The notes beneath the pieces are model-generated. The model was not told the DNA's origin. It was given only the letters and a program-made list of their open reading frames with translations, and did not search any database. From Octopus vulgaris (lineage: Eukaryota), in the NCBI GenBank assembly GCA_951406725.2, contig OX597823.1:86428001-86492000 (forward strand): a stretch of DNA of 64,000 bases, written 5' to 3'. Positions 1 through 64,000 of the stretch are shown here, one piece after another (positions within the stretch are counted from its first letter, which is position 1; the number at the start of each line of letters is the position of its first letter). A program made the position numbers and the translations under genes.

Positions 1-261
1 CTAACTCACTGTGATAAGAGAGTGATATGATAATCCTACTGTGGACTAAGTTAAACCAACTGAAGTACTCTGCGCCCTTTGATTAGTTGCTTCGCTTGCA
101 CTAGTCTCGCTGGGTCAGAGTAAAAATCAAGTGAGTGCGACGCGAGTAAGTGAGAGAGAGACTGGCAGAAGCAGTGACAGACGTAATCCTGTCTACTATA
201 GGTAAAATGCCTGGAATTGGCGAGGAGGGGTGTTAGTTCATTATAAATAAGTGAATATATA

Positions 262-301
<40 letters not shown>

Positions 302-465
302 GTACACAGACACATATACACACACAATATTACATACATATATTACATACATACATGTAATATAATTTTTCTGAATCTTCATATTTTTCTATATCCTAGA
401 CTACTGGTCTTAAATTGATATTAATCAAATTAATATACAATTTTCACTGTTATATATATATATAT

Positions 466-620
466 AGTGGCTGTGTGGTAAGTAGGTTGCTTACGAACCA
501 CATGGTCCCGGGTTCAGTCCCACTGCGTGGCACCTTGGGCAAGTGTCTTCCAGTATAGCCACGGGCCGACCAAAATCTTGTGAGTGGATTTGGTAAACGG
601 AAACTGAAAGAAGCCCGTCG

Positions 621-667
<47 letters not shown>

Positions 668-868
668 TTGTGTGTCTGTGTTTGTCTCCCCAACATCGCT
701 TGACAACCGATGCTGGTGTGTTTACGTCCCCGTAACTTAGCGTTTCGGCAAAAGACACCGATAGAATAAGTACTAGGCTTACAAAGAATAAGTCCCGATT
801 TGGTCGATTAAAGGCGGTGCTCCAGCATGGCCGCAGTCAAATGACTGAAATAAGCAAAAGAGTAAAGA
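466..868 (+). mobile_element. tRNA-derived SINE family B with internal (TA)n(TG)n
   Basis: GTGGCTGTGTGGTAAG head, GGGTTCAGTCCC B box, CACCTTGGGCAAGTG, and tail GGCCGCAGTCAAATGACTGAAA...AAGAGTAAAG. Confidence 0.85.
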
Positions 869-936
869 TTATATACATATAGCTACATTAAATCTCTGAG
901 CGAGAAGTGAACAATAACCATACGGAATCGTAAAAC

Positions 937-1292
937 ATATTTGCCAACTAAATGTGGTAATCCATAGAGGACGATGTTACTGTTGTTTTTAGCCTCATGA
1001 AGACATCTCCTCTGGCTGTCTAATGACACACTGTCTGTGTCCGAATAGCATTTGCGAGGGGAGGCCATCGTTCCCACCTCTAGACTTACTTGATACACAC
1101 AGACCCGGGTTTCTGAATAGTTACCTTCAGTGTGTGATAATCACCAGCTAGTGAAGAAAACTCATTTCACTCGCAAATACTAATCGGACACAGACAGTCT
1201 GCCGTTAGTCAGATGGAGATGTCTTCTTAGGGCTAAAAACAACAGTAGCATTGTCCTGTATGGGACCGCCACATTTAGTTGGCAAATATATT
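937..1292. repeat. Imperfect long inverted repeat (arms ~937-1058 / ~1170-1292), fold-back or MITE-like
   Basis: ATATTTGCCAACTAAATGTGG/CCACATTTAGTTGGCAAATAT, GAAGACATCTCC/GGAGATGTCTTC, and ACTGTCTGTGTCCGA/TCGGACACAGACAGT. Confidence 0.75.
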
Positions 1293-1590
1293 TTACACAC
1301 ACACACACTCAAACACACACATACATATATATAATATATATATATATAATTACATACAGACGTATTCACATACGCACACATATATACACATACAAACACA
1401 CAAACATACACACACACATACATATTTAAATATAATAGTGTATGAAACTTACATGAAGAGAAAACCACCATATGGATTTCTTACGTGCTAAAAATGGCAG
1501 TCAAAGCTTAAAACCACGAATGAATATTCGTACCTTAAAGCACGTTGATTTGGAAGTGAGCAAGACATTTGAGTGAATAAAATATAGTAA

Positions 1591-1651
<61 letters not shown>

Positions 1652-1654
<3 letters not shown>

Positions 1655-2024
1655 CCAATAAAAATGGTAAATAATTTTTCTGTGGTTTTTCATATAACCA
1701 ACAATTATTTACCGGTAAATTTCGGTATGTAAATATGACAAATTCATCGTCAGGAACTTTGTAAGGTTCAGTATATAGTAAAACTAATAAAAAGGGCTAG
1801 CAACAGGCTGCTTCGCCGCATACCGAAGGAATTAGAAATGGCAGTCAAAGACTGTTTTTTCCATTTTCTTTAAGTGGAGATTCCATTTTGTGTATGTGAA
1901 CCGCAGGGTCCGTCGTTTTTGGAATCTCCACTTACAGAAAATGGCAAAAACAGTCTTTGACTGCTATTTCTAATTCCTTCGGTATGCGGCGAAGCAGCCT
2001 GTTGCTAGCCCTTTTTATTAGTTT

Positions 2025-2033
<9 letters not shown>
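1652..2033. mobile_element. Insertion between two (TA)n tracts with 114-bp inverted arms (1772-1885 / 1920-2033) and a degenerate outward-facing HHR (1702-1760, minus)
   Basis: The arms are near-perfect reverse complements. The minus strand has CTGACGA-TG...CC-GAA-ATTTACCGGTAAAT-A (14-nt palindromic helix III). Helices I and II are degraded. Confidence 0.7.
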
Positions 2034-2065
<32 letters not shown>

Positions 2066-2489
2066 CACACACACATACATATGTGTGTGAATTTGTGTGA
2101 GTACATGTGTGTGTGTGCTCAACCTTAGTGCTCAAGTGGTAATCCACTTTTTCGACGCCGAAATAATGAAATGCATATTCGAAAGAAGCAGAATTTGAAC
2201 TTAGATCCTAAAGCTGAATGAAATGTTGCTAAGCATTTTGTTCGACTTGCTAACTCTTCTGCTAGATTGCTACCTGACTGTCACTCATTATAATGAGATA
2301 ATACATAGCAAGGTTTTACTTAGGCCATCTTGAGTGTCCGTCGCATCCTTATTGTGATCCTAGCATATGCATGCATGTATCTATGCGACAAAACACTGTG
2401 CACTATTTACTCTGGTTTGTTAGAGTTGCCGCTACTCATTTCTTTTAATACTTTTAGTTCTATAAACTATAAACTGATGTCTAAATTAT

Positions 2490-2815
2490 TTGCCAAGCCC
2501 ATACATTTATCTATGTCCTTCGCTTCTTATGAAGTACAAACCATTGGCTTATGCTCGACTCTGAACTGTTTTTTCCGTTTCTTTTCAGTCTCACTATTCC
2601 ATCTCCAGCTAGTTTTAGGAAATGCTCTCTTCTGCCTCTCTTGTGGGTTTCAGGTTAGAACCTGACGTGCAATTCAGAATGTTGGTTTCCTTTTGGATTT
2701 TGCTGCATTATATCATATGTATATGAGCTGTTGCTATGAGAAGCTCTCCCACAAGCTTGCGTTTCACTGGCATAGATTTCAGGGTCGCTGAGGCATACAA
2801 GCCACTACTTCGCAA
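2490..2815 (-). pseudogene. RTE-clade LINE C-terminal remnant
   Basis: Minus strand GLYASATLK (cf. LLYGSETW) and QVLT*KPTRGRR...PKTSWR (cf. W.P.GKR.RGRP..SWR). Confidence 0.45.
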
Positions 2816-4010
2816 CAAGGACTGGAACTTGCGGTGGAAATCATACATTTTCAGTACTTGTTTCATCAAATTAGGAATGGTGAAAGAGAAAGTCATAGTC
2901 AACGACCGCAGGATTTGAACCTAGAATCATAATGAAATGCCGCAGGACGCTTTACCCGTCTCATTACCGATTCGGCTAATGTATTGCCTTCTATTAGTCA
3001 TATATAATCTATAAATAAATATACACGATTCTTTATTAAGTTATTAATTTTCGATTTATTTCTAAATCGGAGTAAAATACAAAACTGATAAATGCAGTAA
3101 TTATTTAATTAGTAAATTAGTTAATTTAGTTAATTAATTATTTTGTTTAATCTGTTAGCTCAACCAATCCTTTTTACTAAACGTACGTAGATTTTCCATT
3201 TTTACATTTAATAATTCACAAAGAATAGGACTATTATTCCAACTACCATAATCATAATTACATCTGCCTCTATAGTAGCTGAAGTTTTGTTTCTTTTGAA
3301 ATCATTTCCAACACCATTGTTATGATGTTAAATGACTTTATGTACAGACGATAAATATTGACCATACATCCTTTTCATAGCAGGAAATCACATATTCAAG
3401 CACGTGTCTTCGTGATGATTTCTCTATACAATGGCTTGCGATTATGTGTGAAACTTTACGTGCGATTTTCAGAAAATAACATTTTTTTTCCTCCGATATT
3501 GGAATGACCCTAAGAAACAGCGACCACACCCACGAAACAGAAAGAACGTGAAGTATTACAAAGGAAAACAAAAGAGATTTGATGCAAAGAAGAAAGTAAG
3601 TTATGATGTATACTAACATTGCAAAATGTAAAATCTATTATGCTTATGAAAAGCAAAATATCCTAGCAATCGTGTTAACGTGCTGTCAAGTGAATATTGA
3701 ATATTTCTTTAAATGAGTCTAGAAATATATGGCTAAATGTAAGTATAAAAGTTTATCAATAATATAAATAATACACCAAAATATGAGAACTTATATGTGA
3801 TACCAACATTTCAAATAGTAGTTGTCAGATATCTGAAGCGAGTGTTATATAAATAGACATAGTGAGTATTATATATTATATTTTTGTGAGCATTCATCCA
3901 GAAATATAATCTGATAAAAGGCGTAATAAATAATAAACAATAAATAATAAATAATACATGGAAACTTGATCAAATTACATGAATGTTAATAATATTTGTG
4001 TATTTATTTT

Positions 4011-5052
4011 AAGGCGGTGAGCTGTCAGAAACGTTAGCACGCCGGGCGAAATGCTTAGTGGTATTTCGTCTGCTGCTACGTTCTGAGTTCAAATTCCGCC
4101 GAGGTCCACTTTGCCTTTCATTCTTTCGGGGTCGATTAAATAAGCACCAGTTACGCTCTGGGATCGATATATAATCGACTAAATCCGTTTGTCTGTCCTT
4201 GTTTGTCCTCTCTGTATTTAGCCCCTTGTGGGTAGTAAAGAAGTGGGTATTTCGTCTGCCGTTACGTTCTGAGTTCAAATTCCACCGAGGTCGACTTTGA
4301 CTTTCATCCTTTCGGGGTCGATTAAGTAAGTACCAGTTACGCACTGGGGTCGATATAATCGACTTAATCCGCTTGTCTGTCCTTTTTTGTTGTTTCTATA
4401 TTTAGCCCCTTGTGGGCAATATAGAAATAAGAAACGTTAGCACGCCGGACGAAATACTTATAAGGGGGCGAGCTGGCAGAAACGTTAGCACGCCGGGTGA
4501 AATGCGTAGCCGTATTTCGTCTGATGTTACGTTCTGAGTTCAAATTCCACCGAGGTCGACTTTGCCTTTCATCCTTTCTGGGTCGATTAAATAAGTACCA
4601 ATTACGTACTGGGGTCGATATAATCGACTTAATCCGTTTGTCTGTCCTTATTTGTCCTCTCTGTGTTTGGCCCTTTGTGGCTAATAAAGAAACAGGCATT
4701 TCATCTGCCGTTATGTTCTGAGTTCAAATTTCACCGCGGTCGACTTTGCCTTTCATCCTTTCGGGGTCGATTAAATAAGTACCAATTACCTACTTGGGTC
4801 GATATAATCGACTTAATCCATTTGTCTGTCCTTGTTTGTCCCTTCTGTGTTTAGCCCCTTGTGGGTAGTAAAGAAATAGATATTTCGTCTGCCGTTACAT
4901 TCTGAGTTCAAATTCTGCCGAGGTCGACTTTGCCTTTCATCTTTTCGTGGTCGATTAAATAACTACCAGTTACGCACTGGGGCTGATGTAATCGATTTAA
5001 TTTCTTTTTTCTCCCATCTGTGTTTAGTCCCCTGTGGGCTATAAGGAAATAA
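4011..5052 (+). mobile_element. tRNA-derived SINE family A, head-to-tail multimer of about 5 units
   Basis: A-box-like GAGCTGGCAGAAACGTTAG and B box GAGTTCAAATTCC; core GCCTTTCATCCTTTCGGGGTCGATTAAATAAGTACCAG repeats about every 185-190 bp. Confidence 0.88.
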
Positions 5053-5594
5053 ATGTTATTTGTGTTTGTTTAGTTGAAAGTAAAATTGCTATTTTTGCTT
5101 GTAAAATACGGCGCTGAGGTGGTAGAAGCGTTGGTACATCGGACAGAATCCTTCACGGCTTATCCTCTGGATCTTTCAGCTTTGAGTTCAAATTCCACAG
5201 ACACTGACTTCGCTTTTCATCCTTTTGAGGTCGAGAAAATAGCTACCAGTTGAGCACTGAAATCGGTGTAATCGGTTTACAACGACCCTTCAGAAATTGC
5301 TGGCCTTGCGCTGAAATTAGAAAGAATTATTTCTGCTAAAACTAAAAATACCTCGCTGATAAAATAAGGAAGCGAGTTGGCAGTATAGTTAGGGCGTCAG
5401 ACAAACTGCATAGTAACAGTTCTTCCGCTAATTTACGTTCTGAGTTCAAACCCACTGAGGTAAACTTTTCCTTTCATCCTTACGAGGTCAATAAAACTAT
5501 AAGGTACAACTCATAATGCTGGGGTCCATGAAATCGATTAATCCTCTTCGCCTAGTCTTGTACACAAATTTTAAACAATAGCTTTGTTGGTATT

Positions 5595-6022
5595 ACTCTT
5601 TTTTATGTGTTTCAGTCATGTGACTGTGGCCATGCTGGAGCACCGCCTTTAGTCGAGCAAATCGACCCCAGGACTTATTCTTTCTAAGCTTAGTACGTAT
5701 TCTATCGGTCTCTTTTTGCGAACCGCTAAGTTACGGGGACGTAAACACACCAGCGTCGGTTATCAAGCGATATTGGGAGGAGGGGCAAACACAGACACAC
5801 AAACATATATACACATAAATACACACACACATATATATATATACATATATATATATGCGACGGGCTAAATTTCAGTTTCCGTCTAACAAATCCACTCACA
5901 AGGCTTTGGTCGGCCCAAAGTTATAGTAGAAAACACATGCCCAAGGTGCTAGGCAGTGGGACTGAACCCAGACCCATGTGGTTCGTAAGCAAGCTGCTTA
6001 CCACATAGCCACTCCTTCGCCT
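5595..6022 (-). mobile_element. SINE family B
   Basis: Reverse-complement match to 466-868. Confidence 0.85.
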
Positions 6023-6389
6023 ATTATTATTTTGTTTTCTTTTCGAGACACAAGGATTAAACTTTTTGAGGGGTCACTACGTCTGAATATCAGAAACAAA
6101 TTGTGTGGTGTCTTGATCAATGATTCCCCATTCACTGATTCGTTTCTTAAATCAATACTTTGTAATAATGAAATTTAATGACATATTTTTATCAAAACAA
6201 AAAAAAAAAAAAAAAAGATTAAGGGTAGGACTTGTCGATTACACTGATCCCAGTGCCCAACTGGTACTTCTTATATAAACCTCGAAATGATGAAAGGCAA
6301 AACTTGACTTTTTTGGCATTTGATGTCAGAACGTAAACACTGGACAAAATATTGCTGAGCATTTTGTCAGGCATCAATTATTTTTTATC

Positions 6390-6770
6390 GGAGGCGCAAT
6401 GGCCCAGTGGTTAGGGCAGCGGACTCGCGGTCGTAGGATCGCGGTTTCGATTCCCAGACCGGACGTTGTGAGTGTTTATTGAGCGAAAACACCTAAAGCT
6501 CCACGAGGCTCCGGCAGGGATGGTGGTGATCCCTGCTGTACTCTTTCACCACAACTTTCTCTCTTACTTCCTGTTTCTGTTGTACCTGTATTTCAAAGGG
6601 CCGGCCTTGTCACTCTCTGTGTCACGCTGAATCTCCCTGAGAACTACGTTAAGGGTACACGTGTCTGTGGAGTGCTCAGCCACTTAGACGTTAATTTCAC
6701 GAGCAGGCTGTTCCGTTGATCGGATCAACCGGAACCCTCGTCGTCGTAACCGACGGAGTGCTTCCATCCA
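6390..6770 (+). mobile_element. tRNA-derived SINE family C
   Basis: GGAGGCGCAATGGCCCAGTGGTTAGG A box, GGTTTCGATTCCC B box, (CCAT)n tail, TSD TTTTTTATC. Confidence 0.88.
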
Positions 6771-7199
6771 TTTTTTTATCTTTCACTTGTTTCACTCATT
6801 CGACTGCGACGATGCTGGAGCACCGCCTCGAAGAATATTTTAGTCGAATGAATCGACTCGGTACTTAAGCTTTTTTTAAGCCTGGTATTGTTATGTCGGT
6901 CACTTATTGTCGAACGACTATGTTACGGGAATACAAACCAGCCAACAAGCGTTTTGGGGGGACAAACACAGAATATAAAGACGCACATAGACACACTTGT
7001 CACATCACTTTTCCCAGCCACACGCGTACAAACACACGCTCACACACGCACGCACACACGTCCACAACATACATATACATGTCCACATACATGCTCTCAC
7101 ACAAACTCATACGCACATACACATGCGCGCGCGTACTCTCACACCCTCATACGTTCACACGCAAACACATACGCACACACAGCAACATCAGCTCATTCA

Positions 7200-7495
7200 C
7201 ACACTCTTCACCTCCGAATCGAAATTTGGCTACTAACCTGTTCGACGGCACCACACCCTCGCGCATAAATCACTCACATAAGCAAAGATACATATGCGCA
7301 ATATACTGCCACACACACACACACAGAGGCTATTTTTGCACTCTCCTATCTTAAAAACCACTTTCTATATCTCTCACCATTTCGCTCAGTTCAGCCATGG
7401 AACAACACAAGTGCTTTCCTGAACTTTTTTTCCTTCTCTGGACCTTTCCTTTCTCCTCTTTCTGACGAAGCGCTATGCTCGAAACGTAAACAGGC
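7200..7495 (+). mobile_element. Probable PLE 3'-end remnant with a minimal HHR-like motif at 7455-7495
   Basis: CTGACGA-A-GCGC-TAT-GCTC-GAA-ACGT-A follows a pyrimidine-rich tract. Upstream GTTPSRIN resembles the GT..P.G(I/L)N end of GIY-YIG domains. Helix I is imperfect. Confidence 0.45.
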
Positions 7496-8095
7496 TTGTT
7501 AGCTTTTAAGTTTATCCCGTCTATAGATATTCGATATAATCCAGGGCCAGCAATATAAGATACAATGTTTCGTTGGCACAGACATATTTGATAACAAAAC
7601 GTCGTAACTTGCAGCGTTGGCTGTGAAATCTATTGAGAATCAATAGCGATATACTCAAAAGCTCCAAAGTAAAAATATCGCACTGCTAACACATGGCGAA
7701 ACTTGTTAACTTGTAATATGCTTATAATATTACGGTTGCAAAAAGAAATACTGTTGCCTTGCTACCAATTAAAAGAATCGTTAGCACGTTTGACAAAATG
7801 CTTAGCGACATTTCCTCTGCCTTCACGTTATGAGTTCAAATTCTGCCGAAGTTGACCTTGCCTTTCCTCATTTCGAGGTCGATGAAATAAGTACTACCGA
7901 ACCTCTTTCTACGCCTACATTAGGAATACTAATGATGAAGGCGTTTCCAAAATATAACAGTTTAAGTTGTGGAACAAAGCTAGTAGTTTTGATGGGATCG
8001 GATTAACATGTAAACATATATGTGTGTGTGTGTCTGTGTGAGTGTATGCATATATATATATATATCTGTATATGTATATGTATATACATATACAT

Positions 8096-8138
<43 letters not shown>

Positions 8139-8639
8139 TATGTGTATATATAAATCCCACCCTGTCTCTAATTCTTCTCCTCCGCATTCACCGCTCCCTA
8201 TCTGACCCTCTCACACCCTAACCCTTCCTCATTGATTCTCTCGTTGCTCACATGTGACCAGCGGCTATCTTTCTTTCACCCCCTTACGCATTTTTGCTTG
8301 TCTCCTGTCAAAGCTTGTTTCTCCATCGTTCACCATTTCACCTCTTTTTGGCTTACCAGTCTTTACCGTTTGTTTTAAGTGTCCTGTTCTTTTTATCCTT
8401 TTAACCTTCCGCAAATCCCAAATTCTATTGAATTTGCGGGAATTACTGTTTTGATGAAGACGCATCTTGTCCTAACGTTCGAAATGCGGAGTAGATGAAA
8501 CAGGGGACAACTGATGAAGGGATTGTTCTTTATGTTTCTCATTTTCTTTCTTTCGTTGTTCGAAAAAATTTCGTTTTCCATGTCATTGTTTTTCATGTTC
8601 TTGTTTTTCATGTTTTTCACGTTTTTTGACGTCCTGTAC

Positions 8640-10075
<1,436 letters not shown>

Positions 10076-11402
10076 TTATTGATTGGTTTTCTTCCTCTTC
10101 ATCCTTTCTGTTCATTTACATTTCCTTCCTAGCCTCTCCCTCGATCTTCCTACATGCAACAGCAGACTACCCTTTAATACATGTCTAATTGTACCTCTAT
10201 TGATAACAGTGAGTGTTTAGCGTGTCTAAACCTTAACGAGCAAACATAACTAAACTACGATGCTAATCCCACGAAAACAAGGAAAACAAACCCTAATGCA
10301 AAGCCGGATACGACCGATGAATAAATAAGTTTATAATAAAATTCCACCACCTTCTCCTAACAATATATACATCGGTTTAAAAGCCAAGGAATGTTACTCA
10401 GCTTATTGTTAAAAACCATCGGCTTTTATTCGTGATTAAACAGTTGTACATGAAAGAGCACTTATGTTTCATTGTTTTGTAATTAGAAGACAGGGGTGGA
10501 ATTCAATTTGAGTTTAGTCAACATTAAATCAATATATTGGCGGCAAATAATTTCTTGAATGAAATCATTTTCATAATAAACCTGTAGAGAACCGTGGATC
10601 AGCTAGTCGAACCGACTACATTACTGACTGGTGTTTAATAAACTTGTGTTTCTGAGTTCGAATAGTATCGCAAGACTGACGAAAGAGAATTATAAGCGTG
10701 CCTCAGTTGTTAGATTTAAACATGGGTTTTTCATCTGAATACACCCAGCTTTGCTATTGATTTTGTTTATGTGGTGCTGATTAGAGTTGTTGCTTTTCTT
10801 TTTAATCCTGATCAGCTCTAACTGACTGAACCTACGATCAAAGGCTTTCTTTTTTCAAGTTTTATGTACGCTATGTAAGACTACATTGTCAAGTATGTTC
10901 TTTTGAAAGGTTATAATTTGTAGGAGATTTAACGGTTATTATTGGTCTCAAATTTTTGCACAAGGCCAGCACATTGTGTGGAAGGGTACAAGTCGATTAC
11001 ATCGAGCCCCATGCTAAACTGGTACTTATTTTACAAGAAATGATGAAGTGACCTCGGCGGAAATTGAACTTAGAACATAAAACCACTAACCATTTTGCCC
11101 GGCATGTTAACGATTGTGCCACCTCGCAGCCTTAGTTTAAACTTCTAATATTAGCGACTTATATGCATGGCGTGTTATATTTAATTTCATGTCAACTTTA
11201 TCAGGTGAAGGCACCGGGTGATTTGTGGATTTCATGCCGGGCAATTATATGGATCCAGTTGAACTTATATTACAACCATACATGCTATGATATTTAGAAT
11301 CTGCTTATAGAATATTCTATGTCCTCGTACTTCTTATTTTTCGTTGTTTATGATTTGTGACGTCCTGCGCATACATATGCATACATATATATGTATATTA
11401 TT

Positions 11403-11447
<45 letters not shown>

Positions 11448-11464
11448 TATACACATATATATAT

Positions 11465-11507
<43 letters not shown>

Positions 11508-11533
11508 TATATATATATATACATATATATTAA

Positions 11534-11919
11534 CTAGCAGTATCGCCCGGCGTTGCTCGGGTTTGTTTCGACCCGCTGGAATTGAAATTTTTGAAAAGTA
11601 AAAATGTTGCATTATGTAGCTTGCTATTCTCTTCAAGTTAACATTTTTCTGGTTGAAATACACCGAAAAGTGGCGACACAGCAGTGAAAAAATCGTAAAA
11701 AATAGGGATTTTCATAGAAAAAAGCACCTTTTTGATGTAAATAATTTCTGGTATTAACATGGTCCGATTTGAATTTTATCTCCTACGGAAGGAAGAGCAA
11801 CCCTTCTATCATACTCTCGATTTTGATCAACTTGCGCCGCAGGGTCTCGGAGGAGATAGTGTTAGTTGAAGGCTACCAAACCTGCCGCACACAGACAACT
11901 TCAGCTTTATATATAGAGA
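11534..11919 (-). mobile_element. Non-autonomous Helitron
   Basis: Minus strand reads A|TCTCTATATATAAAG...CCCGAGCAACGCCGGG hairpin-CGATACTG-CTAG|T: 5' TC, 3' hairpin plus CTAG, inserted at A|T. Confidence 0.85.
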
Positions 11920-12563
11920 TAACACACACACATTAATACACATACATACATACACACACACACATGTATGTATGTATGGATGTATGTATGTATATATGTA
12001 CATGTGTCCACTTCTTGCCATATTTTTATCCTTCACTTCCTACATACACACACACACACACACACTCACACACACGCACGCACGAACACATACGCACACA
12101 CACCTTCTTAGCTTACAATTTCTTTCTTTCAACAATTGACAACTGAAGTACGCTCGCCAATGAATACTACCAAAAGTTAGCGACAGATCTCTGTTTCCTT
12201 TTTTTTGTTTGAGGATTGGTTTAACCATTAATAAGAGAAAGTAGCAGAATGTGTGATGTTGAATAAGAGTTGCAGAAAGAGGATATGGTAGTGGTATACA
12301 CTTGCAAAGTGAAAGTAGGAGAAAGTGTGGTAATAGCAGGAGCAAAGCATTTGAAATGAGAGAGGCAAATCGTAAAATATTGAGTTTTCTCGAATTTTTG
12401 CTTAATTGGGGGTGAAATTGAAAAAAATGTATATGCCATAACCCAATGGAATCTACTTCGAAAAACCATAGGTAAATTCCAATTGAAGAAATTCTATATT
12501 GTACAATTGTATTAAAAACAAACTATTTGAGAGGCAGAGAAAATCTGCCTCTTAGCATAAGAG

Positions 12564-12614
<51 letters not shown>

Positions 12615-13009
12615 CTAGCAGTATCGCCCGGCGTTGCTCGGGTTGTAAGGGAAATAACTATATAAGCATTTTTAGAGAGTTATAGCCAAAAAATAGCAAA
12701 AAAATGCATTAAAAATTGAAAAAAAATTAAGGTAAATTTCTTTTTAAATCGTTGACACATCGTAGATATTTTTAGAGAGTTACTTCCCTTATATAAAAGC
12801 GAAAAAAATGCATTAAAATGGAAAAATATGATGGTAAATTTTTTTTAAATCGTAGACTCATCGTAGACGCACGCTAATACCCAGAAGGGCTCGATATGAA
12901 TCACGACTATACGATACCCGCTTTTGGTTACACTGCACCGCAAAATGTGGGAGTAATTACGAATGTAAATCGAAGGGGACAGACACACAACTTCACTCTT
13001 ATATAAAGA
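12615..13009 (-). mobile_element. Non-autonomous Helitron with the same 3' terminus but a different body
   Basis: Identical CTAGCAGTATCGCCCGGCGTTGCTCGGG end; 5' end TCTTTATATAAGAG; internal ~110-bp duplication (TTTTTAGAGAGTTA...TTTTTAAATCGT). Confidence 0.75.
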
Positions 13010-13010
13010 T

Positions 13011-13337
13011 GCTTTTTTTTTTCAGTCATAGAGTTAGATTTATGAAGGTCTTCAGTAGACAATCCTTCGAATTCTGACTCGCTGCTTGATATAATGAAAT
13101 TCGTATCCATTTTTTGTCAGAATTACAAATTTTGAAAACACAATAGGAACAAATTTCGGAAAAAAATCTCCCATAATTCACGGAATTAAAATTACACTTC
13201 GATTTTTGTACAAAACTGTATTTGAAGTGTTTACGAAGTATAATACGTGTTTTCACGAATGTACTAAAGAGATTTACTCTGATATTCTCATTTAAATATG
13301 AATAGGTAAATTCGGGCGGTTTGGTAACGAAAGGGTT
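13011..13337 (-). mobile_element. piggyBac-like 5' terminal remnant
   Basis: Minus strand begins AACCCTTTCGTTACC and is followed by the short acidic N-terminus MDTNFIISSSESEFEGLSTED. Confidence 0.4.
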
Positions 13338-13787
13338 TATATAAGTGTCGTCTGTTTATACATAAACACTGTTTCATACTTTCAGTTTAGTCTTCCTCAA
13401 ATCACTGTCGCTAATTTACTCTCTTCCAAGAACATTTTCACTCAGTCTTATCTGTTAGCTTCCCATACATTTTACTCATGTATCTATCAGCGTGATAGAC
13501 AGAAACAAATATTACATTTACTTTCATTTTATTCGTTGCCCACTGTGTGTGTGCGTTTGCGTGTGGTGTAAACCAGACTAAGAAAAGCATTTGACACACA
13601 CACCAGAATGTGAGTTTTCTGTAAATTTTGCTTAATTGGAGTTTAAATTTTAAAAACTGGACCTGGCATGACGCGATGCATTGTACTCTTAAAAATGGTA
13701 GGTAAATTGTAATTGAAGAAATCCTATATTGTAGATTTGTATAACTCCCAAAGGGAGGCAGATAAAATCTGCCTTTTATAATAAGAG

Positions 13788-14078
<291 letters not shown>

Positions 14079-14689
14079 TGTAAAATAGGATACTAAATTC
14101 AAGCTGTGTCCTCTTGGAGCACTTTGCGAATAAGTGTTTTATCTTAAATGAGTCATAGACAGCTAAATGAAAGCTCTGGTGAATCGTATTTGCAGAGTAA
14201 GTATGAATTGGTCCCAAATTTTGACATAAGGCCAGCAGTTTCGAAGGAGCGTCTAAGTTAATTGCATTGACCCCAGTACTCAATTGGTACTTATTTTATC
14301 GATCCCGGAAGGATGAAAGGCAAAGTCGACCTTGGCGAGATTTGAACTTAGAATGCCAGGACGGACGAAATGAGGCTAAGCATTTTGCAAGGCGTCCAAA
14401 TGATAAAGCCAGCTGCCGCCAAAGTAGTAAGTATATATAAAATTCAAATTTTACCAAAAGGCCAAAAAGTTTGGGAAGGGGCTAAGTCTATTAGCTAGAC
14501 CCCTAGTGTTCAGCAGGTTTGTATTTTTAGCAAGCACAGAATGATGGATTGCAAAGTCGACTCGGCGGAATTTCAACTCAGAACTTATAGACGGGCGAGA
14601 TGCCGCTAAGTATTCTGCCCGGGATGCTAACGATTCTTTTCTTACTTTAGCCGCAAAGCCCGAAATTTTGGAGTGGTGGGGCCAGTCAA

Positions 14690-15248
14690 TCACATCGACC
14701 CCAGTACGGAACTGGTACTTAATTTATCGACCCCGAAAGGATGAAAGGCAAAGTTAACTTTTACTAAATTTTAACTCATAACGTAAAGACAAACGAAATA
14801 CCGCCAAGCATTTTTCCCGGCTTGCTAACGTTTCTTATTTTTTATTGCCTACATGGGGCTAAACATAGAGAGGACAAACAAAGACAGACAAAGGGATTAA
14901 GTCGATTACATCGACCCTAGAGCCTAACTGGTACTTAATTTATCGATCCTAAAAGGATGAAAGGCAAAGATGACCTCGGCGCAATTTGAACTCAGAACGT
15001 AACGGCAGACGAAATACCTATTTCTTTACTACCCACACGGTGCTGAACACAGAGGGGACAAACAAGGACAGACAAACGGATTAAGTCGATTATATCGACA
15101 CCTGTGCGTAACTTGTACTTAATTTATCGACCCCGAAATGATGAAAGGCAAAGTCGACCTCGGCGGAATTTGCACTCAGAACGTAGCGGCAGACGAAATA
15201 CCACTAAGCATTTCGTTCAACGTGCTAATATTTCTACCAGCTCGCCAC
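14690..15248 (-). mobile_element. SINE family A multimer
   Basis: Three reverse-complement units of the same consensus. Confidence 0.85.
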
Positions 15249-16859
15249 CATATGTGTGAGTAAATATTAAACCAAAGACCAGAAAGTTTGGTTTATCTTT
15301 TAGTAAAAATAAAATGCAAAGAATGCTCTGATAAAAATTGAACTCAGAACGTAAGGGCGTGACGAAATACCGTGAGGCATTTTTTGTTCGTCACTAATGA
15401 TTCTGCCATCTGCTCTCTTCCAAATGAAAATATATGAATGAAAAAAAAATTGTGCTGCTTTGTGAAGAAAACCATCAACACGAGCAAACAAGCATGGCCC
15501 ATTGTTCTCACATAAGGCTACATTGTTACGTTCTAATCAACAGTTACCTATCTATTAAATGATACAAAAGCTTCTTGTTTAACACCAATGAGAAGGTAAC
15601 CTCAATACTGATATTAAGGTTTGTTTATTTTATAATGCTCGTTTTTTATTTTTCTTTCTGTTACAGTTGTAGTCCAGTTGTAACCTCTTTGTTAGAGAAC
15701 AAAACTTTTGCTCCGCTAACCCCTCAATTACAACTCATTTTATTTTCCCCTCTTTTTTTTTACTTATTATTATTTCGAACACAAATTCAAACCCTCCATA
15801 TGTTCCCTCCAACTTCGTTTATACATAGTTTCTCACTTGTTCTCTCCTTTATCCCCTACACTCTTTAAATCGCCCCCTCTTTTTAAATATTTTTGTGTGT
15901 TTGTACGTTTATTTTTAAGCCCTCTTTCACTACTCTTGTGACCAATAAAGATATCATTATCTTATTATCATTATTTTATTATTATTGTGAAATAATATTC
16001 ATTTCCTGCCATTAATAATATTTTCATTTGAAATGAATTTCATTTTCTTGCATTGACCTGGTTAAAAAATAACATACTTGACAATATGTCTTGTATTTAT
16101 TGTAATTATTTATGTATTAGTATCATCCTGAACATATGTGTATGCAGGTATATGTATTATGGGGGTGTTTGTATACAACAATCATAGTGTTAAGACAAAC
16201 AACAGAGGCGGGTGGCACAGAAATTGATATCACAAGTGCAGCTGCCGGGAGACGTGTGCATATTTTTGTCAATGAGGTATAAGTTTAAAAAAAAAACCTT
16301 TCTATGATTTATTACCAAGTCAAAGGAAACAAAGGGGAATAAACGACTTATCTTTCAACGAAACTCTCTATCACAAATGGAAGGGATTCGTTTCTGCTTG
16401 TTTGCGTTGTCTTTTTATATTTCTTCTATATTTGTTTGGTTGTTAGAAGGGCTGGTTTGATATTTGAATAAATATAATAAAAATTGATATTTGGCGGGAT
16501 GTATAATCCTTATTTTGATCACGTACAATTAATAAACTCTCACCCTATCAGTAGCACTATTGATTTCGAGAGTGATACCTTTTGTAGAGGCCTTAACAAA
16601 TGTAACAGATATATATCTACAGCAGACAGCCGAAAAGTTAAGAACAGCCTATTCATCAAGAACTTACAATCAGTTACACGTTATTGACAACAAAGTTGTC
16701 GGTATACTCAGAAAGTATTTGGCTATCTGATAACTTCGATCGTTTTTTTTTCTCCATTTATTTTTCTCCTTACATTTCGTCAACAAATCAGTCAGTAGTA
16801 TATTATCCTTCATTGTTTAGGACTTCTTACAATGTTCCTCTTGCTTGTCAATATCTTGC

Positions 16860-17520
16860 CGCCAAATATCACCAGTTTTTGAATCAAAGAATTCATAGAA
16901 CCACGTTTTCAATTCCACGTCTTTGTTGAACTGAACGCTTCACAATGTTGACGAGCTACCCAAAGAGGCGATAATCAGAAGGTGCTATTTCGCGTGAATA
17001 TGGTGGGTCTGTTAGACCTTCACATCCGAGTCCTCGAATAGCATGTATTTCTTAGTCAATTTAACTATGTGGGGGCGACCATTGTCGTGTTGAAGACGCA
17101 CACCTTTGCCGGTTCGGTCGTTTGAGCAAGTTGCCTCTTTGAGCTGGTGCATTTGATGGACGTAGGGTTCTGCATTGAACGTAAAGTTGTGGATAGATTC
17201 TTCGCAGTCCCTGCAAATGAAGATCATGGTTTTGCGCAGATGCAACTCTGACTGTGGTCGAGGTGTTGCTTGCTTGATAGTAGGACTCAAATATTTTTTC
17301 CTCTGCCTAGTATTGACATAAAGGCACTATTTTTCATTGCCGGTGACTATTCGGTCGCGAAACTTATGTTTGTATCCACGAGTAGCTAAGTTTCCAGCGT
17401 GGAAGCTGGCGGTAATTGAAGAGAGCTGAAATTTGTCTTCTTTCTTCAGAGCGTGTGATACCCATGCACAGTTTTTGGACCTTACTCATCAAGGGTAGCT
17501 GATGGGTGACGGTTTTAAGA
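16860..17520 (-). pseudogene. Decayed mariner transposase
   Basis: Minus strand: RIVTGNEK*CLYVN, GVRLQHDNGRPH and PPYSREIAPSDYRLF, matching mariner IVTGDEKW, HDNARPH and PYSPDLAPSDYHLF. Confidence 0.85.
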
Positions 17521-17589
17521 GAGGATTCCATCTACCGGGTCAATTTCCTAGTAGATTGGCACGGATTTTCATTCATTGGCTGCTGTTTC

Positions 17590-17634
<45 letters not shown>

Positions 17635-18618
17635 CATATAGCTACAGTTAGCGCGAGGAAAACAAAATATACATTACCTGGAATCGGTTTGAGAGCAAGC
17701 TCACTCAGCAATTCAATTTGCTACACATTGATACAGTAGCCATCAGCGAGGGAAGAATTTCAAGAATGCAAGAAGTCTCCCCACGTTTGATGATTGCATA
17801 TTATGGTCTGTTTGGATCGGGGAGTGCTGTTCCAGAAAGACTTGGAACACGAGTTTCATGGATTCTGTCAATAAGAGTGCGTTTAAAGGATGTGAGCGAC
17901 ATCAAAGCAATAATTAGAGAATAGTAGCAATCAATACCTTGACCACTGTAGGACGGGCTGAATTTCTTGAGGCGTCTTGACATTTTCTAGGAATGTTCTG
18001 TTTTCAAGCTTCAGCTAAGGATTGGAATTCCATTTTAGACGCATGATGGGAATATGTATGGTTAACTTATACACATTTTCAGCTTCGCTGACAAGTATCT
18101 AAATAGTTTCCTGAATATACCAATGTGATCATGCAATCACCATAACGGATCGTCTAGACAGTATATGGTTGTTTTCATTACTTAGTGGATAGATGTCCGC
18201 TATTGCAACTGGCCGGTCACAGAATACAAATTTGAGTTGCAGGACAGGATTTGAATCACTGAACACTGAGTACGCCATGGCTATAAAAACCAGATTAGTA
18301 ATCCAGTTAAGCGACAGTTGGCATCAGCAATCTCAGCAGACGGTGGGGTGGTGCTATCAACAGGGGATGTAGAGGGGGAATCGATAGCATTTAGCAAAGA
18401 ACTAGTAACAGAACAGTTTTCGTGAATATGGTGGATACGACTTTCATGCCAAATCACTGGCAAAGATCCTTGCACCACCTTCTTTTGATCAGGAAGTGCA
18501 AGCAAAAATCCGTCCAGTTGCTATAGCGAAGGAAACTGTGAGGGAGATGAGATCGATAGAAATAAAGACACACTTAACTCTTCAGCCAAACTACAAGGAG
18601 TGGAAGGTATGGTGAGAG

Positions 18619-18649
<31 letters not shown>

Positions 18650-18986
18650 GTTGAATTTTTTTAAATGTAGGTGTGAACAACAAATGCAGTTCGTGTGAAT
18701 GGCCTACACTACACATGCTGCTGCACACCGAGAAACGAAAAATGTGGAAGGACACTTGCTTTGTGTTGTCAAAGTTATTGACTGGCGAAGAGAGGGGTTT
18801 TCTTTCATGAGATCTAAGTAGCTATCTCCCTTATTAGGGAATATTTCTTGGAGTATGTATTTTTATCTTCTTTTTACACGCCATAACCAACCTCTCACAC
18901 TGTTTCTATTTTGTTCTGGTGTACCGTTTTTGTTTTCTTTGAACCCCTGTGACTCTTAAAAAAATATCATCCTTCTTCTTTATCAA

Positions 18987-19435
18987 TCGGCGAGATGACA
19001 GAAACGTTAGCACGCGGGGCAAAATGCTTAGCGGTATTTCGTCTGCCGCTACGTTCTGAGTTCAAATTCCGCCGAGGTCGACTTTGCCTTTCATCCTTTC
19101 GAGGTCGATTAAATAAGTACCAGTTACGCACTGGGGTCGATATAATCGACTTAATCCGTTTATATCGACCCCAGTGCGTAACTGGTACTTATCTAATCGA
19201 CTTAATCCGTTTGTCTCTCCTTGTTTGTCCCTTCTGTGTTTAGCCCCTTGTGGGTAGTAAAGAATTAGGTATTTCGTCTGTGTTTATGTTCTGAGTTCAA
19301 ATTCCAACGAGGTCGACTTTGCCTTTAATCCTTTCGGGGTCGATAAATTAAGTACCAGTTGCGTACTCGAGTCGATCTAATCGACTGGCACATCCCCCAA
19401 AATTTAGGGCCTTATACCTAGAGTAGAAAAGAATA
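18987..19435 (+). mobile_element. SINE family A dimer with an internal inversion
   Basis: Same consensus; 19161-19192 is an inverted copy of 19113-19145. Confidence 0.85.
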
Positions 19436-20831
19436 TTATTAAGTCGGCGAGTTGACAGAATCGTTAGCGCATCGAATAAAGTGTTAAAAGCATTTCTTTC
19501 GGCTCTTTACATTCTGTGTCCAAATACCGCCGGGATCAACTTTGCTTTTCATTCCTCCGAGGTCAATAAAATAAAGAACCAGTCAAGTGCTTTGGTCGGT
19601 GTAATTAAGTACGCTCCTCCCACTCAAATCTTCTGTCCTTGTATCACATTCGAAAGAATTTTTATCTATAAGGCTGAGTCGTTGTCAAAGTTAAGTCATT
19701 ACATTTAGAGATGCACTAGACGACTTTCCTATAAATAAATTATGTTAATTACCGCTAGACCTCATTTAACCACGGTGTTGTAGTCTAAAATAATATTTGT
19801 TAAGACAATAGTTGAAGATAATATGAGATACAGGTGCGAATAATTTTAGTGCAACTTGTATGAGAAAGTGTGTAAATCAGATAATTCTTTTCAGTTCTTC
19901 AGTTACATTGCGTGCCGTAAACCCGCTGGCATCCTGCTGGAATATGAACGAATTTTGAGTGATAGGTGTCAAGCGTTGAAAATAACCAAAAGTTAAATTA
20001 ATAGGATTAATTAATTCAGAAAAAAAAAAGATAACAAATATGTAGGATATAAAATATAAAAAAATATAAAAACTGAAACAGGAAGTGTGTGAAATAATGC
20101 GTTTTTAAGGAGAGCGAGAAGAAAGCGAAGAGAATGAAGAGTGAGAAACTGGTTAGATGAAAGTAATAAAATACAATATATGAACGGAGATAGTGAGAAT
20201 GAGAAAGAAAATCTTTTTTTAATAGTGAGAGAATGTCCAACAATAGGAAAAATGAAATAACAAAGCTGACTTCCAATGTGTAATGACATAAAATATCTAA
20301 ATACTAATTCTAAAAGAACAACATGCATTTCTTTAAGGAAACTTATTCTTCTTACTATATTCTCACACCCATTTCGTTCAGCTTTTTTCTTCTCTTTACG
20401 TATATTTTTCTTTGCAAGTTTCCCATATCTGTCAGCGTAGGAAAGGATTCGAAAAGAGACAAAGAGAGAGTAATATTTGCGAGGAACTGTGTAGGATATT
20501 GAAAGGAGTATAGAAAGAAAAATTAAAATAAATTAATGAGAACTTCACATTCACAATAGAACCAACAAAAGGTAAATGATCTAACTAAAGAAGAACCAAC
20601 TAGAAAGAGAATTATATCTGTAAGGGCGTGAGAGATGTATATGTATCGTTTTTATGTTTCCACTTGTAGTAGCTCATTTATGTTCATATTTATTCTTTTC
20701 ACGAACTTCTGTGGTTTCTTTGACATTGAGTGGACGAAGATAAAACTATATTCTGGATACTCTTTTAGCTGGTGCCTCTTCTGAGTGTCTTAAACTACTT
20801 GATAGAATTCAGAATCGAGTTTTTAACATAA

Positions 20832-21221
20832 CTAGCAGTATCGCCCGGCATCGCTCGCGTTTGTTTCGACCCTTTAGAATTGGAATTTTTGAAAAGTAAA
20901 AATTTTCCATTATGTAGCTTGTTATTCTCTTTAAGTGAACATTTTTCTGGTTGAAATACACCGAAAAATGGCGACACAGCAGTAACAAAAATCGTAAAAA
21001 AATAAGGAATTTCATAGACAAAAAACACTATTTTGATGTAAATAATTTTTGCTGTTAACATGGTCCGATTTTAATTTTTTCTTCTACGGAAGTAAGAACA
21101 AGCCTTTTTCTATCATACAATTTTGGTCAACTTGTGCCGCAGGGTCTCGGAGGTGATAGCGTTAGTTGAAGGCTACCAAACCTGCCATACACAGACAACT
21201 TCAGCTTTATATATAGAGAGA
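20832..21221 (-). mobile_element. Non-autonomous Helitron, same family as 11534-11919
   Basis: Colinear copy with the same TC and CTAG termini. Confidence 0.85.
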
Positions 21222-21629
21222 TTGATTTCCTTTCATTCTACTAGGCTGGAGTCAATCGCTCATCGTTGAAATGTGTCTTAGTATTTTTTCTATAAGTATA
21301 TCTATGGGCATTGATAAACTTTCTAGTCTAGGATCCATACGTGGTGAGTCCTTCTTTCTACTAAGATGGAGTCTTTGGCGCATCGTTGAAATGTCTCTTC
21401 ATTGTGTCTGTTTTACGAGTATTTCCATGATCAAGGCGCTGAACTTTCTGATTAATACTATCACAATGACATTCGTCGATTTCACTGAGTCTACGCCTTT
21501 GAAAGCATTCAGGACATATCTGGCTCTGAGAATCGCTTCCCCCCCCCTTTCTATCAGTCACAGAGGTCTTGTAAATAAATGCTCATGAACTCAAATCTTC
21601 CTCGGTTGATTAGCCTATATATATATATA

Positions 21630-21741
<112 letters not shown>

Positions 21742-22215
21742 TATACATGGAGAATGCCACATCACAGACTAAAATCTAAAATGGAGAACAAATTTCTGAA
21801 ATTGAATTAATGCTCCTTAGAGATCAGAGTAATTAAAAAATTCTGACTGGTCTCTCTTTTTTCTTATGTTTAGGCGTTGGCGAAAATATTACGAAGTAGG
21901 GAAATTTTCTGTTGTTGTCACTGTTTTTAAAATATTTAAATTAAGTGAAACATTTCAAATTTGGTATATCGATGTAATTTTCATGTAAAGTATGATTTTG
22001 TTATTCACTTGTTCTTGAATAATTTTAGGAAAAATATTAGAGGTTTGAAGTTTGATAAAATTTATTCAATTAGAAAACAGCATTTATAAGCTGATCTTTT
22101 CTCCGCCATATCTGTCTGTCACAAAATGAAGGCAAAAACACTATGACAACGATGAAATTTGTAAGAAGTTTTGAGGTTTTAATGAATAGTCATGTGAAAC
22201 GGTGGAACAGGCATT

Positions 22216-22441
22216 TTCTCTTTTACTTGATTCAGTCATTTGACTGCGGCTATGCTGGAGCACCGTCTTTAAACGAGCTAATCAACCCCAGGACTTATTC
22301 TTTGTAAGCCTAGTACTTATTCTATCGGTCTCTTTTGCCGAACCGCTAACTTACGGGGACGTAAACACACCAGCATCAGTTGTCAAGCGATGTTGGGGGC
22401 GGGGGGCAAACACAGACACACAAACATACACACAGACACAG

Positions 22442-22478
<37 letters not shown>

Positions 22479-22652
22479 CATACATGCGACGGGCTTTTTT
22501 CTGTTTCCGTCTACCAAATCCACTCACAAACCTTTGGTCGACCCGAGGCTATAGTAGAAATCACAATTGCCCAAGGTGCAACGCAGTGGGGCTGAACCCG
22601 GAACCATGTGGTTCGTAAGCAAGCTACTTACAACACAGCCACTCCTAAGCCT
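22216..22652 (-). mobile_element. SINE family B
   Basis: Full-length reverse-complement match. Confidence 0.85.
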
Positions 22653-23825
22653 GTAAACAATTTAAAAAGAGAAATCCTCAATGAATTGTTTTTTTTTTCG
22701 AAACATTACAAAAACTAAAACAAAAAAAAAAACCCTGTATGCTATACTAATGTAGTAATAGTTTAAATCACGTCAACATTTAATAAATTTTTAGCAGTGA
22801 AAATACAAAAACGAAAGGTTGAAATGCAATAGGAGCTTCTTAATTCATAGCCTAGTATCTTAAAAGAAGAAAACTGAATAATGCAGTGCAAAATACGATA
22901 TTGGGAAAAGATGAAATGGGCACGAATGGAACGAACGCTTCACATCTTAGGTTTGCTATACTGGAGTTGGCTTCAGCTTAAGCAACAACAACGGCCTCTC
23001 ATGATTATATCATTTATTTGAATGGCTGTATGGTTAAGAAATTCGCTTTGCAACCACATGGTTTCAGGTTCGATCCCAGTGCATGGCACCTTGGGCAACT
23101 GACCGATCAATGCCCTGTGAGTGAACGTGACTGATGGAAACACCATAGAAGCCCATCGCGCGGGCGTTTTGCGCATGTGCCCCCTCTCCCTACACCGCTT
23201 GATAACTAGTTTGTTTGTTTATGTCTGACTTTAAAAAAGTATTGGGGTTTCGACAAGGCCCTCCTAGGCTTTGCTCCACATGACCACAGTCTGATGACTG
23301 AAACGAGTTACAAACAAAAGTATGCTGTTTATTTTTTTGTTTTTTTAACTGATCAACGCTGAAATGGTTCGTTTCTTCAAATACTATTTCAACGAAAATA
23401 AAAACCGATTTCGACCAAGAATTGAAACCGTGACTGACAGCAGCTTGCCAGAGTTGAAAAAGAATTGTTGTATCAACACTCCCTCCATTACCCTATCACC
23501 AATTCCCGAAACCCTCCCCTACCCCGTCCGAGACCTAATTATTAATATGCATAAGCGATAAGGTTGGAACTGTGTGATTGCTCAGCTGGTAGACAGACAT
23601 ATTTCGCTTACATACAACAAGCCAAGTTAACAACAGGGAGATTGAATGGTTTCTCGACTTCAGCATCGCACTATTGTGCTAAGATATATTGACATTACTG
23701 GAAAAGAATGGGGAAAATTTATTTAAAAGAAAAAAAATAGAAAGATTACCGAATAGAACACGAACAATATGTAGAAGAAATGCTGAATGTGAATCAGATA
23801 TATTTGTATTAAAGAAAGCGGATAG

Positions 23826-23878
<53 letters not shown>

Positions 23879-25045
23879 TGTACAGACACACATGTACATA
23901 TGTATGTAAAGGAAAGAGATCAGATAATATTTAGTAATATAAAATAAAAATTATAATAAAGAACATAGCTACTGTAGAGAAAAGTTTTGTATTATAAAAG
24001 TATTCACGCCAAAAGAAGAAATAAAAATAATAATAATAATAATAGAAACAGGAGAGTAGTAATAGTAGCAATTTAAGGGTATACATAGAATGTGTTCAAT
24101 ACGCTGGACTAATGACCCGTACACTAGTCAATAAGGCAGATTCTTTTCTCTGCATTATTTTCTTTTGTTGACTAGCCATACTGCCAATGGCAGTCCGTTT
24201 TAAAAACCACGCATTTACAATATTGTCTGGACAATAGCTGCGATGAAGTGGCGATGAGGCGTGTCCAACACAGTATGAAGCTTTCAGTGAAAATCCACAA
24301 TGCCCGACATAGGCATATGTTTCTCTGCTCAACTCTAATGTTGCTTTGCCATCGACTTTTACGCACAAACACGTCTTTATAGATGCCTTTTACGCACCTT
24401 ATTTGAAATCAATGCATCTTTCATTTAGTTACTGAATAAAACTTCGTTAAATGGAAGAAAGTGAAATGGAAAATGATATTAAAGGAAATAGTGACTATAA
24501 GACACGGTGAATAAAGAAAAAGGGGAAATCCTGGAATGAAAGTTTTAGAGAAACATTTTAAGCGCTGTCTCTTTTGTGACATGTTATTATTGTCGGAAAA
24601 GTATTTCGGTGATATTTCTACGGTGTCTTTAAATTCTGATTTCAAATTCCACGAGAGGTGAAATTCGTCATTATCCCCTCCAGGGTCGATAAAATGCAGT
24701 ACCAGTAGAACATAGGGGGTTGATGGTTCCAACTAAGCCTTTCTTCTACCTGAACTTTTATCTCGGCTGCTGCTGCTGCTATTACTGGTGGATTGATAGA
24801 ATCACTAGAGTGTCGGATAAAATTACTTTGCATTTCTTTTTCCCGCCCTTGACGTTCCGAGTTAAAATTTCGTCGAGGTCAACTTTACCTTTTATCCTTC
24901 CGGGATTCATAAAACAAAGTATTAATGAACTATTGGGGTCGAAGGACTTGACTAGAGCCTTCCCCCCACCCACCCCCCAAAACTGCTGGCCTAGTGGTCA
25001 TGGGTTGGCAGAATTTTGTCAGTTAGATTGACAGAATCTTGTCAG

Positions 25046-25452
25046 AAGGCGGCGAGCTGGCAGAAACGTTAGCACGCCGGGCGAAATGCTTAGTGGTATT
25101 TCGTCAGCCGCTACGTTCTGAGTTCAAATTCCGCCGAGGTCGACTTTGCCTTTCATCCTTTCGGGGTCGATTAAACAAGTACCAATTACGCACTGGGGTC
25201 GATATAATCGACTTAATCCGTTTGTCTGTCCTTGTTTATCCCCTCTGTGTTTAGCCCCTTGTGGGTAGTAAACAAATAGGTATTTCGTCTGCCGCTACGT
25301 CCTGAGTTCAAATTCCACCGAGGTCGACTTTGCCTTTCATCCTTTCGGGGTCGATTAAATAAGTACCAGTTACGCACTGGGATCGATATAATCGACGTAA
25401 TATTCTTGTTTGTCCCCTTTATCTTTAGCCCTTTGTGATCAATAAAGAAATA
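25046..25452 (+). mobile_element. SINE family A dimer with a 13-bp TSD
   Basis: TSD AGAATCTTGTCAG at 25033-25045 and 25453-25465. Confidence 0.9.
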
Positions 25453-26926
25453 AGAATCTTGTCAGTCAGAATCCGGCTCTTTCGTTCTAAGATCAAACCC
25501 CGCCGAGACCAACTTTGTCTTTTATCCCCCCACATACACACACCGCGGGTAGACAAAGTAAGGTGCCAATTATTAACAAGAGTCGATGTAATCAACAAAC
25601 CCCCTTCCCAACGAAAGTCCTAGCTTTGTGCCTAGATGTTAAATAGGCAGTAATGTGGCAGACGAAAACGGGGAGCTACCAGAATGGTTAGTGCGTCGAA
25701 CAAAATTGCTAGTAACATTTCTTCTGGCCTTTACCTTTTTAATTCAAATATCACCAAAGATAAATTGCAATTCATTTATTCGGAATCGAGGAAATTAATT
25801 CCGAACACGAGTCAGAGACAGTCCTATCAAATACTTTAATTGGTAGAGAGAAGATATGTAGCAGTACATGTGACATTTTAAAAAACAGATAATTCGACAG
25901 AAGTCCGAGCCAAGCTAGTACTCTATGAAGCTCCTTACAAGCCGTTTCCGTCGTACCTGTGTAGGAGAACAGCAAGAGTCACCACCAGGAACATCGGTCA
26001 AGGTGTCACTCCTGGCTACAAGTGACTTTAGTGACAGAAACACGCATATGGTCAGTGATGATGTAAAATTTGGTGAGATGTTGTTGAGTGGAGTCTCTAT
26101 GGACATACCAGTTCTCTCGATCCCGCATCACCACAAAACAATAACAGAGCTGTGCCTGTATCAAACTTAGACGACCAAGCTGTTACATATGGTGAAAGAA
26201 AACTCATCAGAAAGGTTTTGTTATTGAGAATCCAGAAGAAGAAAAGCAACAAAAGATCATAGAGGTGGTTGGTCCTAGAACAGCAAGGTGCAAATTGTGA
26301 GCCAGCAAATGCAATTACCTTGCTCTCGTTTCCAGAAAAGAGTCATCAGACAAACAAGTCCCGTCTGGCAGCCACAATCAATGAAATACAATGAGAGTCA
26401 ACTATAGCAAGAACCACGAGAGATAACATGAAAAATATCAGTAAGTACATTGTCATAACGTTTATGAGAATGGGGGCCTAATAAAATATACTGAAGATGA
26501 TCAGAATAAAACAAGAGAACAGAAATAAAGGAGAAATCGAAAGAAGGCTATGAAATGCGAATAATTGGAATACACCTCCTGCGAAGAAGAAACTCTCTCC
26601 CGTATCTTATGAAGGCGAACAAGTGTTCAATTAAGTGGAACCATCATTCTGACCTGGACAAACATTAATAAAAATGACGAGGTTTTAATAACACTCTTAT
26701 ACAATATACACAGGAAATATCCAGACGAAGTATGGATGGAGAAGGAGGGAATAAAAGTTCAAATCCCAGATAGACCATACGATCCAGAAGACGTGAACCG
26801 TCATTGGCCTAATATTACGCTAGAAGTTCTCACGGAATAATTTAGAATTGCAAGAGAACATAACATTAGAAAAGTAGATTGTATTTTTATAAGGGCAGTG
26901 GAGCAACTTAATCAATGCAAGTGTTA

Positions 26927-26985
<59 letters not shown>

Positions 26986-27004
26986 TGTTTCAATAGTGCG
27001 TTAT

Positions 27005-27412
27005 ACTCTCTTTTACTCGTTTACTCTTTTACTTGCTTCAGTCATTTGACTGCGGCCATGCAGGAGCACCGCCTTTAGTCGACTAAATCGAGCCCAGGAC
27101 TTATTCTCTGTAAGCTTAGTACTTATTCTATCGGTGTCTTTTGCCGAAGCGCTAAGTTACGAGGAAGTAAACACAACGTCATCGGATGTCAAGCGATGTT
27201 AGGGGACAAACAAAGACATATACACACACATAATATTTATGCATATATACGACGGGCTTCTTTCCGTTTCCGTCTACCAAATCCACTCACAACGCTTTGA
27301 TCGGCCCGAGGCTATAGTAGAAAACACTTGCCCAAGGTGCCACGCAGTGGGACTGAACCCGGGACCATGTGGTTGGTCAGCAAGCTACTTACCACTCAGC
27401 CACTCCTACACC
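27005..27412 (-). mobile_element. SINE family B
   Basis: Full-length reverse-complement match. Confidence 0.85.
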
Positions 27413-29127
27413 TATATCAGACTTTTAAAATATGTTTCCACGAGAACGTCTATATTTTTTAAAATTCGTTCTATTACATATTTCCCAACGTTTTCACCCA
27501 TATCGTCGTCTTTGTATATCTTCTCTGTCCACGATCACACATCTTCGTAAACCACTTTCCAAAATTTCTCTAATAATATCTGCTACATAATAATTACCAC
27601 TCTTCATTTTGGATTAAACTTCTATCTTACACATATGCAAATTCCACCCAGCTGTCACCCAATATATGATTATATCTTATTTCCGTACCACTTATCCTAT
27701 ATTAAGTACAATCTCACTATATATATATCAACTGATCTTCATTATTATTTTCATTGATAATTCAATTCAACATGCCAAAGTTTATACTTGAATTTTGAAA
27801 GTCCTTCTTTGAGTTACAGGTTGGGTTATTTTTCTAAAGGACCGAAAGACACGAGTGTATATAAGTCTCTTTTTCCATCCGATGATCTCCAAAAGAAAGG
27901 CAAATTCTGATTCCGGTTAGTGTCAGTTTTGTTACAGAAATCGAAAGTAGAATAATTATGTTTTCAGATTCCTGGTACAAGGAAGCGATTTCAGGTGAGG
28001 GGAAAGCAGATTACATTGTCTCCCGTGATCAGCTGGTATATATTTTACCATCTCCGAGATAATGAAAAGCGGAATTTGAACTCAAAATGTAAAGATAGAT
28101 GAAATACCGCTAAGCATTTTGACTGGCGTTCTAACGTTTCTGCCAGATCACGGCCTCTTTAGGTTGAATAATATTAAGAGCCAGAATAAGGCAGTGCACC
28201 GGCAGAACATCTAGCGCGTTGGCCTTAATCCTTAGCGACATTCTTTCAGGCTCGATATGTTATAGGTTCACCAGTTAAGTATGGGGCCGGTGTAATCGAC
28301 TGTCATCCACCCAATGAAATAGCTCGCTTTTTACAAGAATTTGAAAGGATATTAAGAACCAGCTTTCTACAGCAAAACTACAGAGCAAATGCTTTCTCCA
28401 TTCAGCCATTTCAAAGACATAGAATTGTATTTTACTTGACATCTGTAAGAATGAGCATCAAACTCGACCATTGAGATTTGAACACCAGAAACCAGAGCAA
28501 TACTAATACCACAAAATATTTTATTCAATGACCTGTTTCTGCGAATTTACTGCATATAAACATACATGTACACACACACACACACACACACACACACGTA
28601 CATGAGAGAGGGAGACGGAGAGAGAGAGAGAAAGTAAAATAGCCTTTCTGCAATAGGCACAAGGCCTTAAATTTGAACAATTATGAAGGTCTTTTTACAA
28701 GAACCCATTGAATGCCTTGATAACCAACAAATAAAGCGTGTTTTATGTATATATATATAAAGATGTGGTCGTATGTCGATGTGTGTGCCTATAGTAAGAA
28801 ATAATACATTTGGTTGGCTAATAGAGTCCAGAGCATGCACACCTAAAACAATAGCGAAAAAGTCCCACCCATCCCATTCCAGTTTGGAAAAGCGGACGAA
28901 AAAACGATGTTGACGACGAAGGTATTTACATATTGGAAACTGGAAGTGTCACTGAGCAGTGGAATCTTTTAACTGACTGAAGTCTTTCCGAGTAGTTCGT
29001 GAGACCATTGCTGAATATGAGGTGTTGAAACAGCTGAAGCCTACAATATATTCAGCTGTCGAAATATATAGAGTTTTCTCTTTTTAAATTGAGTAGCGCA
29101 TGCAAGAGCTCCACTTTCACAGACACA

Positions 29128-29174
<47 letters not shown>

Positions 29175-29284
29175 ACACACACATATGTGCGTTTATATAT
29201 ATACATACATACATAGATATACCCATATATACATATATGCAGACACACAAACTCGTAGATAATTACACATACACATGTATATAT

Positions 29285-29351
<67 letters not shown>

Positions 29352-30294
29352 TACATATGCATATATATATATATATATACACACAAACACAAACACACAC
29401 ACACACATATAGGTGTATAGGTATATGTTTATAAACATTAAGTATGTGTGTAAAGGTATCTGTCCAGGTATGTTTATTTATGTTTATGGCTGTATGTGTC
29501 TATGTAAGCATTTATGTATATGCATATACATACATACATAAATACATACATACACACACACACACATATATATATATATATGTATATATATATGTATATA
29601 TATGTATATAAGTATACACACATACGTACACACGTCTATGCATATGTATGTAATACACATATGTGTGCCTGTAATATATATATATATGTGTGTGTGGAGA
29701 GTAGGTGTATGTATCTGCGTTTGTATTTATGTCTACATCCTTATTCATTATGTATACTGGCGATATAATATTACCTGTTTCACTATTCAAAGGCCATTTT
29801 CTTGTGCATTGTCTATAATCTCAAGCAATTCTTATGCCGACTTAGCCATCTAAAGTAGATGTTAAATCACAAAATTGCTAATATTATTTGAATATTACTA
29901 AAATAAAGTGCAGGTCTAGTCGGCTTTTAATTATAATAAAAAAGACATCTTATTGTTTACTTCTTCTTTCACGTAAATAGCCATTTCATGTAGATTATGA
30001 ATTTAAAATGTATCTTCTTGTCATTTTCTTTTTAAACTTCGCCAACTCGGCTGACTTTGAAATAGAATATCAATGAAAAGACTAAAACAGAAGCTAAACC
30101 AGAGAGATATAATTTAGTGAATATTCATATTATATCTATAGCTGTTTCTTTAATATACAATGAATGACAAAGATAAGAGTTTAAGTAACACTACAAGAAA
30201 CTTAAAAAATGAATACTTTCCTTTTTTTTATATATTCTTTGATGATTTCTTTATATTTTTGTTTTTGACCTGTTCCTTGTTTTTGTCTATTTAG

Positions 30295-30303
30295 ATAATA
30301 ATG

Positions 30304-30370
<67 letters not shown>

Positions 30371-30372
30371 TG
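30295..30372. repeat. (AAT)n microsatellite
   Basis: Directly visible. Confidence 0.97.
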
Positions 30373-31187
30373 CTGATAAAATAGTAAAACATTAAAAGTA
30401 AAAATTCATATCAAGGTAATAATTGAATATTTAATTAAGTTTTAATTCTCTTATAAAGTAGCTTAGGTTAAAAAAAAAGACGTTAATATTAATTTACTCT
30501 CTGAATTATCTTTTCGTAGTCATTGGCGACGGTTGTGAGATTGGAGAGTGGTGGCGGGGAGAGGATAACATTAAAAAAAAAGACTACCAAAAATGTAAAC
30601 TGGTAGTAAATTAATAATATTCTGTGTTGCCAAAGCAAAACAAAAATAATAAGATAGAGCAATAGTGAATATATTCTTGTGTTAGTACACGAGCGAATCT
30701 CAGTTTACCTGTTGGTGACATTAAGATTACTACGAGGGCTTGCTACTGTCGTTGTTGATATTAAGTCTCAGACACGCCATGGTTGAACAAACCAATGACT
30801 AAAGTCGTTCCTGTTATGACCATGGCGTCGTTGTCCATTGGACATATAGCCTCGTTTATCACTGATTTATTTATCATTGATCCGGGATAACACGTTAAAC
30901 TAATAATTATTTCTACTCTAGGCACAAGGCTTTGAATATTCCTGGGAAAGGGGACCAGTCGATTACATCGACCCCAGTACGCAACTGGTACTTATTTCAT
31001 CAACCTCGAAAGTATGAAAGGCAGAGACGCCCTCCGCAGAATTTGAACTCAGAAGGTAACGCAGGCGAAATACCGCTAAGAATTTCGCCCGGTGTGCTAA
31101 CGATTTTGCCAGCTCACCGCCTTACACTGTTGTGTTGTTAAACCAAAACTAAAATGATTTATATATATATATATCTGTGTGTGTGTC

Positions 31188-31462
31188 TGATCGTTACCAG
31201 CGTTGCTTTACTGGCACTTGTGCCGGTGACAAGTGAAAAAACATTCGAGCGAGGTCGTTGCCAGTGCCGGTGGACTGGCCCTCCTGTCGGTGGCACGTAA
31301 AAGCAGCAACTACACTCTCAGAGTGGTTGGCGTTAGGAAGGGCATCCAGCTGTAGAAACTCTACCAGATCAGATTGGAACCTGGTGCAGCTATCTGGTTC
31401 GCCAGTCCTCAGTCAAGTCGTCCAGCCCATGCTAGCAAGGAAAGCGGATATTAAATGATGAT

Positions 31463-31465
<3 letters not shown>
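31188..31465 (+). mobile_element. 3' part of a further SINE family
   Basis: GGTTGGCGTTAGGAAGGGCATCCAGCTGTAGAAA motif and a (GAT)n-like tail. A decayed match lies near 28810-28920. Confidence 0.55.
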
Positions 31466-31558
<93 letters not shown>

Positions 31559-33319
31559 GGAGACCAACACTGGATATATTTTTGTGATGATATTCGAGCT
31601 AATCTTTCAGTTTTCTTGTTTGTAATATTCCTTTCTGTTATAGACACAAGGCTTGAAATTTGGGGAGAAGGGGCTAGTTGATTGCACTGACCTCAGTGAT
31701 CAATTGGTACTTATTTTATCAACCCGCGAATGAAGAAAAGGCAAGTCGACCTTAGCGGAATTTGAACTCAGATTGTGAAGACGGGCAAACTGTCTCTAAG
31801 CATCTTGCCCGGCGTGCAAACGATTCTGTCAGCTCTCTACCTTAACCTGTTAGTAATACTGGTTTCAAATTTTGGCACAAGGCCAACAATTTTGGGGAAG
31901 TGTTAAGTCGATCGCACCGACCTCAGTGTTCAACTGGTAGTTATTTTATCGATTCCGAAAGGATGACCGGCAAAATCGACCCCAACCCCCTAGTGAAATT
32001 TGAACTTAGAACGTAAAATCAGACGAAACACAAAGCACTTTGCCATGTGAGAAAATGACTCTGCTAGCTCTCCGCCTTAACTTTTAGTCATATTCAGACT
32101 ACTTTGTGGGGGCTTCTCGATGTTCTTGTTGCTGCTGTTGTTGTTGTTGTTAAATCTCAGTTCTGTCCTGTCTGAACAGAGCAAGATTCTACTGGTTATT
32201 CGAGATGTACAACTTAGTTACATGGGAAAGAAATAACGAGGGAAAAAATAGAGTTGGATAAGGTGTTCTTAAAAGTTCTAACATCTGTTAAATTCCCAAC
32301 TCTACTGTAATACATAGAACTACAGCTTCCCCTTTACTAATCCCGGATTTTCTGTTCCTATAGCGTTAAGGTTTCTGAATGACATTTGATTCTCATTGTC
32401 AGGTTGCATGTGAGTCACTTTGCACTTCACAGTTCATTCACCTTATGTTACTTGATGTTTATGGTAGTAAGACTCTAAAGGCTTGTGGGGAAGAGTTCAA
32501 TCTGAAGCATTAAAATGCAGGCGTTTGTTAGAACATGGGAAAATGTAATAGAACACACTAAAACATGGGTGATATGATCTCTCGCCATGTTACATGCTTG
32601 CAGAAGATAAAGAGAAAGCTGGAGATTTTAGTTTGACGAAAACAGAATCAGTTCGGATTTTAAAATAATAAATAAATGCGCCCTTTTTAAAGCTTAGCCA
32701 GGCTCATGGGTCCGGTTTCCCGGTTTCATTGGCATATGCGTTCCCCAGCTGGATGGGACGCCAGTCCATCGCAGCGTTACTCATTTTTGCCAGCTGAGTG
32801 GACTGGAGCAACATGAAATGAAGTGTTTTGCTGAAGAACACAACGCGTCGCCCGGTCCAGGAATCGAAACCACAATCTTACGATCATAATACTGACACCC
32901 TAACCGCAAAGCCATGCGCCTCCACCAGTTCGGATTTAATGCATGAAAAATATCTTTGATTGGTGATAGCCGTGCATTGCCAGAACTAAGAAAAGAACAA
33001 CAGGCAGAAGGCCGGCGAGATTGTGTTGAGGTTGATTCAGATGTCCCAGTTGTCAATCAAAAGGAGAACCGAAGAAATTGTACGTTTGATAAAGGGAAAT
33101 AAGAATGCAAAAAAGAATGATGCACATAAAAATCAAGATAGTGAACCATAAAGTGAAGAATGGTTTTCAATTTACATGCATGTTCAATTGGTAAGCAAAT
33201 GATATGCTAAGATTGAGAAATGAAAATATATATCTGAGTTACAAATGAAGAGAGAGGATGTGATACGAGAAACTCCTGTCAGTGAAAAATGTAAAGATCT
33301 GAAACAACAAACTCTACAG

Positions 33320-33993
33320 CAGTGCTACTCAAAGTGTTGGTCTGCAGACCGGTGCCGGTCCGCGAGCCATCAGCTACCGGTATGCAGCGAATTTCCAGAA
33401 AAGAAACATAAAATGTTGCTAAAATGTTAATGTAATGTTACATTATCTACTCTTTTACTTGTGGCCATGTGGCCATGCTGGAGCACCGCCATCAGTCGAG
33501 CAAATCGCCCCCAGGACTTATTATTTCTAAGTCTAGTACCTATTCTATCGTTCTCTTTTGCCGAACCGCTAAGTTACGGGGATGTAAACACACCACCATC
33601 GGTTGTCAAGCGATGTTGGGGGACAAACACAGACACACAAGCACACACACACACATACATATATACTACGGGCTTCTTTCAGTTTCCGTCTACCAAATCC
33701 ACTCACAAGTGGTCGGCCCGAGGCTATAGTAGAAGACATTTGCCCAAGGTGCCACGCAATGGGACTGAACCCAGAACTATGTGGTTGGCAAGCAAACTAC
33801 TTACCAAACAGCCATTCCTTATATTTATTTTGTTTACAAAATAAAACAAGATGAAAAAATTCTCAATTTTTATCATATTCATTATATATATTGTTTCCGG
33901 TATAAATTAATATTACTAAGAAATATTACCTGTCCCTGACACATTGGAAAAAATAAACTGCCAATACGCCACCAGATAGTTTGAAGAGCACTG
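33320..33993. mobile_element. hAT (Charlie/MER5-like) MITE interrupted by a SINE
   Basis: TIRs CAGTGCTACTCAAA / TTTGAAGAGCACTG; 8-bp TSD-like flanks CTCTACAG / CACTACAA. Confidence 0.65.
33447..33820 (-). mobile_element. SINE family B nested in the hAT MITE
   Basis: Reverse-complement match. Further decayed copies lie at 23020-23320, 34895-35325 and 57475-57710. Confidence 0.8.
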
Positions 33994-34419
33994 CACTACA
34001 AGACATGTTACGGAGGTTGATTAGAAACAGGAATACATGGCAAAGTTGGAGTGATATCCAGATTTCTCCTGGTACACTCCCAAGCTCCAGACATTCGAGT
34101 TGAAGATCCAGTTGTCTCCTGAGCTGACCCAGGTGTAATCCTACCAGCTATTACTCAACATTAACTTAGATTCTATATCGAAACATAAATAAATTTTGAA
34201 GTGTTTTTTTTAGGTAACGTCAAAGTAAATAAATATAAGATTTTTTCATAATTTTTGCATTATGACATACAGGTAACATTAGATATCGTTTTCTTCGCAA
34301 ATATAATTTTGTGATACAGTAGAAAACTACTTCGTCGTAAAGGAGTCCAGTAATACCAAATTAGGTTTGTTGATTGCCTCAGTATTAATAAAATTGTACA
34401 TAACATAATTTCCACCCTA

Positions 34420-34625
34420 AAGTCCAATCCTTGTCGAAGTGTAGTGTCTAGCGTGCCTCAGTGCCCCAATGACTGAGCCTTATGCCAGCGGAGCTCCTGG
34501 GTAGGTCCGCATTTGCTGGACAGGTCAAAAGGAACATCTTTCCAGACGTAAAAATGGGTTTGTGTAGGGCCAATATTCCTGCCGAGAAAACGAAAAGCAA
34601 AGTCACAGAAGTATCGACGGCCTTT
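34420..34625 (+). mobile_element. RTE/BovB-like LINE 5' UTR remnant
   Basis: CCTTGTCG...GCGTGCCTCAGTG...GAGCCTTATGCC...GGTAGGTCC...GCTGGACAGGTCAAA follows the motif order I recall for RTE-clade 5' ends; not checked by alignment. Confidence 0.45.
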
Positions 34626-34691
34626 CCCCAGGGAAACACTTGCCCAAGGTGCCACGCAGTGATATATATACATATACATACATACATGCAT

Positions 34692-34752
<61 letters not shown>

Positions 34753-34850
34753 GAAGTGGTAAGACAACAAAAGAATGAAAGAGACCTCGGTAATATGTAA
34801 ATAGAAGAATTTATCTGTAAATATATGTAATAATTGTCACATATTATATT

Positions 34851-34895
<45 letters not shown>

Positions 34896-35109
34896 TCTCT
34901 TTCAGTCATTTGACTGCAGCCGTTCTGGAGCAGCACCTTTAGTAAAAAAATCGACCCGGGACATATACTTTGTAAGCCTATCGATATATTTTGCCAAACC
35001 GCAAATGTTACAGGAACGTAAACACACCAACATCGGTTGTCAAGCAATGACGGGAGGTCAAACACAGACACAGAAATACATACATATACACATACACACA
35101 CATTCACAC

Positions 35110-35189
<80 letters not shown>

Positions 35190-35872
35190 GATAGGCTTCT
35201 TTCGATTTCTGTCAAACAAATCGAATCACAAGGCTGTGGTCAGCTCGAGGCTATAGTAGAAGACACTTGCCTAAGATGTCACGCAGTGGGTCTGAACCCG
35301 GAACCATGTGGTTGGGAAGCAAGCTTCTTGTTTCTTTATTGCCCACAAGGGGCTAAACATAGAGGGGACGAACAAGGACAGACAAAGGGATTAGGTCGAT
35401 TACATCGACCCCAGTGCGCAACTGGGACTTAATTTATCGACCCCGAAATGATGAAAGGCAAAGTCGACCTCGGCGGAATTTGAACTCAGAACGTAACGGC
35501 AGACGAAATACACACAACCACTCCTGCACCTATATATATATATATATATGTATCTTTTAGTTGTTTCATGCAATAGACTGCGGCCATGGGCACCACCGTA
35601 ATGGATTTTATTAATCGATAGAATCCTAGTAATTAATATATCGGTCTCTTTTTCTTGAACAGTTAAGTTACGTGGATGTAAACACACCAAAGCAGTTGAC
35701 AAGTAGTAGTAGGACGCGCGTGCGCACACACACACAAATATGCGCCGGATTTCCTCCCTGTTCCCGCCTACCAAATCTACTTGCACGTTTGGGTCGGCCC
35801 ATGGCTTTAGGAGAAAGTTGCGCAAGGTGGTATATATTGGGACGGAACCCGGAACCAAAGTTCGAAACCTGT

Positions 35873-35927
<55 letters not shown>

Positions 35928-36208
35928 AGGACCTGGTTCAAGCATATATATTTTAGGATCTGATTCAAGTGAATCAGGTCCTTAAATTGTAAAGCACCGA
36001 GGGTGGGTCAGTAAAATCGTTTTCGAGAAAAATGATTATTGAAGAACAGATATTTACAACCGGTGTAAAAATTCGTGTTTACTTTAGTAAGTGAGTATTT
36101 GTTCTTGAAATATTGTTTAAAGGCGAAAGTGATTTCGCTGACACGACCTTGGTGCTTTGCTACAAACACACATACAATAAATATAAATATAAATATATAT
36201 AAATATGA

Positions 36209-36260
<52 letters not shown>

Positions 36261-36360
36261 AAAACAAAGATATTTTATTGGACACGGTTAGGAGTTTAGG
36301 AAAAATAGAATTTGAAAATGCACTGAGAATAGTTAGAATATTATTATGTTAAAATATTTA

Positions 36361-36405
36361 AAACTTTAACCGGTTTCACAGTTTACACTGATTTTCAAAA
36401 AGTTC
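36361..36405 (-). ncRNA. Minimal hammerhead-like motif (UUGAAAA core) in the PLE 3' terminus
   Basis: Minus strand: GAACTTT-TTGAAAA-T-CAG-TGTAAA-CTG-T-GAA-ACCGGT-T-AAAGTTT. Helix I is 7 bp; helix II is weak. Confidence 0.6.
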
Positions 36406-36975
36406 AAATAGAATTTGTGGCTTATGTCGCTTCTGACTAGTGTTTGAAGTTTGCCCTGTTTGTTATAAGGAATTCATGGCTCAATGTAGCATATGTTTTA
36501 AATAGGATCTGATTGGTTTAGAAATGTCACATGACTGATTTTAGAAATTTGTGTAGGTTCCCCGCTACGTCCGTATGTGAGCGTCAAGTGACAATGTTTG
36601 CGTCGTAAAGTTGAGGCTGACACTGTTGACTGCACAAGTTCAAACAATCAATGCTCTGAATGTTTTCTGTGAAGTGTTTGCAGAGAATGGACACATGATT
36701 AAGTTTATAACCGTGTGTACGTTTCCCGCTACGTCCGTGCGTTAGTGTAACATGACAGTATATTTTGCGACGAAAAAGAGGGCTGACATGGCTGAGCGAA
36801 CATATTTAGTTATAATCAAGACAGACCAAATTTAATCTGTCTCGTTGGAGAGTGGAGAGGAATCGTTTGTATGTAGTCCAATGGTTAAAATTTAGATTGT
36901 TATCTGTGTAGTTTCCTCATGATAAGCAGCAGAATGAATTTTGTGTGTGAATAGTTATTTGTGTATGTACCTCTG

Positions 36976-38030
36976 TTAAAGTTTGCTAAGTCTTGGATTG
37001 TACTTTTGTATGAAAGTATTTTCTTTATTCATCCATGCTTCATCTGTGGTATTCGCTGAACATAGGTAGAGTGGAAAGACCTGAAATTTAGGAGACTTAT
37101 TTTTTGCACATATTTCTAAGTGATGACCCAATGAGATCTGTCTTGTACTGGGTTCTCGTATTTGTTGTTGGTGACTGGTCAGTCTATTTTTTAGAGTCTG
37201 GCCTATGTAATCTTCATTACATCCTTGACATTTGACATCGTATATTAAACTCCTTGAAGAACATGTAAAGTGATTTTTTACAGTAAAAGTCTATCCTGAT
37301 TTGAATTTTTATGATGTGCCTTCAATAAGGTTGATGCACGTCCCGCAATTGGGGCGGCCATATTTTTTTACTGTTGGTAAAGGAATTTTGGAAGCAAATG
37401 TGAGGAAGTTTTTGAGATACTTTGATTGTCTTTTACTTTTGCTTATTTTGCTTATTTTGCTTTTTTCATTCGTGGGTCTTGTTTTAGTAGTGGAATATTC
37501 GGGTGGATAATATTGTAAACCTCTGTGTTTCTTGGGTTGTGTTTTGTAATAGATGGTAGATTATTGGATGTATCTGGAGCGTTTTTCGTTTTCCGTAGTT
37601 CTTCGATATTTATTGCCTTGGCAAGTTCTATTCTGTTGTCTATTAGAATTAATTAGACCTTTTTTATTAGTTCCTGGAGTCTTTTATCATGAGTTTCAGG
37701 GTTTGAGACAATGTTGCAGATTCTTCTTGCTAGTTTGAAGGGGACATTATTCTCCGTTTGGGATGGCATGAGGGGAATAGTAAGTATTGTTTAGAATCTG
37801 TTTGTAGTGAGTATCTGTTTCAATGATTGTATCTCTTTTGGTGATTAATATATCCAAAAATTGTAGTTGAGTTTTACAGTATTCCACGGTAAAGTTAATA
37901 TTATTTTTATGCTTTCGATCAAATTTTTGAAATCTATAAGTTGCTCAAATCTAATCATAGGATTAGGAAGTCATCTAAGTAACGTTTCCAGTTTTCTGGT
38001 AGATATTTGTGGAAGTTCAAGCCATATATT
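36976..38030 (-). pseudogene. PLE reverse transcriptase C-terminus plus GIY-YIG endonuclease, disrupted
   Basis: YLDD and LIY...YIG motifs are readable; in-frame stops and frameshifts are present. Confidence 0.88.
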
Positions 38031-38646
38031 AATTTATATTGTTCATGTATCTGGACGTCCATGTATGCCATGACAAGATTGGCGTACGTCGGGGCAACTT
38101 TGGTCTGTAAAAATGTCTATTTAATGAGTGCTGCTGTTTATATCTTTCCTGATGAGATTGAGGCATAGCTGACCATAATTCTTCCTGTCGGATGTAATGG
38201 GAATGCATCCATCGAAACATATGTGGACGATATGAAGATATAAATGTTTTAATAACATCCTGAGCATTTGTCTCCTTTTTCAATTTTCCTAGATATATAA
38301 ATATATATGTGTGTGTCTGTGTGTGTGTTCATAAAAAAAGGAGTAAAAAAGTCAACAGGAAAAATCAACAACGCACGGACGTGTACATGCAAAATATTAA
38401 TATGAGCGAGAATAGAACAGGTGTGAAACATTGTTTCTATCAAAACATACTATTATGATGTCATAATAAAATGCTAACCTAACACTTCGGTTACACTCTT
38501 TACATTATTCAGATGTATATCACAGCAAACGAAAATCGAAAGACAATGTATGTCTAATACTTTGTTGGCATTTGGTGATACACAGAGCTATAAGGAATGT
38601 TAAATATTAACTGTTATGCTATCTCTTTGCAAATGAAATTCATGTA

Positions 38647-38684
<38 letters not shown>

Positions 38685-38711
38685 GGGGTGAAAAGGAACA
38701 CACGAGTTGAT

Positions 38712-39160
38712 ATATATGAAAAAACAAGTAAAAATAGAAAATGCTAAAATAATTTTATAGTGAACATTTTCAGTACCGGTTTCATCATTTTGAGACCTTT
38801 TCAACTGTAACGATTAAATAATTAAATTTAGAAAAATTAGAAGAAAAGTTTTTTAAAAGAATATTTCTATAGTAGTGTTCAGATTTAAGTGGCATTCTGC
38901 CTTTCTCTGACTCCTTGTTTGCACTTGTGTGTTCGAACACACAAGTGCAAACAAGGGAGTCAGAGAAAGGCAGAATGCCACTTAAATCTGAACACTACTA
39001 TAGAAATATTCTTTTAAAAAAACTTTTCTTCTAATTTTTCTAAATTTAATTATTTAATCGTTACAGTTGAAAAGGTCTCAAAATGACCGAAACCGGTACT
39101 GAAATGTTCACTATAAAATTATTTTAGCATTTTCTATTTTTTACTTGTTTTTTCATATAT
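38712..39160. mobile_element. Near-perfect ~450-bp palindrome with no spacer (centre TTCGAA at 38932-38937), flanked by (TA)n; PLE-terminus-like fold-back
   Basis: CACTTGTGTGTTC|GAACACACAAGTG at the centre; the arms match out to ATATATGAAAAAACAAG / CTTGTTTTTTCATATAT with only a few indels. Confidence 0.85.
39061..39104 (+). ncRNA. Minimal hammerhead with compensatory U3-A8 core (UUGAAAA)
   Basis: TTACAG-TTGAAAA-GGTC-TCAAAAT-GACC-GAA-ACCGGT-A-CTGAAA. The mirror copy at 38768-38810 (-) has a damaged helix II (GAT instead of GACC). Confidence 0.72.
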
Positions 39161-39190
39161 ACATATATATATACATATGGGGAGAGAGAG

Positions 39191-39239
<49 letters not shown>

Positions 39240-39687
39240 CACACACACACATACACACTAAGTAGATAAGTAGATAGATAGTTACATAGGTAATATGGAC
39301 TGACAAGCACATGCACACATACACAAACGAAGGCTGAAATACATGACCATACATATACACACACATACACACACACACAAGGACACATATAGAGACGCAT
39401 TCATACATAACCTACGTACGTACATAGTCACACAAATCCATATACATAGACACGCTGAAATATGCACACACAAGAAGAGAGAGGTACACACACAAATACA
39501 TACACACATAAAAATAAAAACACATGACTATGCAGAATATATAAATACATACATACAAACGTACACACGCATACACATATATATGCATACGCCCATACAT
39601 GCACGCACACATACATACATGCATACGTACATACGTACATACATACATACATACATACATACATACATACATACATACATACATAAA

Positions 39688-40012
39688 GGAGCACTCCGTG
39701 TGTTACGACGACGAGGGTCCCAGCTGATACGATCAACGGAACAGCTTGCTCGTGAAATTAACGTTCAAGTGGCTGAGCACTCCCAGACACGCGTACCCTT
39801 AACGCAGTTTCCAAGGAGATTCAGCGTGACACAGAATGTGACAAGGCTGGTCCTTTTTGAAATACAGCTACTACTTATTTTTGTTAGCTGAGTGGACTGG
39901 AGCAACGTGAAATAAAGTGTCTTGCTCAAGGACACAACGCGTCACCGGGAATCGAATTCACAACCTTACGATCATAAGCCGAATGCTCTAACCACCAAGC
40001 CACGCGCCCTCA
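39688..40012 (-). mobile_element. SINE related to family C (shared 3' tail, different middle)
   Basis: Shares the TAAGGGTAC...CGTTAATTTCACGAGCA...CCCTCGTCGTCGTAAC tail. A related head with another tail lies at 32678-32927 (-). Confidence 0.75.
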
Positions 40013-40089
40013 CAATACATACATACACTTCGAAGTGCATTCCTTGACCATGTTTGCATACATGAGGCTGATAACATCATAAGACTTTT

Positions 40090-40775
40090 GGAAGATCGCT
40101 TCTTGAGCAACACTCTCTGTCTGATAACCTAGAATACAAACCCAAAGACGTCGTACGACTCTACCGCAACGTATCATCAGATGAAAGGATAAGCCTATAT
40201 GAGCAGAAGACTACACGGAGAAAGCTCCGTGATGTTAGTAACATCGATCATCAAAGCAGTTTACTACCTCCCACTTGTGTTTGCAATCCAGGGAACAGGA
40301 AATATAAACCAAGCACCTGACGCACAAAAGGGATAGAGATGCGGGAAAAGCCGTAAAATGTGACAACCATGCAGAATTTGCGGAGTTCACACTGAAGATA
40401 TCACCCACATCATAAGCAGTTGTCCGAAACTGTCATCACGGTATTATCTACCAATGAGATATGATGTTGTACCTCGGACACTGTATAATGAAATCCGTCG
40501 GTAGGATACTTCTGAGGACAAGGAAATAAGAATCCACAATATGGTAGAAGCCATAGCCACTCACAATAAAAAGGAATACTGGTGGAATGTACCAGTGATG
40601 ACCTCAATAAAATGTAACCACAACAGATCTGATATAATGATTTGGGATAGAGAAGAGAAAATGTGCACAGTTGTGGAAATTAGCTGCCCAGTAGATGTAA
40701 ACATAAAGCTGAAGATCAGTGGAAAATAGAACACCTATGCTGAACTATTGAGAAATCTGCAGTTACTGTATTGGG
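40090..40775 (+). pseudogene. RLE-type non-LTR retrotransposon 3' remnant (R4/Dong-like)
   Basis: CCHC knuckle CRICGVHTEDITHIISSCPKL..RYYLPMRYD, followed by WWNVPVMTSIKCNHNRSDIMIWD..K.CTVVEISCP.D.N (PD-(D/E)xK restriction-like endonuclease). Confidence 0.8.
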
Positions 40776-42409
40776 GCAACTGGTTTTCCAATCCAAACTA
40801 TATGTATGTGTATGACTTTGCTTGGAGTTGTAGTGGTTTGTGATATTCCGTTGGAATATTTTTTATCATGATCCATGATCTCAAATTACTAAACTACTAC
40901 CACACCAACCTACTTCAGCCGCCACTCTCCTGGGTTTTTTTTCAACCTTACCCCTCACTCTGCCAGTCTCACCCCATTTCTCCCCCCTCTCTCCTCCTCT
41001 CTCCCTCCCCTCTATCGCTTTCACACAATCACCTCAGGATGTATACTATACATCCACCTCTGCACCAAGCACGAAGTTCTCCATGCATCTTCATCAACTG
41101 TCCAAATATAGATGTTTGCTTAACCGCACCACAAAATGGTGCCGATAACCTAGAAACAAAGATACTAATGCAATAAATTTCTGTTCTTCCACACCGTAAA
41201 TTCCATTCACATTAATAGTGCGCTTTCTATGAATTCCTTCCACTCACAAATTACAATCCATTAAAACTCATCACAAACATGAGGCACACACTCAGACAAC
41301 CAATCAAATGTATCGTCCAAACTCTCCCTCTGCCCTGCGCATTCAGTTCTAGTACACATGCACCCACAATTCGCTCTTTTGCTTATTTTTCTGTCCATTG
41401 CACCCGTGAAAACGACGATGATATCTGAAAGGTACTTTGATATAAATAAGTACACACTAAACACACACTGATAGCCAATCTTGGTACAGACAACTGGTAA
41501 ACCTCAAGCATAGGCAAGGTTTGCAAGGCTTGTCTAGATAACACAAGGTCGATGATGATCGATCAGTAAGAAATTTTAAGCAATATTATTCAATATATAC
41601 AATCCACTTCGCCGCACACCAAATTCGACAGAAATTCCCATAAGATAGCCATTATGCAACTCCAGTATTTAGCAACATAACTTGCTAATTATTCGATGAT
41701 AAATATGTGGGTGAAGTGAACGATATAGGTACTTTATGTTCAACGAGTGCTTCGAAAGACTCACCAAACGTACGTTACGTAACTTCAACGTGCTACTTTG
41801 ATGTTCCGTATTCCTTCTTTTCCGCTATATTTCTGCTTGTTGCTTACAAGTACATTGTCTTGTAAGCGCTATAGAGAAGAGTACCCTTACAGAAGAAACA
41901 CTGAACATCTACATAAAATCTTAAGTTACATAATATTCGTTCGCTGAGTCTTTTGAAACACGCGTAGTATCTAACTAGCTATTTTATTCCCTTCACCTAC
42001 AGGTACATATATGTATAAAATTCAGGCCTTGTGCCTATAATAGAAAGGATTACTATTTAATAACCACCGAAAAGAAAGGAACCAGCTTTTAATGGATTGA
42101 GTGCTCGAGATTTTTGTTTTATTTCCAGTAGAAGCTGCTTTTACTTTAGTAGGAAGGCGGCTAGCTGGCAAAATTGTTAAATACGCCGGGAAAAATGCTT
42201 AGCGGCATTTCTTCCGTCTATACGTTCTGACTTTAAATTTCGCCGAGGTCATCTTTGCCTTTTATCTTCTCGGGGTCGATAAAATAAGTACCAGTTGATC
42301 ACTGGGATTAATGAATTCGACTTACCCGCCCTTCTAAAATTGTTGGTTTTGCGCCAAAATATGAAGCTGTTATTAGTGATGAAGTAAGATGCTAATATAA
42401 ACAGTTTAA

Positions 42410-42570
42410 GCGTAGGAGTGGCTGTGTGGTAAGTAGCTTGCTTAACAACCACATGGTTCCGGGTTCAGTCTCACTGCGTGGAACCTTGAGCAAGTGTCTC
42501 CTACTATAACCTCGGGCCTATCAAAGCCTTGTGAGTGGATTTGGTAGACGGAAGCTGAAAGAGGTCCGTC

Positions 42571-42655
<85 letters not shown>

Positions 42656-42900
42656 TGTGTGTGCATGTGTGTACATGTGTGTGTGCGTGTGTGTGTGTCT
42701 GTGTGTCTGTTCCCCCAACATCACTTGACAACCGATGCTGGTGTGTTTACTTCCCTGTAACTTAGCAGTTCGGCAAAAGGGACCGATAGAATAAGTACTA
42801 GGCTTACAAAGAATAAGTCATGGGGTCAATTTGCTCGAATAAAAGGCGGTGCTCCAGCATGGCCACAGTCAAATGACTGAAACAAGTAAAAGAGTAAAAG
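42410..42900 (+). mobile_element. SINE family B
   Basis: Full-length match. Confidence 0.85.
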
Positions 42901-44051
42901 GGTTCTACAGCGACAAGTATCGATACTTTTGGTGAGAAGTTTCCAGAACATAAACTTTGATTCAGGTTTGTTCTTCTGTCGCAGCGATGTCACTTACAAT
43001 GAAGTCCATATAACAGTGTTGACAGAAACACCTGCCATTTTCTCATATCAAGACGTCATCATGTTATCGCACAAGTATAAGGGTGTTATCACTAGAAACT
43101 ATATGGAATGCTACAGTAAATATTATGTAATAGAGTGTTTCAAATTTCGTAGCTAGAATTCACCCCAATATCAAATTTTCTTATTCGAGTTGATAACAAT
43201 AAGAACGTTCAAATATTGTAATATGGGTAGATTGATTCGCCTAAACTCCTGTCACCCCCATTTCAAAATATGGCTTTCTCCTTAGCCAAATGAAATCCTT
43301 GTTTTATTCATATCATGTTTGATACAGGTCTTTTCTGTCACATATATTTTAAGCCAGTTAAGTGTATTTTACCTCATTTGATTAAAATTATATACAGAAA
43401 CATACAAAAGAAAACAGTTATAAAATAAACTGTATAAAATTACGTTTTTCTAACAGCCTTCTAAAGCGTCCATTATACGATAGCGATTATTTCTTTTTTT
43501 TCTGTGCTTCTTATAGCTTCTACGCCGATTTTAACCTCAGGTTTTAGAGAAATACAATGATTTGTTTCGAAGGAAAGAAAAAAGGTTTTATTAGATGCAG
43601 ATTTTCTTGTTTTCTTTAATATTCTTTGCAAGATCATAGAGAAATAACCATCAAAATTGTATGTAAATTATACCAATAAAGTATATATATGCAAGCTTAA
43701 ATAAAGGCAATTCCTCTCAATAAACCCGGTCTTCCAATTTAGCACAACATCTCTTTGTGGAAAGAAACTGAAGCTTGTAAATGTTTTACATATAAATGGA
43801 ATATTTTGTAGCAGCGTTGAATGGATAAAAAAAACCTTAGGCTGTAAAGGTCTGACGCAGACTACATACAGTGACAATCGTATGTCTTCTCAATACAGCC
43901 GACAACTGGCAGTTGTGTTACTTCAACCCCGCTCCTAACTAGCTACCTAGCTCGCTGCACCTGCAACTTAAACAAATGCTAATTTATTCAGATTATTCTC
44001 ATTGGCTCGAGTAATACTACAAGTCACAATAGTGTCTTCTTTCTTATTGTT

Positions 44052-44140
44052 TCTTCTTCTTCTTCTTCTTCTTCTTCTTCTTCTTCTTCTTCTTCTTCTT
44101 CTTCTTCTTCTTCTTCTTCTTCTTCTTCTTCTTCTTCTTC
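44052..44140. repeat. (CTT)n microsatellite
   Basis: Directly visible. Confidence 0.97.
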
Positions 44141-46035
44141 CCAAGCCACCTACTCTTTCAAAACAACATATTTTAATTCTTTCTTTTTTCTGCTTTTATC
44201 TTTTGTCCTTATTTGTTTCCAAGCATTAAACTCTACTCTATCGTAAAAAAAAAGTGCTTTTACAAGAATATATTCATTCATGCGCACATTGGGTGGTCTT
44301 GAAAATTCCGATTTTCCCGCCAAATGAGAATACATAATGAGAAGGACGATGTATATAATAAAGGATAGAAAAAAATAAAAAAGATATGTCAACTTACAAA
44401 TAGCTGTGAGAAATAATCTTTTAAAATTGACTTAGGAATTATAAAGCACCTTCTCTCGTTCTGTATAATCAACATTTATACAGAATTATTATCTTCCTTT
44501 ACAGCGTTGAATAAATCTTTCCCAACTAGGTATCCATTACATAGCTCAATTAAAATGTATTCAGAGCTAAGCAATATAGCAGAGCGCAAATTTTGCGAAA
44601 CGATAAAAATATTTCTTTTTTAATTACGTTTGAAGTGTTCCTAATCAGAGATTATGTGTTATATTCCACATCTGTATACTTATGTTTTACATATCTTTTC
44701 TTAATCAATTGAATATTTTCCCAGAAAATATTTTTATAAGTGTTGTCTTTCAACTAAGAAGTCCTCCAAAACTATTTAAAGATACATTGAACCGTATGCT
44801 CATTATGTTTTTTTAACTTACTTCATGAGATTTCATGATATAAATTGCAAATATATGCAAGCACTTGTTGACCTCTTGTTAAAATAACCCACCTGAAAGT
44901 TGTAGGTATAGAATAGAGTGCAATTTTGTATCATAAATAAATGCTATGTTATTAAAATTTAATGATATATACATATTAAAGTTCTTAGAATGAAAGTGCT
45001 TCATTGTCAGAGGTAATGGTGGAGAGTTTGGGATGTTCTGAAGAAACTGAAGCCAAATGAGTATTCGGATAAGAATGGAAAAATATATAACAGGAAAGAG
45101 ATATTTACTGCTATTTACAGTTAAGCTATTTCTCTTATTTTCTGTTTTCGCAGTGATTATCTTCAAAACTTTAATAACTGCTTTTGACCAGGAGTGAGGG
45201 TGTTAAGATGAAGTGGAACACAAAACATATAAGCGAGTGGTTCATGTTGTTTAACAGATTTTCGCCATCGTGCACATGGTAAATTGTCTTCAACTAGGAA
45301 CTGAATCCATTTCGAAATCTAACATTGAATCGTTCGTTAAGCTGAACCTGCTCACCTTACACCAAATTAACTTTAGCCGAATTGAAGATGATGATGAACT
45401 GTGAGAGATAATTCGTTTAATATGAGATAAATCCATGTTAAACTAACGGAAAGCATGATTACATATACACGCTCATTGCTTTAAATACAGTATAGTATAG
45501 CATTCTTCACTATCTCAATATATCTATAGCAACTTTTTTCATTTTTAATAAGATCCTTTATAATACTGATATACGGAAAATTTGAAATTTCTACCCCAAT
45601 AACAGCAAAGTTTTGATACCCATGTATAAAACAATAATCTAAAAGACTTCTTAGACCAATAACTGATCTGTGACCTTATAAACCTCCCAGATAAATCACT
45701 TAAGGAATCACAAATCTGATTGCTTTATATTTAATCGATGTCGTGGAAGCCCATTTAAGATTTTGTTATCGAAGTTTTTTTATTAGCAATAAACTGGTTA
45801 TACTACTACAATAGAGAAAATATGTTCAAAAAATTATCTAAAGTGATGAAACGGTGAGCAGCCAGAACACACTACGATGGTATGGAGAGGAAGTTTACTG
45901 GAGTTAGAGTAAGCGGTTTCAAAACAAAATTATCAACTGGATTTATTCAAACCAGGGAAAGACAAAATTTCAAATCATTGTCCACATTTGTTTTTAAATT
46001 AAGAGCCCACGATCTGCAGCTGCGAAAGCTGGTGT

Positions 46036-46294
<259 letters not shown>

Positions 46295-46765
46295 CACCCT
46301 GCTAATTTCATTACAATCTCGAGTGCGAGGATTCACGGGGTTGTTTACCTGGATTCCATGACGCATAAGTGAACGAGATCGCGGCATTACGGCTCCATTG
46401 CAGGGTTACTCGTTTACAACCGAAAGGGCAAAAGCAACGTTAGACACGTTGTACTGCCTGGTCCAAAAATCGAAACACGATATCGCGTGCAAAATTCTAA
46501 GCACTAGGCATTGCATAGTTGCTTGTGCCCACACTACTGGGCATATACTATAGTCACATACATGTTATCTAGAGCTACAATTATATTTTAACGTAGTAAT
46601 CTAATTGTATGCTCTACGTGATTGAAATATGCCAGTTTCTGAATTAATAGACATCATTCTTCAATAATAGTTTCGTGAGTGTAAATATCTGAGGTCAAAG
46701 GAAATGTCTATTGGAGAATTTTCATCGGTCTGGATATTCTCGTATGTTTCCGTATATTTCTGTAG

Positions 46766-47155
46766 TGGAGGCGCAATAGCCCCGTGGTTAGGCAGCGGAC
46801 TCGCGGTCGTAGGATCGCGGTTTCGATTCCCAGACCGGGCGTTGTGAGTGTTTATTGAGCGAAAACACCTAAAGCTCCACGAGGCTCCGGCAGGGGATGG
46901 TGGTGATCCCTGCTGTATTCTTTCACCACAACTTTCTCTCACTCTTACTTCCTGTTTCTGTTGTACCTGTATTTCAAAGGGCCGGCCTTGTCACTCTCTG
47001 TGTCACGCTGAATATCCCCGAGAACTACGTTAAAGGTACACGCGTCTGTGGAGTGCTCAGCCACTTGCACGTTAATTTCACGAGCAGGCTGTTCCGTTGA
47101 TCGGATCAACCGGAACCCTCGTCGTCGTAACCGACGGAGTGCTTCCATCCATCCA
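46766..47155 (+). mobile_element. SINE family C
   Basis: Near-identical to 6390-6770; TSD ATATTTCTGTA. Confidence 0.88.
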
Positions 47156-47339
47156 TATTTCTGTAACACTCTAATGACTGAAATATGTAAAAGATAAACA
47201 TACATCTGCACATATATACATATGCATATCTACATACAATATGATACAGGCATGGCCATTGGAGTTCTCTCACTTAACACATTGAAATGATGAGCCACAC
47301 ACACACACACGCACACACACACATATATATATATATATG

Positions 47340-48440
47340 CTGTGATAGGCAGAGTGTCACCGTTTTATATTTTCAATTTCGTGCATGCGCATTGTTTACT
47401 CTTGATTTTGTCGACTACACAGTGTAGTAGGATCAGTTGGGCACCGCTTGTGAGAAAAACAGCACCATGACACAATTCACTCTGCCAGAAATTTGGAAAC
47501 GACATACTGTACTGCTTGGCATTAGCACCGGAAGCTACATTACGAACATTTCAGAGTGTTTGGGTGTCAAAGTGAGGACAGTGAAGAGGATTCGAAAACA
47601 GTTAGATGAGTCTAATGGTGATTACGAAGGTACGGCAGCTCGGAAAACTCACCATGAACGTTGTGATAAGATTCGAACTCCTGAAATGTCTGGTGAGATC
47701 CATGCCATGATTGACAAAAATCCCTCCAAGTCAATCAGATTAGTCCATCGCAAGGGACATGGGAGTGTCTGAGTTTCTTATCAGGTAGGTAGCGCACGAA
47801 GACATTCGGTATTCCTAATACAAGATGAGAGAGAGTCAATTTTTATCCCAAGCCATCAAGGGAAAGAAGAAACACCACGATACCAAGCCTTTGAACAAAC
47901 TGAAGCATCCCCTCCAACCGAGCATGCTTTGGTTATTATCAGACAAGAAAAATTTCTTGCAGAATCAGACGGTGAACATACAAAAACTGTTGGGTTCTCG
48001 TGCCCCCAAAACATGTACCGAGAGTGATAAAAATCAAACATCCAATCAACATCATGGTGTTTGCAATGATCACTAGTGATAGTGACGTTATACCTCCATT
48101 CATTTTCCTACACAGCCTCAGACTCAGACTCAACAGGGAGGACTACATCAAGTGCCTGAGGGAGGTAGTGCTGCCCTGGGTCTAGAGAGTGGCTGCAGGA
48201 AGATCCTATGTCTGACAACAGGACTCTGCACCATGCCACACAAGCAGGAGAACCAAGTCATGGCTATCAGAAAATTTCTGCGCCCACATTACCCTTAACA
48301 TATGACCGCATACCCCTTAAATTCTAGTTGAAGCTAATGGCGATTTTGTCGAAAAAATTCACTTTTTTTATGCAATTTTGGTAAATATATATGTTAAAAT
48401 GAGATGTCAGGGTTATTTTCGTTTTTACATAACTTAGACA
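47340..48440 (+). mobile_element. Decayed Tc1/mariner-superfamily element, probably maT/DD37D type
   Basis: HTH-like ISECLGVKVRTVKRIRK (47437-47772); WLLSDKKNF; IMVFAMITSDSDVIPPFIF; YIKCLREVVLPW; QQDSAPCHT. Frameshifted. Confidence 0.8.
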
Positions 48441-48451
48441 ATTTATGCACC

Positions 48452-48549
<98 letters not shown>

Positions 48550-48646
48550 TATATATATATGTATTATACTTATATATATATGTATGTATACTTATATATA
48601 TATATATATACTTATATATATATATGTATACTTATACATATATATA

Positions 48647-48746
<100 letters not shown>

Positions 48747-49027
48747 ACATGCATAAACACACACACACAGACACATGAGCGTTCAGCTTTTTCCGACCGA
48801 CCTGCACAAATGATTTGTTTATAGAGATCAAATGTTCGTGCTGCACATTAGCTCCCTCTCTCCATGAAATCGATGTTGTCTGAACAGGTGCGCAGTGTAC
48901 CATGCGTCAGGTGTTGATGTGATTGCAGAGCAGCGTGAGAGGAAGTGTCTTCCTCAAGAACACATCGCACTACACGGTGTAGCGATCATAAATACAATAC
49001 TCTAGCCAATAGGCCAAGCGCCCTCAC

Positions 49028-49081
<54 letters not shown>

Positions 49082-49145
49082 CTTAAGTTGAAGCACCAAA
49101 ATTTAGTCTGGTATTATCCGTACATCTTCGAAATAAGGTGAAGAA

Positions 49146-49759
49146 AATCAAAATAAGCAACAGGATATCCAGCGGTGATGCAGTACGATCGTTTCAAGCG
49201 GATCCATTTAATTGAACAATGCAATCATCTCATCAATTTAAATGTAGGGCTATCCTCAGCTGCATAAAAAAATAGAATTTTTTAATCAGTCGGACATATT
49301 TGTATAATTTTACTTAAATCCTCTAATACTACTTAAAAATAATCTTGTCAAGTTTTATGACTACACCCACTAAGATTCTGCCAACTCCCTCATGCCCTTT
49401 CCTAACAGACACTAGTCTCTAGTCTTAGATTTGATAGACAAACATTTGATAAACAAGACTAATAAATTAAAACTGAACCAAAATCAGTGGCAAGCTATGA
49501 CCCAAACAAATTATTTTTCCTGATGTCTTAGAAACTTCTAAACTGAAGCGACAATAGCATGGACATTGTGTATCTTCTTACCCTATTAGAAGTTTTAAGT
49601 AAAATTATACAAATATGTCCGACTGATTAAAAGAATTATATTTATTTATTTATGCTGCTGAGGATAACCCTGCAATAAAATTGCAGTGTTTAATTAAATG
49701 AAGCCACTTGAAGCGGTCGTACTGCATCACCTCTGGATATCCCGTTGCTTATTTTGATT
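49146..49759. mobile_element. Fold-back PLE-terminus-like insertion with ~180-bp inverted arms (49146-49328 / 49584-49759), each carrying an outward-facing HHR
   Basis: AATCAAAATAAGCAAC...TTAATCAGTCGGACATATTTGTATAATTTTACTTAA pairs with its reverse complement on the right. Lies near (TA)n. Confidence 0.75.
49178..49265 (-). ncRNA. Type I hammerhead ribozyme
   Basis: Minus strand: ATGCAG-CTGAGGA-T-AGC...(CATTTAAATTGA/TCAATTAAATG)...GCT-T-GAA-ACGATCGT-A-CTGCAT. Helix I is 6 bp and helix III is a perfect palindrome. A degraded copy (GAAG instead of GAAA) lies at 49652-49727 (+). Confidence 0.8.
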
Positions 49760-49982
49760 ATATATATAAACCATTTGTAGCACTTAAGGACATGCATTGA
49801 GTCCTTTAAATACATATTTATCTCTCATCAGAGGAAAACTATTTTTGTTGAATTTTCTATCACATTACATATATATGTTATACAATAAAGTCAATTTCAA
49901 TCTAGCTTGCTTGCTTGCAATGTTACCCAGGCAAACTGGCGCATAATGGAAAAATACTATGGATTAAGCTTACACTGAAATG

Positions 49983-50365
49983 TGGAGGCGCAATGGCCCA
50001 GTGGTTAGGGCAGCGGACTCGCGGTCGGAGGATCGCGGTTTCGATTCCCAAACCGGGCATTGTGAGTGTTTATTGAGCGAAAACACCTAAAGCTCCACGA
50101 GGCTCCGGCAGGGGGTGGTGGTGAACCCTGCTGTACTCTTTCACCACAACTTTCTCTCACTCTTTCTTCCTGTTTCTCTTGTACCTGTATTTCAAAGGGC
50201 CAGCCTTGTCACATTCTGTGTGTCACGCTGAATCTCCTCGAGAACTACGTTAAGGGTACACGTGTCTGTGGAGTGCTCAGCCATTTGCACGTTAATATCA
50301 CCAGCAAGCTCTTCCGTTGATCGTATCAGCTGGGACCTTCATCGTCGCAACCGACGGAGTGCTCC
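49983..50365 (+). mobile_element. SINE family C
   Basis: Same consensus; TSD TACACTGAAAT. Confidence 0.88.
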
Positions 50366-50876
50366 TACACTGAAATATTAATAGGGAGGGAATGAAATAT
50401 GTTTCATGTAAATTGGAGCAGTAGATAATGAGATATTCGGGATATGGAGTACAAATACCCAAATCGTGGCATAATGTGAAAATGTGAAAATTTAACTTCA
50501 TCCTGAAAGGGAAGAAAACTCTAACCTTCGATTAGACTGATTTGACAACGAAAAAATACGATTTGTTTTTTTACAGTCTCTATAAATATATATATATATA
50601 CGCACGTACAACCTACGACAGGGTAACAGTCATATATACAACTTGTACAGACACACATATAAGTACATAAACATACGTTTACATGTACTTACACATATGA
50701 ACACTCGCGGACACGTCTACACACATACATAAATGCTCACATACATGCATACATACATACATACATACATACATACATACATACATACATGCGTATATGC
50801 GTATATACATGCATACGCATCAACACATCTGCATTCGTACAAGCATACATGCACGCACACTTAATGCACACATGCA

Positions 50877-50907
<31 letters not shown>

Positions 50908-51064
50908 CTCACCTTCAAAGATTTGGCTGCTATTTCTAGCACGCCCTGCTACTACCTAACAGCTTATTGCGATAAAGGATCCGACATACCTGTTACGTGG
51001 TAGCAGGGCGTTTGCTGGGAAACTGAGTTTCCCGGTGACACAGTGACTAGTCTAGTCTAGTCTC

Positions 51065-51121
<57 letters not shown>

Positions 51122-51124
51122 AAT

Positions 51125-51695
51125 TTTTCTTTTCTGAATTAGATAAAAAGAAACCCAAAGCTGTGAATATTTTAGAACATCTATAAATAGGTCTTACAGC
51201 TGTTTTCAGGATAATTATTATATCCCTTCATCGGAGACGGTGTAAGAGAATGGTTAAGCAATAGTTAATTTAAATAAAATACGAAATAGAAAGTGAAGTG
51301 GAGGAATGAAACTAGATGTGAGACATGCAGGGATATTGCATTTGTAGATCCATTATTTAGGCAGAATGTAATTTGTGAGTAAATTGACGAATTTTAGATA
51401 CTATTGGATTTTACTCACAAGGTATTGGAATCTTATATATATATAGCATACTGCCTAAATAATGGATCTACAAATGCAATATCTTTGCATATCTCACATC
51501 TATTTTCATTCCTCCACTTCACTCCCTATTTCGTATTTTATCTCAATTAACTATTGCTTAACCATTTTCTCACACCGTCTCCGATGAAGGGATATAATAA
51601 TTATCCTGGAAACATCTGTAAGTTCTTCTATTTATAAATGTTCTAGAATCTTCACGGCCTTGTTTTTTTTTTATCTCATTCTGAAAAAAAAAACA
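51125..51695. mobile_element. Fold-back PLE-terminus-like insertion with ~245-bp inverted arms and outward-facing HHRs
   Basis: Arms ~51125-51368 and ~51445-51695 are reverse complements (e.g. GATATTGCATTTGTAGATCCATTATTTAGGCAG / CTGCCTAAATAATGGATCTACAAATGCAATATC). Starts directly after (TA)n. Confidence 0.8.
51191..51238 (-). ncRNA. Minimal hammerhead-like motif with a U4C core variant
   Basis: Minus strand: GTCT-CCGATGA-A-GGGATA-TAATAAT-TATCCT-GAAA-ACAGCTGT-A-AGAC. One extra A near GAAA. A second copy lies at 51577-51624 (+). Confidence 0.65.
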
Positions 51696-51867
51696 TTATA
51701 CCTACGCATGCTGATATATGACCTACGTTGGACTCCTTATTCGCATAATCACCGAACCTGGAGCTTAACTATGGTCCATTCATAGCACTTATTCAGCATT
51801 ACCTCACACCTTTGGGTCTTACTGGCACCATTACTTCTCATAACCTCTCTCTCTCTCTCTCTCTCTC

Positions 51868-51927
<60 letters not shown>

Positions 51928-51994
51928 CTTTTCTCTTCCCACGAAATTACTGGCCTTGTGCTAACATTGGAAATTAACATTTATACATACATAC

Positions 51995-52051
<57 letters not shown>

Positions 52052-52698
52052 GTAATCATGCATAAGCGTATATGTATTTATATGTTATATCATATAGACG
52101 TCACAGCTACATAAATATATGGACCATTGACTTTCACGGTAATTTATGGTAATTTAAAACGATTTAGTTATTATTTCCAGCAAGGTGAGTGACCACTTAG
52201 AATTTTCTTTCTAGGCCACTAATCTCATACGTGTTATCAGTGTTCGTCTGCTGCACAAATACGTGTTTGCTGAAAGCGTTTGCTGAGATATAAACCCGTT
52301 TCTCTAACAGTGCACATGTTACTGCGATATCAAGTGTCTTGTTTGTATGTCAACGCTTTTATAGAGTTGATTGTTTGCTCTCTTTTGAAACGTATAGTTC
52401 CAACAAAAACAAAGCCAAAACAAAACAGCAAAAATGAGAAAGCAGTGAATGCTTTTGACATGTTTGCATATCTTCCTATATAGTTGTAGACATATAAGTA
52501 AAATGAACAATGAAGGTGAATGGCCACGTGGTTTGCTTGTCAATCGTGAGATCGCGAGTACGATTCTTGGACTGAGCGGTGCATTAAGACCTTTATTAAA
52601 GCATTTCATTTTATGTTGCACCAATCTACTCAGCAAGATTTAGTACCAATATAATGCAGATACAGCTGTTTTTTTCCATCCATTAATTGAACGTGGAA

Positions 52699-53116
52699 TC
52701 TTATTTCTTTATTGCCCACAAGGGGCTAAACACAGAGGGGACAAACAAGGACAGACAAAGGTATTAAGTCGATTACATTGACCCAGTGCGTAACTGGTGC
52801 TTAATTTATCGACCCCGAAAGGATGAAAGGCAAAGTCGACCTCGGCGGAATTTGAACTCTGAACGTAGCGGTAGACGAAATACCTATTTCTTTATTACCC
52901 ACAAGGGGCTAAACATAGAGGGGACAAACATGGATAGACATAGGTATTAAGTCGATCATATCGACCCCAGTGCTTAACTGGTACTTAATTTATCGACCCC
53001 GAAAGGATGAAAGGCAAAGTCGACCTCGGCGGAATTTGAACTCACAACGTAATGGCAGCCGAAATACCGCTAAGCATTTCGCCCGACGTGCTAACGATTC
53101 TGCTAGCTCGCCGCCT
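52699..53116 (-). mobile_element. SINE family A dimer
   Basis: Two reverse-complement units. Confidence 0.85.
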
Positions 53117-54889
53117 TTCATCCTTTCGCGTTAGACGAAATACCGCTAGGCGTTTCACCTGGCATGCTAACGTTTCTGCCAGCTCGTTTCTGCATGTGTC
53201 ATTTTCTGTCGTGTCGTGTTGTCCCATGACCTGAAACAGAAATTGCGTAGACAGAAAGTGTTTCGAAGCCTTTCGAATGGATTGCATGTCGGGCACTTAA
53301 TTGTGTTAAGGTTACACGGTTCTTTGATCTGTCGAGAAAAAATAAAAGAGTATCAACTTAGTGATGATGCAACTCTTTGTTTCCCGCTTCAGCCTGCTAA
53401 CATATCCTCGACATGAAGGGTGGAAGGGCCGATGATGTGTTGATGTATCAAATGGGCACCAAAAACAACGAGCAAAAGTTTACTGCATTGGACCTAGTCG
53501 CACTGGTCTGCGAGTGACAGCTAACTTAAGCCGATCTACACACAGACAAATGATGTGTGTGTGTGTGCGTGTATATATATATATATGTTTGAGTGTGTAT
53601 AGGCAGTGTATGACTGAATGTTCAACCACTTTTTTACAATCATAGGATTCTCGATCCATTATTTTGTAAAGCCTCTAAGGTGGTGAGCTGGCAGAATCGT
53701 TAGTAAGCCGGGCGAAATGCCGCTCCGTTCTGAGTTCAAAGTCCTGAGTTCAGAGGCCGACTTTGCCTTTCATCCTTTCGTGGTCGATAAATTAAGTACC
53801 AGTTGAGTACTGGGGTCGATGTAATCGACTTAACCCCTCCCACTAAAAGAAATTCCAGGCCTTGTACGTCTAGCAGAAAGGATTTCTAAAGAGTTGACTT
53901 ATAACCTCAAAGTAAAAGTGGGATTGACAGAAATTGTCTGGAATCCCTTAGAATGGATTACACCTATAGCGCTGGATCTACTTCAGAATTATATTTTTAC
54001 ACATGTTTATGGAATACTCTGTCTCTTGCACGCTAATTAACAAAGTCCGGTAGTTCAAGTGATGAAGAATTGAAAATTCAAGTTCGGGAATTCAGTGTAT
54101 TTCTGTGTTACTTTTACTAAGCCTGATCAAGATCTGAAGCAAATAGTCAACATACTAATTTGTATTCTTTTTATACCATTGGAATTTAATGCTTCTTTCT
54201 TAAACTTATATTCTAATACGAAAGGAACTGTGACTGCAATCTTTCAACCAATTAGCAATCAGATTACTTTGTCACATGAAATGCTTATGTATTTTCATTT
54301 CTTTTTCAATTAATTATTCATTTTCTTGTACCTTCGAAATTTCAATGTTGTGATTGTTGTCGTTTCAAAATGGCATTGTAGGTTAGATATGAGAAAACAG
54401 ATCTTGGTTTAATATGTGGGTCTCATATGGTCAGCTTAAATGCTAACGGGTTGAACAGTCCAAAATAATGCATCATCTACGACATGTAATATATGTATAT
54501 CCAACCTCTAGCCATCAGTTGACACTTACAATGCAATAGAAATTTTTTCAGTCATAATTTGTGCGAGTAATGTAGCGTTTCGCCACGTCGAAACCAATGA
54601 ACTATGATTTTCCATAAAAACGAATTGCATACGATAACGTGGGTCTAAACAAATATAATCTGAAGAATTTTTACCCCAGCAGAACAAATAGGGAAGACCA
54701 ACCGTAATTACTTGAGTGATCAAGAACCACCATGAATTCCAGTTATGAGCTCATCTCATCCTTAAGAGATCATGGCTAATTAAGAAGGATAAATGCACAT
54801 GCTGTTGGTGCTAGCTAAAAGAAAATAAAACAGAAAGAATAATCACTAGGGTGCTTATATTGAAATTATATAATAAATTATGTAATCAG

Positions 54890-55825
54890 GGGTAGGAGTG
54901 GCGGTGTGTTATGTAGCTTACTTACGAACCACATGGTTCCGGGTTCAGTCCAACTGCCTGGCATCTTGTCTTCTATTATAGCCTCAGGCCGACCAAAGCC
55001 TTTTGAGTGGATTTGATAGACGGAAACTGAAAAAAGTCCGTCGTATATATGTAAATATATATATATATGTGTGTGTGTACTTGTGTGTCTGTGTTTGTCA
55101 ACCCAACATCGCTTGACAACCGATGCTGGTGTGTTTATGTCCTCGTAACTAAGCGGTTCGGCAAAAGAGACCGATAGAATAAGTACTAGGCTTACAAAGA
55201 ATAAGTCCCGGGGTCGATTTGCTCGACTAAAAGCTGTGCTCCAGCATGGCCCCAGTTCAATGACTGAAACAAGTAAAAGTGTAAGTGTAATCAAGAGTGT
55301 AGCCATTGGTGTTGACATTGCTGGAGATGTAGCCAACTTACGTTGGAATATATTCCTCAAACGATACTTAACAGAGAAATCTAAACTTCTATATATTAAT
55401 ATGGACAACACAAACATGATTATAAACCAATCCACAAGATGATACACAGGATATTGTTTTCTTTTATTCGTTTCAGTCGATTGACTGCGGCCATGCTGTA
55501 GCACCGCTTTTAGTTGAACAAATCGACCCCAGGACTTATTCTTTGGAAGCCTAGTACTTATTCTATCGGTCTCTTTTACCGAACCGCTAGGTTACGGGAA
55601 CATAAATACACCAGCATCGGTTATCAAGCGATGTTAGGTGGGGGGACAAACACGAACACATAAACATATACACACACGTACATATATATATATATATACG
55701 ACGGGCTTCTTTTAGTTTCCGTCTACCAAATCCACTCACAAGGTTTTGGTTGGCCCGAGGCTATAGTAGAAGACACTTGTCGAAGGTGCCATGCAAGTTA
55801 CTTACCACATAGCCATTCTTGCGTG
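54890..55825. mobile_element. Two SINE family B copies in convergent orientation (54890-55280 +, 55460-55825 -)
   Basis: Both match the family B consensus, separated by a ~180-bp spacer. Confidence 0.85.
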
Positions 55826-55899
55826 TATATATAAAAATATATATACACTTTGGTAAAAATCGAACAGATATCAAGCAGCGAGCGTTTATCATATCTTGA

Positions 55900-56350
55900 T
55901 GTGTCACAACGGCGAGAAATTATGAAAGGTAAGAACCAAATTCTTCATTCACATTATATGAAATTTGCGACCGTGAAGCACCTGGGCTCGAGAGTTTTGC
56001 TATATCAACAAACGCATAAACAAGCATTTTGATAGCAGACCTAGTAAGGGTCATGAAGAATACATTTCCTGTGTCTCCCCTATGAACGGAGAAAACATTT
56101 ACAGGATTTCATCTGACACGCAATTTTCTAAATAGAACAAACAAAATTAGATGAAGGTTTATAAAAAAAATCAGAAAAAAATACTTTGAAATGGTCACCA
56201 GCTTTGATGTAAATGGATTGTGCTCTAACGACAGCACCAAATTCTGGAACAAATTTAAAGAACAAAGAAATGTGAACCAGAAAATACTTCTGGTATTAGT
56301 GATACCGAAGTTCGTCGATGCTACATCAAGAGGTGAACTAGAATACAAAA
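55900..56350 (+). pseudogene. Possible heavily decayed PLE RT fragment
   Basis: MVTSFDVNGLCSN resembles PLE RT motif A (LVSFDV.SLYTN). Upstream QTHK...SRP resembles PKIHK...RP. Confidence 0.3.
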
Positions 56351-56535
56351 TTCGAAAAGCTATTTAAATTAAAAAAGGTACAAAGTTTACTGTTTCAGTA
56401 GTTGATTAAAAAAAAAACAGGTACACCCATCGTGTAACTCAAAGAATAGAGATAGTATTTAAATACAAGAGCCCCACAACCACCATATTGTATACACTTG
56501 GTGACGTATACATTCTTAATGTATTCAGAGAGATT

Positions 56536-56770
56536 AGCGGCGAGCTGGCAGAAACGCGCTAGCGCGTCGGGCGAAATGCTTAGCAGTATTTCGTCTGTCG
56601 TTACGTGCTGAGTTCGAATTTCGCCGAGGTCGACTTTGCCTTTCATCCTTTCGAGGTCAATAAATAATGTACCAGCTTCGCACTGGGGTCGATGTAATAG
56701 ACTTGATCCGTTTGTCTGTCCTTGTTTGTCCCCTCTATGTTTAGCCCCTTGTGGGCAGTAAAGAAATATA
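56536..56770 (+). mobile_element. SINE family A monomer with TSD
   Basis: Flanked by TATTCAGAG(A/G)GATTA on both sides. Older family A copies lie near 5110-5580, 14205-14420, 30910-31125, 31635-32080, 35328-35512, 42155-42365 and 53678-53885. Confidence 0.85.
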
Positions 56771-57842
56771 TATTCAGAGGGATTATAAAGATTTGGAAGT
56801 GTAAGTAGATAGCAGGAGATAGAGAGAAAGAGAGAGATGTAAAGAAATGAAAAGAAATGGAGAGAAAACGAGGGAGAAAAGAGGGGTAAAGACAAAGGGA
56901 AGATGAATTTGTATGTTTTTGAGTGTGTTTATATTGTTTATTTACATATATCCGTATACTACTCCAATCACGTTCTTATTAATAAATCTGTTGATTGCAT
57001 TATTTGGTAGATATTAGCTTACGTGTCTTTATCTATGTCTCTGCATCCGCCGCTGCAATACTTCACGTATGCATAGCGAATCATGTCCTGCTCGAAATCC
57101 TTACATAAGAATAGACCGCCGTCTTTTGACGTGTCCTTGAATGCAGCAACATTATATACGTATTAATGTATGTTCTCTTTAATCTGCTTGGCTTTGTTCA
57201 GCCGGGCAAATGGGCAAGTTGCATTGTATTCCATTTTATTATTCCTTTGTGTCATTTCCTTCATGACTTTTATTTAATCCTAATCGCAAATGTCTTGTTA
57301 ACTAATTATCCGACCATCGTTTGTGGTTGACTCTAACGAAATTCTTTGTCATTGTAAAATAATATAATACTCCTCTTTAGATGAATTCGCATGCACGCAT
57401 ACACCTATGCGCATGCGTGTGCGCTTATATCCTGACATGTATTTAAGCGTTTCAACTTGTAAAGTATTCTTTTATATTCTTTTGTTCTTTTATTTGTTTC
57501 AGTCATTTGATTGCGGCCATGCTGGAGCACCGCATTTAGTCGAACAAACAGACCTCACAACTTATTTGTAAGCCAAGTACTTATTATATCGGTCTCTTTT
57601 GCGGAACCGCTAAATTATGGGGGACAAAAACGCACCAACATCGGTTATCAAGCAATGGTTGGAGGGACAAACATAGACAAACACACACACACACACACAC
57701 ACACATATATGCTTTCGATGCAGGAAATCCTTTTTTCTATCGGGGGCTTATATGCTCCTCTATTGGACTATTTCTTTAGTCATTGTACAGTGATCCCCAT
57801 AAGCTTTAAGCCTATGTAAAAATACCATTATTATTATTTACA

Positions 57843-58155
<313 letters not shown>

Positions 58156-58789
58156 ATACACGGCGGGCTTCTTTCTTAAAAATTCTATAACAGATGGTAA
58201 TTATTGTTGCACTATATGTATGAACTCTTTGTTCTCTGTCCATTCCAGTTTGTGTATGTTTGACGGCACAAAACCTGTTCAAGCATTTCAAGGGAGGTGA
58301 CACAATCTTACGCCAAGGCTAGGAGACTTTTGGAAGATGATGACTTGCTTAATATGCTTGAGCTGCAGCCAACCACAAGTACTTATACACCGGCGGCAGA
58401 ACTTAAACCTTCAAAAAAACAGCATAGATTGACACCCCTATAATTTCGACCTTGTGAATATACGCTGTTAAGATGCTCGTTGTGGTATGACCAATAGAGT
58501 CAAGATGTGTGAATATTTGCAAACAACCGCTGGCAAATACTTGAGCTGTCTGTTTTTGACATAGAATTGTAACTAGGGATGAAAATGGATCTATTTTCAT
58601 AATCCTAAGAGAAATCAGTAGCTTCACTCTGGCCAACACCACCTGTTGTCAAACAGCACTTGTTTGAACAGAAGGTCATATTGAATATTTGGTATTATTT
58701 GATGGATTGGAGTTGCAATTTACGCCTGTCTCAGATCGTCATGCTATGAGTGCTAAATGCAGTGAATATATGATGCTTGGAACGATACG

Positions 58790-59172
58790 CAATGCTACTG
58801 CATGACAATGCCCCAGTACACACTGCAATGTGACCATGCGCAAACTTGAGTATTTTGAAGGCCTGAAAGTGTTAGCTCACACTGCCAACAGCCTAGACGT
58901 TGCACTCTCACATTACCACTTTTTCCGGGGCATGTCACCCTTCCTGTCCAGACGGATATTCAACAATGTGGATGAGGTTCAAAATGAGGACGCGAAGGTT
59001 TTTACTTCTAAACCAGCCACAAGCGTAGAATTAAGGTACTGGGGCAATGATGGCAATAGACAAAAGAATATGATAGGATATATTTTGATGAATTAACGTC
59101 TTTCGTATGTAACTTGTTCGAACTGTTAACAAACGCTTGAAATATGAAGAAAACTTTTGACCCAACCTTGTA
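58790..59172 (+). pseudogene. Decayed mariner transposase 3' part with a probable right TIR
   Basis: MLLHDNAPVHTA...LAHTANSLDVALSHYHFFRGM..FL.RRIFNNVDEV; ends AAAACTTTTGACCCAACCTTGTA. Confidence 0.75.
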
Positions 59173-61153
59173 TAATATGTAGCGGGATGAGTAACTGCTA
59201 TTCAGTTCAACAGTTGCTGATGAACTGCCTGTTCTCTTCGTACATATTCCGTCTTTTTATGCCGCATATTTAAGGTCTTTTTTGTTCGTTACTTTAATCG
59301 CATTTTGGTGTCCCCGACGTAAATCAGAAAAGATTTCCCTCGAAGTTCGCTTCCATCTTTAATGTTATCTGTCCTCTGGACGAACACTGAATCCATAGAT
59401 GCAGTTTGATGATAAGTGAATTGTAGATATTGTTTATAGTAAATGAAGACATATTTAGAGGCTGTTTGAATCACTATTATACTTCAGCTGGCTGGTTTTC
59501 ACTTTTTGTAGAAGTAGTCTATATCACTTTTGAGGTAGAACTTTCTGGTGTGGGTTAATAACTTTCAAGTTTTAACATCTTTCATCCTGGATTTCATCTA
59601 GCGTTTGATCCATTAGCACCCTACTTTTGCAAACATATAGAAACATTTATCGTGACCAAAATCAGTCACTGTATCCTTCATGAATGTTGTAATCAGGTCA
59701 AGGATTTTCTACATACCTTTCATACTGTTGGTATTTTTTCTCAGATCGTCTACAAAGAAGCAGTGTATTAGGTTGCTATTTCTGTTTCCCTGAAATCCGT
59801 TTAAATCAACTTTAAATTATCGCAACAAAATCACAAAATACTTTGTTGAATGCATAAAGGGGAAATATCTCATTGAAATAATTCCTCATAGTTTTATCGC
59901 AGGGACCATAGATATACCTCTTACTCTCATTGTATTTAATAGCATAAAAGATATCCGTGTATGTTAGACGAAGCCCTTATTTTAGAAACTAATAGTCAAG
60001 AAAAAATCTTTTAGCGCATTGAAGCATGTAATATGCACTCAACCTTGCATGTAGGACACGGGGTGACATTTTTTTGCGACGTTATTTGGCAAAATGTGTG
60101 TTATGTATGTTGTCAACTACAGTAATTTCAAAATGGTGGGCCAGAAAAAAAGTTAGGCCACGGCTACCTATAGTTTCATTGTGATACTTGGAACATTAAC
60201 ACATTGAAGGGATTTTAGCATCTACGTCTAGGGAACAAGATCGAAGGCCTTTGCGCAGTGATTCCGATTTGAGTCCAAAGGCTTCTTATGCTGCTGCACA
60301 TCTGACAGCTTTGCTTTGCTAGTCAGAAGTCATTTAGCATATCTTCAAACAACATTTTTTTTCTAATTTGCTTGAATGAGAAGTGAAGACATTACTTTTA
60401 TGTTGATCCTGACAGAAGGATTTACATAACTTATACTGATTTCATATATGACATTTTGGCATGCACTTGGTCAGTAGTTTTTCGAGATATAAGTGGAATT
60501 TTTTACTATGTTTTATTTCCACCAGCATTAACCACATTATCGTGTTTATTTTTCTATTGAACAGCCTACAAGTAAAATTTATTGAGACATCTCTGATATC
60601 AATTCAGTTTCTTTTACCAGCATATGTTTGCATGTTTAATAGATATTAAATGAATCCTAAAACACTTCCCCCCTATAAATATATTCATGAAACAATGCAC
60701 AAACACCCATTTGACGGGTAACTCTCGAAGTATATATTTACCCTGTAGATAATATAAAAAATTATGGTATTCATGCAATAATTATAATTAAACATTTATC
60801 AAACTTTTATCAAATTTCAGGTTGCTTATACAAAATGATGAAATGAATATTTACTTTCGAAAGTGAAATATTTACCAACTGAATAGGAAAAGCAAATAGT
60901 ACAAGTGTATATATGAAATAAATGTATGTTATTTTATGAAATATTCATCAGCGTAATCGCAATCTTCTGCAATGGAAACCTACTCGTGAAAAGTCATATT
61001 GAAAAGTAAATGTGTATTTTTCAGAAAAATATAAGGCACGCATTCTACTTCGTTTAAGTTATCCCTTTTTATTCTTCCTCGTCTACAGTATAAATCGTAA
61101 CTCGAGGAACCAACCATCATTTATATTACGTATATTTGCTACTACAAATGAAC

Positions 61154-61187
<34 letters not shown>

Positions 61188-61224
61188 ACACGCACAAACA
61201 CACACACAAACACACACAAACACA

Positions 61225-61260
<36 letters not shown>

Positions 61261-61618
61261 AACAAACAAACAAACACACACACACATGATTTATGAAAGG
61301 CAAAGGAGAGAGAAGACGGATTTGAACTCAGAGTTGCAGATGACAAAAACCAATACGCTACAGTAGTATTCCAGCAGAAGTTCGTAAGACCGAACCAGTT
61401 CGTCAGAGAATAATATATCTTTTATATTCTACTCGTTTCGCTCATTGGACTGCATCCATGATGGGGCCACGCTTGAAGAGTTTTGTCGAACAAAGTGAAA
61501 CCTAAGTTAAGGGACATGACCATACTAAGCCTGTTATCATGCTGTGAATACGGGCAAACGAATACACACACACATACACACACACATGTATACATGGCTA
61601 TGTATAAATATATGTATA

Positions 61619-61676
<58 letters not shown>

Positions 61677-61813
61677 TGTATGTATGTATAACATCACAAT
61701 CAAGGAACGGCCATAATAGGCCATTCACCCACTAGAAATAACAGCCAAAGCTTCAACCGCAAAATAACATTAATTCCGTAAACCAGGAGAAAATTAAAAA
61801 CATTTACCCTGTA

Positions 61814-61920
61814 ATTTCTTATACGATGCACCGTTTCATCTACTGTTTAATGGTAAACTAACCTGATTAAATTAAATCAAGCCAATCTTCCATAGGCCCT
61901 TAGATTCCTCAGTAAGAAAT
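61814..61920 (-). ncRNA. Type I hammerhead ribozyme, inverted copy of 62672-62778
   Basis: Reverse complement of the plus-strand HHR, with all core nucleotides intact. Confidence 0.88.
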
Positions 61921-62671
61921 AGCCAGAACGGAACAGATATTTTCACGAGGCATTTCTGTCCCTGCCTCGGCAATATCTGACCTAAAATTTTCAAATCATC
62001 GCACTCGCGCCAAATTTATCGGCAGCAAATAAATATAAGCCGCCGATTCCATTACGGAATCAACCAGAAAATTCATAATTAATCAATATAGGGTGGCAAA
62101 AAAAAAAATTTTGTAGAATTTTTTTGCCACCAGCGGCCTAGTGGGAAAAAATTAAATAGTCATAGACCATTTATAAGTTCAACATCACAATCAAGGAGGG
62201 CCTATGGAAGATTGGCTTGATTTAATTTAATCAGGTTAGTTTACCATTAAACAGTAGATGAAACGGTGCATCGTATAAGAAATTACAGGGTAAATGTTTT
62301 TTAATTTTCTCCTGGTTTACGGAATTAATGTTATTTTGTGGTTGAAGCTTTGGCTGTTATTTCTAGTGGGTGAATGGCCTATTATGGCCGTTCCTTGATT
62401 GTGATGTTGAACTTATAAATGGTCTATGACTATTTAATTTTTTCCCACTAGGCCGCTGGTGGCAAAAAAATTCTACAAAATTTTTTTTTTTTTTGCCACC
62501 CTATATTGATTAATTATGAATTTTCTGGTTGATTCCGTAATGGAATCGGCGGCTTATATTTATTTGCTGCCGATAAATTTGGCGCGAGTGCGATGATTTG
62601 AAAATTTTAGGTCAGATATTGCCGAGGCAGGGACAGAAATGCCTCGTGAAAATATCTGTTCCGTTCTGGCT

Positions 62672-62778
62672 ATTTCTTACTGAGGAATCTAAGGGCCTAT
62701 GGAAGATTGGCTTGATTTAATTTAATCAGGTTAGTTTACCATTAAACAGTAGATGAAACGGTGCATCGTATAAGAAAT
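62672..62778 (+). ncRNA. Type I hammerhead ribozyme with canonical core and long helix II
   Basis: Helix I ATTTCTTA/TAAGAAAT (8 bp); core CTGAGGA at 62680; helix II ATCTA...TAGAT with internal extension ATTGGCTTGATT/AATCAGGTTAGT; GAAA at 62755; helix III ACGGTGCATCGT (self-complementary with G-U); GUA cleavage triplet ending at 62770. Confidence 0.9.
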
Positions 62779-63015
62779 TACAGGGTAAATGTTTTTTAAT
62801 TTTCTCCTGGTTTACGGAATTAATGTTATTTTGCGGTTGAAGCTTTGGCTGTTATTTCTAGTGGGTGAATGGCCTATTATGGCCGTTCCTTGATTGTGAT
62901 GTTGAACTTATAAATGGTCTATGACTATTTAATTTTTTCCCACTAGGCCGCTGGTGGCAAAAAATTCTACAAAATTTTTTTTTTGCCACCCTATATTGAT
63001 TAATTATGTATGTAT

Positions 63016-63048
<33 letters not shown>

Positions 63049-63139
63049 CATACATATATATATATATATACATATATATTATACATTTATATAATCAATT
63101 CAAAAAGACATACACACATAATATACGGTTTGTATGCAC

Positions 63140-63184
<45 letters not shown>

Positions 63185-64000
63185 ATTTGTATGAATGTCA
63201 ACATATGTACAAATTACTGTGGTACGTGTCTGGTGAATTTTGTGTCTCTGCCCACACACGCCTTCGTTGAAGTAGCTACGTGTTTGTGTACGTCATGTTA
63301 GCACTTTTCTTTTCTCTGTCTAAGAACAGGTTTTTGTGTTGCTGCCTAGAGATAATTAAGGTGGAGAAAGGATGAAGTAGAAATTACATTCACAGGAGTC
63401 TAATCATTTGCTTTTTGGTTTTGTTTTCCGTTCGTTTTTTTCCTGCCGTAAGTACATAGTGGATTATTTGAACCGAAAGTCAATGTGTCGCTTGTAAATA
63501 TATGCATTATGACGTGTCTGAAACACTAGGTAACGGTAGTAAAGGTGATGAATAGAAAACAGGAAAAGCGAAAACAACACAAATGGTTATAAACGAAAAT
63601 TTGTGTAAGTGGCAATTGCCATCTTTTCTATAAGTGTTTGTCTTTGCTCATTGACCAAAATCTTTCTGCAATCTATTCTGGGTTCTCTACTAACAAAAAG
63701 AAATACATGAATAAAAAAAAATATAAATATATATATCAATAAATAAAAATGAAAAAAAAAACGTGAATAATCGAAGGAAAACAAAATGGAAGGTAACAAT
63801 ACTACAATGTAACAAACTGCAACAAAAGGTTATAATGAAAACAAAAGAAGAAATAAAGAGAGGAAAAACAAAAGAATAAACTCATATAGTGTATAAACAA
63901 TATCAACATTGTTTAGTCATCGATATATATGTACTGAATTGAACTAAAGAAGTCACTGCTTACGACTTCTGGTCGTTAATTCGAGAAGTATGGGTGATCA

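Follow-up and report, generated by a model that had tools for sequence, protein, structure and literature searches.

A recent hammerhead-bearing retrozyme insertion in the Octopus vulgaris genome, probably written by a Penelope-like enzyme

The window, i.e. the whole stretch of 64,000 nt of Octopus vulgaris DNA that was analysed, contains an element that spans positions 61690-63008 and is seated inside a (TA)n tract. The element is made of two back-to-back arms, of 1.03 and 1.65 units of a 495-nt non-coding repeat, with both 3′ ends pointing outward. Unit positions are numbered so that position 1 corresponds to 62276, and we refer to the two classes of outer 3′ end found in the family, at unit ~130 and ~242, as E1 and E2, respectively. 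The features of the locus are the following:

61690..62197, minus strand: inverted arm of 1.03 units (512 unit positions), which has its inner end at unit 117, goes once round the unit and has its outer 3′ end at unit 133, of the E1 class
62197..63008, plus strand: direct arm, running from unit 417 round to 243 (817 unit positions, 1.65 units), with its inner end at unit 417 and its outer 3′ end at unit 243, of the E2 class
62901..63008, plus strand: 3′-terminal stretch of the direct arm
62276..62770, plus strand: full cut-to-cut monomer, 495 nt, with strong self-pairing in prediction
62396..62405, plus strand: internal copy of the putative E1 start site (unit 121-130, TGATTGTGAT)
62506..62517, plus strand: internal copy of the putative E2 start site (unit 231-242, TTGATTAATTAT)
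62672..62778, plus strand: complete type I hammerhead of the direct arm, as read from the sequence, with stem I of 8 bp (62672-62679/62771-62778), core CUGAGGA (62680-62686), stem II with a 5-bp base and a long extension, GAAA (62755-62758), stem III (2 bp plus A-U) capped by a loop of 6 nt, and a predicted cut after GUA at 62770
61814..61920, minus strand: complete hammerhead of the inverted arm, of the same build
62197..62283, plus strand: upstream hammerhead, 3′ half only, without the 5′ strand of stem I and without CUGAGGA
61675..61689: left copy of an apparent target duplication, 15 nt, where the (TA)n tract 61599-61690 terminates
63005..63019: right copy of the apparent target duplication, whose first 4 nt are common to the element end; the (TA)n tract on this side is 63005-63182

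The two arms meet at 62197 with an overlap of 1 nt, and each of them is 99% identical to the monomer 62276-62770. The direct repeats are spaced by 495 nt, and the copies at the locus differ at one position outside the A/T-run hairpin. The window copy is longer than the usual unit of the family (488-491 nt), with the extra length in the T run. No ORF of more than 47 aa lies wholly within the element, G+C makes up 171 of the 459 unit positions counted, i.e. below the 45% that characterises retrozymes, and the element appears to have no LTR/PBS/PPT layout, its ends being TA-primed. A preliminary description of this DNA, made from the sequence alone, had reported a non-coding unit of ~495 nt in tandem and inverted copies, two blocks that both exceed one unit and a predicted monomer at 62276-62770, and our measurements of spacing, arm length and arm identity agree with it on these points. 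The apparent target duplication lies in low-complexity flanks and is only suggestive.

The monomer gave a fold z-score of -6.42 in prediction, and the internal E2 copy (62506..62517) would form the 3′ strand of a long predicted stem, 42-72/226-265. The three commonest variants (44, 51/256 and 69) preserve the long predicted stem. Among the rarer variants, predicted pairs are disrupted and conserved in roughly equal numbers, and double changes were absent, so that covariation does not establish the fold of the whole monomer.

The hammerheads of the two arms had been called in the preliminary description, together with the truncation of the upstream plus-strand copy, and both calls hold, the former by motif, stems, family conservation and covariation and the latter by the 3′ half that is all that lies at 62197..62283. 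The Infernal/Rfam scan which that description had put forward as a check returned no hammerhead match, either at E ≤ 1 over 56000-64000 or at E ≤ 10 over 62640-62820, so that the call rests on motif, conservation and covariation. Precisely, all 12 core bases are kept in 277 of the 282 spanning copies from 97 loci, a count that is biased because hammerhead words had served to select most of these loci; where the selection used the E2 end alone (20 loci), the cores were intact in 38/38 copies. The free position N7 takes all four bases and the cleavage triplet is either GUA or GUC. Double changes preserve the pairs 397/503 (9 copies), 400/500 (5 copies) and 416/475 (10 copies), i.e. pairs of stems I and II, and represent few events, since the copies are related.

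The hammerhead had a local fold z-score of -3.47, and its active fold lay above the ensemble by 3.3 kcal/mol in the circle and by 4.6 kcal/mol in a local transcript, all these values being predictions. With so short a stem III, cleavage may depend on dimers. A descriptor run on the sense strand of the unit found one hammerhead per unit and, from its sequence conservation, the ribozyme is predicted to cut once per unit. We considered also whether the catalytic strand of the downstream copy could complete the truncated upstream ribozyme, which is about 10 kcal/mol uphill in prediction, so that release of a monomer from this locus by that path is unlikely. Given this cost, and given that neither arm has a second complete ribozyme, the locus is likely a daughter rather than a source.

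We searched the family in the whole genome (2.8 Gb). The monomer gave at least 251 matches in the 40 candidates scored out of 1275, with 96-100% identity in full units. The exact junctions numbered 468 for E1-TA and 797 for E2-TA, with 0 for the reversed controls, and the family therefore has at least 797 insertions. The 20-mer of the 5′ half of the ribozyme had 180 exact matches in the genome, and the 23-mer of its 3′ half had 2953 matches at ≤ 2 mismatches. Of the insertions, 119 loci were examined in four samples. Subfamilies are 91-94% identical to the window copy, a few short old copies are ~80% identical, and the loci with E2 only are older subfamilies and not a coding partner. The divergence between the two arms of an insertion is 0.58% (49 loci). 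At least two complete ribozymes in tandem were present in 56/99 loci, in arrays of up to 14.3 units; the longest found, L049:1435-8419, has A at N7 in 12 of its 14 units. One locus, L145, consists of two insertions, and the first alone was counted.

In none of the 119 loci was a Penelope-like ORF continuous with the unit, nor did an ORF with RT and GIY-YIG domains lie between pseudo-LTRs (pLTRs). The family fits a non-LTR retrozyme, a kind of element that is already known, and the locus fits a real young insertion of it. The earlier description of a young tandem retrozyme is borne out by insertion count and identity. The spread of hundreds of loci with unique junctions and distinct haplotypes over many contigs speaks against an assembly artefact, and the lack of a continuous Penelope-like ORF in the loci examined against the terminal repeat of a coding Penelope-like element. 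The unit had also been judged longer than usual for an animal retrozyme, which does not hold, the published consensus lengths being 51-972 bp according to a 2026 preprint (10.64898/2026.07.22.740005).

The outer 3′ ends had been thought to be permuted around the unit, and in this respect the preliminary description has to be corrected. Of the 112 outer 3′ ends of the 66 loci sampled first, 53 lay at unit 124-136 (E1) and 49 at 235-246 (E2), i.e. 102/112 at two fixed points, while 10 lay elsewhere, several of them through misalignment in the T run; the locus in the window, with its ends at 133 and 243, follows the same rule. E1 and E2 are 112 nt apart, and we refer to the stretch between them as the tail. 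TA adjoins 109 of the 112 ends, which indicates an AT or microsatellite target. A TTGATT occurs a few bases upstream of both E1 and E2, and both sites end in AT. Since the two ends are fixed in the family, the ends of this locus are no evidence for a circle.

The two ends are also distributed by a rule of one of each per insertion. Every inverted insertion of the first 66 loci in which both ends could be classed had one E1 and one E2 (40/40, binomial p 1.8e-12), and 6 were unclassed. When ends were classed by motif in 99 loci, 66 loci were inverted, 57 of them E1+E2 and 9 with an unclassed end, and among these 66 neither an E1+E1 nor an E2+E2 pair was found. The nine unclassed include the present locus, whose coordinate assigns it to E1, a locus that adjoins an N gap, and L148, which is stub/stub by script and E2 plus a short stub by eye. 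Among the 33 loci considered as direct, 5 carry a short inverted stub of the other type. A second sample, of 20 loci selected through E2, contained 15 inverted arms; E1 is the end point in 14 of them, and the remaining one is cut off at 306 without TA. Thus one arm carries the 112-nt tail and the other does not. The inner ends, by contrast with the outer ones, are scattered over the unit, and the 46 inversion junctions analysed had microhomology in 27 cases, inserts in 14 and blunt joins in 5. E1 and E2 are likely the two start sites of a Penelope-type priming.

We used as a control the autonomous Penelope-like families of the same genome. Family A is Neptune-type and young, with a 781-aa frame containing RVT_1 and GIY-YIG domains and a CxxC linker. 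Family D is also Neptune-type, very young and abundant, with an 811-aa frame containing RT, CxxC linker and GIY-YIG, and has at least 150 copies, all the 150 endonuclease copies scored being identical. In both families the copies have two alternative end points, separated by 33-42 nt and each joined to (TA)n (tail of 42 nt in D), and 19 of 20 inverted D pairs have one short and one long end, the other pair having two long ends. Since the one-of-each ends of the retrozyme match the rule of family D, also in (TA)n, Penelope-type two-site target priming is the likely route of insertion. The arms of D differ by 0.39% in 17 pairs, picked for identity and hence biased towards young ones, against 0.58% in the retrozyme, so that the activity of the two overlaps in time.

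As for the hammerhead, the descriptor found no canonical one in family D in the L142 copy (L142:1283-3500; the D loci are L201-L220). Family A has at most a degenerate hammerhead-like stretch (L094:5850-5900), and family B has a minimal hammerhead with a CCGAAGA core ~137 nt before its TA end (L108:5305-5350). We found no autonomous element with sequence likeness to the unit in families A, B and D and in about ten other endonuclease-bearing fragments, the partner candidates scored being 150 of 6136 and 150 of 18233. BLASTN and a profile of natural units, run on ~1 Mb of flanks and Penelope-like loci, gave one short fragment of the family and otherwise weak AT-rich matches only. In the 119 loci, the Penelope-like fragments near units are parted from them by (TA)n or other DNA and have no sequence in common with them. 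At L141, L142 and L112 the insertions are stacked, the retrozyme having entered the terminal (TA)n of an autonomous Penelope-like copy.

The published data on Penelope-like elements describe a tail of 30-40 bp that is often one-ended, and inverted 5′-truncated copies as common (PMC8557442). According to the in vitro work on a lizard element (PMC11167929), its protein nicks and extends both strands of AT-rich DNA, its RT uses two internal start sites that bound the tail, with no difference between strands, and hammerhead cleavage is dispensable, the uncut RNA being the main substrate. We regard mobilisation of the octopus family by a Penelope-like enzyme as highly probable.

Other elements of this kind are present in the window and around the family loci. 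At 49060-49760 there is a second, unrelated hammerhead element, with a type I motif at ~49160-49265 (minus strand) and an end in (TA)n that lies ~105 nt past the cut, while the opposite, inverted arm begins at 49584; its relatives at other loci are 70-85% identical, as in an older family of the same build. At 36967-38125 (minus strand) lies a broken Penelope-like ORF, from the end of the RT to GIY-YIG; its identity with family A is 35-46%, and after it come ~700 nt and then (TA)n. The flanks of L032-L168 (~1 Mb) contain ~35 type I hammerhead motifs that belong to at least a dozen sequence types other than that of the family, most of them < 300 nt from a (TA)n end. Judging from these motifs, hammerhead-bearing elements of Penelope type are abundant in the genome. 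SINE-like repeats with a tandem unit of 184 nt occur at 4010-5001, 14836-15202 and 52702-53068 of the window, and presumably resemble the tRNA-derived SINEs of octopus.

The form of the template was evaluated from arm lengths and from variants. Among the 158 arms with a classed end (165 arms in all), 100 are longer than one unit. The cut site was passed 304 times, with 5 stops within 10 nt of it versus 6.9 expected, in agreement with the earlier view that copying goes through the cut site; the template was therefore either a circle or an uncut multimer, and a linear monomer is excluded, unless the RT jumps seamlessly. Reads joining 62770 to 62276, proposed earlier as a sign of circles, are non-discriminating, because the same junction is an ordinary tandem junction in the DNA. 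As regards RNA, no RNA run was listed on record for the unit; in the contigs of runs guessed as RNA the unit is covered and the flank hardly; run X15, also guessed as RNA, has even flank coverage and ~10^4 times more summed depth on the unit, which traces of DNA or pre-mRNA from many loci could mimic.

At the four main subfamily sites all the multi-unit loci were uniform, with both arms alike (26/26). Of 145 within-locus variants, 104 were absent from every other locus sampled, and 15 rare variants were fixed in all the copies of both arms, in 12 of 65 two-arm loci. The inversion junctions were absent from all the other loci in 66/67 cases (the junction test of L058 was set aside, its 9-nt overlap being matched everywhere). 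In five loci a variant is common to both arms and yet not fixed in all the copies. L031 and L069 have a non-periodic variant in both arms, which a mixed multimer or gene conversion fits better than a monomer circle; that of L050 is a CpG change, L122 has probably a fixed variant plus a later change, and L054 mixes a family-level variant.

In L046 (L046:1992-4441) intact and stem-III-broken ribozymes alternate over four laps, by two variants, one of which abolishes the pairing of 485 with 492 in stem III. The other arm, which ends at 127, close to the E1 start at 124, carries the broken form as well. This locus, the sharpest case, would be a copy of a dimer RNA in which one cut failed and which was then circularised, and it could also derive from a two-unit block duplication with conversion, or from a linear multimer. 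L163 (period 2) and L144 (period 3) show periodicity by one variant each; a period of 2 in L164 was discarded, there being actually three changes in one unit. The long single-arm arrays L049, L054, L056 and L068 have common private variants, a sign of growth in place. A pile-up of stops after whole laps, considered as a sign of circles, was not significant (best p 0.03 of six tests). Fixed A-to-I edits were rejected, there being no excess of A>G: the shared variants comprised 5 A>G against 9 T>C, and the singletons 11 against 25. Overall the variant patterns lean to circles, with exceptions, and a circle was probably the usual template.

On these grounds we consider the locus as a recent insertion of a non-LTR retrozyme, likely written in trans by a Neptune-type Penelope-like endonuclease/RT, with the two cut strands as primers and an RNA that was probably circular as template, and we assign to this reading a probability of about 0.62. 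Tandem loci would be transcribed, the hammerhead would cut the transcripts once per unit, as its conservation predicts, and the monomers would be closed to circles of ~490 nt, as by analogy with other retrozymes. A Penelope-like protein would then bind the structured 5′ half of the unit and nick both strands of (TA)n, one cDNA starting at E1, ~130 nt after the cut, and the other at E2, ~242 nt after it (the ends themselves being observed), each start presumably with 2-4 nt of AT microhomology. Both cDNAs would run 5′-ward past the cut site; the arms observed have a median of ~1.2 units and reach 7 or more. Their inner ends would be joined through microhomology or short inserts, giving the back-to-back arms, one of them tailed, that are seen in the genome, and some long single-arm arrays may extend in place, as their common private variants suggest.

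A more specific form of this scheme is tentative, and we put it at somewhat less than even odds: one complex would start both target strands on the same ribozyme-made circle, at two obligate sites 112 nt apart, with both cDNAs lapping the circle; L046 would be the product of a dimer circle, and one short plus one long end would be a general law of Penelope-like integration, for passenger and autonomous elements. Against the main reading we counted the stem III of only 2 bp plus A-U, the active fold 3-5 kcal/mol above the ensemble in prediction, the failure of Rfam to match it, the lack of an autonomous partner similar in sequence among the families sampled, the five loci with variants common to both arms but not fixed, the mixed variant of L054, the non-significant pile-up of stops after whole laps, the dispensable hammerhead cleavage and equal start sites on both strands in the lizard element in vitro (PMC11167929), and the 8 of 9 Xenopus retrozyme dimers that did not cleave (10.64898/2026.07.22.740005).

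The same element with the same two-site priming could also be copied from an uncut linear multimer transcribed from a tandem source locus, circles, if made, being a by-product, and we hold this for the less likely alternative. Uncut RNA is the main substrate in vitro in the work on the lizard element (PMC11167929), 56/99 loci have at least two complete ribozymes in tandem, the non-periodic variants of L031 and L069 occur in both arms, and among the 73 E2 arms there are 4 whose stop, at 127-128, falls close to E1, a pattern expected from twin priming on a single RNA strand (p 0.012, for a position picked after data inspection). On the other side, no daughter carried its parent's inversion junction or flank (66/67 unique), rare variants are fixed in all the laps of both arms in 12/65 loci, subfamily haplotypes never mix at the four main sites, the private variants of L049, L054, L056 and L068 are mostly absent from the other sampled loci, and the ribozyme is conserved as if cutting mattered.

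The other explanations are far less probable. The unit could be the pLTR of an autonomous Penelope-like element and the copies its 5′-truncated insertions, as the tandem and inverted build, the tail and the hammerhead near the end, all of them Penelope-like traits (PMC8557442), and the resemblance of Xenopus retrozymes to pLTRs (10.64898/2026.07.22.740005) would suggest; arms that cross up to 14 whole units with no ORF between them, and the separateness of the nearby Penelope-like fragments in the 119 loci, make this very improbable for the present copies, although the family may have originated from a pLTR while now spreading as a unit. Equally little credit goes to a satellite or MITE-like repeat made at DNA level by rolling circles or unequal crossover, with the hammerhead as a passenger: the private variants common within long single-arm arrays do point to local duplication, but the fixed 3′ and variable 5′ ends, the TA targeting, the polarity of the arms and the one-of-each rule match target-primed reverse transcription and family D, and the ribozyme shows covariation. 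An assembly artefact or a chance fold would be favoured by the difficulty of assembling inverted repeats beside microsatellites and by the empty Rfam search, and can practically be dismissed, the loci being in their hundreds, spread over many contigs, each with its own junction and with haplotypes that differ.

Non-LTR retrozymes are described as tandem and non-coding, with a type I hammerhead, and expressed as circles in coral, mussel and axolotl, with lengths of 220-240 bp in coral, 350-390 bp in mussel and 331/353 nt in axolotl (Cervera and de la Pena 2020, PMC7229834). Penelope-like elements have been proposed as their mobilisers (PMC7229834, PMC7761336), and a 2020 review reports retrozyme repeats without a motif pointing to a partner (PMC7761336). 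The 2026 preprint (Li, Clavereau and Pollet, 10.64898/2026.07.22.740005) covers 35 genomes, with no mollusc among the groups that it names, and reports co-occurrence with Penelope-like elements and likeness to pLTRs; in vitro, 1 of 9 Xenopus retrozyme dimers was cleaved and 8 of 9 were not. The octopus family is like the metazoan retrozymes in its tandem non-coding low-GC units with one type I hammerhead each, from dimers to multimers, in its highly self-paired monomer, in its co-occurrence with Penelope-like elements and in a unit length that falls within the published range. It differs from them in its resolved ends, target and two-arm build, which correspond to Penelope-type priming, and in the long extension of stem II; circular RNA has been demonstrated in those retrozymes, whereas the octopus family is known from genome sequence. 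The available portions of the metazoan retrozyme papers (PMC7229834; 10.64898/2026.07.22.740005) contain no analysis of ends or targets and no cephalopod family. As well, no cephalopod retrozyme and no analysis of retrozyme insertion ends was found in a literature search that left subscription papers mostly aside, and supplements may list such families.

With the Neptune-type Penelope-like elements and the PAc in vitro system (Craig et al. 2021, PMC8557442; Frangieh et al. 2024, PMC11167929), the octopus retrozyme shares partial tandems, an adjacent inverted 5′-truncated copy, a one-ended tail, a microsatellite or AT target and two internal RT starts downstream of the hammerhead. The Chlamys MRC1-type elements (PMC8557442) are similarly non-autonomous Penelope-like passengers with multicopy head-to-tail insertions, but their 3′ sequence is generally common to autonomous families, while the octopus family has a conserved hammerhead and, in the sample of families searched, no partner. 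The viroids with hammerheads and the viroid-like circles (PMC7761336) are also small structured hammerhead RNAs, and the octopus RNA may be circular as they are; unlike them, the retrozyme showed a ribozyme in one polarity only, the descriptor having been run on the sense strand of the unit, is genome-encoded and appears to be spread by reverse transcription. From autonomous Penelope-like elements it differs in having no ORF, multi-unit arms and a tail of 112 nt, compared with 30-40 nt as published and 33-42 nt in families A and D.

In L1 twin priming both target strands prime on one RNA, which gives an inverted segment with a microhomology join; there the second strand primes at a random point, and the two arms have no sequence in common. 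In the octopus retrozyme, instead, each strand has its fixed priming point, and whole units are common to the two arms.

So far the link between animal retrozymes and Penelope-like elements consisted of co-occurrence and likeness to pLTRs. In the octopus family the insertion footprint itself is of Penelope type, with an autonomous control in the same genome. The footprint leads to exact predictions, i.e. starts at unit 130 and 242, one per target strand, and a TA target, and it offers a small natural RNA for the reconstitution of the poorly understood Penelope-like integration, while natural variants such as that of L046 make the question of the circular template testable.

Follow-up and report, generated by a model that had tools for sequence, protein, structure and literature searches.

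A hammerhead retrozyme family of Octopus vulgaris with two fixed 3' ends in its insertions

In the genome of Octopus vulgaris (assembly GCA_951406725.2, contig OX597823.1, positions 86,428,001 to 86,492,000 of the forward strand; the whole of this 64,000-nt stretch is called the window), a unit of about 490 nt folds into hairpins around a hammerhead ribozyme. The locus raises the question what kind of element this is, how it came to be inserted, and whether selection acts on its RNA, as the original prediction held, which had described a branched, viroid-like monomer at 62276..62770. These coordinates correspond precisely to the interval between two successive cleavage positions.

The locus consists of an inverted and a direct arm (Table 1), which meet head-to-head at 62197 and together form a near-perfect 500-bp inverted repeat, with (TA)n at both outer ends. 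The direct arm terminates at a fixed end B (unit position about 242) and the inverted arm at a fixed end A (unit position about 130). The hammerhead of the truncated upstream unit lacks CUGANGA; with one complete ribozyme per arm, the window locus cannot release a unit by two cuts in cis, which counts against the explanation preferred below, and it does not have the two consecutive complete ribozymes by which vertebrate retrozymes are called active (bioRxiv 10.64898/2026.07.22.740005). The longest ATG frame on the unit circle has 34 codons, i.e., the unit does not code for protein, and the arrays are made of whole units, with no LTR organisation.

Table 1. Features of the retrozyme locus and of its hammerhead (positions in the window)
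Feature	Position	Strand	Remarks
Full repeat unit, cleavage position to next	62276..62770	+	495 nt; other copies 485-497
Complete type I hammerhead	62672..62778	+	from sequence, covariation and core conservation; cut predicted
Stem I	62672-79/62771-78	+	
CUGAGGA core	62680-86	+	
Catalytic stem II, ATCTA/TAGAT	62687-62691 with 62750-62754	+	5 bp
Stem II insertion	62692..62749	+	58 nt; internal loop and 12-bp G-U-rich hairpin
GAAA	62755-58	+	
Stem III	62758-61/62766-69	+	3-4 pairs; palindromic UGCA loop
Cleavage triplet GUA	62768-62770	+	predicted cut after 62770
Direct arm	62197..63011	+	79-nt 5'-truncated unit, full unit, partial unit
Inverted arm	61690..62197	-	unit positions 117-495, then 1-133
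Complete hammerhead of inverted arm	61814..61920	-	core CTGAGGA at 61912-61906
17-nt motif upstream of end A	62349..62365	+	candidate RT signal (putative function)
"Tail" between end A and end B	62406..62517	+	about 112 nt; contains two of the originally predicted hairpins
(TA)n target, left side	61599..61689	.	strand unassigned
(TA)n target, right side	63005..63182	.	strand unassigned

The ribozyme was identified by its motif together with covariation, and an intact type I hammerhead was present in 111/119 full units. Conservation was assessed in 276 copies from 75 loci: the CTGANGA core was intact in 268, with all four bases occurring at position N7, GAAA was intact in 273, and the cut triplet ended in UA or UC in 273. 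Loop III was palindromic in 265 of these copies, TGCA and TATA alternating; TACA was found in 7 copies, all from a single locus. Comparison of the window with Rfam gave no match at the gathering threshold, and the 41 weak matches within 61600-63100 included no hammerhead, the best ones being (TA)n against microRNA models; this, too, counts against the preferred explanation. The octopus ribozyme is of interest as a hammerhead which Rfam misses, probably on account of its long stem II insertion.

Two values count against the explanation preferred below: stem III is predicted to be weak, with a pairing probability of about 0.1, and stem I has a probability of about 0.1 in the circular fold of the window copy. 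In that circular fold (62755-62778) stems I and III are predicted to be mostly unformed, whereas stem I forms in the local linear context; the segment competing with the ribozyme stems differs among subfamilies. A weak stem III with a palindromic tetraloop, suggesting cleavage as a dimer, is also known from the satellite-2 hammerheads of newt and axolotl (PMC7229834), although the octopus stem III differs from theirs in having three to four pairs.

Selection on RNA structure had originally been deduced from the abundance of G-U pairs. For the ribozyme, such selection is well supported by covariation; the G-U count proved unsuitable as its basis, and elsewhere the signal is modest. In 16 hand-picked representatives, 98.5% of cells in the ribozyme domain were paired and 6/29 pairs had changed on both sides, which was as high in 0/500 shuffles; the two-sided changes correspond to about four independent events, since three changes in stem I derive from one subfamily. 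The outer pair of stem II occurs genome-wide as A-U (1052), G-C (1014), G-U (18) and A-C (1), with 0 reversed-pattern controls, and its G-U form has spread as a subfamily of its own. In the nine other helices covariation was slight: 2/80 pairs had changed on both sides, in one sequence each, 25/500 shuffles did as well, and a slid control was equal. Three of the hairpins carry A-C or other mismatches across whole subfamilies. Variant types in the ten named helices comprised 13 changes from Watson-Crick to G-U, 8 from G-U to Watson-Crick, 8 to A-C, 12 to other mismatches and 2 compensatory ones, and at two more pairs A-C is more frequent than any other state. In the ribozyme with its extension, selection on the sense-strand RNA is clear; in the remaining helices it is weakly supported. 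The evident constraint on the ribozyme means that cutting is of importance at one stage or another.

The genome contains about 2,000 ribozyme copies (2,085 by four exact patterns), in tandem arrays dispersed over many chromosomes. A DNA search of the 2.8-Gb genome yielded 251 matches from 40 of 1275 candidates, and full units among the best matches were 96-99% alike. Units from 65 sequences fell into 11 groups at 97.5% identity, reaching down to 85% identity with the window copy. The sequence was also found in sequencing runs of three organisms. No listed run was recorded as RNA; in two runs presumed to be RNA the sequence is present only as contigs, which span all 30 bins and were not taken as evidence of expression, and the junction of a circle is identical to that of a tandem, hence the two do not differ in sequence. 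Within 62515-63011 of the window, a guessed-RNA run showed 20 A>G and 12 T>C places, whereas DNA sequencing of that organism gave 11 and 5, respectively; at the low depth available, this is at most a hint of A-to-I editing of fold-back transcripts.

The inverted arm and the fixed ends had no part in the original prediction. Inverted arrays were found at 27/40 best-hit loci. The 3' ends of the arrays lie at the two unit positions of ends A and B, each followed by (TA)n; the 5' ends vary. As the arrays are dispersed and each has its own 5' truncation points, they represent separate insertions. All 47 two-ended loci among the 74 examined combined one A with one B (47/47; 0 A+A, 0 B+B); the remaining 27 had B only (15), A only (10) or neither (2). 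The selection of 20 of the 74 loci for several matches biases the share of inverted loci, not the pairing of A with B. The rule of one A and one B holds across subfamilies. Both outer ends are internal to the unit and without poly(A), the arms are of unequal and variable length, and the inner junctions vary as well; the (TA)n flanks would mask any target-site duplication, and none was readable. At three loci (L037, L153, L159) only some twelve bases of end B remain of the inverted arm, as though synthesis from the second priming had come to a halt nearly immediately. The arms usually cross the cleavage position; the template was therefore not a cut linear monomer, and should have been either a circle or an uncut multimer.

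The anatomy, the copy number, the covariation of the ribozyme and the one-A-one-B rule are the observations which lead us to regard the element, with considerable confidence, as a non-autonomous, non-coding non-LTR retrozyme moved by a Penelope-like RT-endonuclease. From them we infer the following course of events, including the identity of the enzyme. Tandem arrays would be transcribed on the ribozyme strand, and the type I hammerheads, probably paired through the palindromic loop III, would excise RNA of unit length, which a host ligase may circularise, by analogy with animal retrozymes (PMC7229834). A Penelope-like RT-endonuclease would cut (TA)n DNA, and reverse transcription would start from two fixed positions within the RNA, each corresponding to one of the two cut target strands. 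The two cDNAs would run toward the 5' side of the RNA, past the cleavage position, and would then be joined head-to-head, so that the outward-facing 3' ends are that of site A on the one side and that of site B on the other.

A more specific version, which we put forward only tentatively, is that of one Penelope-type RT dimer on a single circular RNA, with the two sites about 112 nt apart, each primed from one cut strand of a (TA)n target, and both subunits rolling round the circle. If true, this would explain the multi-unit arms on both sides, the occurrence of one A and one B end at all two-ended loci, and the presence of the same haplotype in both arms, and several ribozyme repeat families would share one short motif that recruits the enzyme. 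The same haplotype is indeed carried by both arms, and divergence per site was 0.0057 between opposite arms and 0.0060 between units of the same arm, compared with a between-locus mean of 0.016. At several loci (e.g., L046, L050, L058, L062, L069, L167) variants that are rare at other loci occur in every covering unit of both arms; variants common to all units of both arms fit a circle. Two results count against the preferred reading: the nearest unit at another locus differs by 0.005, compared with 0.0066 for units within a locus, and the rare variants of long arrays show no regular spacing. A periodic pattern, such as a dimeric circle should produce, was not observed. This irregular recurrence agrees with local expansion subsequent to insertion, or with a multimeric template of mixed units, rather than with a single circle.

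These last results are what would be expected if the same element, with a Penelope-type enzyme, used an uncut linear multimeric RNA as template, its arrays being lengthened by unequal crossing-over and circles playing no part in its spread; this is a serious possibility, if a somewhat doubtful one. Shared variants in long arrays are non-periodic, distances within a locus and to the nearest other locus are alike, and the anole element inserts in vitro without ribozyme cleavage (PMC11167929). Locus-rare variants in every covering unit of both arms are difficult to reconcile with a linear multimer, as is the clear constraint on the ribozyme, by which cutting should matter somewhere. The family is young and numerous and intact candidate enzymes exist, thus the question of a circular or a linear template could be tested directly.

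The inverted structure by itself could have other origins. Twin priming of the L1 type also produces 5' inversions, yet its second site varies. An origin driven by LINEs in this manner, or else a detached Penelope-like terminal repeat amplified only locally as a satellite, appears unlikely, since both outer ends are fixed, internal to the unit and without poly(A), and since dispersed arrays with truncation points of their own are separate insertions. Such readings would be compatible with the fact that an autonomous partner was not found among the GIY-YIG loci examined, and local amplification of terminal repeats has been proposed (bioRxiv 10.64898/2026.07.22.740005).

The ends of the octopus element match those of Penelope-like elements, and the rule of one A and one B ties the retrozyme to the two-site initiation described in vitro: in Poseidon of the anole, the tail is the sequence between two internal starts of reverse transcription (PMC11167929). 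In Penelope-like elements, partial tandems are accompanied by a 5' copy in inverted orientation and by a tail of 30-40 bp on one side (PMC8557442, PMC3846280). The octopus family shares with Poseidon (PMC11167929), Naiad/Neptune (PMC8557442) and Adineta Penelope (PMC3846280) the partial tandems, the head-to-head inverted, 5'-truncated copy, a tail confined to one end, a target that is AT-rich or consists of (TA)n, and a hammerhead upstream of two starts, which in the octopus would be the two fixed 3' ends. It differs from them in that it has no reading frame and that both arms can hold several whole units; its tail of about 112 nt, compared with 30-40 nt (PMC8557442), counts against the preferred explanation. 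The pairing of ends suggests a single event in which each site serves one of the target strands. For vertebrate retrozymes, descent from Penelope-like elements has been argued from co-occurrence and, in Xenopus, homology of terminal repeats (bioRxiv 10.64898/2026.07.22.740005). The octopus unit lies within their size range of 51-972 bp and shares the proposed partnership; here the evidence is an insertion signature, whereas homology to a terminal repeat was not found among 50 loci. The family thus provides a footprint of the enzyme which moves retrozymes, in addition to that earlier support, and the one-A-one-B rule and the 112-nt tail are the most valuable part of the present results.

A partner enzyme was sought in a survey of GIY-YIG sequences; scoring covered 150 of the 6136 candidates, and roughly one third of the scored ones were retrieved. 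A young family (L101-L109, e.g., L101:2245-4587) has intact 781-aa frames with RT and GIY-YIG domains, which we take to be Neptune-like from the cysteine linker. It terminates in (TA)n at two positions separated by about 40 nt, has a further frame upstream that reaches 479 aa and gives no Pfam match, and carries a degenerate hammerhead-like motif in its terminal repeat. Blastn of the unit against 50 GIY-YIG loci gave only an inserted 53-nt fragment, and the 17-nt motif had no exact match in the 3' regions of 19 GIY-YIG loci; both results count against the preferred explanation. As it shows no blastn homology to the unit, the 781-aa element can be regarded as no more than a candidate. Several Penelope-like elements have a GCATTTTC-like stretch near their first end; its resemblance to the shared motif is weak, and it was not counted as evidence. 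A GIY-YIG exon was noted at L088:1360-1650; presumably it is a look-alike from a cellular nuclease of the SLX1 type and not from a transposon. In the window itself, 36967-38116 (- strand) is occupied by the decayed remnant of a Penelope-like element, which has about 35% identity with the 781-aa protein.

Other repeats carry parts of the same signature. A second hammerhead family with a 563-nt unit (L171-L199, e.g., L197:938-1500, - strand; L208) also forms inverted arrays in (TA)n, with two fixed ends about 93 nt apart; the 17-nt motif stands upstream of its first end, and three short motifs are common to it and the ~490-nt family, in the same order. More repeats inserted in (TA)n have the 17-nt motif 40-60 nt before an end (window 1650-2030 and 50922; L110, L190, L200). 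The repeat at window 1650-2030 is a head-to-head inverted pair. Repeats of the retrozyme kind often land in one another's (TA)n flanks; at L160:9358-9901, a copy of another subfamily lies about 300 bases from an array of 16 units. In L208 a GIY-YIG fragment is preceded, at a distance of 2 kb, by a ribozyme; this was rejected as a link between the two, since the ribozyme proved to be a separate insertion of the second repeat family in (TA)n, and pieces of repeat families beside elements in L078, L110 and L112 likewise look like separate (TA)n insertions.

The octopus element belongs to a known class, the non-LTR retrozymes, and both retrozymes and their stable fold were known before. Animal members have units of 170-400 nt and a stable, self-paired predicted fold (Cervera and de la Pena 2020, PMC7229834). 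Like these, the octopus family consists of short tandem repeats of low GC with one type I hammerhead per unit, complete with core and three stems, with no protein and no LTR, in thousands of copies with a stable self-paired predicted fold. It differs by its longer unit of about 490 nt, its 58-nt stem II insertion and its (TA)n target, at which no duplication is readable; the available description of animal non-LTR retrozymes (PMC7229834) does not mention arrays that are inverted and have a pair of fixed ends. In the literature no description of the octopus family or of inverted, two-ended retrozyme arrays was found, although supplementary lists could include them, and the available text of a 2026 annotation of octopus repeats (PMC13282606) makes no mention of hammerhead, retrozyme or ribozyme.

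The fold remains to be considered. All 20 arms of the hairpins named in the original prediction (20/20) were found at their places on the + strand of 62276-62770. In the window copy, the ten helices comprise 78 Watson-Crick pairs, 10 G-U and 0 A-C, and the 12-bp helix indeed contains four G-U pairs. This helix, taken for helix II, is a distal extension of the catalytic stem II. Folding energy was better than that of dinucleotide shuffles on both strands, with linear z values of -6.42 (+) and -5.17 (-) and 0/100 shuffles as good, and circular z values of -6.50 (+) and -5.33 (-) with 150 shuffles. The description as folding almost entirely into hairpins was not borne out, since 64% of bases were paired compared with 63% in shuffles, nor was an excess of G-U, which made up 16.5% of + strand pairs and 20.2% of those in shuffles; both measures were dropped as structural evidence, as shuffles equal or exceed them. 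The + strand is rich in G+T (G108 C70 T189 A128), and most of the difference between the folding energies of the strands (-147 vs -103 kcal/mol) is thus due to composition.

The helix GATTCC/GGAATC is unlikely to form (circular pairing probability 0.05), being displaced by a longer, unlisted helix of 62317-62328 with 62529-62540, whose probability is mostly 0.9-0.95; two of the named helices overlap by 2 nt. The predicted strand asymmetry was retained in direction, the sense strand being favoured in 6/6 copies of other subfamilies, but in size it reached only 0.1-2.0 z units (30 shuffles each), and a 40-shuffle run of the window copy gave the opposite order, -5.55 (sense) vs -7.36. A strand-neutral stem finder was abandoned, since it left too few mismatches for a test (G-T 2, A-C 1). 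The highlighted fold is ordinary for retrozymes and partly an effect of composition; the probable role of the hairpins beyond the ribozyme is to make the RNA more stable and to display the two start sites, while which bases pair in detail is only loosely conserved.

Hammerhead viroids (Avsunviroidae) have a size range and a branched predicted fold similar to those of the octopus unit. The term "viroid-like" fits loosely only: the stable self-paired fold is one already known for animal retrozymes, and the octopus element is encoded in the genome, with a type I ribozyme of single polarity, whereas viroids have ribozymes in both polarities and no DNA form. A viroid-like replicon copied from RNA to RNA, with the genomic arrays as by-products, would agree with the size, the stable branched fold and the want of any frame above 34 codons, and such replication was raised as possible for mussel retrozymes (PMC7229834). 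It is nevertheless very improbable, considering that the unit contains no antisense ribozyme core (CTGANGA), that about 2,000 genomic copies suffice as templates, and that the paired fraction does not exceed that of shuffles. Least credible of all is the view that the folds are palindromes at the DNA level, belonging to a DNA element of the foldback or MITE-like type, with RNA structure incidental: the near-perfect inverted repeat, the better-than-shuffle folding of both strands and the variants outside the ribozyme (13 types to G-U, 8 to A-C, A-C prevailing at two more pairs) would agree with it, but it is largely refuted by the covariation of the ribozyme, by the ratio of 18 G-U to 1 A-C in stem II with a subfamily founded on the G-U form, by the presence of a hammerhead core on one strand only, and by the unequal, variable arms and variable inner junctions, which are unlike terminal inverted repeats.

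Two further observations concern the surroundings of the element. An isolated CTGACGA lies just beyond it, at window position 61406 (- strand). A dispersed repeat at 4010-5001, 14836-15202 and 52702-53068 of the window consists of tandem 184-bp units and is presumably SINE-like.
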